Shown: piece after piece, positions 1 through 64,000 of the stretch
Position numbering within the stretch: the first letter of the stretch is position 1
Layout of the letters: every line of letters begins with the position of its first letter
Assembly: GCA_030390025.1 (NCBI GenBank)
Contig: CM059431.1
Coordinates: forward strand, 119,104,001 to 119,168,000
Direction of reading: 5' to 3'
DNA from: Squalus acanthias
Taxonomy: Eukaryota
DNA: 64,000 nt
Position numbers and translations under genes: made by a program
Notes under the pieces: generated by a model
Seen by the model: only the letters and a program-made list of their open reading frames with translations
What the model was told of the DNA's origin: nothing
Databases searched by the model: none

Positions 1-140
1 AAGCATACTCAGGAAACTTGGCATCCAGGACTGCTGTGGCGGACCTTCAGCCAGACAGTCATTTAAAAAAGACAACTGAATTTAACAGATACATGTCTTG
101 AGGCCATTTCTGAACTATTTATTTTTCTGGCTGACACTTG

Positions 141-888
141 GGGCTGGATTTTGATACTGGGGCGGGTTGGGGTCGTGTCATCCGCATTTCGTGTTATCCA
201 CCCGACTGCAATTGGATGTGGGAGATTGATGCAATTTTCACCTAATTGGGCAATTGAGTTCCAGCATGTGGGAACCCATGAACCAATTAGTGGTTTCAGT
301 CTGAAAGTCGCCTCTGATGATGTCATCGTTGCTGCTGCATTGCAGGTCAGAAACGGCCTGGCCTTTGCTCTGAGAGGACCTGGATGCAAAATGAGCCCTG
401 AGAGAGAGAGAGAGAGAGATTCATTGATTTTTTTTGCATCCAGGTCCTCTCACAGCAAAGGCCAGGCAGTCTCTGAAGACCTTCAATGCAGCAGCATCAG
501 AGGCGACTTTCAGACCAAATACTAGTACTACCTTCATCACATCTCCGTTGTAATAGTGGACCTGCAGCTGATACTCAGCTATCCAAATGTGCTCCCGCCA
601 GGTTTCACAATCGTGGTTCAGAACAGGCGTGCTTCACATAGATCAAGGGTTAAAATCACAAAGGCCTTTCAAAATTGCATTATAGAGCCAATTTAGTGCT
701 TGTTAAGGGCCTTAACAGCCTATCCCGCCTCTTAAAGGCGGGACAGAGTCGGGACCAGCAGACACGATTTAATGAAAATTGCGTAGAGGCGGGATGGAGG
801 CGGACTTGTGCCCGCCCGCCAGTTTTCGCAATTTTAACCCCCCACACGCCTCCAAACCCACCTCCACGGGTAAATGAAAATCCAGCCC
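141..888. mobile_element. Non-autonomous PIF/Harbinger-type element (MITE)
   Basis: TIRs GGGCTGGATTTT...AAAATCCAGCCC; 3-bp TSD TTG (138-140 / 889-891); sister copy at 43727-44567. Confidence 0.85.
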
Positions 889-1005
889 TTGGACTTTTAT
901 GAGTCTTTGTGCCAGTTCTCCTTATTTAGTATTTTTTTGTCCTGCGCCATTTCTTGGCACTAATGGTTTGCAAAAGGGGAATCCTTCGAGTTGATGTGTT
1001 CATGG

Positions 1006-1263
1006 GCTTGATTGGCAGCCCATCCTCCACCTTAAACATTCACTCCCTCCACCACCAGCACACCATGGCCGCAGTGTGTACCATCTACAAGATGCACTGC
1101 AGAAACTCACCAAGGCTTCTTCGACAGCACCTCCCAAACCCACGACCTCTAACACCTAGAAGGACAAGTGCAGCAGGTGAATGAGAACACCACCACCTCT
1201 AAGTTCCCCTCCAAGTCACACACTATCCTGATTTGAAAATATATCGCCGTTCCTTTATCATCG
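1006..1263 (+). mobile_element. 3' fragment of an L2/Crack-like LINE
   Basis: Encodes LIGSPSSTLNIHSLHHQHTMAAVCTIYKMHC; same family as 26029-26661 (-) and 39735-40000 (+). Confidence 0.7.
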
Positions 1264-1264
1264 C

Positions 1265-1716
1265 CCCACTGACGCCCAAGGCCACCCGATGTAATTTTCA
1301 GGCGGGCCTGGAAATAGGCGAGCAGCCCACCCTCCTGAAACCTGCGTAAGACTGCTTAAATATGCTGATCTACATCCCGATTGCAATTTTCATGTTCAAA
1401 TAGGCAGAGTGTGTACCGTGCACACACTAACCAGTTGTACCAGGTGTCGAGCAGCCTAACCAGCCGCCCTTAATGGAAATGGTGACGGCCACTCAGAAAA
1501 CGGCTCAGGCCAGCTTTACTTTTTATTTTTGTGGGGCCAGGAGTAGCCTGCTTCTTCGAGTCCCCTCTGGGATCGCCTCGCCCCTTCCCCAAGACCTAAG
1601 CTGCTGGCCAGCTCAGCGTGGGAGCCGACTGATTTCGTGTCCACCCACCACCGTGAGCTGTAGCACGGCACCCATTTTGGTGCCCACAGTTTGCCAGTGG
1701 TATATAAATGAGGCCC
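1265..1716. mobile_element. Degenerate Harbinger-type MITE remnant
   Basis: Ends in TIR-like AAATGAGGCCC; interior resembles 41950-42130; no TSD seen. Confidence 0.4.
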
Positions 1717-1925
1717 AAATATGAACACGGTTCATGTTGCCGGATGGTGGATATGGACAGGTGGAACGTCTGCAGTTGAATACCCACCCAGCATTGTCAG
1801 ATTGTCCACACCTACAAAGAAGTCATCTACTATTTCAACAAGCTCTAACGCATCTATCATTAATTCATAATTCTATAGCTTTTGCATTTCAATGTGTAGG
1901 AATTATTTATGACTTTCACATTGGG

Positions 1926-3637
1926 TGTTAGAGTAAGGTTCGTGGACTTGAATCCATCTTAATAGAAACACACGGATACACTGGGCTGGATTTTACCAGC
2001 CCTGAGGAGGCGGGTCTGAAGGCGGGACTGCTGGGAAAATCAAAAAAAAGGGAGTGGGTCCCGAACCCGCTCCTAACCCGCCTCCAAGCAATCTTCCAGG
2101 GAGTCGGGTCCCTGATTTGTGCAGGGACCCAACTCCTAGTGGCGGGAAGAGGATTATAGCCACTTAACTGCCTGTTAATAGGTAGTTAACAGGCAGTTAA
2201 GAGGCTTTTTCCCATTTTGAGACTTCTGCTGCGGGCTTCCTGACGTCGGGGAACCCCGCCAGGGTAAATGCTGTGGGTCTGTTGTTATGTTTGTGTGTAG
2301 ATGACAGCTGCAGAAGTGGTGCAAGGATGCAATGGGACACTGGTGTGTATCAGAGGTAAGGAAATGTTGGGAAAGTCATTTTTAATGTGTTTAGATTTTT
2401 CTGTAGGTGACAAGCTTTGAAGTGTTTGTGTGGCCTCACCTCATTGGGAGAAGTGACAGATTGCTTCTGTACCCTCACCTACAGCTGCCATCTGTTTTAT
2501 CCTAAGGAGAGAGTCATTGGAGAGTCTGGGAGCAAGGGCTCACCTTTGTACAGTGATTGTCAGTGTTTGACAGCACCTCAATGCTGTCAAACACTGTCAA
2601 ATCATCACTTCAATGCTGTCAAACACTGTCAAATCATCTGTCAAAAATAAAAGGTTCATGTCCCTTTAAGAAAGCCGGCAGATGACACGTCATCAACTGA
2701 CGTCATCTGACACTAGCTTTCCCTTAATTGGCTGGCAAGCCCGCAGGGCGGGCTTAACAAGGCCATTCAGGGGGAAATAGCGTCTGTGCATCGGACGTCG
2801 CTGGGGGCGGGACTAGAACCCAGAAGGCAGCAGTCCCGCCCCCAACTCGTCTTGGCAGGTAAAATCCAGCCCACTATCTCTCACAGAGATTATCTTTATT
2901 TAACCACTAATACACAGATTAAATAAGAAACACAACTAGACCTGTCTTGGAGTATTCAAGTGCCCGGTTGGCCAAAGCGACGATCACTGGAACTCTGTTT
3001 AATCTTTAGATATCTTCTTTCCGTTAGACCAGGACCCGTTTGTTCTAGCTGACCGCAGTGCAAAAGGTAGATATTGTATTAGTTCTTATATTCTTTGTGT
3101 CCACATTTCCTTCATGGTTCTCATATGCACATCTCAATGATTGGTTCCTTCAGGCATGCCTATACCCCTTGTTGTTCATGGTTGGTTCAATGTTTCGTGG
3201 GGTTACTTCACCATGCGTGTCACTTGTTGCAGTTGAATGGTGTCTTATCTCAAGACAGTACTACTCCATTCTGCTGATCCCATAGCAACCCAAAATTTGT
3301 CCTTGCTGCCTTTGTCTGACAGATATTGTCTGTTAATGTTCTTTTATATTCCTGTTTCTCAGCTTGCAGTTAGTGTGGTTTAGCCATCATTAAAGTTCTT
3401 CTTGTTGTTAGGGATGTTTAAACAGATTTTCCTTTCAAACGGATCCTCAATATTTTAGAATACAGGGCATTTAGTTCAAAGGCTTAATTCCTTTGTTGCT
3501 TTACATTCTTTCCAGTCAAATTTGGCCAGATGATGTATCTAGTTACCATGCTTTTGTAACTCACCAGAAATTTTACCATCCTTGCTTGCTCTGCTATTTC
3601 CATTGTATTTTAAGACCCATCGGAACTTCTTCTGACA
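1926..3637 (-). mobile_element. Possible old solo LTR interrupted by the MITE at 1983-2872
   Basis: TGTTAG...CTGACA termini and a minus-strand AATAAA near 2896; no matching TSD. Confidence 0.25.
1983..2872. mobile_element. Non-autonomous Harbinger-type element
   Basis: TIRs GGGCTGGATTTTACC...GGTAAAATCCAGCCC; TSD ACT (1980-1982 / 2873-2875); related in reverse orientation to 19754-20549. Confidence 0.85.
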
Positions 3638-3959
3638 ATGTATCCATTCTCTAGTAGCGCAGATTTTCTAGCCACCAAGATCAGTCCTGATGCTGTGGAA
3701 CATGCATACGATGCGCTGACAAATCAGCTGGGGATTCCCTTTCACTGAATCTCTACCAAATTAGCACAACAATGTTCCAGCTGGGATTTTAGGATGGATG
3801 TGAGGCAGATTCACTTTGACAAGAGGTGGACTCCCCATACTCCCCCTTACACATGCAGCCACATGTACAGTTCAAAAGCAATGTTTGAGGACATAGGCAC
3901 AACATCGCCAGGGAAGCGGAGACTTGAGTTGTACCATCTGCTAGAATCTGATCTGTAGT

Positions 3960-4140
3960 CAATACTGGCAGCATGGACAGCTTCACTAGTAGCTGCAAAG
4001 GCAACCACACACTGAATCTTAATCCCACCAACTCTTTCCAAACAGCCTCAGGAGACATGTACAGCATCAGTCAATCCACAGTGCGCAACTGCATCAAGCA
4101 GCTGACTGTTGCATTCTTTCAGCAGAACAAACACTTGCAA
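3960..4140 (+). pseudogene. Old Harbinger (HARBI1-like) transposase fragment
   Basis: LNLNPTNSFQTASGDMYSISQSTVRNCIKQLT aligns to ALNFFTSGSFQSATGDIANISQFAVHRCIRVVT of the transposase at 33927-35110. Confidence 0.6.
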
Positions 4141-4905
4141 CATTTTCCCCAAGAAAAACCAGCAACCAGTAATGCGATGGCTGAGGACTGGAAGTGGGAA
4201 CTTCCTGTCGCTATTAGTGTGTAAACTGGGAGCATCTGTCAAGAAAAGGTGGAGAATCTACCGGGAAGTAACTTTCAGCCAGGATCAGGGAATCCTGAAG
4301 TGCCTGTCAAGTGAAGTTTTTGGTAACTGGAGCAGCATCAGAGGACTCCTTCATCACCACTCGGGAATCTTGTTTAAAATGACAAAACTAGGGAAATGTT
4401 GCAAGGTTGACTTGCAGCCAAACTGAGACACAAATATTTTTTTTAAAATCAAATCAGCTCTGTTGACATCTCAGTGGAATCCATTGTAAGCATTGTTCAC
4501 ATGAACACCATCTTGAATATAATTATGCTGCTACAGTTTCATGTGTCTCGTGTGGTAAACTAATTGTTGCAAATTGTTTTTATGTAGGAGTGTATAATCC
4601 CTCTTCATTTTATAGTGAGATATTCTGCACCCACTGAAAGGTCCCAGTTGAAATACAAAACAAGTACCTTTGGTTCCAATTTATCAGTTAATTGTTCTGT
4701 CTTTGTATTGTACTGTTCTTTCTGTTCCGCCCGCAATTATTTCTTTTTGGAAATGAGTACAGTTTGAATCTGCATATCTCAGTCTTGTAAAAAATATAAT
4801 AAATGTGCTGCCATTTGTTATTCATTTTCTTTCAATTGTGACAAAAGTGAGGATTTTTTTGTCTAGGTTTCAGTTTGGTGGCTGCTCTATTAAACACATT
4901 TATAA

Positions 4906-5368
4906 TCAGCTGTGGCTCAGTTGGTAGCACTCTTGCTTCTGGGTTAGAAGGTTGTGGGTTCCAGTCCCACTCCAGGGACTTAAACACAAAAATCTAGGCT
5001 GAAACTCCCATGCAATACTGAGGAAGTGCTGCGCTGTTGGAGATGTTGTCTTTTGGATGAGACGTTAAGCCAAAGCCCTGTCTGCCCTCTCAGGTGAATG
5101 TAAAAGATCCGATGGCACTATTTCAAAGAAGAGCAGGGGAGTTATCCCCAGTGTCCTGGCCAATATTTATCCCTCAATAAACATCGTAAAAACAGATTAT
5201 CTTGACATTATCACATTGCTGTTTGTGGGAGCTTTCTGTGTGCAAATGGGCTGCTGCGTTTCTTACATTACAGCAGTGACTACACTTCAAAAGTACTGCA
5301 TTGGCTGTAAAGCACTTTGGGACGTCCTGAGGTCATGAAAGGCGTTATATAAATGCAAGTCTTTCTTT
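4906..5368 (+). mobile_element. Full-length tRNA-derived SINE (DeuSINE / SacSINE1-like)
   Basis: Pol III A box TGGCTCAGTTGG (4913-4924) and B box GGTTCCAGTCCC (4957-4968); Deu-like core; L2-like tail TATATAAATGCAAGTCTTTCTTT; possible TSD ACATTTAT (4896-4903 / 5371-5378). Confidence 0.85.
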
Positions 5369-6227
5369 GTACATTTATTGGCATAAAATTCTAATACATT
5401 TTATTTTTAGTTTTGTACATACGTTCCTCATGCTCGATTTAGATGCTTGAGACAGTCTTGCCTCTGCATTTAATCACAGAAAAATATGAAATATATTCCT
5501 CCGCTATCAGTGCAGAAATGAACTACAGCATCTTAAAAGCATTAGTTACAAAGTCCTTAGTCATTTCTCAAATTTATCACACTAACACCTTTCCACATTT
5601 TTTTCCATTTTATCTAGCACAAAGCAATAACATATTCAAGTTTTAAATTCCTATGTTAAATTATTCATTAAAAATCAAGTTAAACAAACCAAAATAGTAA
5701 AGGCTTCCAAATTACTCTGTGGGATAGTGATGTTAACATCTGAATGAAATTCCTTTCTCTACTCTTTTAATGGAGGCATTAATCTGATCATTATAAATTT
5801 CAAGGACATTTAGAATTCTTTGGAAATTAAGATAGAATTTCTACCCTGTGTGCAGAGGTGGTAGGAACAGTACAATGCAAGCTTTACACCCACCCAATCT
5901 GAGCACGGCCAATTGCGTGGTAATCTCCAGCTTCTACTAACTTTAATATTCAGTGCAAGCTCCCTGCCTGAAAAACACACGGTGCTGCAAGAAGTGATAG
6001 AATAGGTTCGAGAAGATGCACACGTATACTGTTTCCTTGTGGAGTAAATAACAGTAAAAGCACATACAGATCTCACTTACAGGGGGAGAAGGGGAATTGA
6101 GGTATTGCACAGGACAGTGTTGGGGATGGTGTATCAGACTATTGTATACTGCACATGGGTGACTGAAGCAACTAGGCAAATGTCTCCTTCACGAGAGACT
6201 GACATAATGCTCTTGGTGAGCGATGAT

Positions 6228-6320
6228 GTTGATGATCAGCCATGATTGTATTGAATGGCGGAGCAGGCTCGAGGGGCCGTATGGCCTACTCCTGCTCTTA
6301 CTTATGTTCTTATGTTCTTG
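6228..6320 (+). mobile_element. CR1 (HER1-like) 3' tail only
   Basis: GATCAGCCATGATTGTATTGAATGGCGGAGCAGGCTCGAGGGGCC...(CTTATGTT)n, shared with the longer CR1 copies. Confidence 0.75.
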
Positions 6321-6399
6321 CTGGCTGCAAAGGTGTTTCAGCAATAACATTCTTTGGATCGTTATTGGTCTCCTGATCCAACCTTGCCTGTGAATGGGC

Positions 6400-7600
6400 C
6401 TCTTCCTTTACCTCTTAATGGTTAGGTTTGTTTGGTTGGCAAAGCTCAGGAACATACAGCAGCCAGTGGAGACCCTGGGGAACCTGGTGGGGATGTACTG
6501 CAAGTCTCCCCCTGATCTGTCCAGGCATCTGAAGCAGTGCTTCAGGATGTCAATAGTTTGTTTGATTATCAACCTGGCAAATACATGGTTTTATTGTATC
6601 CATAACTCTCACAAAGGAACTACAGAGGGTTGGCTTAGTCTTCTAGCAAAGATCCTTTAATTCTGCCTTCGCCTTCAAATAACACAGCCATAGATTGCCT
6701 TAAAATAAAATAATCATGAATTCAGCCTGGCAAGTAAGCATTGACCTGCATGATTCTGTGTTGTTGGTCACTGACCACTGCACATTTATGGAATGGAGCC
6801 CCTTATGAACACACTGGCATTATTTGTAGAGGCCAGTTGGCTCCATGGGATCCATCAAAGTTTGAGCAGGCTGGGCCTATACTCATTGGAATTTAGAAGA
6901 ATGAGAGGTGATCTTATTGAAACATATAAGATACTGAGGGGGCACGACAAGGTAGATGCAGAGAGGATGTTTCCCCTCGTGGGGAAATCTAGAACGCGGG
7001 GGCACAGTTTTAGAATAAAGGGTCGCCCTTTTAGAACTGAGATGAGGAGGAATTTCTTCTCTCAGAGGGTCGTAAATCTGTGGCATTCTCTGCCCCAGAG
7101 AGCTGTGGAGGCTGGGTCACTAAATACATTTAAGGTGGAGATAGACAAATTTTTGCAAGATAAGGGAGTGAAGGGTTATGGGGAGCGGGTAGGGAAGTGG
7201 CTTTGAGCCCAAGATCAGCCATGATCTTATTGAATGATGGAGCAGGCTCGAAGGGCCAAGTGACCTATTCCTGCTCCTATTTCTTATGTTCTTATGTTCT
7301 TATCAATAACCCCTTGGGCTTTGGGGAATTTCAATGTCTTTTCATTATGTTATTACTTTTCAATTGGGAAAATGATGAAAAAATTGCCTTTGTAAACAAA
7401 GCAGTGCATGCTTGATGTGTACATATATATATATGCATTGACTTAAATTGCAGATGTCACCTGTAGTCGCCCAGAAGGAATCAGAGGCACAAAAGGTTAG
7501 GGAGTGGTGACCCTGCAGTGGTGTTCCTGGGGTGGAAGGTTGCCTTCAGGTCAGATTGCAGCAGTTGGCACAATTCCTTCACCGACAGCCTGGTGAACCT
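6400..7600 (-). pseudogene. Degenerate Harbinger transposase, split by a CR1 insertion
   Basis: Minus-strand motifs in order: SFWATTGDICNLSQ, FPKAQGVID|GSH, KGLHSINVQ, ILKHCFRCLDRSGGDLQY; frameshifts and stops. Confidence 0.7.
6859..7301 (+). mobile_element. CR1 LINE 3' fragment
   Basis: LSRLGLYSLEFRRMRGDLIETYKIL...RRNFFSQRVVNLW ORF2 C-terminus plus 3' tail; TSD ATCAA (6854-6858 / 7302-7306). Confidence 0.9.
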
Positions 7601-7613
7601 CTGCCTATAAAGT

Positions 7614-7684
7614 CAACAACAACAATAACTTGTATTTATATAGTGCCTTTTACATAGTAAAACATCCCAAGGTGCTTCACAGGA
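7614..7684 (-). mobile_element. L2 3' tail fragment
   Basis: (CAA)n-TAACTTGTATTTATATAGTGCCTTT is the reverse of the L2 tail at 28372-28432. Confidence 0.6.
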
Positions 7685-8224
7685 GTCAGTTCTCTTCAGA
7701 CATTTCCAAGTAGCTATGCCTGAGTATGTAAATACAGCTATGTCGCTAATGGCAGGCTTGAGCAGTCTTCCTCTTTCACCCTCTTATTTCACATCCAAAA
7801 ATCTCAAGCTGAGAGACGTACTTAGTACGATACTCATTTCATCAAAGTTTGTTGCAGCAACTAAAAATACTTTTTACATGAGGCTGGCGAACTGCAGACA
7901 CCCGCTGAGAGTGATCGGGAGAGGGGTGCCAATTAGGAGGGAGGGGGGAAGTGATTGAGAGAAATCAGGTAATCGGGAGAGGAGGTGATTGGAAGGGTGC
8001 CAAGCGGGGGCAGACAAAGGTCTTCAGCACTACAGTAGACCCAGGTGGAGCAGACCTGCTCCTCCCACCTTCACATTAAGGTAAGTATTTTTTTTTTATG
8101 TACTTTTTTAGTGGAGGCCTCTAGCGGACCCTTTATGGTCTGCTGGTTAGGCCGCATGTCGGCCGCGTTTTCCTGAACGCAACCAGCCCCAAGCTAGGCC
8201 AATTTGTAGGCCAATATGTCGATT

Positions 8225-10700
8225 CCTACACCACAGGATTTATACACCAAAAAGGTCTTATTTAGAATTCTCTGCCTATCAGTGCCTCAGAAGGCTGTGC
8301 TGCCCCCCATAAGATGCTGGAGAGTTATGAATGTTCAGAAGCTGTTGAATGAAAACCTAGAGGCCACTTCAACGAAGAGTATAGAATTATCTGTAACAGT
8401 TACCTTGATTTTTTTTTCCACTGAATCTTTCCAGACAGCCTCAGTCGACCTTTGTTGAATTAGTCAGGAAACATCTTACCACTATATGAAAAAGTTCACT
8501 AATTTTCTTCTCAAACAGGCCTCGCAATTCAATTGAATCTTCAAAACAAAGAAGGAGAGCAGTCCAACTTTATAGACGGGCAGGATTCCTACAGGTGCAG
8601 GGAATAATTGACAGAACATATTGTGGCTTTGAAAGTCCGACATAACCTACCCTGTAATTTCATTAATTGGAAAGGATTTAATTCCAGTAACATTCAGCTG
8701 GTGTATGATGCCATTCACTTTATCCGGAATGTTAATACTCACTACCCAGGTAGCTGTCATTATGCTTTTGTCATGTGATAATCCACCATACCAGTCATTG
8801 GGCTAGAAATTCATTATAGCCCAGTAATGGGTGGTATCATAAGAAAAGAAAATTAGAGCCAGGCGCTAATGCTTTAGACTACATGCAAAATTCATTCTCA
8901 CTGCTCAAAGAAATGATTGGAGCGCTAATTCAAGTCTTAAAGGCCTAGCTGATTGACGTTACACTTAAAGGGTGGACCAATATCGGGTGCAGTCTAATCG
9001 CTACTCATCATTGCCACAGGCTTTTCCCCAGTACTTAAAGGGGAGGTTCATTGATACTACAGCACCTCATTCTCAGCATTGCTGGCTGTGCAGCTGCCTC
9101 AGCAAGAAGAAGCACAACAAGCAGAAGGAGCCAGAGGACTGAAGCAGGTGTGCTCATGGCAGATCCACCTCAGTTGGGTGGTCAGGGTGATTGAATGCTT
9201 CAACAAATGCTACATACCACCATCTGTACCACAAGCTTCACACACTACCCAAAGCACCAGACCCCTAGCACTCACCCACCAACAATCTCTACCTACCAAC
9301 ACTCACACCCACATCTCACACCTTGCACACAATGACAGCTATTCAACTATGGCAGGCACAAGGGTCATTAGTTATTAGAATGAATGTGATATGTATAACA
9401 TGTTTATACATACATTTATGAATGGAGCTTGCAATATTTTGAGGTCTCTCATTTCACCTTTGTGCCCAGGAGGACACTGTGATATGGCATGACACAGGGA
9501 TGGTATTATGGGCATGTGGTGAGCAAAAGGGATCTGGGGTTATGTCATCCTGCTGTGAGGCTGGAGGTCTGTTTGGAGGAGGTGGCAGAGTTCTGTGACC
9601 ACCACCTTGGTGATGCGGAGCATTCTAATACACTGCTCCTCACTTAATTGAAGGTAGGAGAGGTGCTGTCGGAATACCCTCGGAGGTAAGGCCTCCTGAT
9701 AAGAGCCCTGATGTCCCTCCTCATCCCTTTGTGCACATGTTCCTGTATTTCTCGCTGCCTACGCTCCCTCTGCCGTAAATCCTGGAGGGCGAGGTGGCAT
9801 GCCAGTACAACCCCCAATAATGTTGCCAAGCGTAGCAATTTGAATCTTTGAACAATAAATGTCGCTACTTTGTAGTATAACTGTATCTACTTTGTAGTTG
9901 CCAGAAGACTGCTGATACAAAAGAAGCATGAAATTACTCATAGAAATCGTTCCACTGGGTGAAACTGACAAGAAACCACTGGAAAAAAACCTGCCCTGAC
10001 AGCTGGGAGTGATTAATGCTGATACCTTTAAATAACGTCGCTGGAGATGGCGTCGAGGAGTTGCATGCTAGCTCTCCCTGTCGCTGTCTGGTTGAGGCAC
10101 TAAGGTAAGTGGCGACAATCAATTTTCCAGATTAGGCAGCCAGTGAGCATTGCACATTCACTGACGTCACAATCTGCCTGGTGTTGAAGTCCCCGGCGGT
10201 ACCTCGAGGTACCGCCGGCGCAACGGGAGGGCCGGATTTGCCTTGCGGCGCTGGATTCGCCTCGCCCTGGCGCTACTGCATCAGCACCCCATTATCACCA
10301 TCTGCTGGCGTTAATCGGAGGTGCTAAGGCATCACATTTTTCCCCACTTGTCTCAGGATGGTTTAGTGATGATCAGGAATATCCCCTGCAATCAGGACTA
10401 ATACATCTAGTATAGCATTCACAGTCAGAGGGGGATAACAAATATAATGAGATCTATGGGACTATGAGAAGTGTGACAGAGCAGATCATTGGCATTCTGA
10501 AGTCTTGTTTTTGATGCCTGGACAAATCTGATTGTGCCCTGCAGAATAGCCCAGCAAGAGTCTCCAGAATTGTAGTAGTTTGCTGCATGTTGCACAAAGT
10601 TACTATGTAGAAAGGACTGCTACTTCCTGAAGCTGAAGATAATGATGAACAACAAAAGGGAGATGGCCCTCCATCCCCACGGCAGGAGGAAGTTGCACAA
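8225..10700 (+). pseudogene. Old Harbinger transposase relic interrupted by a younger Harbinger derivative
   Basis: PHRIYTPKRSYLEFSAYQCLRRL and NIQLVYD...NTHYPGSCH before 8800; EQIIGILKSCF*CLDKS...RIVVVCCMLH after 10346; multiple stops. Confidence 0.72.
8800..10345 (-). mobile_element. Internally deleted derivative of the Harbinger at 33415-39362
   Basis: Both ends align in reverse to 33415-34200 and to 35150-35820 / 37460-37489 / 39254-39362; termini GGGCTAGAAATT...ATTTTTCCCC; flanks ATT/ACT. Confidence 0.8.
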
Positions 10701-12103
10701 GTGTCAGAGGAGGTGAAGCAAGAAGCCCATCAGCCTGCAACCAGAGAAAGAAAGTACCAGTTTATTATTAATCTTTCTGTAATAAAGAAAGTTTTTCACA
10801 AAAAACAAACCATGGCTGGTTCCCCCTACACACACAACTCTTTGATTAAGACCTGCATTTCCGAAGGCATCTGTACCTTGCCTCAGTAATAGAAATTTCA
10901 CATTTCATCTACTCAATCCACAAAACTGTGTACATCCAGAAAGATGAATAATGAAGATTAAAAAAAGTTTAAAAAATAATTTTCTGCATAATATTTCGTA
11001 AATTATAACAATAATTTCGAAGACTAGCTACTACTACTTATTACCACCATGTCTACTCTTAGTGCTTACATTCTTAATAACTCAGGCTCCTAACCTCTTA
11101 CTTCCATGTGATGCTCTCTGAGTGATAGGAATTTGAGAAGTAGGTGGCAGGGGCATTTTTGTTGGCGCCTTCAAGGAATTAAGTGACTCTCAGCTCAGTG
11201 AAGCTGCTATCCCTGGTGTCCCACTTCTGGTATACTTTCTCTTGATATGCCAATTGGTGCCAGGCCCAGATCTGAAGCTCCCTCATGTACTGGCATAGGA
11301 GGAGGCTTTTAATAATTAGGCCTCTTTGTAGCCTACTGGTGCTGGGAATAGGCTCTGAGGTGCGTTGGTTGATGTGAGGTCAGAATAAACAGTCTCAATT
11401 AAGTCTTGGAAAACATATGAAAGTATGCTGTTAGCGTGATCCTCAAGCCATCTACTGAGGCAGTGGCAGCTGCCACTCTAGAAGCCACCAATGTCCTTAG
11501 TACCTGCTTCTGGCTCCTTGTTGTCACAGATATGTCCTGGACTGCCACACTTTCCAGGGTGTCCTTGTGGAAACCATCTCCCCTGCCTGCACATGAGATC
11601 AATGCTCCTTAATCATTGATCTTTTGACGGTTGCGTCCCTGAGATCTGGGTCCGTCCCTTGACTCATCATCCGAGGATGAATGTTTCTCCACCATCTGTG
11701 AAGGAACAGCTCCCTCCCCTCTTTCAGTTCCAGGACCACATGCTCAGTGGTGCTCGATGTTCACCCTGTGAAAACCCTTCAAACTTGCAAACTATTTCCT
11801 CCTGAGTGGGTGTCTCTGGTTCTGGAGCATGTAGGATGTTGTGGTGGAGTTGGTGAGGATTGGATAGATATTCTACAGCTTAAAATACCCGACTGCTCCT
11901 CTGATCTTCAAACCGTCCCCTGGGATGCTAAAAGTACAAAACCTTCTTTAGCTGTGCAAACGTTCACATGACTTTATGTAGAAAAAGCATCTGAGTAAAT
12001 ATTCTTTTAAATACTTTAAAGAAAGAAAAGATGGGTCAAGTGGAGCTATATAGGCAACAGCAGAACCAATACCAGCACCTGCGGTTCGAAAAAGTTGGAG
12101 CAG

Positions 12104-12416
12104 TGGTTATGGTCTGAAATTGTTGAACTCAGACCCATCTTTTGTTTCTTTACTTGTCCCATTACAATCCCCTTTTGATTTGCGCCCTCATCCCTTTTGT
12201 CATTTAATCACTCTTGCCTTCGATGCTATCACAGACCTTCCTTTGTGTTCTTTCCTCCCCCCATTCCCCCCCGCCCTTTCCCTGCCTCTATACTTGCTTA
12301 AAACGTGTTACACCTCTAACTTTTTCCAGTTCTGATGAAAGGTCATCGACCTGAAACGTTAACTCTGTTTCTCTCTCCACAGATGCTGTCATTTTCAGCA
12401 TTTTCTGTTTTTATTC
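12104..12416 (+). mobile_element. Penelope-like element terminal-repeat (pLTR) fragment, family 1, with an inverted 5' piece
   Basis: 12131-12416 matches 58665-58952; 12104-12130 is the reverse complement of GAGTTCAACAATTTCAGACCATAACC (58553-58578). Confidence 0.75.
12328..12364 (+). ncRNA. Minimal type-I hammerhead ribozyme (PLE-associated)
   Basis: AGTT-CTGATGA-A-AGGTC-ATC-GACCT-GAAA-CGTT-AACT: conserved core, 5-bp stem II, palindromic AACGTT stem III, stem I AGTT/AACT. Confidence 0.7.
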
Positions 12417-12974
12417 CATTAAACAAAAACTCCTTCAAGACTAACGTAACCCCTTGTGGCATGCAATGTGTGTTCTCACAGTGGTTTGGAGTTAAAGATG
12501 TGTAAATTGGGCTAAAAATTCGGGGGGCTTTACACCACCCGTTACCATGAAAAAGTAGCAAAAAGAGGGCGGCCACCGCTCTTTTGCCAGCTGGTGGCGG
12601 GACCCGGGGCTACCGCCATTTTCTGAGGTCCAGCAGTGTTGCTGGTAAGAGCGATGGTCCTGCAAATTTAAATTAGGAAGAGGTGACGACTAAAGGTCAC
12701 CTCAGCGAATTTGGACTTTAGCGGTGAGTTCAGTGCTGGGTCCTAAGCTCGCCATGAAAACAGTGTTCATCAGACTCACAGAGGTGCTGTCAGCACCTCT
12801 TAAAGGGACACACACATCTTTCAGGTAATTTTGCATTTAAGCTTTTGGACTGGATTTTTTTTGATTTTATTGAAGTTGTGGCTTGGCGCAATACATGTTA
12901 AAAGTTTTTTTAAGTCTGTAGGGAGTGCTGCTGGATGCTTGCTAGGCCTAGGATGGTAAAAGAAGGCCTCTGGG

Positions 12975-13056
12975 AAGACAAAACATGCTGCAAATACTCA
13001 GCAGGTCAGGCAACATCCGTGGAGAGAGAAACAGAGTTCATGTCTCAGGTCAAGAT
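12975..13056 (-). mobile_element. Short PLE family-1 fragment nested in the Harbinger derivative
   Basis: ATGCTGCAAATACTCAGCAGGTCAGGCAACATCCGTGGAGAGAGAAACAGAG is the reverse of the pLTR tail at 56035-56095. Confidence 0.6.
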
Positions 13057-14054
13057 TTTATGCTCTCATTTCAGATTTTTCAGCATCCACTCGCAGAGGA
13101 AAGAGGAAGATGCAGAAGAGAAAGAAACTGAAGAGGAAGAAGCTGAAGAGGAGGAAGCAGAAGAGGAGAAAACAGAAGAGGAGGAAGCAGAAGGAATGAT
13201 GCAACCCAAACAGCCCCTTTCTGGTCGGGATCTCCGAGATGGAATCATCCTTCTGTGGTACCAGTGACCACAACTCCAATTCCCCTTTTCCCATTGTCCA
13301 ACACCTTACCTTCCCTCTGTTACTCACCAACACAGCATCCTCTTGGACACAATGCTGAAATAAAAGCCACCACAAACCAAACTTTCCAATCCAACTTTAT
13401 AAATTTATCCATCCAATATGACATCAAGAAATCAACTCATCACCCTTATGCATTCCCTTAGAGACTGTCTTGTGTGTGCCTTTGCCTATCCTACTAATGT
13501 CACACAGATCTACCCCAGTGGCTGCAGCATGGCTGGTGGAAGGCTGCTGACTTTCAGTGGGGGACACTGCAGATGGCCTTGCTGGTCGACCTTGAGGAGC
13601 TAGTGGCGGGGAGTGTCAAATCAAGTGATAGTGTTTTTTTGTTGTTGCTCTTCTTCTTCTTCTTTTTCTTCTTCGCTCTCCTCTCCCTCTTCTTGGTCAA
13701 CCACTGGCTGGGCAGGCTGCATTTCTTGGGTGTGTGAAATGAGGAAGGCACAAGGGTGGAGTTCTGGTGAGGGGAGGGCGGGACAGCAAGAGTTGCATGC
13801 GAGAAGGATAACGTATGAGGTTACCAGCATCTTGTATCCTTTCTGCCCCCCTGCTGGCCAAGGGCTCAGCCATGCCCCTGCCAAGAATGGCCAGCACCGT
13901 CTCCACCAAGGAGGTGAGGTGAGGCTAGCAATGGGAGGTGTGCCTTGTGATTGGTACAGATTGTTGGTAGGTGAGTGATTGGGGGGGGAGTCGTGCATTG
14001 AGAAGTGTGTGAGGCTAGTGATGCAATTGGTAGGAGATGGCTTTTGAAGATGCA

Positions 14055-14190
14055 TTCACTGACCTTGACCACTGGTCTGAGGTCATGAAGCTTCTTTGGG
14101 CACTGGAGCCAGGTGGTGGGGGCGACACTGCTGGCAGTGATGGCTTTGCTGACGTGGTCCCACATCATTCTTTCTGGAGGGCCTCCTGGC
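14055..14190 (-). pseudogene. Harbinger Myb/SANT-like DNA-binding protein remnant
   Basis: WDHVSKAITASSVAPTTWLQCPKKLHDLRPVVK followed by a GTCAGT donor-like site. Confidence 0.65.
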
Positions 14191-15559
14191 CTCTGGGCTA
14201 AAAAGCTTTAGTCCCCAGCGCAAATTTTTCTCTTCTACCGCTTCGACCATTTTCAGTGGCCGTTAACCCAAGGCTGCTGTGACACTGGCAACTTTTGTAG
14301 TGGCCACGAATTTCTAGACCATTGTTTCTAGATGTTCACCTGCAAATAGACCAGTTTTGCTTTCCTCCAGGTAATGACACAGAGAGGACATGAGTGACGA
14401 GTCATGTCCCTATCATTTTTAAGGATGCGTTTAGGGCACAGTGCCCTCCACCCCCTGACCTTGTGAACTTTGTCCGTGTTGGCAACGATGGTTATAAGCA
14501 GGTCTTGGCTCAAACACCGAGGTGCGCCCTCCACTGATTTGCGAGACCTTTATTTTCTTTCAAGCTAATGACCTACCACAGTTATACAGATTAGCAGCTA
14601 ATATGCAATGTGCATTTTTGATGTCTCTCACAGTATTAGGAGCTACTGGTAATAACAATTGATCTGAAATATGTTGTAATCATAGTTCAACCTTGAGTTC
14701 TCATAATCTTGATAAACTTGTTGGCTCTGAAAATCCATCAGCTAGAATCCTGATGGTTACGCTGGGATTGTGCTCACTACAATTTGGAGGATTAGTGGGA
14801 GGGCACCTATTCTAGGGTTGTTGGGCACCCATACCACTACAGGCATACCTCTAATGCCCACCTGTTACAGGGGTTAGGGTTGCCCAGGCCCTGTGCCCCC
14901 GAGATTCCATAGTGCTGTCTCTCAGTCCCCTGTCCAATTTTATTCCTCCCAAAACTTTACAATTTCTTCAGGAACCCAAGTTTCTCTCTATTACCTGGAC
15001 CCTCCCCCTCCCTCCAGTGAGGCCCACCTACACCATGTGGGGTCTAGTACGCGTCATGTCACTTGACATACTGGCCCCCAATCCTATTCTAGGTCTCGAC
15101 TGGCTCTTGTGCAGACTTATGCAAACAATATGCAACAAAACTATCAGCTCCACCATCAATCTCTTAAAATCAGGCCAATGTTTTTTTCAGTAGTTTTATT
15201 TCATCGTGTTCAACATCTGCAGGTGAAGGGAGTTGCAGCAGGTTAAGGCAGGTCCCACTGGAACATTAAGTTCAGCTTTAATTCTAGGGAAAAATAAACT
15301 TTATAAATCTTACCATGTGAAAGAATGAGGAATATAAAAAAATACAGAAACAAGTTAAAAGGGATTTACTGGTAGATTGAATGCAGGCTAATATGGTGCC
15401 AAATTCAAGAAGAGATAAAACAGACAAGGCAACTAAAGGCCCGCCTCCATTCCTTACAAAATAATGGAATCGCTCTTCAGGAGTAAACTTGAGGACTTTC
15501 TGTATTATAATTATAACTCAGTAAGCAGTGGCCAACATGGATTCAGAAGGAGAAGATCA

Positions 15560-18500
15560 TACTGCTCAACCTTCTTGACTTCTTTGAGGAGGTATCACCC
15601 TAAATGGACTGTGGATAACCCTATGACATGGTGTACCTAGACTTCCAAAAGACATTTGACAAAGTCCCACATGAAAGGCTGTCAGTCAAGCTCAAAGCAG
15701 TGGTGGCTCAGAGTAAACCTTGGGAATAGTTTGCTGGTCAAAATGTAGAGAGCAACAAATACTCATTAGAAGAGTTAGGCTAGGGTGGGGGAAGTAATCA
15801 GTTGGATGCCCCAGGGCTTAGTGTTAGAACGGCCATTGTTTTCCCATTTATATAAATGATACAGATGCAGAAATCTGATGCAAAGTACTCACATTTGCTG
15901 ATGATACCAAACTGGGAGGAGCAGCTCAAAAATTACAGAGTGAGTTAGACAAAATAAATATGTGAGTAGATAAATGGCAGATTACTGTAATACAGAGAAA
16001 TGATATTGGCTAAGTAAAGAAATTAAAGAAAGTATCCAACTCAAAACAAGGACATATAAGGTAGCCAAAGTTAGTGGGAGGATAGAAGATTGGGAAGTCT
16101 TCAAAAGACAACAAAAAGTAACTAAAGGATTGATTAAGAAAGGGAAAATAGACTATGAAAATAAATTAGCAAAAAATATAAAAACAGATAGCAAGAGTTT
16201 CTATAGTTATATAAAAAGAAAAAGGGTGGTTAAGGCCAACGTAGGTCCCTTAGAGGATGAGACCGGGAAATTAATGGTGGGAAACATGGAGATGGCAAAA
16301 ATGCTGAACAAATATTTTGTTTCAGTCTTTACGGTAGAGAACACTAAGAATATCCCAACACAGGACAAACAGGGGGCTCTAGTGGGGGAGGAGCTAAATA
16401 CGATTAAAATTACTAAGGAATTGGTACTCAGTAAAATAATGGGACTCAAGGCGGATAAATCCCCTGGACCTGATGGCTTATATCCTAGGGTCTTGAGGGA
16501 AGTGGCAGTAGGAATTGTGGATGCTTTGGTAATAATTTTCCAAAACTCCCTGAACTCAGCAAAGGTCCCGGCAGATTGGAAAACTGCTAATGTAACACCC
16601 TTATTTAAAAAGGGTTGTAGGCAGAAGGCTGGAAATTATAGACCAGTTAGCCTAACATCTGTGGTGGGTAAAATTTTGGAGTCTATTATTAAGGAGACAG
16701 TAACGGAACATTTAGATAAACATAATTTAATAGGACAAAGTCAGCATGGCTTTATGAAGGGGAAGTCATGTCTGACAAATTTGCTCGAGTTCTTTGAGGA
16801 CATAACGTACAGGGTGGATAAAGGGGAACCAGTGGACGTAGTGTATTTAGAATTCCAGAAGGCATTCGACAAGGTGCCACATAAAAGATTATTACTCAAG
16901 ATAAAAAAATCACTGGATTGGGGGTAATATTCTGGCATGGGTGGAGGATTGGTTATCTAACAGGAAGCAGAGAGTTGGGATAAATGGTTCATTCTCGGAC
17001 TGGCAACCAGTAGCCAGTGGTGTTCCGCAGGGGTCGGTGCTGGGTCCCCAACTCTTTACAATCTATATTAACGATTTGGAGGAGGGGACCAAGTGTAACA
17101 TATCAAAGTTTGCAGATGATACCATGATGGTAGGGAAAGTAGAGAGTGAGGAGGACATAAAAAACCTACAAGGGGATATAGACAGGCTGGGTGAGTGGGC
17201 AGAGATTTGGCAGATGCAATACAATATTGGAAAATGTGAGGTTATGCACTTTGGCAGGAAAAATCAGAGAGCAAGTTATTATCTTAATGGCGAGAAACTG
17301 GAAAGTACTGCAGTACAAAGGGATCTGGGGGTCTTGGTGCAAGAAAATCAAAAAGTTAGTATGCAGGTGCAGCAGGTGATCAAGAAAGCCAATGGAATGT
17401 TGGCTTTTATTGCTAGGGGGATAGAATATAAAAACAGGGAGGTATTGCTGCAGTTGTATAGGGTATTGGTGAGACCGCACCTGGAGTACTGCATACAGTT
17501 TTGGTGTCCATACTTAAGAAAAGACATACTTGCTCTCGAGGCAGTACAAAGAAGGTTCACTCAGGTTAATTCCGGCGATGAGGGGGTGGACATACGAGGA
17601 GAGGTTGAGTAGATTGGGACTCTACTCATTGGAGTTCAGAAGAATGAGAGGTGATCTTATTGAAACATATAAGATTGTGAAGGGGCTTGATCGGGTGGAC
17701 GCGGTGAGGACGTTCCCAATGATGGGTGAAACTAGAACTAGGGGACATAATCTTAGAATAAGGGGCTCCTCTTTCAAAACTGAGATGAGGAGAAACTTTT
17801 TCACTCAGAGGGTAGTGGGTCTGTGGAATTTGCTACCCCAGGAAGCTGTGGAAGCTACTTCATTAAATAAATTTAAAACAGAAATAGACCGTTTCCTAGA
17901 AGTAAAGGGAATCAGGGGTTACGGGGAGCGGGCTGGAAATTGGACATGAGTTTGAGTTCGGATCGGTCAAGGCCCTGTGGGTGGCGGAGCGGGCCCAGGG
18001 GCCGAGTGGCCTGGTCCTGCTCCTGCTTCTTGTGTTCTTTAGAGTTGAGGTTGGATCAGATCAGCCATGATCTCATTGAATGGCGGAGCAGGCTCGAGGG
18101 GCCGATTGGTCTACTCCTGCTCCTATTTCTTATGTTCTCTTGTGTTCTTATTACATTTAATGCAGGTGCAAAGTATTTGCAAGTGCAGAAGAGGGAAAAA
18201 TAAGTAACACATGTATTCCATTCATGGTGTTGAAATAGCTCAGGATGAAATAGAAAGAGTTTTGGTAGACTTTACTCTAAACATGTCTAACTAATGCAAG
18301 CCAAGAAACAATAAAATCAATGGAATATTGAACAACATCGCCAAAACAGTTGAATTTAAGTCAGATACAGTCATGATCAACTGCACAGTGCTCTGTTCAG
18401 ACCACACCTTGAGTACAGTGTCCAGTTCTGGTCGCTGAGACAAAAGGGAGACACTCAGGTGCTGGAGATGAGGGATGGGCAATGAGGCAGATCCTTGCTA

Positions 18501-18890
18501 TCAGGGGTCTGAGATACAAAGAAAGACTGGAATGTCTCCGGCTTTTCAGCCTGGAAATGAGGCATCTGAGAGGTGATTTTGTAAATGTTTAAAAGTTAGT
18601 AAATGGGATGGATAAATCTGGAATATTGCTTTAAGTTAAATTGTTGGAGTAGTGAACATAGGTTCAACTTATTAAAAGGTTACTTTAGGACTGATAGCAG
18701 GAAGTTCTTCATTAGGGAGTGATCGATATTTGTAATGAACTTCGGGCAGTGATATGGAGGCAATGGAATAATTTAAGAAAGAACTAGATGCAGTAAAGGA
18801 GACAATAGGGTGCTTCTGGATGAATGAACTAATATGGGCAGAATGGTCATCATCATTCTTAATTATCTTGTCATCTTGTAAGTGCCCAAA
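15560..18890 (+). mobile_element. Old, diverged CR1 hosting a younger CR1
   Basis: Degenerate YLDFQK-FDKVPH and FADDTKLG before 15985; continues after 18150 (RPHLEY-VQFW-like sequence, 3' end). Confidence 0.65.
15986..18149 (+). mobile_element. 5'-truncated CR1 LINE (ORF2 reverse transcriptase, two frameshifts)
   Basis: KSPGPDG, NYRPVSLTS, QHGFMKGKSCLTNL, GVPQGSVLGP, FADD; ORF pieces 16130-16927, 16941-17612 and 17530-17949; TSD ATTAC (15981-15985 / 18150-18154). Confidence 0.93.
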
Positions 18891-19753
18891 CTGCAGAAAA
18901 CAGAAAGGACTCACAGCTGGGTTGTTTTTAGAGGTTACGATCGGTCGAAAGTGGATCAATGTTGGGAATGGTATCACTTGAATTTTGCAAGGGTGTCGTC
19001 TTGATCTCATGCTGTTGACACTATTTACAAAGGATATGCAAGATGCTATCTTTTGTATTGCCATGTGACCAATGTGTAAAAGATAACATTCAAAGGGGAT
19101 CTAGACCAATTAGGTGGATAAGTCATGGAATGGCATTTGATCTAAAAATGGATTTTATGTAAGTAAATGCATTTTCTGATATTTGTGCAGAATGTTCCTT
19201 TCAAAAATGCTACTGCTGATCCATTGTCCGAATATATGGCAGCAGTTGAAGTAACACAGGGAAAGGACAGAAGCTGTTTCCATTTGTGCACTTTGATCTA
19301 TTATGATCAGAAGATTTTGTGACAACTGATGCATGCTGGGGGTCTCTGTGCTTCCTTTCATTCCTTTGACTCACAGAACTAAACAAACTAACTGTGACAC
19401 TATGTGCACATGTCCTTGGAACTTGTGTTTTACTGAGTAGGCAGAGCCACAGTACTTTTGGATGTATTATGGCAGAGCACTGAGTAACGAACATGCAGCT
19501 TGACATTCACTGTCAGTCCCTGTCAGAGTCAAGCACCTGAGCACATTGCTAGGCATTGGATTATTGTGAATGAGAAGGTGGAAATTCACAGCACTGAGCT
19601 CAGTCACAGTGAGGACTGAACTGAAAATGGTTGTGAAGAAGCTTCCTTTCCGACGCAAGGAACTGCTCAGTGTTCAACAAAATTAGTTCCCACTTCCAGT
19701 ATGTGAAGGTGGAATTTGGGGCTGTTAGTGGCCATTAACACTGGAGGCATTAA

Positions 19754-20549
19754 GGGGGTGATTTTGCCAATGGGAGCGCGTTGGAGGCGGGACTGCTGCT
19801 TGGCGGGTTGATGTCCTGCCTTCATCGATTTGTGGCCAACCCACGCTATTTTCCCTTGATTGACCTTGTTAAGCCCGCCCAGTGGGCTTAGCAGGCCAAT
19901 TAAGGGAAAGCCAGTTGCAGAAAACGTCAACGTATGACGTTTCATTTGTCAAAAATTTTTGACAGATGAATTGTCATCGTTTGACAGCTCTGTGAAGATG
20001 TCAAACAGTGACATTCTCTGTAGTTTGATGAGGTCTTCAATTCAAGGCCTCATCAAACCTCTTTCTTTTGCAGAAATGAGATGGTTGTTGCATTGGAGAA
20101 TGCAACGGCCATCTGTCATCTCTACCGCGGAGGTCCGAGACTCTCCGCATACCCACTGACTGATGCCTGCTGGAAGAAACAAAGGTAAGTACACTTTTTC
20201 TAACACTTTCCACTTACCTCAGATACTCACCTCTCCACATTTGCACCCATCACTTACCTTCACAGCGCACTTTTGGACCCCGCAGACCCCCGCAGACCCA
20301 CTGCTCACCTCGGTGACCCTGTGGGGTTTTGAGCCTTCGGGAAGCCCGCACTTGTGTGGGCAAAATGGGGATAATCCTCTTATCTGCCTGTTAACTACCT
20401 GTTAACAGGCAGTTAAGTGGTTGTAATCCCCTTCCCGCCTCCAAGGAGATAAAACCCGGCGCGGGACGGCTACCCACCCCCAAATTCTGCCATTTTCCCG
20501 GCAGTCCCGCCTCCATACTCGCCTCCCCAGGGCTGGCAAGATTGCGCCC
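19754..20549. mobile_element. Non-autonomous Harbinger-type element
   Basis: Imperfect TIRs GGGGGTGATTTTGCCA / TGGCAAGATTGCGCCC; TSD TAA; reverse homologue of 1983-2872. Confidence 0.82.
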
Positions 20550-21585
20550 TAATAAACTGAATTGCAGAATGTGGTCCTAAAACAGTAATAAAAATCCTGT
20601 AATCCAATGCAGGAAGAAGAAATTGAACTTATTCTGCCACCTTGAAGGAGTAGTCTTGCTCACAGACATTCAGGGCTCCTTTTCAATTGTGTATCGTTCT
20701 TTTTTTGAGTTGTCAACTTTTTGAATTTCCAAGTTCTGTAGGTTGGCATGTATGTGTCAGAGCTTTTATTTTTGGACTCAGTTCTCTGTGCATTACTAAT
20801 AATGGAGCAAGCTGTCATTCAGGAGTTCTAAATACATTAATAATGTGGGTTATCATATTTGTACCTTGCCATAGGCTTCCTTGTTTTTGAAGATATTAGA
20901 CGCATTTGATTGCAGAGGAGTTTAACAAGTTTTAGTATAACAAATCAATCAGGTTTTGTAGACATCGAAACAGGCACTAGTTCCTTAAAAACAGTTTTCT
21001 AATCATCTGACAACACTTTGGAGAGAAAAATAATCATAGCAGCACTAAAACGTGGAGCAAACGTGATGCATGAAAAATTCTGGAAATCGGAAATAAAAAT
21101 AGAAAATGCTACAAATAGGTAACAACTGAAAAGAGAAAAGGGAGATTCATGTTTTGGTTAGAAATCCTGGGCTGGATTTTCTGCAATTTCAGACCATTTT
21201 CAGGCAGATTTGGGCAACCAGAGAGGAAGATGATTTGGGGAAGCATAGCACTGACTCCCCATTTATAAAGATTTATTTCAATTTTCCTTTGCTGAAACAC
21301 TAATGAAATGTGTACTAATGACATTTAAATCTCCCTTTAACGTTCAAAGTTGTATTTTTCACTCTGAACACCGATGGGCCACCTCTTGTATAAAACAGGC
21401 TCTTGGTGTTGCTTGGTGGCTCCCCACGGGCAGACGAGGACTTAAAGATGATCGTCAGAAGTTACTTCCTAGTTTTCTGCTGAGGTTCTCACTTTTTATT
21501 TTTCAGTTTCTGCAATCTCACTCTTGCGGTGGAATTGCTCCTGGTGCTTCTTTTTATCTTTTCATTGTGACTTTATAGGAAACAA

Positions 21586-23358
21586 GCCAGAATTTTGCCT
21601 ACCTGGGCGGGTCTGGTGCGGGCGGTGTCGTGGGAGGTCGTGACCCCGCTGCTGGCTCCATCCTGCTGTTGAAAATGAATTTACCTTAATGGGCCTATTA
21701 AGCCCCGCCCAGCGTGCTACCCGGCCCAATGAGATGGAGCGGGTCTGGTGATGTCATCATGACGTGTTTTCAGCCGGGTTTTTTAAAGGGACCATGGCCA
21801 CATTACATTTGACGTTTAAACTAACATAGTTCTGTCAGTGCACTACAGTATTGGAGTGCTGCAAAAAATGACTGAACAGAGGCAGAGGGCTGCACCCAGG
21901 TTCTCCCATGACCCCCTCCATATGCTTATGGAGGGAGTCACAGCACGCAGGGAGGTCCTCTTCCCTTCTGATGGGCAGAAGAGGCCTCCCCAGGAGACCA
22001 AGACAGCCTGGTTGCAGATTGCAGAGGAGGTCACAAGCAGGGATGTGGTCAGGAGGACCTGGGTGCAGTGCCACAAACATTTCAATGATCTCATTAATTA
22101 GGAAACGTTAGTACAAAGCCACACTCAACCTCATCCAGCTGTGCCTCTCATCACATCCCCATCACTCTGCCTTCCCTACCGTACTTCTGCACATCCTTAC
22201 TCATGCCAACATACCTTGCATCTCCACCCATCCCCCTCTTTCTATCTACATTATTACATCCCTATCTCACAAGCCATCCCTCTCACTAACCCTCATCCTA
22301 GTGCAATCATACCAACTAACAACACACAAGGGTAGCCACTTGGGTGTTTTATCCAATGTTTATGTAAAGTTTCTGTTAATTTTGTGTCAAACATAACAAT
22401 CTTTATTTTCAACACTTGGACAGATTTGCGTGCACCTTTGGAAGTGGCTTAGTGAGTTGTAGTGAATGGTGAGACATAACGGTACCCCCTGCAATGTTAT
22501 GAGTGTGAAAGGAATGGCTTGGATTGTAGGGATGCTTTATGGTGTTGGTGTAGGGTGGTGCTAACCTGGCGCATCATGTGGAAGCCATATGGATGTATAG
22601 CATAAAGTTAACTAAATCTGGCCATGATGAGGCCATCTCTGGCTTCCCGGGCAGCAATGTGCTCGGGTGCTGATGCCCTGTGTCCTGTGCTGCATCAGGT
22701 GATTGCGGAGAAGGTTGGTGTTGTTGTTGGTGTTGCTGGTGTGTCTGGTGCTGCTGGTGTTGAGGCTGATTGTGGTCAGATTCTGAGAACCAAGGTGAGA
22801 CAGTATAAATGGCACCCATGTTGATGGAATAGATGGCAGGTGAAGTACAGATGACAGAAGCATTCTGTCAATGGTGAGAGAGGTTCTTCCAATGAGGTGA
22901 GACTGGATGGAGACTTTGCTGGAAAGACTTGCAGCCTGCAGAATCTGTGCTGGAAATGGACTGAGCAACAGCTTCTGCCTGAGGAAAGTGATAATCTGTC
23001 AGGTGGGAGCTTTTACTGTACATTTGATGCTGTCAAGTAATCAGCTGGAGCAATAGCCACTGAACTCCCGCCTCAGGCTGACAGACGTGGTTCCCGAGCT
23101 GCGTGAACCCCGTGGCCATGCAGGAAATTTAAAAAGTAATTGAGAAAAGGCTCTTAAGTGCCTGTAAACTACCTGATATTGATTTCAATTGGGTCGCCCG
23201 CCTCTGCCGGTTGGGTCGGCTCCGCGATGACAGATGCACCTGGGGGAATGGCGTGTGGGTAGGGATGACAGTGGGTTCCCGACCTGCTGTCAAAAATAAC
23301 AACTTTCCCACCCGACCTGCCACTGATTGCGTCCGCTACCACCCCGGAAAATTCCGGC
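21586..23358. mobile_element. Non-autonomous Harbinger derivative retaining a Myb/SANT exon (copy 1 of 3)
   Basis: TIRs GCCAGAATTTTGC / GGAAAATTCCGGC; flanked by CAA on both sides; colinear with 37490-39253 and 59945-61483. Confidence 0.85.
21868..22101 (+). pseudogene. Myb/SANT-like (NAIF1/MSANTD-type) domain reading frame of Harbinger origin
   Basis: MTEQRQRAAPRFSHDPLHMLMEGVTARREVLFPSDGQKRPPQETKTAWLQIAEEVTSRDVVRRTWVQCHKHFNDL: RFS..L..L, W..IA..V and RTW.QC.K.FNDL pattern; no internal stop. Confidence 0.75.
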
Positions 23359-23782
23359 CAATGACATTTCCTTTGGGAGTCCTCTTTTCCTTTGCTGTGA
23401 AGAACAGGAGGAGATCATGAGAAACTACGAGGGGAGATCATGCTGATCAGGTGCAGTAGGCTGCATTTGGCTCCTACCCACAGGTACTTCTGCTTCTTTG
23501 GGTGTTGAACCTCATGACTCAGCAGTGCTTGAGAATTGTACCGTCTGTTTGCCCCAGACCATACTATTAGAGGCGCATTACTGTTAGTAACAGTAAAAGT
23601 CACTATAGCACTATTCTTCTATGTCCTGGGTAGCATTGGGTATGTTTGAAATGTCAGCCAATCGGCTCTTCATTAATGCATCAAGCTAGTAGCTGATGCC
23701 TTGTTTGTGTGAGCAACCCAGTTTATTTCCTTTCCTATGAATCTTGCACATTGATGTGAGACAGTAGTTACCTTTGACAGAG

Positions 23783-25705
23783 TGGCTGGATTTTACCCGG
23801 GTGTAAGGTGTAATTGACTGCACCTGTATCGCCATGCGTGTCTTTTTTTGAGAACCCTTCAAACTTTCTCAACTGGATGGGGTTTCATTCCATTAATGTG
23901 CAGCTTGCATGCGATCAGAAGCACCTCATTATGCAAACAAATGCTTGCTATGCAAGGAGCTGTGAAGATTATTTTAATTTAAAGCAGTCTGCAATCCCAC
24001 CACTATTCACAGATGCAAGGCAGGTGTCAGGGGTGGTTCATTGGTGATTAAGGCAAACCATCTGGTTGAAGACATTGAAGGACCCCCATTGAGCATTGAT
24101 GCAATGAGTCTCATGGTTCCACCAGGATTGCAATTGAACAGGCTAGGGATTCTGAAGATGTGCTTCAGGTGTCTTGATAGATCGGTGGCAGTGCTGCATA
24201 TAGTCCAACCAGGGCCGCTTGCATTGTTGTGGTTTGCTGTATGGTACAAAATGTTGCCATCTGCAAAGGATTGCTGATTTGTGTCCAAGCAGAGTAGAAG
24301 AAAAGGACCAATGCCAGCAGCGTCAGAGGCAACCAAGGGCCTGGTTGAGGAAGATATTGTACAGTAAAAACTTTGACGTCTGCCAGCGATTTGTGAGCAG
24401 AGCTCTTAAGGAACATCTTTAGCTAAGTAATTGCAGTGCCCACAGTCCTGCTTCACGGTCCCCCTTTTGAACATATATCCAATTGTTCGTATGCTGACAC
24501 TCCACTCTACTCCACCATTACCAGTGCTATAATTTCAGATATATTCTGCAACTCTTTCTCCCAGGCGTCCCCAAGCTTGCCATAATCATTTTGCATATTT
24601 CATCAGTACAATTAAATCCTCAATCCACAGACGTGGTGCTCCACCTTACTGGCTTTTGTTCCCATGTCTCTTCATGATGCCTCTTCTATTAAAATTCTGA
24701 CAGGACAGGACAAACTAGATGCAGGAAGGATGTTCCCGATGGTCGGGGAGTCCAGAACCAGGGGTCACAGTCTAAGGATAAGGGGTAAGCCATTTAGGAC
24801 AGAAATGAGGAGGAATTTCTTCACCCAGAGAGTGGTGAACCTGTGGAATTCTCTGCCACAGAAGGCAGTAGAGGCCAATTCATTATATAGATTCAAGAAG
24901 GAGTTGGATATATTTCTTAAGGCTAAAGGGATCAAGGGATATGGGAAGAAAGCAGGGACAGGGTACTGAATTTGGATGATCAGCCTGATCGCATTGAATG
25001 GCGGAGTTGGCTAGAGGGGCTGAATGGCCTACTCCTGCTCCTATCTTCTATGATTCTATGATTCTATGATGCTTGTGCCCTTTCAAACTAATCTCCTACT
25101 TCTCCGGTGGCAGGAGATTCTGAACTAGCTGGCTGGTGCTTAGCAGCAAGAGCCACAGGGGACTGAGGTGGTTCTCAAATCAGAGCAGAAGAGGCCAACG
25201 AAAGACCTGGTGCAGGTTGCACCTCCACTACGACTGCAAGGGCAGCCTAGCCCTGGCAACTTTCTGCCATATGTGCAGGTATCTGAAGGGACTGGTAGGA
25301 GGCCACACGTGTAGTACTGCCCTGAGGCACAGTATTATCATGCATGCGCACACCTCCCAAACCACTACTAGTTTTTTGCTCTGCTTGGGCCCTGACCAGC
25401 GGGCAAGCAGATTGAATAGCCCTATTCAGATCATTGAGAGATATTTGTCTCTGCTCAAGACGTCTGTAGTGCCAGGCGCAGCCGTCATGCCTGAAGCTGC
25501 AACTGTCCTTAGATCCTCTGTTGCAGAAGGGGAGGCTATGGTGCAGATCGTTCCAGGGTTACTGCATGGCTTTACACATATCCATCATGGTGCCGCGGAT
25601 GTGGATAGTGGAGTCCTCCAACTGAACCACCATCTAGAGCACATTCTGGGACAATGTCCAAAATGCCTGAACATAAGTTTGATGCTCGGCAAGCATTGTT
25701 CTTTT
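23783..25705 (+). mobile_element. Degenerate Harbinger element with transposase fragments at about 23860-24280
   Basis: Starts GGCTGGATTTTACCC; NWMGFHSINVQLACDQK and LGILKMCFRCLDRS motifs; right end not resolved. Confidence 0.65.
24690..25069 (+). mobile_element. CR1 3' fragment
   Basis: KILTGQDKLDAGRMFPMVGESRTRGHSL...; (CTATGATT)n tail; possible TSD ATGATGC; same subfamily as 49966-51633. Confidence 0.9.
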
Positions 25706-25706
25706 T

Positions 25707-25779
25707 AATAAAAGCAGAAAATGCTGGAAATACTCAGCAGGTCAGGCAGCATCTGTGGAGAGAGAAACAGAGTTAACGT
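25707..25779 (-). mobile_element. PLE family-1 pLTR fragment fused to a DeuSINE tail (25780-25880, +)
   Basis: Reverse of AACGTTAACTCTGTTTCTCTCTCCACAGATGCTGCCTGACCTGCTGAGTATTTCCAGC; followed by ACAACAGTGACT...GCTATATAAATGCAAG. Confidence 0.75.
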
Positions 25780-26028
25780 TACAACAGTGACTATACCTTA
25801 AAAAGTACTTCATTGGCTGTAAAGCGCTTTGGGACGTCTAGTGGTCGTGAAAGGCGCTATATAAATGCAAGACTTTCTTTTTATTAATGAATGGAAAATC
25901 ATGGGCTCAGGATGTGCAATTCCTGATATGTTCTCCTGCTGCTCCAGGAGAAAATCTCCCCAATTGCGTGCGGTTTTGGTCACCCCATTATAGAAAGGTT
26001 ATAAAAATAATGGAAAAATGTGTAGATT

Positions 26029-26661
26029 TTTTTTTTCGTTCCTGGGATGTGGGCGTCGCTGGCAAGGCCAGCATTTATTGTCCATCCCTAATTGCCCTTG
26101 AGAAGGTGGTGGTGAGCCGCCTTCTTGAACTGCTGCAGTCTGTGTGGTGAAGGTACTTCCACAGTGCTGTTAGGGAGGGGTTTCCAGGATTTTGACCCAG
26201 CGACGATGAAGGATTGGCGATATATTTCCAAGTCAGGATGGTGTGTGACTTGGAGGGATCTTGCAGGTGATGGTGTTCCCATGCGCCTTCTGCCCTTGTC
26301 CTTCTAGTTGGTAGAGGTCGCGGGTTTGGGGGGTGCTGCCGAAGAAGCCTTGGCGATTTGCTGCAGTGCATCTTGTAGATGGTACACACTGCAGCCATGG
26401 TGCGATGGTGGAGTGAATTTTTAAGGTGGTGGATGGGGTGCCAATCAAACGGGCTGCTTTGTCCTTGATGGTGTCGAGCTTCTTGAGTGTTGTTGGAGCT
26501 GCACTCATCCAGGCAAGTGGAGAGTATTCCATCACACTCCTGACTTTTGCCTTGTAGATAGTGGAAAGGCTTTGGGAGTCAAGAGGTGAGACACTCGCCG
26601 TAGAATACCCAGCCTCTGGCCTGCTCTTGTAGCCACAGTATTTATGTGGCTGGTCCAGTTA
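26029..26661 (-). mobile_element. L2/Crack-like LINE 3' fragment
   Basis: MEYSPLAWMSAAPTTLKKLDTIKDKAARLIG, AATAAA and poly(A) tail; TSD AGATT (26024-26028 / 26662-26666). Confidence 0.85.
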
Positions 26662-26698
26662 AGATTCACTCAAATATTAACAGGGATGAAAGGTTATT

Positions 26699-27462
26699 GG
26701 CCCAGAAATTAAACAGTGAGGGTTCCCGCGGGGGTAAGGAATCCCCGCGATATCGCACTACCGCGCCTACCTTTTTCCTCCGGGCCCACACGAACTTTAG
26801 TCTGAAAGGCTCTCTCTCTTGGAACTGTGCAGTGCTTGCGTGACCCAGAGACGCAATTAGTTCGTGTGAGCTCTGGGATCACGTGATTCAGTTAGAGCCA
26901 ATGGCAGCACACCATCGTTCATTCATAGTTTTGACAGGAAGACCTGTCAAAGCTATGAATACTACACCCCCCCAAAAGAACAGCTAAACCTCAATTAAAT
27001 TTAAAAAAAGCCATCACATTAATAAAATAAGTATAGTTAAATAAATTAACCACCTTAAACAAAAAATTAAGTTTTTGAAAAAATTTAAAATCTTTTTAAA
27101 AGTTATAAAAATAAACTTACCTTTCTTTAAAGTCTCTAAAAAAGATAAACCTGTTGAAAAAAATTTAAAATAACACTTAATTAACTACTTACCTTGTAAA
27201 AAGGGGGTCCTACGCCTGCTTTCTTCATGTGTAAAATCTTCCATGCTCACCTGCGCGTTCAAAGCTGCAAAAATAACTAAGTGCACTGCGTGCGCGCAGC
27301 CTGTAGTGCGCACGTGGTTCACTTAGGAACCGCCCCCTTTTGAATTCACGAAGTGCCGGTCTCCCGCGCATGCGCAGTGCATGCAGGAAACCGGCAATTG
27401 GAGACCTAATACGCGAGAGTACACAGTGCGTACTCTCGCGTATTAGGTCTAATTTTTGGGCC
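26699..27462. mobile_element. Young CpG-rich Harbinger-type MITE
   Basis: TIRs GGCCCAGAAATTA / TAATTTTTGGGCC; TSD ATT; AT-rich centre and CpG-rich subtermini. Confidence 0.85.
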
Positions 27463-28119
27463 ATTGTTTTGAAGAGTCAGTCAAGAAGTAAGGCTTTTTT
27501 TCTCACTAGAACTGAATAGGTTAAGAGGCAGCTGATGGAGGTATTCAAAATAATGATGGGTTATGATAGGCTAAGTAATGATAGACTGTTTCCACTGGTT
27601 AGTGAGATGGGAATGAGATAATTTAAGATAACAACAAAAAGAATTAAAGAGGAGGTTAGAAAAATTTCTTTATGCAGAGGGTGGTCTTCATTGCCATTGT
27701 TGAAGCAGAGTCCAGAAATTACTACTTTTAAAAGGGATTTAGATAGGTGCTTGAAGAGCAATTATAGTAATGTGTATGAGGAACTAGCAGAAGAGATTAG
27801 CCTAAATGGTTCATATGGTGAATAAACAGACTTGATGGACAAATAGCTTTTTGCTGTGCTATAACATTCTAGGACCTGGAAATTCCTTTGGGGTTTTTGC
27901 CAGACTTAAACAGCAGGATAATGCCATCCATTATAATGTGAGGGTACTGTAATAGGTGCAATGGAATGCTCAAGCTCACATAGCCAGCCTATATCAACCA
28001 GAAACCATTTTTTAAAAAGCTGTTGGATTTTTTAAAAGTTGACTTTACTCTCGATGCAGATTTTCTTTCTGAGATTTTCTCCATTTTATTTCCTGCCCTT
28101 GTCTCCTGAAGGCACTACA

Positions 28120-28530
28120 TCTTGTTGGGTACAATTCCATGGGTGACAGCCACATTCAGTCTCTCCTTGCCTTAATTCATGTCTGAGCCTTAACTGTGAG
28201 CAATGGCAGGCAATTTGACTACAGGGGATGTTATAGCCAAGTCTGATCCTGTCCTGGTGTAACAGCCTCACACACACTTCAGCAGGCAGTCACTGAATAG
28301 CAATGGGGAATAGAAATCCTGGCAATTTTGCTAATTGAAGGACACTGAGGTTAATTGTACAGTACTCTCCTGTGAAATGCCGTGGGACGTTTTACTATGT
28401 TAAAGGTGCTATATAAATGCAAGTTGTTGTTGGTGCATTCCTATTATTGTGTCACCTGGGATCAAGTAATCCAGCACAGACCCAGGGATTGAACCTGGGA
28501 CCTTTCTGGTCTATCTGGCACAGCTACTTG
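28120..28530 (-). mobile_element. Old tRNA-derived SINE (second family) carrying an L2 tail insert at 28372-28432
   Basis: Minus-strand B-box-like GGTTCAATCCC near 28485-28495; colinear with 47150-47810. Confidence 0.5.
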
Positions 28531-29275
28531 CTGAAAACAACCTCACAGTACCATTAGGGGAGTATTGTTATAATGCTAAATATACCAAACATGTCTATAA
28601 GATAACTCAATCATTTGTTTGAAATTATCTATTTTGATACACATCTGCCCACAGTACAACAGAGATAAAATATATTTGATGCATAGTGCAGTTCTTCATA
28701 TTGACTTATAGCAGTTTCTCATGAATAAAATGTTTCATCCCATCTATTATCTATTATAATTGTATTTTAAAAAAAGTTAAAACATTTCTTTATTCGTGCT
28801 GTATTATTTTTTGCAATAACAAACAAAAGCCACAGTTTCATTGCAGTGAAGTTATTGATATTTACACAGTGTGAGAAAGGACACTGAATTGAATGCCAAA
28901 ATCTGACCAGATCCTGAACGAATGTTATTCTGTAATCGTTATAACTTGCAGGTTACTACTAAGTTGCTTCTCTCTGGCTCTTTGCTGATTCTCATGACTG
29001 ACCTGTGGTGTTTCCCATGCTCACAGTTGCATTAGATATATCAATTTTGCTCCATTTACAGCTTTGCAAACCCTTGTAGTGCTCATCCTTCTCTCTCCCT
29101 CGCAGTTTCCACAGATTACTTGTATTAAATCAATAGTGAAAATCAGTAAATCATTAAGATATTGTGAATGTCAGCAATGCAGACTACAGAAAAATCAATA
29201 TCTATTAAATAAAATCGTGAGTCTTGACATTCCTGGACTTGTGGGGGGAGCTTTTCCTCTCTTTTGTGCTTATGT

Positions 29276-29952
29276 CTGACCCCGAGATGAGCTTCCGAAC
29301 ACTTATCTGTTCCAGAACCAAGACTGCCTACTTCCACCTCTGTAACATCGCCTGATTCCGACCCTGCATCAGTTCAGCTGTTGCTGAAACCCTTATCCAT
29401 GTCTTTGTTACCTCTAGTCTTGTCTATTCCAATGCTCTTCCAATGGCCGGCCTCCCCGCTTCCAACCTACATAAACATGTGCTCATCCAAAACTCTGCTG
29501 CCCGTATCTTAACTCGCTCCAAGTCTCGTTCACCCATCATCCCTGTGTTTGCAGACCTAAACTGGCTCCTGGTCCAACATTGCCTCAATTTAAAAATCCA
29601 AATCCTTGTTTTCAAATCTCTCCATGGCCTCACTCCTCCCTATCTCTGTAACCTCCTCCAGCCCTACAAGGCTTTGAGATCTCTGCACTCCTCTAATTCT
29701 GGTCTCTTGGCCGTCCACAATTCTAATCATTCACCATTGGCAGCCGTGCTTTCAACTGCCCTAAGCTCTGGAATTCTCTCCCTCAACCTCTCAGCCTCTC
29801 TACCTCTCTCTCGTCCTTTAAGATGCTCCTTAAAACCTACCTCTTTGACCAAGCTTTTGTTCATTTGTCCTGATATCGCCTTTTATTGATATCACTCTTG
29901 TTATGCACCGAGGGATGTTTTGCTATGTTAAAGGTAAGTTGTTGTTGTTGTT
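29276..29952 (+). mobile_element. L2 LINE 3' fragment
   Basis: IQNSAARILTRSKSRSPIIPVFADLNWL...; (GTT)n tail. Confidence 0.85.
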
Positions 29953-30175
29953 GGGAAATGATCAGTTGCCTTTATGTTTCCTTGGGATTTTTCAGTTTCT
30001 TCCATAGGTGGGACAAGTGGCAACCATGCTAATGAGGCAGGAGGGAGCATTCCCAGTTCCCGTGCCTCATTTTGCAATCTCCAATTGCCTGGCAGGTACC
30101 CATTTGGAGGACTGCCTAGAAGAAGTGGGTCTTAAACTCTGCACCTAGCCCTGCTCAAATTGGACCATCTGAAGG

Positions 30176-30790
30176 GAGGGGCGAGGCCATGGAGGGATTT
30201 GAAAACAAGGAAGAGAATTTTGAAATCAAGGCATTGCTTAACCAGGAGCTAATGTAGGTCAGCGAGCACAGGGGTGATGGGTGAACAGGACTTGGTGCAA
30301 GTTAGGGCACAGGCAGCGAAGTTTTGGAATACCTCAAGCTTACGTAGGGTAGAACGTGGGAGGCCAGCCAGGAGTACGTTGGAATAGTCAAGACTAGAGT
30401 TAACAAAGGCATGGTTGAAGGTTTCAGCAGCAGATGAGCTGAGGCAGGGGAGGAGACGGGCGATGTTACGGAGGTGGAAATAGGCAGTCTTAGTTATGCT
30501 GCGGATATGTGGTCGGAAGCTCATTTCAGGGTCAAATATGACACCAAGGTTACGAACAGTGTGGTTTAGCCTCAGACAGAAATTGGGGAGACGGATGGAG
30601 TCAGTGGCTAGGGAATAGAGTTTGTGGCGGGGAACGAAAACAATGGCTTCGGTCTTCCCAATAGTTCATTGGAGAACATTTCTGCTCATCCAGAACTGGA
30701 TGTCGGACAAGCAGTTGACAATTTAGAGACCTTGGAGGGTCGAGAGAAGTGGTGGTGAAGTAGAGCTGGATGTGTTCAGCATGTATATCT
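30176..30790 (-). mobile_element. L2 LINE fragment
   Basis: SFRPHIRSITKTAYFHLRNIARL...AETFNHAFVNSSLDYSNVLLAGLP. Confidence 0.85.
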
Positions 30791-32790
30791 AGGACAGGCA
30801 CCATTACTATAATATTCTGAAAAAAAAACATTGCCTGGTATGGGGCTGCATAACTCAGATATCCCCTGACATATCATCATGTGCTTTATTTATTAGAATT
30901 CTCCAGTGACTATTGTGCATTCTGCTTTTGAAATGCATATTGCAAGATCATTTTAAAACTGGCAATACCAGCAGAGGTGTTTTGATCATAAGTTACTCTT
31001 GGGATTCTCACAGGTTGTGTTATGTATATTTATCGATCTATCTGCAACAGGCGCTCTGGTCTGTTCAAAGAACAGAGCATCCCCTACCTGGTTGCACTAG
31101 CCTCAACCCTTAATACCCTTCATAGTAGGTGGAAACAGGACAGCTGACCCAGTCCCAGGATCCTGATCCTGTCTGCTATCAGGGCTGACCGTGCGCTGGC
31201 TTCATGTGGTTGGAAGCAGCTTCGGTCTTGTCCATTCGCCATATCTACATGCTGGCTGCTGAAGTGGGGATGGAGGGGACCAACACCAAGATTGGCAGCC
31301 AGAGAACCTCCCTTCAGGCCTTCAAATGACAGTAGCGACTGGACAGACTCCCACAATGGGGCACGGGACTTTCATGCCAGCCCACCTGATATCTGAACTT
31401 AATAGCAATGTGTATATAATCCTGCATGTGACCTCCTTAACTCGCTGTAAAACAGACCCAGGGTCCATATGCCAAATAAATTGGTGCAGTCAAATCCATG
31501 TTATACCCACAGCCTCTCATTTATTTTGCAGCAATGTTGTCTTGGCACACCAATGCAAATTGTATTTGCACAAATGCGAATGATCTTTGACCACTGTCAT
31601 TGACACAAACAGATGGGTTTCAATTGCTGTGGGAAATCTGTAACCTGCACAGTGTGCACAGAATATGGAAATGTTACTTTTAGTGGTTCAACAGAACCTT
31701 GCCAAAAAGAAAACTCTGTCCCCAGCTAAAATCGCATCCCGTGTGATGTACAATATGTTAAATTGTAGCAAAACATGCAAGGTAGCACCGAACAATTGCA
31801 AAGCTGTAAAGTATTTAGTCAGGCTCATTACTTCCTACTACTATTCTAAATAGACCATTTCAAAACTGTAGAGAATCGCTGCAGTAATAGTGCTTTTTTG
31901 AAATTAAATTTATCATCCTGAAGAATTTCCAACATATACTGGATGTAATTGCAGCCAATTTCTGTAGTTTTTACGTTGCTGAAATCCATTTTCCTTCATT
32001 TGTTTTAAAGTGCTTCAGATTTGTAAGAAAGCTGAAAGCTGCTTAAAAATTCCGTGTAAGCTAGATCTGGTTATGGAGGTGATAACAATACATATATTGA
32101 AGTAATTTAGATCCAAGATTATAATATTGCAAAGATATATTTTTATCTGGTTCAGTGGTGGTTAAAAGAGGCTCCCAGTATTAATGTAATTAATTGAGGG
32201 ACTACAACCTTGTTATATAGCATTTCAAATAATAAGGACTTTTTTTCCTGATATATATATAATTAGATATATAAATTGGTATTTATGACATATAACATTG
32301 CATTCCTGTAAACCTCACAGTTACTTCCTGTCACACTAGCCATCGTACTTCAGTTGTCTCACATTCAGATGTCACACTTTAAATGATTCTCTGGCTCATC
32401 CTGTGCAATGCCACAGGAAATCAGCTAATACATATAAAAGCATCAAAGGCCAAAAAGGGTTAATATTATTCCAAGAATATAGAAAATAAACTGGGAAATT
32501 ACAGTGCTAGTTTATGCTGTCAGTGTTTTTCTAGTTAAAAGCAAACTCCATGGCTGGTGTTTTGCTTTGTGCAGTTGGTTATGGATTTACTGCCAACAGA
32601 AAAGAGATAACACCTCCGCTCTAACTATTGCGTGATTTGGGCAACAAATCCTTAATTTCAATATTCAGATTGTTTTTTTTAGGTGGCATTATTAGTGTGG
32701 AGTGCTACTGCCGTAAAAAAGGAGGTTCTCTCATGAAGTATGGGTAAAAGAAGAGAGCATAAAATAACTTCCACATTAATTCTGGGGGTT

Positions 32791-33219
32791 AAAGAAAGAG
32801 TTATATTTATATCGCACCTTGCACGACCTCGGGATGTTCCAAAGCGCTTTACAGCCAATGCAGTACCTTTGTAATGTAGGAAACATGGAGCCAAGCATGC
32901 ACAGATCAAGTTTTCACGAACAGCAATGTGATAATGATCAGATATTCTGTTTTTAGTGGTGTTGGTTGAGGAATAAATATTGGCTAGGACACTGGGCAAA
33001 ACTCCTCTGCTCTTCTTCAAAATAGTGGCATGGGATCTTTTAAGTCCACCTGAGTGAGCAGACAGAGCATTGGTTTAACGTCTCATCCTATAGACGGCAC
33101 CTCTGACAGTGCAGCACTGAAGTGTCAGCCTAGTTTTTATGCTCAATTCTCTGGGAACTTAAACCCACAATCCTCTGACTCAAAAGGGAAAAGTGCTACC
33201 AACTGGGCCATGGCAGACA
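32791..33219 (-). mobile_element. DeuSINE copy
   Basis: Colinear reverse homologue of 4906-5368, from tail to A box. Confidence 0.85.
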
Positions 33220-33926
33220 CCTAATGTAGACCATAGCCCGTGATACATTCCTTGGGATTGGACAGCCAGAATTAATTTGATTTTATTCAAGTGGACAGAA
33301 AGATATTCTTGTGCATTGTTAACACCTTAGTTTAATTGGTGAACATGAATGGGAACCATTTACTTGTCAAATAAGGTGGCAACATTACCTTCCAGTGGAC
33401 AGTTCAGATTCATAGGGGGAATAATTCGTCCCCTTAGTACCTCCCGTTAGCGCCAATAGATGGCGCTAATAGGGCACTAGACCAGTATCATCGGGGCGAG
33501 GCGAATCCAGCGGCACACGCCAAATCCGCCCCCCCCCACCCTGTAGCGCCGCCGGTAAGAGGTATCATCGGGAACGTCAACACCAGGTAGATTGTGGCGT
33601 CAGTGAGTGTGCAATGCTCACTGACCGCCCGATTTGCAAAATTGATTCTCGCCACTTACCTCCCTGCCTGGAGTAAACACCGACAAGGAGAGCTGGCATG
33701 CAGCACCAGGAAGCCGGCTCCAGGCACGTTATTTAAAGGGATCATCAGTAATCACTCACAGCTGTCGGGTTAGTGCAGTTTCAGTGGTTTTTTTGTGTTA
33801 ATTTCACCCACTGCAACGGTTTCAGTCAGTAATTTGAAGATTCTTTTATATCAGGAGTCTTCTGGCAACTAAAAAGTAGCAACATTTATTCTTCAAAGAA
33901 TCAAACTGCTACACTTGGTAACATTA

Positions 33927-35110
33927 ATGGGGGCTGTACTGGCATGCCACCTCGCCCGCCAGGATCTACGGCGGAGGGAGCGTAGGCAGCGATAAAGAAG
34001 GGAATATGTGTGCAGAGGGAAGAGGAGGGCCTTTAGGGTCCTCAACAGGAGGCCTTACCCTCCGAGGGTATTCCGAGAGCACTGTTCCTACCTCCAATTC
34101 AGCGAAGAGCAGTGTATTAGAAGGCTTTGCTTCACCAAGGAGGTGGTCACAGAATTTTGCCACCTCCTCCAAACAGACCTTCAGCCTCAGACCAGGGCAA
34201 CCAAGGCTCTCCCAGTTGCAGTCAAGGTCACTGTGGCCCTCAATTTCTTCACCAGTGGATCCTTCCAGTCTGCAACAGGAGACATAGCTAACATCTCACA
34301 GTTCGCCGTCCATCGCTGCATCCGGGTGGTTACTGAGGTTCTCTACAGCAGGGGGAAGGGATTACATTCACTTCCCGATCACCAGAGAGAAGCGAGACAA
34401 GTGTGTATATGGCTTTGCCAGGATAGTGGGCTTCCCCATGGTGCAAGGGGCCATCGACTGCACCTACATGGCTTTGCGGGCATCGCATAACAATCCTAAG
34501 ATCTTCCATAATCGCAAAGGCTACCACTCACTTAATGTGCAGTTGGTGTGCGACCACAGACAGTGAATCCTTAATGTCAATGCCCGCTATCCTGGCAGCA
34601 GCCATGATGCCTTCATCCTGCGTCAGCACTCTTCCAGCCGCCATGTCAAGCTCAAGGGTGGGCTGCTCAGAGACAAGAGCCATCCGCTCTCCACCTGGCT
34701 CATGACTCCCCTCCGCAACCCCAACACTCATGCCCAGCATTCATAATGAGAGTCATGCCACCACCAGGAACATCATCAAGCAGACCATTGGTTTATTGAA
34801 GCAATGGTTCCGCTGCCTTGACCGCTCGGGAGGAGTCCTCCAGTACACACAAGAGCGGGTGTCCCATTTCGTGGTGGTCTGCTGCATGCTCCACAACTTG
34901 GCCATCATGATTGCACAACCCTTGCCAGCAGGGATTGCAGGACCACCTCAGGAGGAGGGCGAGGCAGAGGAGGATGAGGATGAGGAGGAGGACGAGGAGA
35001 AGAGGATGAGGATGAGGAGGAACAGGAGGGAGGGAGGAGGCAGCGAGACAATCGGCCTTCTGGACAGGCTGTCCGTGACCGGCTCATCGGACTCCAATTC
35101 ACATAAATGA
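33927..35110 (+). pseudogene. Harbinger DDE transposase (HARBI1-like) pseudogene
   Basis: ALNFFTSGSFQ, GFPMVQGAIDCT, NRKGYHSLNVQLVCD, ARYPGSSHDAFIL, W LLRDKS, RNIIKQTIGLLKQWFRCLDRSGG, CCMLHN and an acidic tail; stops, frameshifts, and K at the catalytic E position. Confidence 0.9.
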
Positions 35111-35465
35111 AACCCCAGATCCCCGTAGCTCACCACATCCCCATCATACAATCCCTGTCTCATGGTGTATCACAGTGTCCTCCTGGGCGCAAAGGTGAAA
35201 TGAGAGAGACCACAAAATATTCTAAACACCATTAATAATTTATCTATAAACACATCACACTTATCACATGAATTCTAATAACTAATGACCCTTGTGCCTG
35301 CCATAGTTGAATAGCTGTCATTGTGTGCAAGTGTGAGATGTGGGTGTGAGTGTTGCTAGGTAGAGATTGTTGGTGAGTAAGTGCTAGGGGTGTGGTGCTT
35401 TGGGCAGTGTGCGAGGATTGTGGTACAGATAGTGGTATGTAGCATCTGTTGAAGCATTCACTCAC

Positions 35466-35706
35466 CCTGACCACCCGTGAGGTTTTTAAATTTCTTCCTG
35501 CACTGTGTGTGAGTCCTGGGGACCACAGTGCTGCCTGAGACGTACTGCGCTACCTCCCTCCACATGGTGTGGAAGACTTGTGGTTAGGACCTCCTGCCAC
35601 TTGTTGGGTAGAGCTCCGCCCTCCACCTCTGCACAGCGAAAACCAAAGCCTCCAATGCTTCATCTGAGAATCTGCAGGCTCTCTCCCTGGGGCGTGGACC
35701 TGCCAT
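35466..35706 (-). pseudogene. Harbinger Myb/SANT partner gene, exon 1
   Basis: MAGPRPRERACRFSDEALEALVFAVQ...WREVAQYVS...PRTHTQCRKKFKNL ending at CAGG|GTGAGT; one in-frame stop. Confidence 0.8.
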
Positions 35707-35824
35707 GAGCACACCTGGTTCAGTCCTCTGGCTCCTTCTCCTTGTTCTGCTTCTGCTTGTTGAGGCAGCTGCACAACCGACAATGCTGAGAATAAGGGGC
35801 TGCAGCATCAACGAGCCTCCCCTT

Positions 35825-37455
35825 TGTAAAGTTTCGCAATTATCGCGATTCAAAATAACAAGAGAGAGAAGCAGATTCGTTTGATCAGTTTTATTAAACG
35901 AAATGCTGTCATGATTATAAAGGACACAGAAGCCTGTAAAATGGCCGCTGTGCATCGTGGCAGAAGCTTCCAGAAATACAGTGGGCAGAGAAGATGGCGT
36001 CGAATAAACATTCAATATAAAATTGGATCATACTCGATAAACACTGATAAAGACAGGATGCAACCTGTTTGCATTTGGAACAATAGCAAAGATATAAGTG
36101 CTAGAATAGTTTTCCATGCACAAGTAAGGACCATTGTACTGGGCAATCGAAGGCCCATCCAGACACATCAGTACACAAATACCCCCACGGCTCTACAATG
36201 AGAGAGCCATTCACGGGTGATTAAGTCAGTATTCGAGGAGGCCCCAAAACCAGTCAGGGAGACTCCTAGCCGGTTCGACAATGGGAAAACATTAACGGAT
36301 AGTTGGCCAGTTTCAGGTGCTACCGAAACCCGTTAAAGGAAAGAATCGCCCCATGCTGGGAGTTTTGTGCACCAATATTTCACAAAGGACAAACATTAAG
36401 ATTTGAGCGGGAGATAAGGGGACACAGCACTATAACTATAGAGAACAAATGTCCATCTTCTCTTGATTCGGCCTCTTATTCTCTGGGCTCTTGACTCTCT
36501 TATCTTGCTGATGACTGCTGAAGCTCTTCCTTAGGGCTGGACATTGTTGACTCTTGACTTTTAGCCGTACTGGTCGGTTATTCGAATGTTGGGTGGAGCT
36601 CAAACGGAACGAGCCGCCTCGACAAGGGCAAGTGACCGGGTGCACCATCCCGAGGGTCGGTAAACGGTGTCTGGACCCGAAGGCCCTGAAGAGACAAGAC
36701 GAAACGAGACGAGAAGAAGAAGAACCCACGTGCCGCCACGGTCAGTAAACCCCGACCGCGCCCGAAAATATAATAAAAGACTCTTCATTGAAATCTACCG
36801 ACAACCGGTGTCGGTACAGGAAGACTCTTCTTTGAACTGTGTCGAGTCCTGTCGAGTTCTTCATGACAACAGGGAGCCCGGCCTGCTTGCCGCAGCAGCG
36901 AAGATAAACAAGTGGGGTACAGAGACCCCTCCAAACACATGACAGTCAGGCGCTGCAGCGAACGAGCCGAGTGCCTCACTTTAAAATTCTCCGAAGTATC
37001 ACGAGTGGTGAGCATGTTTCCCGATCCTACAAATCTAGATGTAGTGTAGGTATTGATAAGGGAGGGTGGTTTTATTAAGGATAAAGTATAATGTGTTACC
37101 CTTTTTACGATGTGCCGTGCGTTCTTCATTACCATAGACCAAGCTTTATGAATGTATGTATACTTGTACTCTCGTTAATTTGCGCCTATGACATGTACTT
37201 CATGATTTTGGACGCTATGCAATAAAGATTTCCATTTCGTACTATTCAACCGGGTCTATTTGAGTTTTTCTCTGCATTACTGCTCTCGCACCTAAGTCCA
37301 GTGTTAGAACCGTAAGGGCGAGTGGGTCGAACCACTCACAGGTGCTTATTGCAGCAAGGCTGGACGGAGACCAGAGCAAGCAATAGTATTAGGCAACGAA
37401 GGCCTAACCCCGCACCAGCACCGTCTGTGATACAAGCACGCTAAAACCCCTTACA
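35825..37455 (+). mobile_element. Solo LTR, 1631 bp (ERV- or Gypsy-type)
   Basis: TGTAA...TTACA termini; 4-bp TSD CCTT (35821-35824 / 37456-37459); AATAAA at 37221; cleanly splits the host Harbinger. Confidence 0.85.
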
Positions 37456-37489
37456 CCTTTAAGTAGTGAAAGAAGCCTGTGGCAATGAT

Positions 37490-39253
37490 TGGCTGGATTT
37501 TGCCAATCTCGGCGTGTCCGCGGTGGGCGATGTCTGTCGCGGTCTCGGCCTCGCAGCTGTCTCCAGCCCGCTGTCCAAAATGATTTTCCCCTGATTGGGC
37601 TTCTTAAGCCCACCCAGTGCATTTGCCGGCCAATTGAAGGAAGCAGGTGTGATGTTGTCATTTGATGACACGTCATCAGCCGATTTCCTTAAAGGGACCA
37701 TGCACAAATTGATTTTGACATTTGTGCTCTCAGTGTTCTACAGCATTGATGTGCAGCAAACACTGACAAGCATTGCACAGAGGTGCAGGGCTACACCCAG
37801 GCTCTCCCAGACTCCCTCCATATGCTTATGGAGGGAGTCACAGCATGCACGGAGGGTCTCTTCCAATCCAATGGGCAGAAGAGACCTCCCCAGAAGACCA
37901 ATGCAGCCTGGTTGCACATTGCACAGGAGGACACAAGCATGGATGTCGTCAGGAGGACCAGGCTGCAGTGGCGCAAACCTTTCAATGATCTCAGTAGATC
38001 ACGAAACATTACTGCAAAGCCATACTCAACCTCATCCTGCTGTGCCACTCATCACATCCACATCACTCTGCCTTCCCTACCCTACTCCTGCACATCCTTA
38101 CTCACACCAACTTAACTTGCACCTCCACCCATCTCTCTCTATATACATTAACACTTCCCCATCTCACTAGCCACCCCTCACACTCACCCTCATCCTAGTG
38201 CAATCATACCAACTAACAACACACAAGGGTAGGCAATGTTTATGTAAAGTTTCTGTTAATGTGGTGTAAACGATTGAAACCTTTATTTTGAACACTTTGT
38301 GTTCTTGGACAGATTTGTGTGCACCCTTGGAAGTGGCTTAGTGAGTTGCAGTGAATGGTGAGACATAACGGTACCCCCCGCAATGGTCATGAGTGTGAAG
38401 GAATGGATTGGGAATTGTAGGGATGCTTTATGGTGTTGGTGTGGGGTGGTTCCAACCTGGCGCATTATGTGGTAGCCAGGGTCTACAGCGTCAAGTGAAG
38501 TAAATCTGGCCATGGTGAGGACATCCCTGGCTTCCCGGGCAGCAATGTGGTTGGGTGCTGATGCCCTCTGTCCTGTGCAGCATCAGTTGATTGCGGAGAA
38601 GGTTGGTGTTGTTGTTGGTGCTGCTGGTGTGCCTGGTGCTGCTGGTGTTGGGGTTGATCGTGCTGGGATTCTGAGGACCAAGGTGAGATAATTTCAAGGG
38701 CATCGATGCTGATGGAACAGATGGCAGGTGAACTTGAGATGACAGAAGCGATCTGTCAATGGTGAGAGAGGCTGTTCCAATGAGGTGACACTGGATAGAG
38801 AGTTTGCTCCAAACACTTGCAACCTGCATAAAGCTCAATCTGTCTTCCAAATGCAGTTAGCAACAGCTGCTGAGCTTGGAAAGTGAACAGCTGTGACATG
38901 GGAGCTTTTATAGCACGTTTTAAGCTTTCAAGTAACGAGATGATTCCATGGCCATTCAACTCCCGCCCTGCTTACCTGACATGATCCCCGAGCAGCGTGG
39001 ACTCCGTGGGCGACCTGGTACAGTCTGAAGGTGAGCTGAAAATAGTTCTTAATGCTCTGTTAACAAAGTCATAATGACCTTAATTGCCTCCCCCACCGCC
39101 GCGTATTGGGTCTGCTCAGTGTTGACAGACCCGACATTTGGGAAAGACATGTCGTGGCTAGTTGACAGCAGAGTCCGACCTGCTGTCAAAAAAAAACACT
39201 TTCTCACCCGACCGCCACCGATGCCGTCCGCTGACCCCCGGAAAATTCACCCC
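37490..39253. mobile_element. Non-autonomous Harbinger derivative with a Myb/SANT exon (copy 2 of 3)
   Basis: TGGCTGGATTTTGCC...GGAAAATTCACCCC; flanks GAT/AAT; SLHMLMEGVTA...AWLHIAQE...RRTRLQWRKPFNDL at about 37780-38000. Confidence 0.85.
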
Positions 39254-39734
39254 AATGAGTTGCGATTAGACTGAACACGATATTGGTCCAACCTTCAAGT
39301 GTTACGTCAATGAGCTTGATTTTAAGACTTGATTTAGGACTCCAATCATTTTATTGAGCAGATTTTAGCTTTTTACCCGATGCCAAACTAGAAGTGTAAA
39401 TCTGGAGTCAGGGCCCATCTTGACTCTGATGTGAAGTGGAGTGAGACTCCCTGGAGGGTTTAGTCTCAACCTGCTTTGGTTTGACACTGTACATTCCGTG
39501 AATCTAGTACTGCATCAAACTGTGTTTACAAAGTGCTTAACATTGTAAACTCACCTAACCTCAATTTAAATGTTTAGAGAGAAGTGATCCTTCCCTTCCT
39601 GCTTTCTAAACATTTAAGGGCTGATTTTCCTCTTGGCCCTCCCTGCTGGGTGCCAGACAGGCACAACATCCTGAAGGTGTGCTGTGCCTGTAGAGGAAGA
39701 AGTGTGGCCCAAACCCACAAACTTTACCACCTCG

Positions 39735-40000
39735 ATGAACAAGGAAAGCAGGCGCATGGGAACACCAACACCTCCAAGTTCCCCTCCAAGTCACACACCA
39801 TCCTGTCTTGGGCATTCTGATCGTTCCTTTATCGCCGCTGGGTCAAAATCCTGGAACTCCCTACCTAACAGCACTGTGGGAGCACCTTCACCACACAGAC
39901 TGCAGCGGTTCAAGAAGGCGGCTCATCACCACCTTCTCAAGGGCAACTAAGGATGGACAATAAATGCAGGTCTCGTTAGCGACACCCATATCCCAAGAAT
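39735..40000 (+). mobile_element. L2/Crack-like LINE 3' fragment
   Basis: GSKSWNSLPNSTVGAPSPHRLQRFKKAAHHHLLKGN followed by AATAAA; same family as 26029-26661. Confidence 0.8.
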
Positions 40001-41289
40001 TAATTACTACATGCTACAAGCCCAGTCCATTAGCATGACTTTGATGATGTTCCAGGAGGGGCCCAGCCCTAAACATGGCTTTAGGCTGGGAATAGATGGG
40101 CAGAATCAAAAATGCAACTCCAGGCATAAGATGGCTGCACCTGCACTCCTGGCACTGGTAGTAGGGCCTTCTGACCCCGAGGCCTGAAGATCGTGCTGGG
40201 GGGTGGGGAGGAGGTTCTTGGAATTCACATAGCTCCCTTGTAGGCAAGCCTGTTACAGATCCTGCCAGGCAATGTATACACAGTTCCACCTGGCTGGAGC
40301 CCAAACTGCAGCTATTGGTCTCAGACCAATGGTTATCGCCCATTTTGTACCACTGCCCAAAACAAATTTATACCCCAATGCCTTTCAATCGACTGGGCTA
40401 TATCAGTCCTCCAGTCCATAAAGGGAACTAATTAAATCCACTCTTGTGACTAGTACTCAATCTCTCTCTGTAGCTGTGTTCAAACTCTTCAGCAGGTAGA
40501 CTTAGCTGCACTGATATATCGGCCATCAAACCTATATTTATTCATGTAATTTTTATACAGTAATTAGATATAGGAAAGTTCTCCCTGTGGTTCCAGTGTA
40601 ATCCAAGGAGACGTTTATAATCCTGATCCAAGCAGAAAGTAAAAGTAATGTTTTTCTAGCCAATTTATGTAGCCTTACAGTTATTTAAATGGCAGCAAGA
40701 CTTACTTCCCCTCCCACAATGTGACTTGAAATGAATGTTACTCGTTATTATTTTAAAGGTATTAGAAAGTCAAATTTTAACAGTTTATTTTGCAGAGAGG
40801 GTTCCACAGCATGTTACAATCAATCTTTGTGTTAAATTAAGGGAATTCAAGGATCGGCCTGCCAAAACATTGAACTGTACTACATTATGCCTCCTGTGCA
40901 AATACCACATTTGAATAATTTAAGACAGCCTTGTCAATTGTTAAACATAAAGGAAGACATAGGGAGCTGATGATATAAACATTAAAGGAGTGTGATTGCC
41001 CCAGTGCAAAGTTTCCAGACTATCTCAGTTCTTCAAACAGCTGAGAATAGCTGCCTACAGAAACTCCATCAAGAAAAAACCTAATAAGATAGCATGGATT
41101 AAGAAGGGGTAAATTCTGCCTGACAAACCTTTTTTTCTAGTTTCCTTGTGCGTATTAAGAAGAAGAAAAAAAGAAATAAGTTGCATTTATATGGTGCCTT
41201 GTCAATGAATAGTTTTTGAAGTACAGTCACTGTTGTAATGTAGATAATACAGAAAAAGTAAATAATAGTACTCCCGATGATATTGTTTG

Positions 41290-41675
41290 TTTTGGCTTTC
41301 AGAAAGCTTTCGTAAGAGCTCCACAGGAAAAAAATTCTAATTATTACAAAAGCCTCAGGATTCCAGGGTAGACTGCGCAACTGGATAAGAAACTGTTTAA
41401 AAGCAGAAAAGAGAGAGAACTCATGAGTAATGTAATGTCAGACTGGGGAGGTTGAAAGTATTGAGTAGAGGCCGGCAGGAGTCGATGCTTGGAACTCTAC
41501 TGTTCCAAATCTTCATAAATTACCTGGATACCCCAAGCAGCTATGAGCATGTTAGATCTGCTGTCCGCACCGAATTAGGAAGAGCAGTACAGCCAGCCGA
41601 TGCAGCTAAAGATTTACAAAAAAGATTTAGATTGATTATGCAATTGGGCAGACACATGGAAAATGAAATTTAAAG
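41290..41675 (+). mobile_element. Old CR1 reverse-transcriptase remnant
   Basis: Degenerate FQKAF, QESMLGTLLFQIFINYLD and W-DTWKMKF motifs. Confidence 0.55.
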
Positions 41676-41782
41676 GAAGGAAAGAGCGGGATTTTCAATG
41701 GCCAGCCGTATGTTTCTCACTTAGAAAACAGGTGACCAGCAATAGGAAATCGGAGGAAGGAACCGCTTGGCTGACCATTGAT

Positions 41783-41935
41783 TGAGAGGTCGCACAACAC
41801 CAGGTTATAGTCCAACAGTTTTATTCGATAGCTCCGAAAGCTTGTGATTTCAAATAAAACTGTTGGACTATAACCTGGTGTTGTGCGACCTCTCAATTTT
41901 GTCCACCCCAGTCCAACACCGGCATCTCCGCATCA
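41783..41935. mobile_element. Fold-back PLE family-2 terminal fragment
   Basis: Perfect 45-bp inverted repeat (41781-41825 / 41853-41897); 11-bp TSD TGACCATTGAT (41772-41782 / 41936-41946); homologous to 47294-47360. Confidence 0.8.
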
Positions 41936-42550
41936 TGACCATTGATGCCCAATTTCAGTCGGGTCTGTAAATGTGCGAGCAGCCCGCCCACCTGAAACAG
42001 GTGGGAGGCTGTTTAAATATGCAATTTAGTGTCCTATGCCAGTTATAAGACCCCAATTTCAATTTTCAGGTTCAATGAGACCTCAAAGAATAGTCCAAGA
42101 AGCTTTCAAATTTTTTTGTGGTTGGCCCAGAAGCAGCCTACACCACAATGCCCTATCTCAGGAACAAACTTGGAGAAATCAGTGCCTGTTCAGAAATCTT
42201 GCCGTATAGGTCGGCAGCTTTTTGGTTTATTTAAATAAGCGTTCTGCAAACTTGAAATAATTCAACCTCTTTACTGTGTGAAAAATCAGGGCCTTTTTAA
42301 AAAAAATCGGCTTGTGTCGTTTTTAAAACATGGATATGCTGATTTGTTAAAAAAATCAGAGACTTTGGACAGAATTTTCCTTACCTAGGCGGGTGGTGTG
42401 CGTGCAGGTCCCGTGGAGGGTCGGAACCGTGTGGTTCTGATCATCCCGCTCCTCAGAGCGACTTTCTGTTAATGGCGCCTATTAAGGCAGGCCTGCGCAT
42501 TTCCTGGCCCGATTAAATGGTGCGGATCTGATGACGTCATCGACAACGCA

Positions 42551-43722
42551 TGTACATGGACTTCCAAAAGGCGTTTGATGAAGTGCCACATAGTAGGCTT
42601 GCCAGCAAAGTTGAAGCCCAGGGAATAAAAGGGACAGTGGCAGCATGGATACAAAATTGGCTGAGTGACAGGAAACCAAGAGTAGTGGTGAACGGTTGTT
42701 TATCAGACTGGAGGAAGGTATACTGTGGTGTTCCCCAGGAGTCGGTACTAGGACCACTGCTTTTCTTGCTATATATTAATGACTTGACATGGGTGTACAG
42801 GGCACAATTTCAAAATTTGCAGATGACACAAAACTTGGAAGTATAGTGAACAGTGAGGAGGATAGTGATAGACTTCAAGAGGACATAGACAGGCTGGTGG
42901 AATGAGCAGGACACGTGGCAAATGAAATTGAATGCAGAAAAGTGCGAAGTGATACATTTTGGTAGGAAGAACGAGGAGAGGCAATATAAACCAAAGGCTA
43001 CAATTCTAAAGGGGGTGCATGAATAGAGAGACCTGGGGGTATATGTGCACAAATTGTTGAAGGTGGCAGGGAAGGTTGATAAAACAGTTAAAAAAGCTTA
43101 TGGGATCCTGGGCTTTATAAATAGAGGTATAGAGTTCAAAAGCAAGGAAGTTATGATGAATCTTTATAAAACACTGGTTTGGCCTCATACCTGGAGTATT
43201 GTGTCCAATTCTGGGCACCGCACTTTAAGAAGGATGTGAAGGCCCTAGAGAGGGTGCAGAAGAGATTTACAAGAACGGTTCCAGGGATGAGGGACTTCAG
43301 TTACGTGGACAGACTAGAGAAGCTGGGGTTGTTCTCCTTCGAGCAGAGAAGGTTGAGAGGAGATTTGATAGAGGTGTTCAAAATCATGAGGGGTCTAGAC
43401 AGAGTAGATAGAGAGAAACTGTTCCCATTGGCAGAAGGGTTGAGAACCAGAAGACACAGATTTAAGGTGATTGGCAGAAGAACCAAAGGCGACATGAGGA
43501 AAAACTTTTTTACGCAGCGAGTGGTTGGGATCTGGAATGCTCTGCCTGAAGGGCTGGTGGAGGCAGATTCAATCATGGCTTTCAAAAGGAAATTGGATAA
43601 GTACATGAAAGAAAAAAATTGCAGGGCTACGGGGAAATGGCAGGGGAGTGGGTCTAGTTGAAGTGCTCTTGCAGAGATCCGGCATGGGCTCGACAGGCTG
43701 AATGACCTCCTTCTGTGCTGAT
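42551..43722 (+). mobile_element. CR1 LINE 3' portion (distinct subfamily), frameshifted
   Basis: [55 protein letters not shown]. Confidence 0.9.
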
Positions 43723-43726
43723 TCTA

Positions 43727-44567
<841 letters not shown>

Positions 44568-44587
44568 GAAGATTCCATATAAAAGTT

Positions 44588-44660
44588 CAGCCATGATCTT
44601 ATTGAATGGCGGAGGGGCCATATGGCCTACTCCTGCTCCTATTTCTTATGTTCTTATGTT
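44588..44660 (+). mobile_element. CR1 3' tail only
   Basis: TCAGCCATGATCTTATTGAATGGCGG...(CTTATGTT)n. Confidence 0.7.
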
Positions 44661-47293
44661 CACCTTAAATTATTTAATTTAAATAATCTGTCCCCATGTA
44701 CACAGTCTAATCCCTTCATCATTTAAAATACTTCAATACTGCAGTTTCCACTGATGCCGTGGTGGACTGCAAGCTCCCTAATTCCTCTCGCATTTCTGTA
44801 CAGATGCAGAAATGGCACTTCTGTATAATTTTCAACATACCACACTGCGATCTCTGAACAGTTTTGAAGGACTGCATGATGCTTTTCTTCTTATAGATGA
44901 GCTCCCGCTATAACCAGTTCACATAAGGTAGGAATCCTGGACCCTTTAACAGAGGATCCTCTTGGTCTGACCCTCCATTTGGGTTTTTCCTGCCCCTTCA
45001 AAGCCACTTCCACTTCTTCTTCGTCACTTGAGCTGTGTGCCTCACTACTTGTTCCCTCCTTACATCCCCATGTGTTTCCTCTGAGGGCGATGTGTCTGAG
45101 CTGGTACCTGTAGCTGTGTGTGATAGATGCTTCTGTTATGGCTCAGTTTCTTGTTCATTTCTGGTGGCATGTATATCATTCTAGGAGAGCCCAACACAAA
45201 AAGAAAAGGAACATATGATATTCGGGTGCTAAACAGGAAATAACTGAGAACACAGTATTCATGCCAAAACATTGGATGACATGCATCTACTGCTGGGCAG
45301 AATTTCTTCCTCATCCGCTCCCATAACCAATGGATATGGGAGATAGCATTCAGTCATTCAATCCCCTCTGCCATGCTTGTTGCACAATGGAACATAGAAG
45401 AGGATTCCCCTCAGTTCTAAATATGGGCTAGCCCCCTCTGATTCATCTCTTCCAGCAGACCATCAGAACTATAATCATAAAAGGGGCAGTTCTGTCCATG
45501 TGCATCTGCTGACTTTCCATAGCTGAAGCCAAAAAACAAGTTTTGTTAAAATAGAGCAGCAGTTCTTCAAGGGCTGCTGCTCTCATCATTCCCCTGCCCC
45601 CTTCTATTCAGTCTTTGCTGCTTCCATGCAAAATTTAAAGGGAGCACACTCAAATTATCATAATGAGATGACCATGTTGAATCTGATGAGGTGGACTCCC
45701 CTTTTCACTTGCATGAATGATTGCTGGAATGCAGCAATCCTAACTCCATCTTTGTCAGAATCAGTGAATTGGCATTTTTACCTATTCCATTTGTCAAAAC
45801 AATTCTCACAGCATTAGTTCTTTGCAGCTCCTATCTTCCTTTTTTGTTCTCTATTCCCTCTTCTCCTTACTGGTAGCAATTCTCTTCTCTATTATTTCTC
45901 CTTCAAGCGCCGCATGTCCTGGCTACTCCAATTTAACTGTTCTCCGCTGTTTCTACCAGCTGTTTATTTTCAGAGTTGAGACAGGATTTCTTACTATTGG
46001 TCTCTGATTTGGTAACAATTGGTTTCGGAATATGTTTTGTCAGCTAATCAGAAAGGTTATTGAAGTTACAATTTATGACCTAGATTTCCATTCCCCCTCA
46101 CCCCTTCCATTTCCCCCATTGCTGACTTTTCTGTGGATCTGGGGATGGAGAACCACTTTGGGACACACTCCATGGTGTACTTGCCTTACTGAGCAACCTA
46201 TCTATTGCCTGCTCCTTGGGCCTAGCAGTGGGCAAAGGGAAATGCAAATTAGGGAAATATGTTGTCTGACATATTGCCTGTGATTTGCATTTTCCGATGC
46301 TGAATGAAAAGGAAACAATTTAGGCCCAAACATTCAGCATTCTAAGCAGAAAGGGGCTCGAATGTTTGTTTAGGACAGTAACACTATTGCAATCGCTCTT
46401 GGAGTAATGATGTGAACAGGCCTAAAAGGTGGGTCTAAAATGTTTTGCAAAAAATTGCCTGTTTCCCAGGCAGTATAGAAGCTGCTTGTAGCCTTACACT
46501 GCAACAAGCCTCCAAGGTTTTCCACTGCAAAACGCCACCCTGCTGAACCTCACAACGGAAGGTGGGTGTCTGTCTGCAATATGATAACGATCCCGGGACC
46601 AGGGGCACATTTCTGTTGCGGACAGAGACCTCCCCTCCCCCTTCCCCCCTCCCCCTTCTCCCCCCCACCCCACCCCACAGGATGCATCCCAATTTACCAA
46701 GTGCAGAAAGTCCAGGTTAGCAGAGACAGCTCAAACTTCAGATGTGATTTGTAGGCAATTCCAGGAAATGCATAAAATAACTCATCGGCAATTCACTTAA
46801 ATTAATTATCTGATTAATAGCATTTGGTGGGGAGGAGGGATAGTAAATAGTTGCTTTCATCTGGCTTGTGAAAATTGAACCATAAGGCTTATATTAGAAA
46901 GTGAAATCTATGTTAAAATATTCCCATTTTAGCATTAACTACACTTGCCAATGTGCAAACATCTCCTGGGATCACCATGCAATATTTGAACTGAGGCCTC
47001 ATCAGAAGCTCTTTTTAGCTGCTCAAAAACTGAGCATACCCATATGCTCCCCATTAATGTCAAATCATTTATTTAAACCCTCTTCTTTTCCCTGCAATCC
47101 TATCCCTCCCTTCAATTTTCTACCCCTGCTCTCCTGAAGCTACTGGCTCGGGTTGGGGTACAGTTCCACGGATGCTGACCATCCTCCAATACTTCTGCCA
47201 TGCAGTCAAGTGTGAGCCTGGACAGTCAGTGTTAGAGGGCTACTTGAACACTGAGAGTATAAAAGCTTAATCCAATATCGCCCTCTCATGATG

Positions 47294-47639
47294 TGAGAAG
47301 TCGCACAACACCAGGTTATAGTCCAACAGCTTTATTTGAAATCACAAGCTTTCGGAGCGCTGCTCCTTCGTCAGGTGAAGTGAAGAGATGCATATAGGCA
47401 CAGCATATATAGTCAGAGAACACTGCCAGATGATTACAGTTAATCTTTCTAACTGCCCTTTATCACACCTCGGCAGAGAGATAATCACGGCAATCGAAGG
47501 TGTGGATGGTGTCCAAACAGGTCAGTCAGGAAAACATTACATCAAAGACAATGAGGTGGGGTCACAAGGGGTCAAATGTGGCAGATGCTGGGGTCTGTAT
47601 GGAAAACAAAAAACTTTTTAGCTGGAAATCACAGCAGGT
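47294..47639 (-). mobile_element. Composite PLE-derived insertion
   Basis: 12-bp TSD CCTCTCATGATG (47282-47293 / 47640-47651); family-2 pLTR plus about 70 bp resembling the family-1 tail. Confidence 0.8.
47342..47378 (-). ncRNA. Minimal type-I hammerhead ribozyme (PLE-associated), intact core
   Basis: Minus strand TCAC-CTGACGA-A-GGAGC-AGC-GCTCC-GAAA-GCTT-GTGA: stem I TCAC/GTGA, stem II GGAGC/GCTCC, palindromic AAGCTT stem III. Confidence 0.8.
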
Positions 47640-48972
47640 CCTCTCATGATGACCAAACATGTTCACTTTCCAGGAGGAGTCACTGAACAAGGGTGATATT
47701 TTCACTCTTTAGCAAGGGGTACTGAGGCTAGTTCTTGGACCCTACCACTGCCCATCTTGAGGACAATTAACCCATCACAGACCAGGAATCCTGGAGCCTT
47801 CTATCTACTCATCCATAATAACGGTTGTGGTGGCCACCCAACTCCCCAGTCAAGCTACCAGGACTATGAAGAGTGAAGCTACTTCACAATCGCTTCATTA
47901 TCCATATATCAGCGTTACGTGTTCGAACCCTTCTGTGCTTACTGCCAGCTACACAAATGTGCTTACTTCTTACTTCTCAGAAAGCCTAGCATATGTGAAT
48001 TAATTAGGAATTAACTGTGACACACTGATTTGCATGTCATCATTTAGTGCAAGCTGTGACAATTGTACTGCGCTTTATTTATATTTATAATAGATAACTG
48101 GCAGGACTCTGCCAACAATCAACATGCTGGAGACATCAAAGGAAACAAAAAAAAACACTGCATCAAGATTTTAATCATTTAGAAATATGGTTTAAAGACA
48201 GGTACACATACAGTGAACAAAAACAACTGACCCATGAATTTCCCAAGTAATTAGAACCCAAATGCAAGCTTTGCTAAAACGGCTTAGATTAGATAATTAG
48301 ACTTTTGTGGGTGGCAATACATGCAAATCGGTTCTGCATCTTTGGTGCAAGGTTTTGTCTGTTTCTCTGTGTGGGTGAACAAAATTGAATGCAAACGCTC
48401 AAAGACCATAATACGTGATGTCAAGCTCCCCATTCAAACTTTGTCTGCGTGGTATGTCAAATAATACAAGTTGTGACAGAATCTAAATATTAATAAAATT
48501 TATACTCTATCACCAGTGGAGCTTTCTACCTGTCCGCTCAGTAAACATTCGTTTTGTTCAGCCAAATTCGAACAATTATTCATTTTTTGGAGCTTAATGC
48601 AGAGGTAGGAGGGCATTATGTGACAGTAACACAATTACGTTGGATCAGTTGATGCCAAAAACTAAGAGGCGGTTGCCATTTCAACTCTCAGGCTGTGCTG
48701 CTGACACTGTGCAAGTATGATATATTAAATAAAGCAAGTTCTCAGTGGTTCAAGTTTAAAATTTCAGCCCTCAGAGCTTTTCTCAGGTACATGTGCTGTG
48801 AAACAGTCTGTTCGGCATATCAAAGCCATTTGTGGCAAATAAGTTAACCCTTGAGACACAATATAGAAATTCCAATGGTGCATCAGGACAAAACCCCTGC
48901 TCACCATTTGTGCTTCCCCCTAACCCCATCCCAAAGCCTGGGGATGAGGTCATCAACATATGGGGGCTGGGT

Positions 48973-51900
48973 TGAAGGGATAATTACAAGTCCTAGCCCT
49001 TTCGGACTACCCCAGATCAGGCGTATTCCCCAGATGTTCACCTTCAACTAATGTTAGCGGTATCCGGATCCCATAAGACGCTTAATTGGGTCTAAATGTC
49101 AGACTACCTCTCCCTAAAGGAAAGAAATGGTCTAAAGATGTTACCGTCCTCCGGATAGTACTTTTAATGAGTTTAACTAGACTGTAACCTTCCAGATATT
49201 AAGAGGGTCCGGAATACCCTCCAGAATTCTGCAACTCCTCTCTGAAGAGTGTACAGAAATTGAGTTTGCAAGATGATACAGAAATACTCTGTGAGACAAT
49301 TCTAAAAATATATAGATTTATCAAAGAACCGACATTTATGGCAATTGCAACTTTAACCGTTCAAAATACAAATAGCTTACATTTCTTATCAAAGATCCTT
49401 ATTCTCAAATCTTAACTTGGTTACATTTCCACACTTCTACTTATTTCTTAATCCAGAATATCCACCAAAATCAAATACCTTGATTACCCGAGACTCAATG
49501 TTAAAATCTTACAGAGCATGTCTGTGAAGTTGAGAAACGCTTGTCTTCCCAGCGACTTCTGCTTTTCTGTTTGAAAAGGTCTATGTTTTATACCTTTTTT
49601 TGGGTGGTTTATCCTTTGAAGTTTTCCTGATGATGTAAGCTAATTATTTCAAGTCATTCTTTGCTGACTTTGCTCTATTCTTTATTGTCATTTCAGCTGT
49701 CAGCTTTTAGACTTGTCTCCTGTTTAGGTGTTTCCAAAAAACCATCATAAAATGTTTAATATCGATTTATCTATTTGATGCCATTCTTAGGAAGTCTTTC
49801 TATTGAATTTCTAATACTACTTTAACTGGTTATTATCAGACGTTGTGACTCCTACATGTTCCAAGTTTAACACATAAACAATGTGATTGCTTGATGCATC
49901 CATTGAAGTAATATTTTCAAAGTCGTCTTGTTTGTGTACCTTTTACATTTGTAAATACTTCATCAAATGAGAGGGAGGAACTGAAAGAAATCAATATTTG
50001 TAGGGAAATAGTATTAGGGAAATTGACGGGATTGAAGGCCGATAAATCCCCAGGGCCTGATAATCTACATCCTAGGGTACTTAAGGAAGTGGCCCTAGAA
50101 ATAGTAGATGCATTGCTGGTCATCTTTCAAAATTCTATAGACTCTGGAACAGTACCCATGGATTGGCGGGTAGCTAATGTTACCCCACTATTCAAAAAAG
50201 GTGGTAGAGAGAAAGCGAGGAATTATAGACCGGTAAGCCTGACATCGGTAGTGGGGAAAATGCTAGAGTCCATTATAAAAGATGTAATAGCAGAGCACTT
50301 GGAAAACAGTGACAGGATCGGACAAAGTCAACATGGATTTACAAAAGGTAAATCATGCTTGACTAATCTACTGGAATTTTTTGAGGATCTAACTGGTAAA
50401 ATAGATAAGGGAGAACCAGTGGATGTGGTGTATTTGGACTTTCAGAAGGCTTTCGATAAGGTCCCGCATAAGAGATTAGCGTGTAAAGTTAAGGCACATG
50501 GGATTGGGGGCAAGGTATTGACTTGGATAGAGAACTGGTTGGCAGACAGAAAGCAAAGAGTTGGAATAAATGGGTCTTTTTCCAAGTGGCAGGCAGTGAC
50601 TAGTGGGGTACCGCAGGGATCGGTCCTAGGACCCCAGCTATTCACAATATATATTAATGATCTAGATGAGGGAATTGGATGTAATATCTCCAAGTTTGCA
50701 GATGACACAAAGCTGGGTGGGAGTGTGTGCCATGAGGAGGATGCCGAGAAACTCCAGTATGATTTGGACAGGTTGGGTGATTGGGCAGAAGCATGGCAGA
50801 TGCAATATAATGTGGATAAATGCGAGGTTATCCACTTTGGTGTCAAAAACAGGAAGGCAGATTATTATCTGAATGGCAATAGATTGGGAGAAGGGGAAGT
50901 GCAACGAGACCTGGGTGTCCTTGTGCACCAGTCGCTGAAGGTAAGCATGCAGGTGCAGCAGGCGGTTAAGAAGGCAAATGATATGTTGGCCTTCGTAACG
51001 AAAGGGTTCGAGTACAGGAACAAGGATGTCTTGCTGCAGTTTTGCAGGGCCTTGGTGAGACCACATCGTGAGTATTGTGTGCAGTTTTGGTCACCTTATC
51101 TGAGCAAGGATGTTCTTGCCATGGAGGGAGTGCAGCGAAGATTCACCAGGCTGATACCTGGGATGGCAGGAATGACGTATGAGGAGAGATTGGGTCGATT
51201 GGGCTTATACTCGCTGGAGTTTAGAAGAATGAGAGGGGATCTAATTGAAACTTATAAAATTCTAACAGGACTAGACTGACTAGATGCAGGAAGGATGTTC
51301 CCGATGGCCAGAGAGTCCAGAACCAGGGGTCACAGTCTAAGGATAAGGGGTAAGCCATTTAGGACTGAGATGAGGAGGAATTTCTTCACCCAGAGAGTGG
51401 TGAACCTGTGGAATTCTCTACCACAGAAGGCAGTAGAGGCCAATTCATTAAATATATTCAAGAAGGAGTTAGATATATTTCTTAAAGCTAAACGGATCAA
51501 GGGATATGGGGAGAAGGCAGGGACAGGGTACTGAATTTGGATGATCAGCTATGATCTCATTGAATGGCGGAGCAGGCTCGAGGGGCTGAATGACCTGCTC
51601 CTGCTCCTATCTTCTATGTTTCTATGTTTCTATCTAGGGTGTTCCATACATTTCTTATTTACTTCAATTGGTTTTTATCAGACCTCGGGACTCCATATTT
51701 CAAGCTTAACATTTAAACTATTTGTTCAGCAGGCGTTTCTTTTACTTGATGTCATTTCTTCAAAGCCTTCTGTAGGTATCATATTTACAACATGTAAATT
51801 GAAAACTCTTTAACTCAGTGTTTACTTGTTTTCTAGCTATCTCAATTGGTTGCATATTTTATTATGTTTCCTGTCTTATTTGATGTTATATTATGAAGGC

Positions 51901-52249
51901 TTATGGTTGTTTAATATTCTAAGTTTCTGTTTGCATCAGTGTTAGCTTTTGACACTTTAAACTGGGTGATTCCATTGTGTTGGTTCCAATGTTCAGACAT
52001 AAAGGAACCTTCAATGGTTTGCTTCAATAGGGCATTGTTTTAGTTTTTTTAACTAATTCCCATTTCAAAGCTTGTGGTGTTTTACAACTTTGTTTAACAA
52101 CTGATCTTATCTCTGAAGCCTATATTTCTGCCTGCAGCCTTGTCTGCTAAGGCTTATGTCTTTTAAACCCTTTTATGTCATTTATTAATAATTTCATAAA
52201 TCTGTTCATAGTATCGTGTATTTTTCTGAATCCTGGCTATTCCTTCACA
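48973..52249 (-). mobile_element. Solo LTR (about 1.6 kb net) interrupted by a CR1
   Basis: Minus-strand termini TGTGAAGGAATA...ATCCCTTCA; TSD GGGT (48969-48972 / 52250-52253); 3' ~400 bp homologous to 53465-53880. Confidence 0.85.
49966..51633 (+). mobile_element. 5'-truncated CR1 with a near-intact RT domain
   Basis: 418-aa ORF at 50023-51279 (YLDFQKAFDKV, GVPQGSVLGP, FADDTK); a single premature stop at 51277, frame continues to 51534; (CTATGTTT)n tail. Confidence 0.93.
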
Positions 52250-52586
52250 GGGTGCCAACCCATTATACCTAGTGGAATCTTGGAGCAGCACGCTGTTGCT
52301 TGGAGAGGGGATCCACAAAACATCGGGCTGAAGAATTAAAAGGCTGCCAAATCACTCATCGAGTTTCCCACATTGCTTGGTCTACATCTTAGATTTACTA
52401 CTCCTCAATCTTTCTCGGCTCCACTTACAATAAGCTAGCTGACTGAGAAATGCTCTGTGTGGGGCCCCAGTTACAGCCCACAATCTCACCTATGCTTGCT
52501 CTCTGCAGACATGTACCACTGGTATTATTAGAGGAACCTCTGGTAGGAACCTCAGCGATGCCTGGAAGCACTCTCAGACACACTGA

Positions 52587-54150
52587 AAAGAAAGACTTAC
52601 ATTTATATAGCGCCTTTCACAACCTCACGACGTCCAAAAGCACTTTACAGCCAATGAAGTACTTTTGAAGTGTAGTCACTGTTGTCATGTAGGAAACGCG
52701 ACAGCCAATTTGCACACACCAAGCTTCCACTGTGAAGGAATAAGCCATATAACCTATTCAGAAAACTACACTGTCTTATGAAAGAATTCTGGCCTTATTA
52801 AAACATGACAAACTGGGTTTGGAAATTTGGAAATTTAGAAACCTAACTATGAAATAGCTATGGAAACATTCTGGCTATTGAGATAAGACAGTTGTTGACC
52901 CTGAATAAATAACCTTATTGAAACAGAAGGTGAAGGGCTGTGACAGGCTGACCTTTTGGGAAAAAAACAATGCTTCACCCTGGATAAGGTGTTCTAATTT
53001 ACACTTCGTAAAGAAGCACATAAGATAAGGAACATCTGCCCTCGTAAAGATGAAATAAAGTAAGGAACCCCTGCCGTCACACCGTTTTTATATGGTAAAC
53101 TTAGAGCACCTAGAGATGAGACAAGTTTCTGGCTGAGGTGGCAGTAAAAGTTGAAGAGGTCGGCAGAAAAATGACTAGAAATAATTAGCTTGTATCAGCA
53201 GAAAACCTTAAAGGAAATACCACTGGAAAAGAGTATAAATATTGAACTCTCAAATGGGATAACAGACTCGTTTTAATCGGGCAAAGTGATTCTCGGTCTC
53301 AGAGGCGGCTCTGCAGTCTCCAACTCTTTGTACCTCGGGGATCAAAGGTATTTGATATTGATGGATATCCTGAATAGAAACCTTTAAGAACTGTAATACT
53401 GTAGCGAAGTTAAGATTTAAAAGTAAGATTCTCTGTTAATAATAAGATAGAATTTTTTCTCTTTTTAGAACGGTTAATGTTGCGATTGACTGATTCACCA
53501 ACTGTAAATTGCATGTCGGTTCTTTAATAAATCTATATATCTTTAGAATTGTCTCACATAAGACTTCTGTATCAAAAACTCGCAAACTCAATCTCTGTAC
53601 ACTCTTTGGTGAGGAGTTGCAGAATTCTGAGGGAGTTTTCTGGACCCTCATAATATTCGGAACGTTACAGTCTAGCTAAACTTATTAAAAGCGCTATCTG
53701 GAGGATGGTAACATTCTCGGGTTATTCCTTTCCTTTAGGGAGAGATAGCCCAGACCTTTAGACCCAATTAAGCATCTTTAGGATTCGGCTACCTCAAACT
53801 TTAGTTGAAAGTGAACGTCTGAGAAATACGCCTGATTCGGGGTAGCCCTAAATGGGCTAGGACTAGTAAATATCCCTTCACCACAAACAGCAATGTGATA
53901 ATGACCAGGTAATCTGTTTTAAGATGTTGATTGAGGGATAAATATTGGCCAGGACACTGGGGATATCTCCCCTACTCTTCTTCCAAATAATGTCATGGGA
54001 TCTTTTACGTCCACATCAGAAAGCAGATGGGGCCTTGGTTTAATGTCTCATCCGAAAGATACCACCTCCGACAGCACTGCACTGGAGTGTCAGCCTAGAT
54101 TTTTGTGCTCAAGTCTCTGGAGTGGGACTTGAACCCACAACCTTCTGATG
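52587..54150 (-). mobile_element. DeuSINE split by a solo LTR
   Basis: Tail at 52587-52730; core and B box at 53881-54150; colinear with 4906-5368. Confidence 0.85.
52731..53880 (+). mobile_element. Solo LTR, 1150 bp
   Basis: TGTGAAGGAATA...ATCCCTTCA; TSD CCAC (52727-52730 / 53881-53884); TATAAAT at 53234; AATAAA at 53526. Confidence 0.88.
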
Positions 54151-54991
54151 TCATATAGTGGGGGTGAGCAGAAGAAGCGCATTCCCCTGCCCCCAGGTAT
54201 GGTTTGCTGTGACTCCTGTCGAGGAACAGAAACCTAGTGGATACAGATTCTGCCTCAAATTCCATACCTCCGCCTACTCCAAAAGGGATGAGAATTTCTG
54301 GGCTCACATCTTACAAGAAGTAAAAGAGCATGGCTAGATTTCAAGGGAACTTTCATGTAAAAGTATGTACAAGGCATAGTAAAGACCAATCCCGAAATAA
54401 TTCTTTGCTTATGTCCTTTGGGGATGGAAGAGAATTTAGTCTTGATTTTAACCCTGTTTGTCTGGTAGGAATTGTGGGGGTGGGGTGGGGGGGGCAGATG
54501 TTTAAAATATTAGTCAGGTGTTTCTCACTGCGTTCCTGACACATTCATGCCCACCGCCATTTTATGCCCACCAATTCCAATCGCAACCACAGGCAAGTGG
54601 GGCCTCATCAGTATTTTAATGCAGGGGACTGATGATATTATCCAGACCCCGATGCAATTTTAAGAGCCAATCGTGGCAGTGCAGTCCAGTGCCGTAACCA
54701 CCAATATATCCTAGTGTCAGGCAAGGTTGGTTCCAGAAGAGGCCTGGGTAAGTTTCAATTTTTTTTTAAGGTTTCCTTATAAGCCAGGAGCAGTAGAAGT
54801 GCTCCTCCACAAGGAAGCCTGGGCTTCCCCATCCCCAGGTTTCCCTCCCTTCCCTCCCCTTTGACCTCTATCACCTCCGGATCCCACCCCTTCACCAGTC
54901 ACATTATGCCAGGGACCATTACCTCGGATCCCCAACGGCGTCCTCCTGCTGTGTGAAATCCTGCTCTTGCCCACTGGCCACCTCGCCATTC

Positions 54992-55290
54992 TGCCTGCCC
55001 TCTCAGGTGGACGTAAAAGATCCTGTGGCACTATTTTGAAGAAGAGCAGGGAAGAAGGCCTGGTGTCCTGCCAAAGTTTATCCCTCAGGTAACATCACTA
55101 AAAGAGATTATCTGGTCATCATCACAATTCTGTTTGTGGGAGCTTGCTGTGTGCAAATTGTCTGCCATGTTTCGTACATTACAAAAGTGAAAACACTTCA
55201 AAAGTACATAATTGGCTGTAAACACGTTGGAATGTCCTGAGGTTGTAAAAGGTGCTATATAAATGCAAGTCTTTCTTTCAAGTCTTTCTT
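54992..55290 (+). mobile_element. 5'-truncated DeuSINE
   Basis: CTGCCCTCTCAGGTGGACGTAAAAGATCC...GCTATATAAATGCAAGTCTTTCTT. Confidence 0.82.
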
Positions 55291-55954
55291 GTTCAAATTT
55301 ATTAGCAAGAATGACAATTGGCCTGAGTGACTGACCTGAGTGAATTCATGTAGGTACCACATATATGTAGGAGTAATTGTGTGAGTGAGCCTCCAGTGTC
55401 CCTACCAGTATTTAGTCAGTGGCTATACCTATTCTTAGTCAGTACAATAAATAAAAGCTGGTACCAGTTATTGACTATAAAACCCATGATTTTTAGCATT
55501 AAAATCTGGTTTTAAGGAAACAATTAGTTGCATTTCAATATAATGTTATTGACACTGAACATTCTTGAATCATCCTGGTGCTGCAGTGTTATTTTAATCT
55601 CATTGTAGAAGAGTTATTTTGGTGAAAGCCATATTTCTACCTTAATTGCTGCAAACTCATATTGAATTAAATGGCAATTATGAATTTGTGAGCAGTGATT
55701 AAAATGCCAATGAAACCACTAATTAAGTGGCAGTTCTGTTTAAAATAAGCCAATCTGCCATTTCCCTTTTCTTTTGGATGTGCTAAACATGTGCAGTATA
55801 ATACACATTGAGGTAATGTCCCATTCTGCTGCTGAAATGATTAGTCACAGATATGCCATACTTTGTTGCATATAAAACTGTTATGATTTACAGAACTTTG
55901 GGATTCACAATGCTGCAATGACATTTAGATTTGTAATTCTAATTTTTATATAAG

Positions 55955-56100
55955 TAAAATATTGCGTTTGTTGGAAATCTGAAATGAAAACATAAAATAT
56001 GTCCTGATGAAGGGTCATCGGCCTGAAACATTCACTCTGTTTCTCTCTCCACAGATGCTGCCTGACCTGCTGAGTATTTCCAGCATTTTCTGTTTTTATT
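55955..56100 (+). mobile_element. PLE family-1 fragment with an inverted 5' piece and a decayed hammerhead
   Basis: CTGATGAAGGGTCATCGGCCTGAAACATT at 56004-56032; 55955-56000 is the reverse of downstream pLTR sequence. Confidence 0.7.
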
Positions 56101-58305
56101 TTATAATTTTAATATTTTATAGTTTGCTCGAACACCATCAAATGCAAAATAATCTATCAAACACCTTTACTGAATTCAAATAAAATCCAGCAATTGATAT
56201 AGAAAAAGACAGTTGCATGCTTTGAATGAGATCTTTATCCTCCAAAAAGTTGTTCATTCTCTTTCAGATGCTGATTGATCTGCTGTCAATTCCAATATTT
56301 TCAGTTTTTATTTCAGATTGCTAGCATTTGCTGCTTTTTCTTTTTCTCATCCATGAATTACCTGGCACGCCACCTTGTAGATATTTGCAGTAAGAAAATG
56401 AGAGTGCTTCGTGTACAGGCACAGCAGCTGTGCCAGATCACAACAGAAACCGGAACAAAATTACCAATGAACTATACTGTTGATTATCAGTTTTATAAAA
56501 CACTAATGCCCAGCTGTGGGAGGAGGAATCACTAAAGGATCAATCTCAGGGTCAGTTTCTGAGCAGAATCGACATCAAAGTGTCAGCCGAGGCTAGCTCA
56601 ACAATCCTGCCAGGCTGAACATCCGGTGATACCAAAAGAAATTTCAGCTGTGGAACAGAGTAGTGTTCTGAGACAAGCGTAGTCAGCAGATTGACAATAG
56701 CGACAATGTCCCCCAAATTTTGGGGGTTTCACTCTGTCGGCAGAGGTGCAGCGGAGCTGAACCCCCTCCTCCTGCCTGCCCTAGGCCTAAGTGGGAGACC
56801 CTGTCCCAAATCCTGGGAAAGGGGCCACTTGCATGGTCAGGGCAGATGCATCATACCTGCAAGGATGCATCAATGGCATCCACCCCAAACTGCAAGAGGG
56901 AATTTGGTAATGGCTTCAAAGACACAGTGAGGCTCCAGAGAAAATCCACTTCTTTGGATCTTCAGCTCCCAATGAAGCAAATAGGACTTTCTGGGAAGGT
57001 AATTGACCCTCTCTGGAATTGATTGCCTTCACCCTGTAAAGGTTTGGGGCCTTTCTAAAGGTCTCAACAGAAGTTGGCTGAGGCCTACGAAGGGGGTAAA
57101 GAGCATAATTTCCTGGGGTAGCCTAGCAACTTTCCCAGACATGCCCACGGCCTCGCCCCAGACCAGAATTTAAACGATCAGTCTAACCAGTGGAATAAGG
57201 TTCTGCTCCATATTCCTGGCTTCAAGGGTGGAAATCAGGCGTTTCACTCCCTGAGATCCCAGGAATTTCAGAGCCATCCTTTTCAACCAGCAGTGCCTAC
57301 TGTAATGCGAAGATGTAATGTTCCATTGCATTTGATGTCAAGCAGGCTGCAAGGCATTAAAAATGTTTTTGGTCTCCTGGTTCTCAAGGGCATTCCCAGT
57401 CTTCTAATGTCTCAAGATGCACAGTAGGAAAACAGTTGCAGACAACTCCTGACACAGATGACTTAAGTGTCCCTTCAGTAAGGGAAAACCAAATATTTTG
57501 ATACTGTGAGATTTCTACAACTGAAATGACATCCTTATAGTTTACTCTTTTTTCTGAGTACGCTATGCCTCTTATATAAGAACATAAGAAATAGGACCAG
57601 GAGTAGGCTATTTGGCCCTTCAAGCCTGGTCCACCATTCAATAAGATCTTCTACCTCATCTCCACTTTCCTGCCCTATCCCCATATCCCTTGATTCCCTT
57701 AATATTCAAAAATCTATCGATCTCTGTCTTGAACATACTCAACGACTGAGCCTCCACAGCCCTCTGGGGTAGAGAATTCCAAAGATTCACCACCATCTGT
57801 GTGAAGAAATTTCTCCTCATCTCAGTCCTAAATGGCCGACCCCTTATTCTGAGAATGTGATCCCTGGTTCTAGACTCCCCAGCCAGGGGAAACATCCTCC
57901 CTGCATCTACCCTGTCAAGCCCTGTAAGAATTTTGTATGTTTCAATGAGATCACCTCTCATTCTTCTAAACTCTAGAGAATATAGGCCTAGTCTACTCAA
58001 TCTGCCCTCATAGGACAATCCCCCCATCCCAGGAACCAGCCTGGTGAACCTTCGCTGCACTCCTTCTATGACAAGTATATCCTTCATTACGTAAGGAGAC
58101 CAAAACTGCACACAATACTCCAGGTGTGGTCTCACCAGGGCCCTATATAATTGCAGTAAGACGTCTTTACTCTTATACTCAAATCCTCTTGTAATAAAGG
58201 CCAGCATACCATTTGCTTTCCTAATTGCTGGCTCTACCTGCATGTTAACTTTCAATGATTCGTGAACAAGGACACCCATGTCCCTCTGAACACCAACATT
58301 TCCCA

Positions 58306-58952
58306 GAGGTCTTTCCTACATTGGGGAGATCAAACGCAGATTTGGAGACCGTTTTTGCAGAACACCTCTGTTCAGTCTGTAACGGTGACCCCGAGTTTCC
58401 AGTCGCCTGTCACTTTAATTCTCCGCTCCACTCCCACTCTGACCTCTCTGTCCTCGGCCTCTTACACTGTTTCAGTGAAGCTTAACGTAAGCTCGAGGAA
58501 CAGCACCTCATCTTTCGATTAAGCACTTTACAGCCTGCTGGACTTCAACATCGAGTTCAACAATTTCAGACCATAACCTCTGCCCCTATCATTTTTTTAT
58601 TTTTTCCCTCTCTCTCTCACATGGCAGCTGTCAATCATTCTGCCATCACCATTTACACTTCATCCAGAGCCATCTTTTGTTTCTTAACTTGTCCCATTAC
58701 CATCTCCTTTTGCCTTGCACCATCATCCCTTTTGTCTCTTAATCTCCCCTGACTTCCATCCTATCACAGACCTTCCCTTTTGTTCTTTCCTCCCCTCCCC
58801 CCTTTCCCTGCCCCTACACTTGCTTAAAAACCTGTTCCATCTCCAGCTTTTTCCAGTTCTGATGAAGGGTCATCGACCTGAAACGTTAACTTTGTTTCTC
58901 TCTCCACAGATGCTGCCTGACCTGCTGAGTATTTCCAGCATTTTATGTTTTT
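58306..58952 (+). mobile_element. PLE 3' fragment: GIY-YIG endonuclease C-terminus plus pLTR
   Basis: YIGEIKRRFGDR / FAEHL..V...PVACHFNS..HS..DL...RKLEEQHLIFRLSTLQP.G / NIEFNNF; TSD ATTTCCCA (58298-58305 / 58953-58960). Confidence 0.88.
58855..58891 (+). ncRNA. Minimal type-I hammerhead ribozyme (PLE-associated)
   Basis: AGTT-CTGATGA-A-GGGTC-ATC-GACCT-GAAA-CGTT-AACT. Confidence 0.7.
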
Positions 58953-59944
58953 ATTTCCCAATCTTTCACCATTTAAAAAATACTCTGCTTTTCTATTTTT
59001 CCTAACAAAGTGGATAACTTCACATTTCTCCCCATTATGTTCCATTTGCCGTGTTCTTGCCCACTCACTTAGCCTGCTTATATCCTCTTGAAGCCTCCTT
59101 GCATCCTCCTCACAACTTACATTCCCACCCAGCTTTGCATCATCAGCAAACTTGGATATTTTACATTTGGTCCCCTCATCCAAATCATTGATGTAGATTG
59201 TGAATAGCTGAGGCCCAAGCACTGATCCTTGTGGTACCCCACTAGTTACAGCCTGCCAACTCGAAAATGACCCGTTTATTCCTACTCTCTGTTTTCTCTC
59301 CGTGAACCAATCCTCAATCCATGCTAATATATTACCCCCAATCCCATGAGCCCTAATTTTGTTTAATAACCTCTTGAGTGGCACCTATAGAATGCCTTCT
59401 GAAAATCCAAATACACCACATCCACTGGCTCCCCCTTATCTATTCTGCTAGTTACAACCTCAAAAAATTCTAACAGATTTTTCGAACACGATTTCCCTTT
59501 CATAAATCTGTGTTGACTCTGCCCAATCCTATTATTATTTTCTAAGTGCCCTGTTACCACGTCCTTAATAATAGATTCTAGCAGTTTCCCTACTACTGAT
59601 GTCAGGCTAACTGGTCTGTAGATCCCCATTTTCTCTCTCTCTCCTTTCTTAAATAGTGGGATTACATTTGCTACCTTCCAATCTGCAGGAACCATTCTAG
59701 AATCTATGGAATTTTGGAAAATGACATCCAATGCACCTACTCTCTCTCTAGCCAACTCTTTTAAAACCCTAGGATGTAGGCCATCAGGTCCATGTGATTT
59801 ATCGGCATTCAGTCCCATTAATTTCTCCAGCACTACTTTTTTACTAATACTAATTTCTTTCAGTTCCTCATTCTCGCTAGACCCTTGGTTCTCCATTATT
59901 TCTGGGAGGTTTTTTGCGTCTTCTTCCATGAAGACAGACACAAA

Positions 59945-61483
59945 GGACAGAAATTTAATGGAGGAGGCGGGATGGGGGCAGGACAACTGGTTTATGGATT
60001 ATGGTCCTGCCCCCAGCTGCATCCGCTCTGCAGATGTGATTTTCCCTCAATTGGTCTTGTTAAGACCGCCCTGCGGGCTTACCGGCCAACTAACAGGAAT
60101 TTCATCAGCCGGTTTCCTTAAAGGGACCACGTCTACATGGAGTTTGACAGTTGTTCTGTCAGTGTTTGACAGCATTGAGGTGCTGCAAACATTGACAATC
60201 ACTGCACAAAGGTGAACGCTTGCACCCAGGCTCTCCAATGACTCCCTCCATATGCTGATGGAGTGAGTCACAGCACGCAAGTAAGTTCTCTTCCCTTCCA
60301 AGGGTGGAAGAGACCTCCCCAGGACACCAACTTAACTTGCACCTCCACCCAACCCTCTCTATCTACTTTATCACTTCCCCATCTCAATCGTCACAACTCA
60401 TACTCACCCTCATCCTATTGCAAGCATACCAACTAACAACACACAAGGGTAGTCACTTGAAAGGTTTAGCCAATGTCCATGTGAAGTTTCTGGTAATGTG
60501 TTGTCATACTGTGAAATTTCTTTTTCAAAAAGTACCCCTTATTGGACAGATCTGAGTGCACCTTGAGAAGTGTCTTACTGAGTTCCAGTGATTGTTCAGT
60601 CATTAATTCCCCCTCCCCCACTCCCCGCTATAGTGATGAGTGTGCATGGAATGGCTTGGACATTAAACGGATGCTTCACGGTGCTGGTGTGGGATGGTGT
60701 CAACCTGGAGCATCATGTGGAGCCAGGGTTAACAGTGTCAAGTGAAGAAAATCTGGCCATGGTGACGCCATTGCTGGCCTCCTGGCCAGCAATTTTATCA
60801 GGGGCTGATACCCTGTGTCCAGTGCAGCATCAGGTGATGGCAGAGAAGGTTGGTGATGAGGTTGGTGATTTTGGTGTTAGGGCTGATCGTGGACGGATTC
60901 GGAGGACCAAGGTCTGATTGTTTCATTGGCTCTGATGTTGCTGGAATAGATGGCAGCTGCAGGTGAGATGAAAGAAGCGATCTGTCAAGGGTGAGAGAGG
61001 TTCTCCCAATGAGGTGGCACTGGACATACAGTTGGATCTAAAAACTTGTAAGCTAAGAAATCAGATATGTATTAAAAACGCAGTAACCAACATTTTCTGT
61101 GCGCTGAAACTCACCATCTGCAACATGGTATCCTTTACACCACTTCTGCAGCTGTCAGCTTTTCACAAACATCAGGGCAGACTCAAAACACGCCAAGTTG
61201 AGCTGGCATGTTCCCCGAACAGCAGGTATCCAATGGGGGAGAAGGTAAAATTAGAAATAAGCCTCAAAGTCTCTTAAATTGGCTCTTAACAAGCCATTTA
61301 AGTCGTTGAATTGTATCCCCCACCACTTGGTGTCGGGTCAGTTCTGCACTGACAGACCCGACACCTGGAAGACTCGTGTGGAGGTGGGTTGACAGCAGGT
61401 TTCCTGCTCACTTTCAATCTTTGCTATTTTGACAGCGGACCCACCTCCAAACCTGCCCCCTCAGCGCTATTAAATTTGCGGCC
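59945..61483. mobile_element. Non-autonomous Harbinger derivative (copy 3 of 3, partly deleted) nested in the CR1
   Basis: GGACAGAAATTTAAT / ATTAAATTTGCGGCC; TSD AAA; CR1 sequence rejoins as GACAGACACAAAGTATTTG. Confidence 0.85.
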
Positions 61484-62773
61484 AAAGTATTTGTTTAATT
61501 TCACTGCCATTTCCTTATTCCCCATTATAATTTTCCTGTCTCAGCCTGTAAGGGACCCACATTTACTTTTGCTAATCTTTTCCTTTTTACATACCTATAG
61601 AAGCTTTTACAGTCTTTTTTTATGTCTCGCGTTAGTTTACTCTCATATTCTATTCTCCCTTTCTTTATCAATTTCTTGGTCCTCCTTTGCTGAATTCTAA
61701 AATCCTCCCAATCCTCAGGCTTACTACTCTTTTTGGCAGCATTATAAGCCTCTTCCTTTGATCTAATACTATCATTAACTTCTCTTGTTAGTCATGGTTG
61801 GACCACTTTTCCTGTGAGGTCTTTGTGCCTTAAAGGAATGTATATTTGTTGTAAATTATGTATTAATTCTTTAAATGCTAGCTATTGCTCATCCACAGTC
61901 ATACCTTTTAATGTAGTTTCCAAATCTATCTTAACCAACTCGCCCCTCATACCTATGTAGTTTGCTTTGTTTAGATTTAAGACCCTAGTTTCATATTTAA
62001 CTTTCAAACTCAATATAAAATTCTCTCATATTATGATCAGTCTTCCCTAAAGGTCCCTTTACAACAAGGTTATCAATTAACCCTTTCTCGTTGCACAATA
62101 CTAGATCTAAAATAGCCTGTTCTCTAGTTGGTTCCTCAACATACTGATCTAGAAAACTATCTTGCATACATTCCATGAATTCGTCCTCCACACTATTACT
62201 GCAAATTTGGTTTCCCCAGTCTATATGTAGATTAAAGTCCCCCATGATTAGTGTATTACCCTTGTTACATGCACCTCTAATTTCCATCTAATATCCTGGA
62301 TGTCTGATGCTAGTAGAATCCATCCTCGACTATTCCTTATTTTTCCTCATCATCTTCTTCTTCCTCTTTTTCAGAGAACAAAAATTTTAGTCAATAATAT
62401 GATGTGCATGAATCATCAGTTTAATTTGCATAAGAAAATAAGAAAAGTCATGGATGAGAAAAGGCCATCAAAAAAGCCATTCCAATAATTTATCACTCTT
62501 TGTTTAAAAAGGATTTTCCTGCTATCTATTTTAAATTACTTTTCACTGATTTCCACTTATGTCCCGTGGCCCTTCTTTCTTGGTTTACTTTGAAGTACTA
62601 ATCTGATTTAACATATCTATACCATTTAAGATTTTATACACTTCAATTTCTAGACTGTAAAATTTTATAGTTCACCTCATTTTTATTTGGAATAAAATTG
62701 TTTTTCTTTTCTGTCCCTTTGCTAATGCAAGGTTATCTATATTCTGGTCCAGCGACCAAGCTTGAACACAATA

Positions 62774-62964
62774 GGGGGCAATTTCTGACTTTGCACTCCC
62801 AATGGGGAGCTTCACCCACCAAGAGCATATTATCAAAATTTTGGGTGCGCACTCCCTACAGTCTTCTGACCATTGGAAGATCATGCATGGTGCCCAAATT
62901 TCCAATATGCGCTCTCAGAGGGTAATGCTCCCTGTTGAGAGTGCAAAGTTGGAAAGTTACCTCC
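62774..62964. mobile_element. Short MITE with ~38-bp imperfect TIRs
   Basis: GGGGGCAATTTCTGACTTTGCACTCCCAATGGGGAGC vs GCTCCCTGTTGAGAGTGCAAAGTTGGAAAGTTACCTCC. Confidence 0.65.
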
Positions 62965-63197
62965 AATATAGAGAGAAATTATTTCCTCTGCTGAGGGAGT
63001 CCAGAACAAGGGTCATCACCTTAAAATTAGAGTTGGTCATTCTGGCGAGATGACAGGAAACACTTCTTGACACAAAGGATAGCAGAAATCTGGAACTCTC
63101 TCCCCAAAGAGCTGTTGAGGCTAGGTCAATTGAAAATGTCAAAACTGAGATTGTTGGATTTTTGTTAACAAGGGTATTAAGAGATATGGAACCAAGA

Positions 63198-63757
63198 CAC
63201 AGTTTTGGTCTCCTTATCTAAGGAAGGATATACTTGCCTTGGAGGCGGTGCAATGAAGGTTCACTAGATTGATTCCTAAGATGATAGGGCTGTCCTATGA
63301 TGAGAGATTGTGTAGAATGGGCCTATACTCTCTGGAGTTTAGAAGATTGAGAGGTGATCTCATTGAAACATACAAAATTCTGAAGGGGATTGACAGGGTA
63401 GATGCTGAGATGTTGTTTCCCCTGGCTGGAGTGTCTAGAACTAGTGGGCATAGTCTCAAGATAAGGGGTAGGCCATTTAAGACTGAGATGAGGAGGAATT
63501 TCTTCACTCAGAGGGTTGTGAATCTTTGGAATTCTCTGCCCCAGAGAGCTGTGAGTGCTGAGTTTTTGAGTATATTCAAAGCTGAGAAAGATAGATTTTT
63601 GGACTCTCGGGGAATCAAGGGATATGGAGATCGGGCGGGAAAGTGGAGTTGAGGTCGATGATCAGCCATGATCTTATTGAATGGCGGAGCAGGCTCAAGG
63701 GGCTGTATGGCCTACTCCTGCTCTTATTTCTTATGTTCTTATGTGCTTATGTTTCTT
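63198..63757 (+). mobile_element. CR1 3' fragment inside an older CR1 remnant (about 62970-63860)
   Basis: IPKMIGLSYDERLCRMGLYSLEFRRLRGDLIETYK... plus 3' tail. Confidence 0.9.
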
Positions 63758-64000
63758 AATAGATTAATAGGTATATAGATTTAAGACACAGATTAACCAT
63801 AATGTAATTGAATAGCAATTGAGGGGCTGAATAGCCTACTGCTGTTCCTATGATCTTCCTTTGATAATATTCTTAGTGCATTCAGGCTAATGCATCGTAA
63901 AACCTTTGCTTCAAATTGAGGACATAAGTCTGCATCTCTTGAATTTGAAGAAAAGCTTTTAGAAGAATTGGCTAAATTAAGAAACACTCAAGGCACAAAT

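Follow-up and report, generated by a model that had tools for sequence, protein, structure and literature searches.

At positions 47639 to 47294 of the minus strand, the window (the whole analyzed stretch of 64,000 nucleotides from Squalus acanthias) contains an inserted element of 346 bp, which is located between 12-bp direct repeats. The 3' end of this element is formed by a compact cassette consisting of a TATA box, a hammerhead motif and an AATAAA hexamer (Table 1). An earlier note had described the cassette, and all the motifs that it listed were found in place on the minus strand; the ends of the element, the target-site duplication, the initiator and the tail are additional to it. The exact downstream border is ambiguous by three nucleotides, because matching ends at 47291 in 48 contigs of run X2 and in nine contigs of run X15. 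Contigs of X2 reach both junctions, extending only 22 and 25 letters inward where 31 are needed to count as bridging, and no empty-site joint for the insertion was listed. A search for ORFs in the element found none, and its CpG observed/expected ratio is 0.41 compared with 0.35 for the window.

Table 1. Features of the inserted element, its flanks and a second local copy (positions within the window; + numbering refers to the predicted start).
Feature	Position	Strand	Basis or remark
Target-site duplication, upstream copy (CATCATGAGAGG, 12 bp)	47640..47651	-	Sequence comparison of the flanks
346-bp element, 5'-truncated copy of a high-copy repeat family, without ORF	47294..47639	-	Depth and sharp edges
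5' segment resembling the sequence downstream of a family B hammerhead	47603..47639	-	Score 29 versus a maximum of 28 among about 3000 random windows
TATA box TATATATG (fits TATAWAWR), first T at -30	47404..47411	-	Motif match
Initiator TCACTTC (YYANWYY), predicted +1 at 47381	47377..47383	-	No variant at or above 4% in four runs
Minimal type-I hammerhead (+4 to +40)	47342..47378	-	4-bp stem I, 5-bp stem II, extra A after A9
AATAAA hexamer (+46 to +51)	47331..47336	-	Sole listed variant AACAAA at 0.1-6.7%
GU-rich stretch, 18-27 nt past AATAAA	47304..47313	-	Placed as a putative downstream polyadenylation element
Target-site duplication, downstream copy (CATCATGAGAGG)	47282..47293	-	Length 9-12 bp, as its first 3 nt (CAT) are possibly part of the element
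Second copy of the family 3' end, fold-back	41781..41935	.	Inverted piece 41781-41828, direct piece 41831-41895 and 40-nt tail 41896-41935

Remnants of other mobile elements are frequent in the window. It is rich in reverse transcriptase (RT)-bearing LINE remnants (16004-18024, 49912-51608, 57576-59944 and 63199-63750), which are decayed and 64-81% alike, and it contains a broken piece of a DDE_Tnp_4 (Harbinger-like) transposase (33996-35110, plus strand). An (AG) microsatellite, almost perfect and about 244 units long, extends from 44022 to 44510.

The repeat family was surveyed in 24 listed sequencing runs using 31 sampled words of the element. Part of the element is present in 20 of these runs, and at least 74% of the sampled words occur in 18; the latter bear the organism labels A to F, apart from one unlabelled run, and the holders come from 10 studies. 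Two of the runs, X19 (share 0.23) and X20 (share 0.10), are on record as RNA. All figures on variants and depth are derived from four runs (X1, X2, X10 and X15), each of which consists of contigs. In X2 the summed depth, which does not equal copy number, is about 17 in the single-contig flanks and, in bins wholly inside the element, climbs from 1.3e5 at the 5' end to 5.5e6 near the 3' end, with sharp edges on both sides. This contrast, the edges and the rising gradient show a very abundant, 5'-truncated family. The family is also young, as 8632 of the 10617 X2 contigs placed on the element are at least 95% alike.

The hammerhead motif itself is complete. On the minus strand stem I is formed by UCAC (47378-47375) and GUGA (47345-47342), and the core consists of CUGACGA (47374-47368), an extra A (47367) and GAAA (47353-47350). 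Stem II pairs GGAGC (47366-47362) with GCUCC (47358-47354) and is closed by the loop AGC. A palindromic AGCU, part of AAGCUU (47351-47346), occupies the place of stem III, and the CUU triplet predicts a cut between 47346 and 47345. Thus the core CUGANGA...GAAA...UH closed by helix I, which defines type I, is present together with the extra nucleotide between 9 and 10.1, the pair G10.1-C11.1 and palindromic 15.2-16.2. These are the published features of the minimal hammerheads (min-HHR) of Penelope-like elements (PLEs), and the assignment made in the earlier note, a minimal type-I hammerhead of PLE type in a terminal repeat, stands as judged from the motif.

The window contains a second group of hammerheads, here called family B to distinguish it from family A of the 346-bp element. 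Its members are located on the plus strand at 12332, 56004 and 58859, with remnants on the minus strand at 13011-13051 and 25707-25783; the copy at 56004 has a broken stem I and a broken palindrome. A descriptor for minimal type-I hammerheads, a check proposed in the earlier note, gave three matches in the window (the 47342-47378 site, 12332 and 58859) compared with a mean of 0.02 in 100 dinucleotide shuffles, which were run with the AG microsatellite removed. The second proposed check was negative: Rfam yielded no family at the gathering score and no hammerhead model at E<=10 for the motif. Folding of the motif was also unremarkable in comparison with shuffles (z +0.24, +0.30 and -1.18), and both results could speak for a chance resemblance. 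Stems I and II are nevertheless part of the minimum-energy fold of 45-nt and 71-nt pieces, and a weak monomer fold is expected of the PLE minimal class (PMC4209133). The hammerheads of family B show the same geometry as the element with different stems: 94% of the cells pair and six of nine pairs are changed on both sides, in a comparison of four sequences from families that are perhaps only distantly related. The excess of descriptor matches and the identical geometry of family B make a chance likeness exceedingly improbable, and we rejected it for the motif; catalysis is a separate question.

Within the family, with a threshold of at least 4% in any run, one of 11 invariant core positions varies, compared with both of the two free positions (p=0.038). 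The varying core position is U4, whose exchange for C reaches 14% in X1 and 8% in X15 and is reported to reduce hammerhead activity (PMC3088659). The free positions are N7 and U17, the latter changed to C at 26% in X2. The ribozyme region as a whole is no less variable than the remaining element (4 of 37 versus 23 of 309 positions, p=0.51). A G-to-A change in stem I occurs at 4-10% with no partner change listed, and insertions are located in or at loop II. The single compensatory pair within the family was found in a sister contig, present once each in X1 and X10, which combines U4C with a C-G to U-A change closing stem II. The earlier note had regarded the retained CpGs as a sign that the copy may still be competent. 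Variants at 4% or more affect just one of the ribozyme's three CpGs, at C7, and because most family members keep them too, their retention is the norm of the family and indicates youth, not selection.

The copy under study is a monomer with no partner ribozyme in cis. GUC and AUC are the best cleavage triplets reported (PMC9217987); the CUU triplet of this copy is non-optimal. The palindrome duplex of a homodimer has a computed energy of -6.5 kcal/mol, and the 6-bp palindrome is also able to pair A14 with U17, which would not correspond to the active core. For complete folds we obtained -20.7 kcal/mol for the active dimer, -30.5 for an alternative dimer and -11.6 for each monomer, all nearest-neighbour energies that leave out core contacts. 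PLE minimal hammerheads are described as inactive in monomeric form and weakly active when dimeric (PMC4209133), the hammerhead of an Anolis PLE needed protein for cleavage and was not required for insertion in vitro (PMC11167929), and one of nine Xenopus retrozyme dimers cleaved (bioRxiv 10.64898/2026.07.22.740005).

The intact core and the three preserved CpGs could also mean that the host has kept this copy as a functional promoter, terminator or ribozyme. We consider this very improbable: thousands of family contigs have almost the same sequence, and the intactness of the copy therefore reflects youth, the site lies among decayed LINE and transposon remnants, and no host gene was identified adjoining it. 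As it contains neither an ORF nor a partner ribozyme in cis, the copy is most likely an inert passenger. The lone copy is real, well preserved and ordinary, nothing about it indicates activity, and as one among very many truncated insertions it carries little weight by itself.

A second copy of the family 3' end is located 5.4 kb away and is flanked by a duplication of 9-11 bp (41772-41782 and 41936-41946). Its direct piece begins inside stem II, so its ribozyme is incomplete and the 5' half of the hammerhead core is missing. The 40-nt tail at its end is optional, as it is absent from the 346-bp element; loose ends in all four runs continue beyond 47294 into this tail. The family thus exhibits inverted 5'-truncated copies, 5' truncation, a variable duplication, an optional tail of 30-40 bp and no poly(A) tail. 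The combination of tail, inversion and duplication is the signature of PLEs (PMC3846280; PMC8557442). Membership in this group rests on non-coding hallmarks because no ORF for RT or a GIY-YIG endonuclease linked to the family was found in the element itself, in exact-pattern scans of metagenome, viral and prokaryote collections or in a search with the tail peptide. The peptide read from the tail of the 41.8-kb copy had one match, a Gordionus repeat protein of 4818 aa, which gave no tblastn match to the window and was dismissed as chance.

Comparison with known systems shows which parts of the cassette have precedents. Most PLE minimal hammerheads occur singly and derive from truncated elements (Cervera & de la Pena 2014, PMC4209133), and the present motif shares with the min-HHR of metazoan PLEs the type-I topology, the 4-bp helix I, the extra nucleotide 9/10.1, G10.1-C11.1 and palindromic 15.2-16.2. 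In contrast to the Schistosoma families covered by the same source, where helix II has 7-8 bp, it has 5 bp here, and, set against the min-HHR described there, U17 is the majority nucleotide in the present family. The pseudo-LTR of Pen2a_Av from Adineta vaga (Arkhipova et al. 2013, PMC3846280) likewise has a TATATATA-type TATA box, 20 bp and a TCACT initiator, and resembles our family in its optional tail (31 bp there, 40 here), an inverted copy and a 9-bp duplication; unlike the 346-bp copy, the Pen2a_Av element contains an ORF. The accessible part of this account does not mention a ribozyme, AATAAA or polyadenylation. In Poseidon PAc of Anolis carolinensis (Frangieh et al. 2024, PMC11167929) a hammerhead is also located at the end of the pseudo-LTR, and genomic copies terminate past the cut site at either of two points; these define a tail, interpreted by the authors as two RT start sites. 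Cleavage of PAc requires protein, and its ORF begins at stem II, whereas no ATG is present from +1 to +88 here. Finally, animal non-LTR retrozymes (PMC7229834) are likewise non-coding and related to pseudo-LTRs, with a unit length of about 350 bp and a hammerhead of type I; the mean length of retrozymes in one chondrichthyan is 363 bp (bioRxiv 10.64898/2026.07.22.740005). Retrozymes are defined by at least two tandem units bearing ribozymes, however, while the present case is a single dispersed copy with a tail and a duplication.

The promoter-like motifs are placed with regard to the predicted A+1 at 47381, which precedes stem I by three bases. The earlier note had predicted a start at the 5' edge of the ribozyme, and the initiator motif at this position agrees with it. 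Counted from this +1, stem I would begin at +4, the cut would fall at +36 and AAUAAA would start at +46. The TATATA run (47411-47406, minus strand) and the initiator are separated by a spacer in which six of 20 positions vary, compared with one of eight in the TATA box and none of seven in the initiator. TATAWAWR, initiator and CUGANGA in combination occur once in the window and in none of 100 shuffles, a count that is optimistic because the pattern was written after viewing the 47342-47411 site; TATA box and initiator alone give three matches in the window versus 0.57 in shuffles. A sister loose end with another spacer retains the TATATA run at -31 (three contigs with a median length of 17, the far end being thinly supported). 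The same arrangement of TATATATA, 20 bp and TCACT was reported in 2013 for the rotifer Penelope repeat (PMC3846280), and the one PLE promoter that has been dissected by experiment, in D. virilis, is internal and has no TATA box (PMC2377424). A step in depth at the 5' edge of the ribozyme in X1 and X15 was rejected as an indication of a transcription start: the label RNA is a guess for these runs, and X10, guessed to be DNA, has the same step. A match to a sigma-70 promoter is at chance level and irrelevant to a eukaryote.

The AAUAAA hexamer is conserved at 93% or more in the four runs. Taken alone it is weak evidence, with a chance of about 1.2% per 30-nt stretch in shuffles and 93 occurrences in the window versus 53 in shuffles. 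Beyond the cut the 346-bp copy continues for 52 nt, of which the last 37 nt lie behind AAUAAA; in the tailed 41.8-kb copy, with its additional 40 nt, the corresponding lengths are 92 and 77 nt. Because both pass the cut and the hexamer and end without poly(A), the RNA that was copied was not polyadenylated there and was either uncut or re-ligated. No description of AAUAAA behind a PLE hammerhead was found in the literature searched, a body that leaves most subscription papers, Repbase-type entries and preprint supplements outside, and the terms shark and AAUAAA are absent from two supplement files of PMC4209133. The promoter layout (2013) and the hammerhead class (2014) have already been published; what may be new to the literature is the putative poly(A) signal that immediately follows the ribozyme.

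Family B shows that the layout of TATA box, ribozyme and AAUAAA is not general, because no AAUAAA lies on the same strand close behind its ribozymes. Pyrimidine tracts ending in CAG come after the B repeats and resemble 3' splice sites. Upstream of one B repeat we found a broken ORF remnant (58290-58575, plus strand) of 51 aa that reads YIGEIKRRFGD...EHL and resembles the second half of a GIY-YIG endonuclease. This putative identity rests on the motif, because the remnant had no meaningful Pfam match, Atlas leads were below 0.9 and no homologue was found at E<=0.001. The palindrome of family B is AACGUU (12355-12360, plus strand), and U17 is present here too. In both families the 6-nt palindromes (47351-47346, minus strand, and 12355-12360, plus strand) let A14 pair with U17 of the partner strand, and such pairing may nucleate dimers while holding them inactive.

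The likeness of the first 37 nt of the element to the 3' end of family B suggested a further reading, in which the family is a non-autonomous, retrozyme-like composite of a B-type 3' end and tail joined to an A-type repeat. Longer copies would then carry two different hammerheads about 325 nt apart and could excise a small RNA. In agreement with this, one X10 contig covers 47331-47641 and prolongs the B-like sequence by about 30 nt further upstream to the expected B-type cut site, and the 5' part of the element also occurs in high copy number (depth 1.3e5 in X2). The 30 of 49 loose letters shown in this one contig do not include the upstream ribozyme, however, and the palindromes of A and B do not pair with each other (-0.9 kcal/mol, compared with -6.5 and -5.5 for the homodimers). 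In addition, no end-to-start joint of the element was listed in the four runs, whose contigs show presence and not absence, and no tandem array was found at the locus. We therefore regard a composite origin as unlikely.

The element very probably belongs to a young Penelope-like family of very high abundance and was inserted as a 5'-truncated copy that comprises just the terminal pseudo-LTR region. In the tandem arrangement of an intact element, RNA polymerase II would initiate within this repeat at about 47381, and the hammerhead would be located within the first 40 nt of the RNA. According to the PLE literature, the cut at +36 would occur only after AGCU has paired with a second hammerhead, and cleavage would probably be slow, as a dimer or with the help of the element's protein. 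As the ends of the copies suggest, reverse transcription would start past the ribozyme, either where the tail-less copies end or 40 nt beyond, with an uncut read-through RNA or a re-ligated circle as template; a circle model has been proposed for PLE hammerheads (PMC4209133; review PMC6765202). Premature ending of RT would have left the 346-bp stub.

Compatible with this explanation is a proposal that concerns the intact members of the family: the repeat might function in the manner of a retroviral R region that carries a ribozyme as switch, comprising the start at +1, the cut at +36 and the poly(A) signal at +46. Uncut RNA would be a capped and polyadenylated mRNA. Cut RNA would lose its cap in the 5' repeat and its poly(A) tail in the 3' repeat, and could circularise and become the template of RT. 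The textbook spacing of TATA box and initiator, both steady around a variable spacer and, in a few contigs, with TATATA held at -31 over a different spacer, is consistent with this, as is the conserved AAUAAA followed by a GU-rich stretch; a circle would also explain the copies that cross the cut site and lack poly(A). On the other hand, the missing hexamer in family B, the U17 of both local families set against the favoured GUC and AUC (PMC9217987), and a palindrome that can pair A14 with U17 (-6.5 kcal/mol), presumably outside an active core, weigh against it. In Anolis, moreover, the cut site coincided with neither the beginning nor the end of any RNA-seq read, and insertion in vitro took place without cleavage (PMC11167929). 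An R region of this kind is a tentative possibility, and a real cap/poly(A) switch, with a working signal at +46 and a circularisable cut RNA as the template for reverse transcription, seems rather doubtful from the motifs.

If true, the switch would explain why copies cross the cut and AAUAAA without poly(A), and it would allow a direct test of the purpose of PLE hammerheads. As a young family for which exact RNA ends are predicted at +1, +36 and about +62 to +81, it is in any case a convenient test case for the circle model (PMC4209133) versus an uncut read-through template (PMC11167929).
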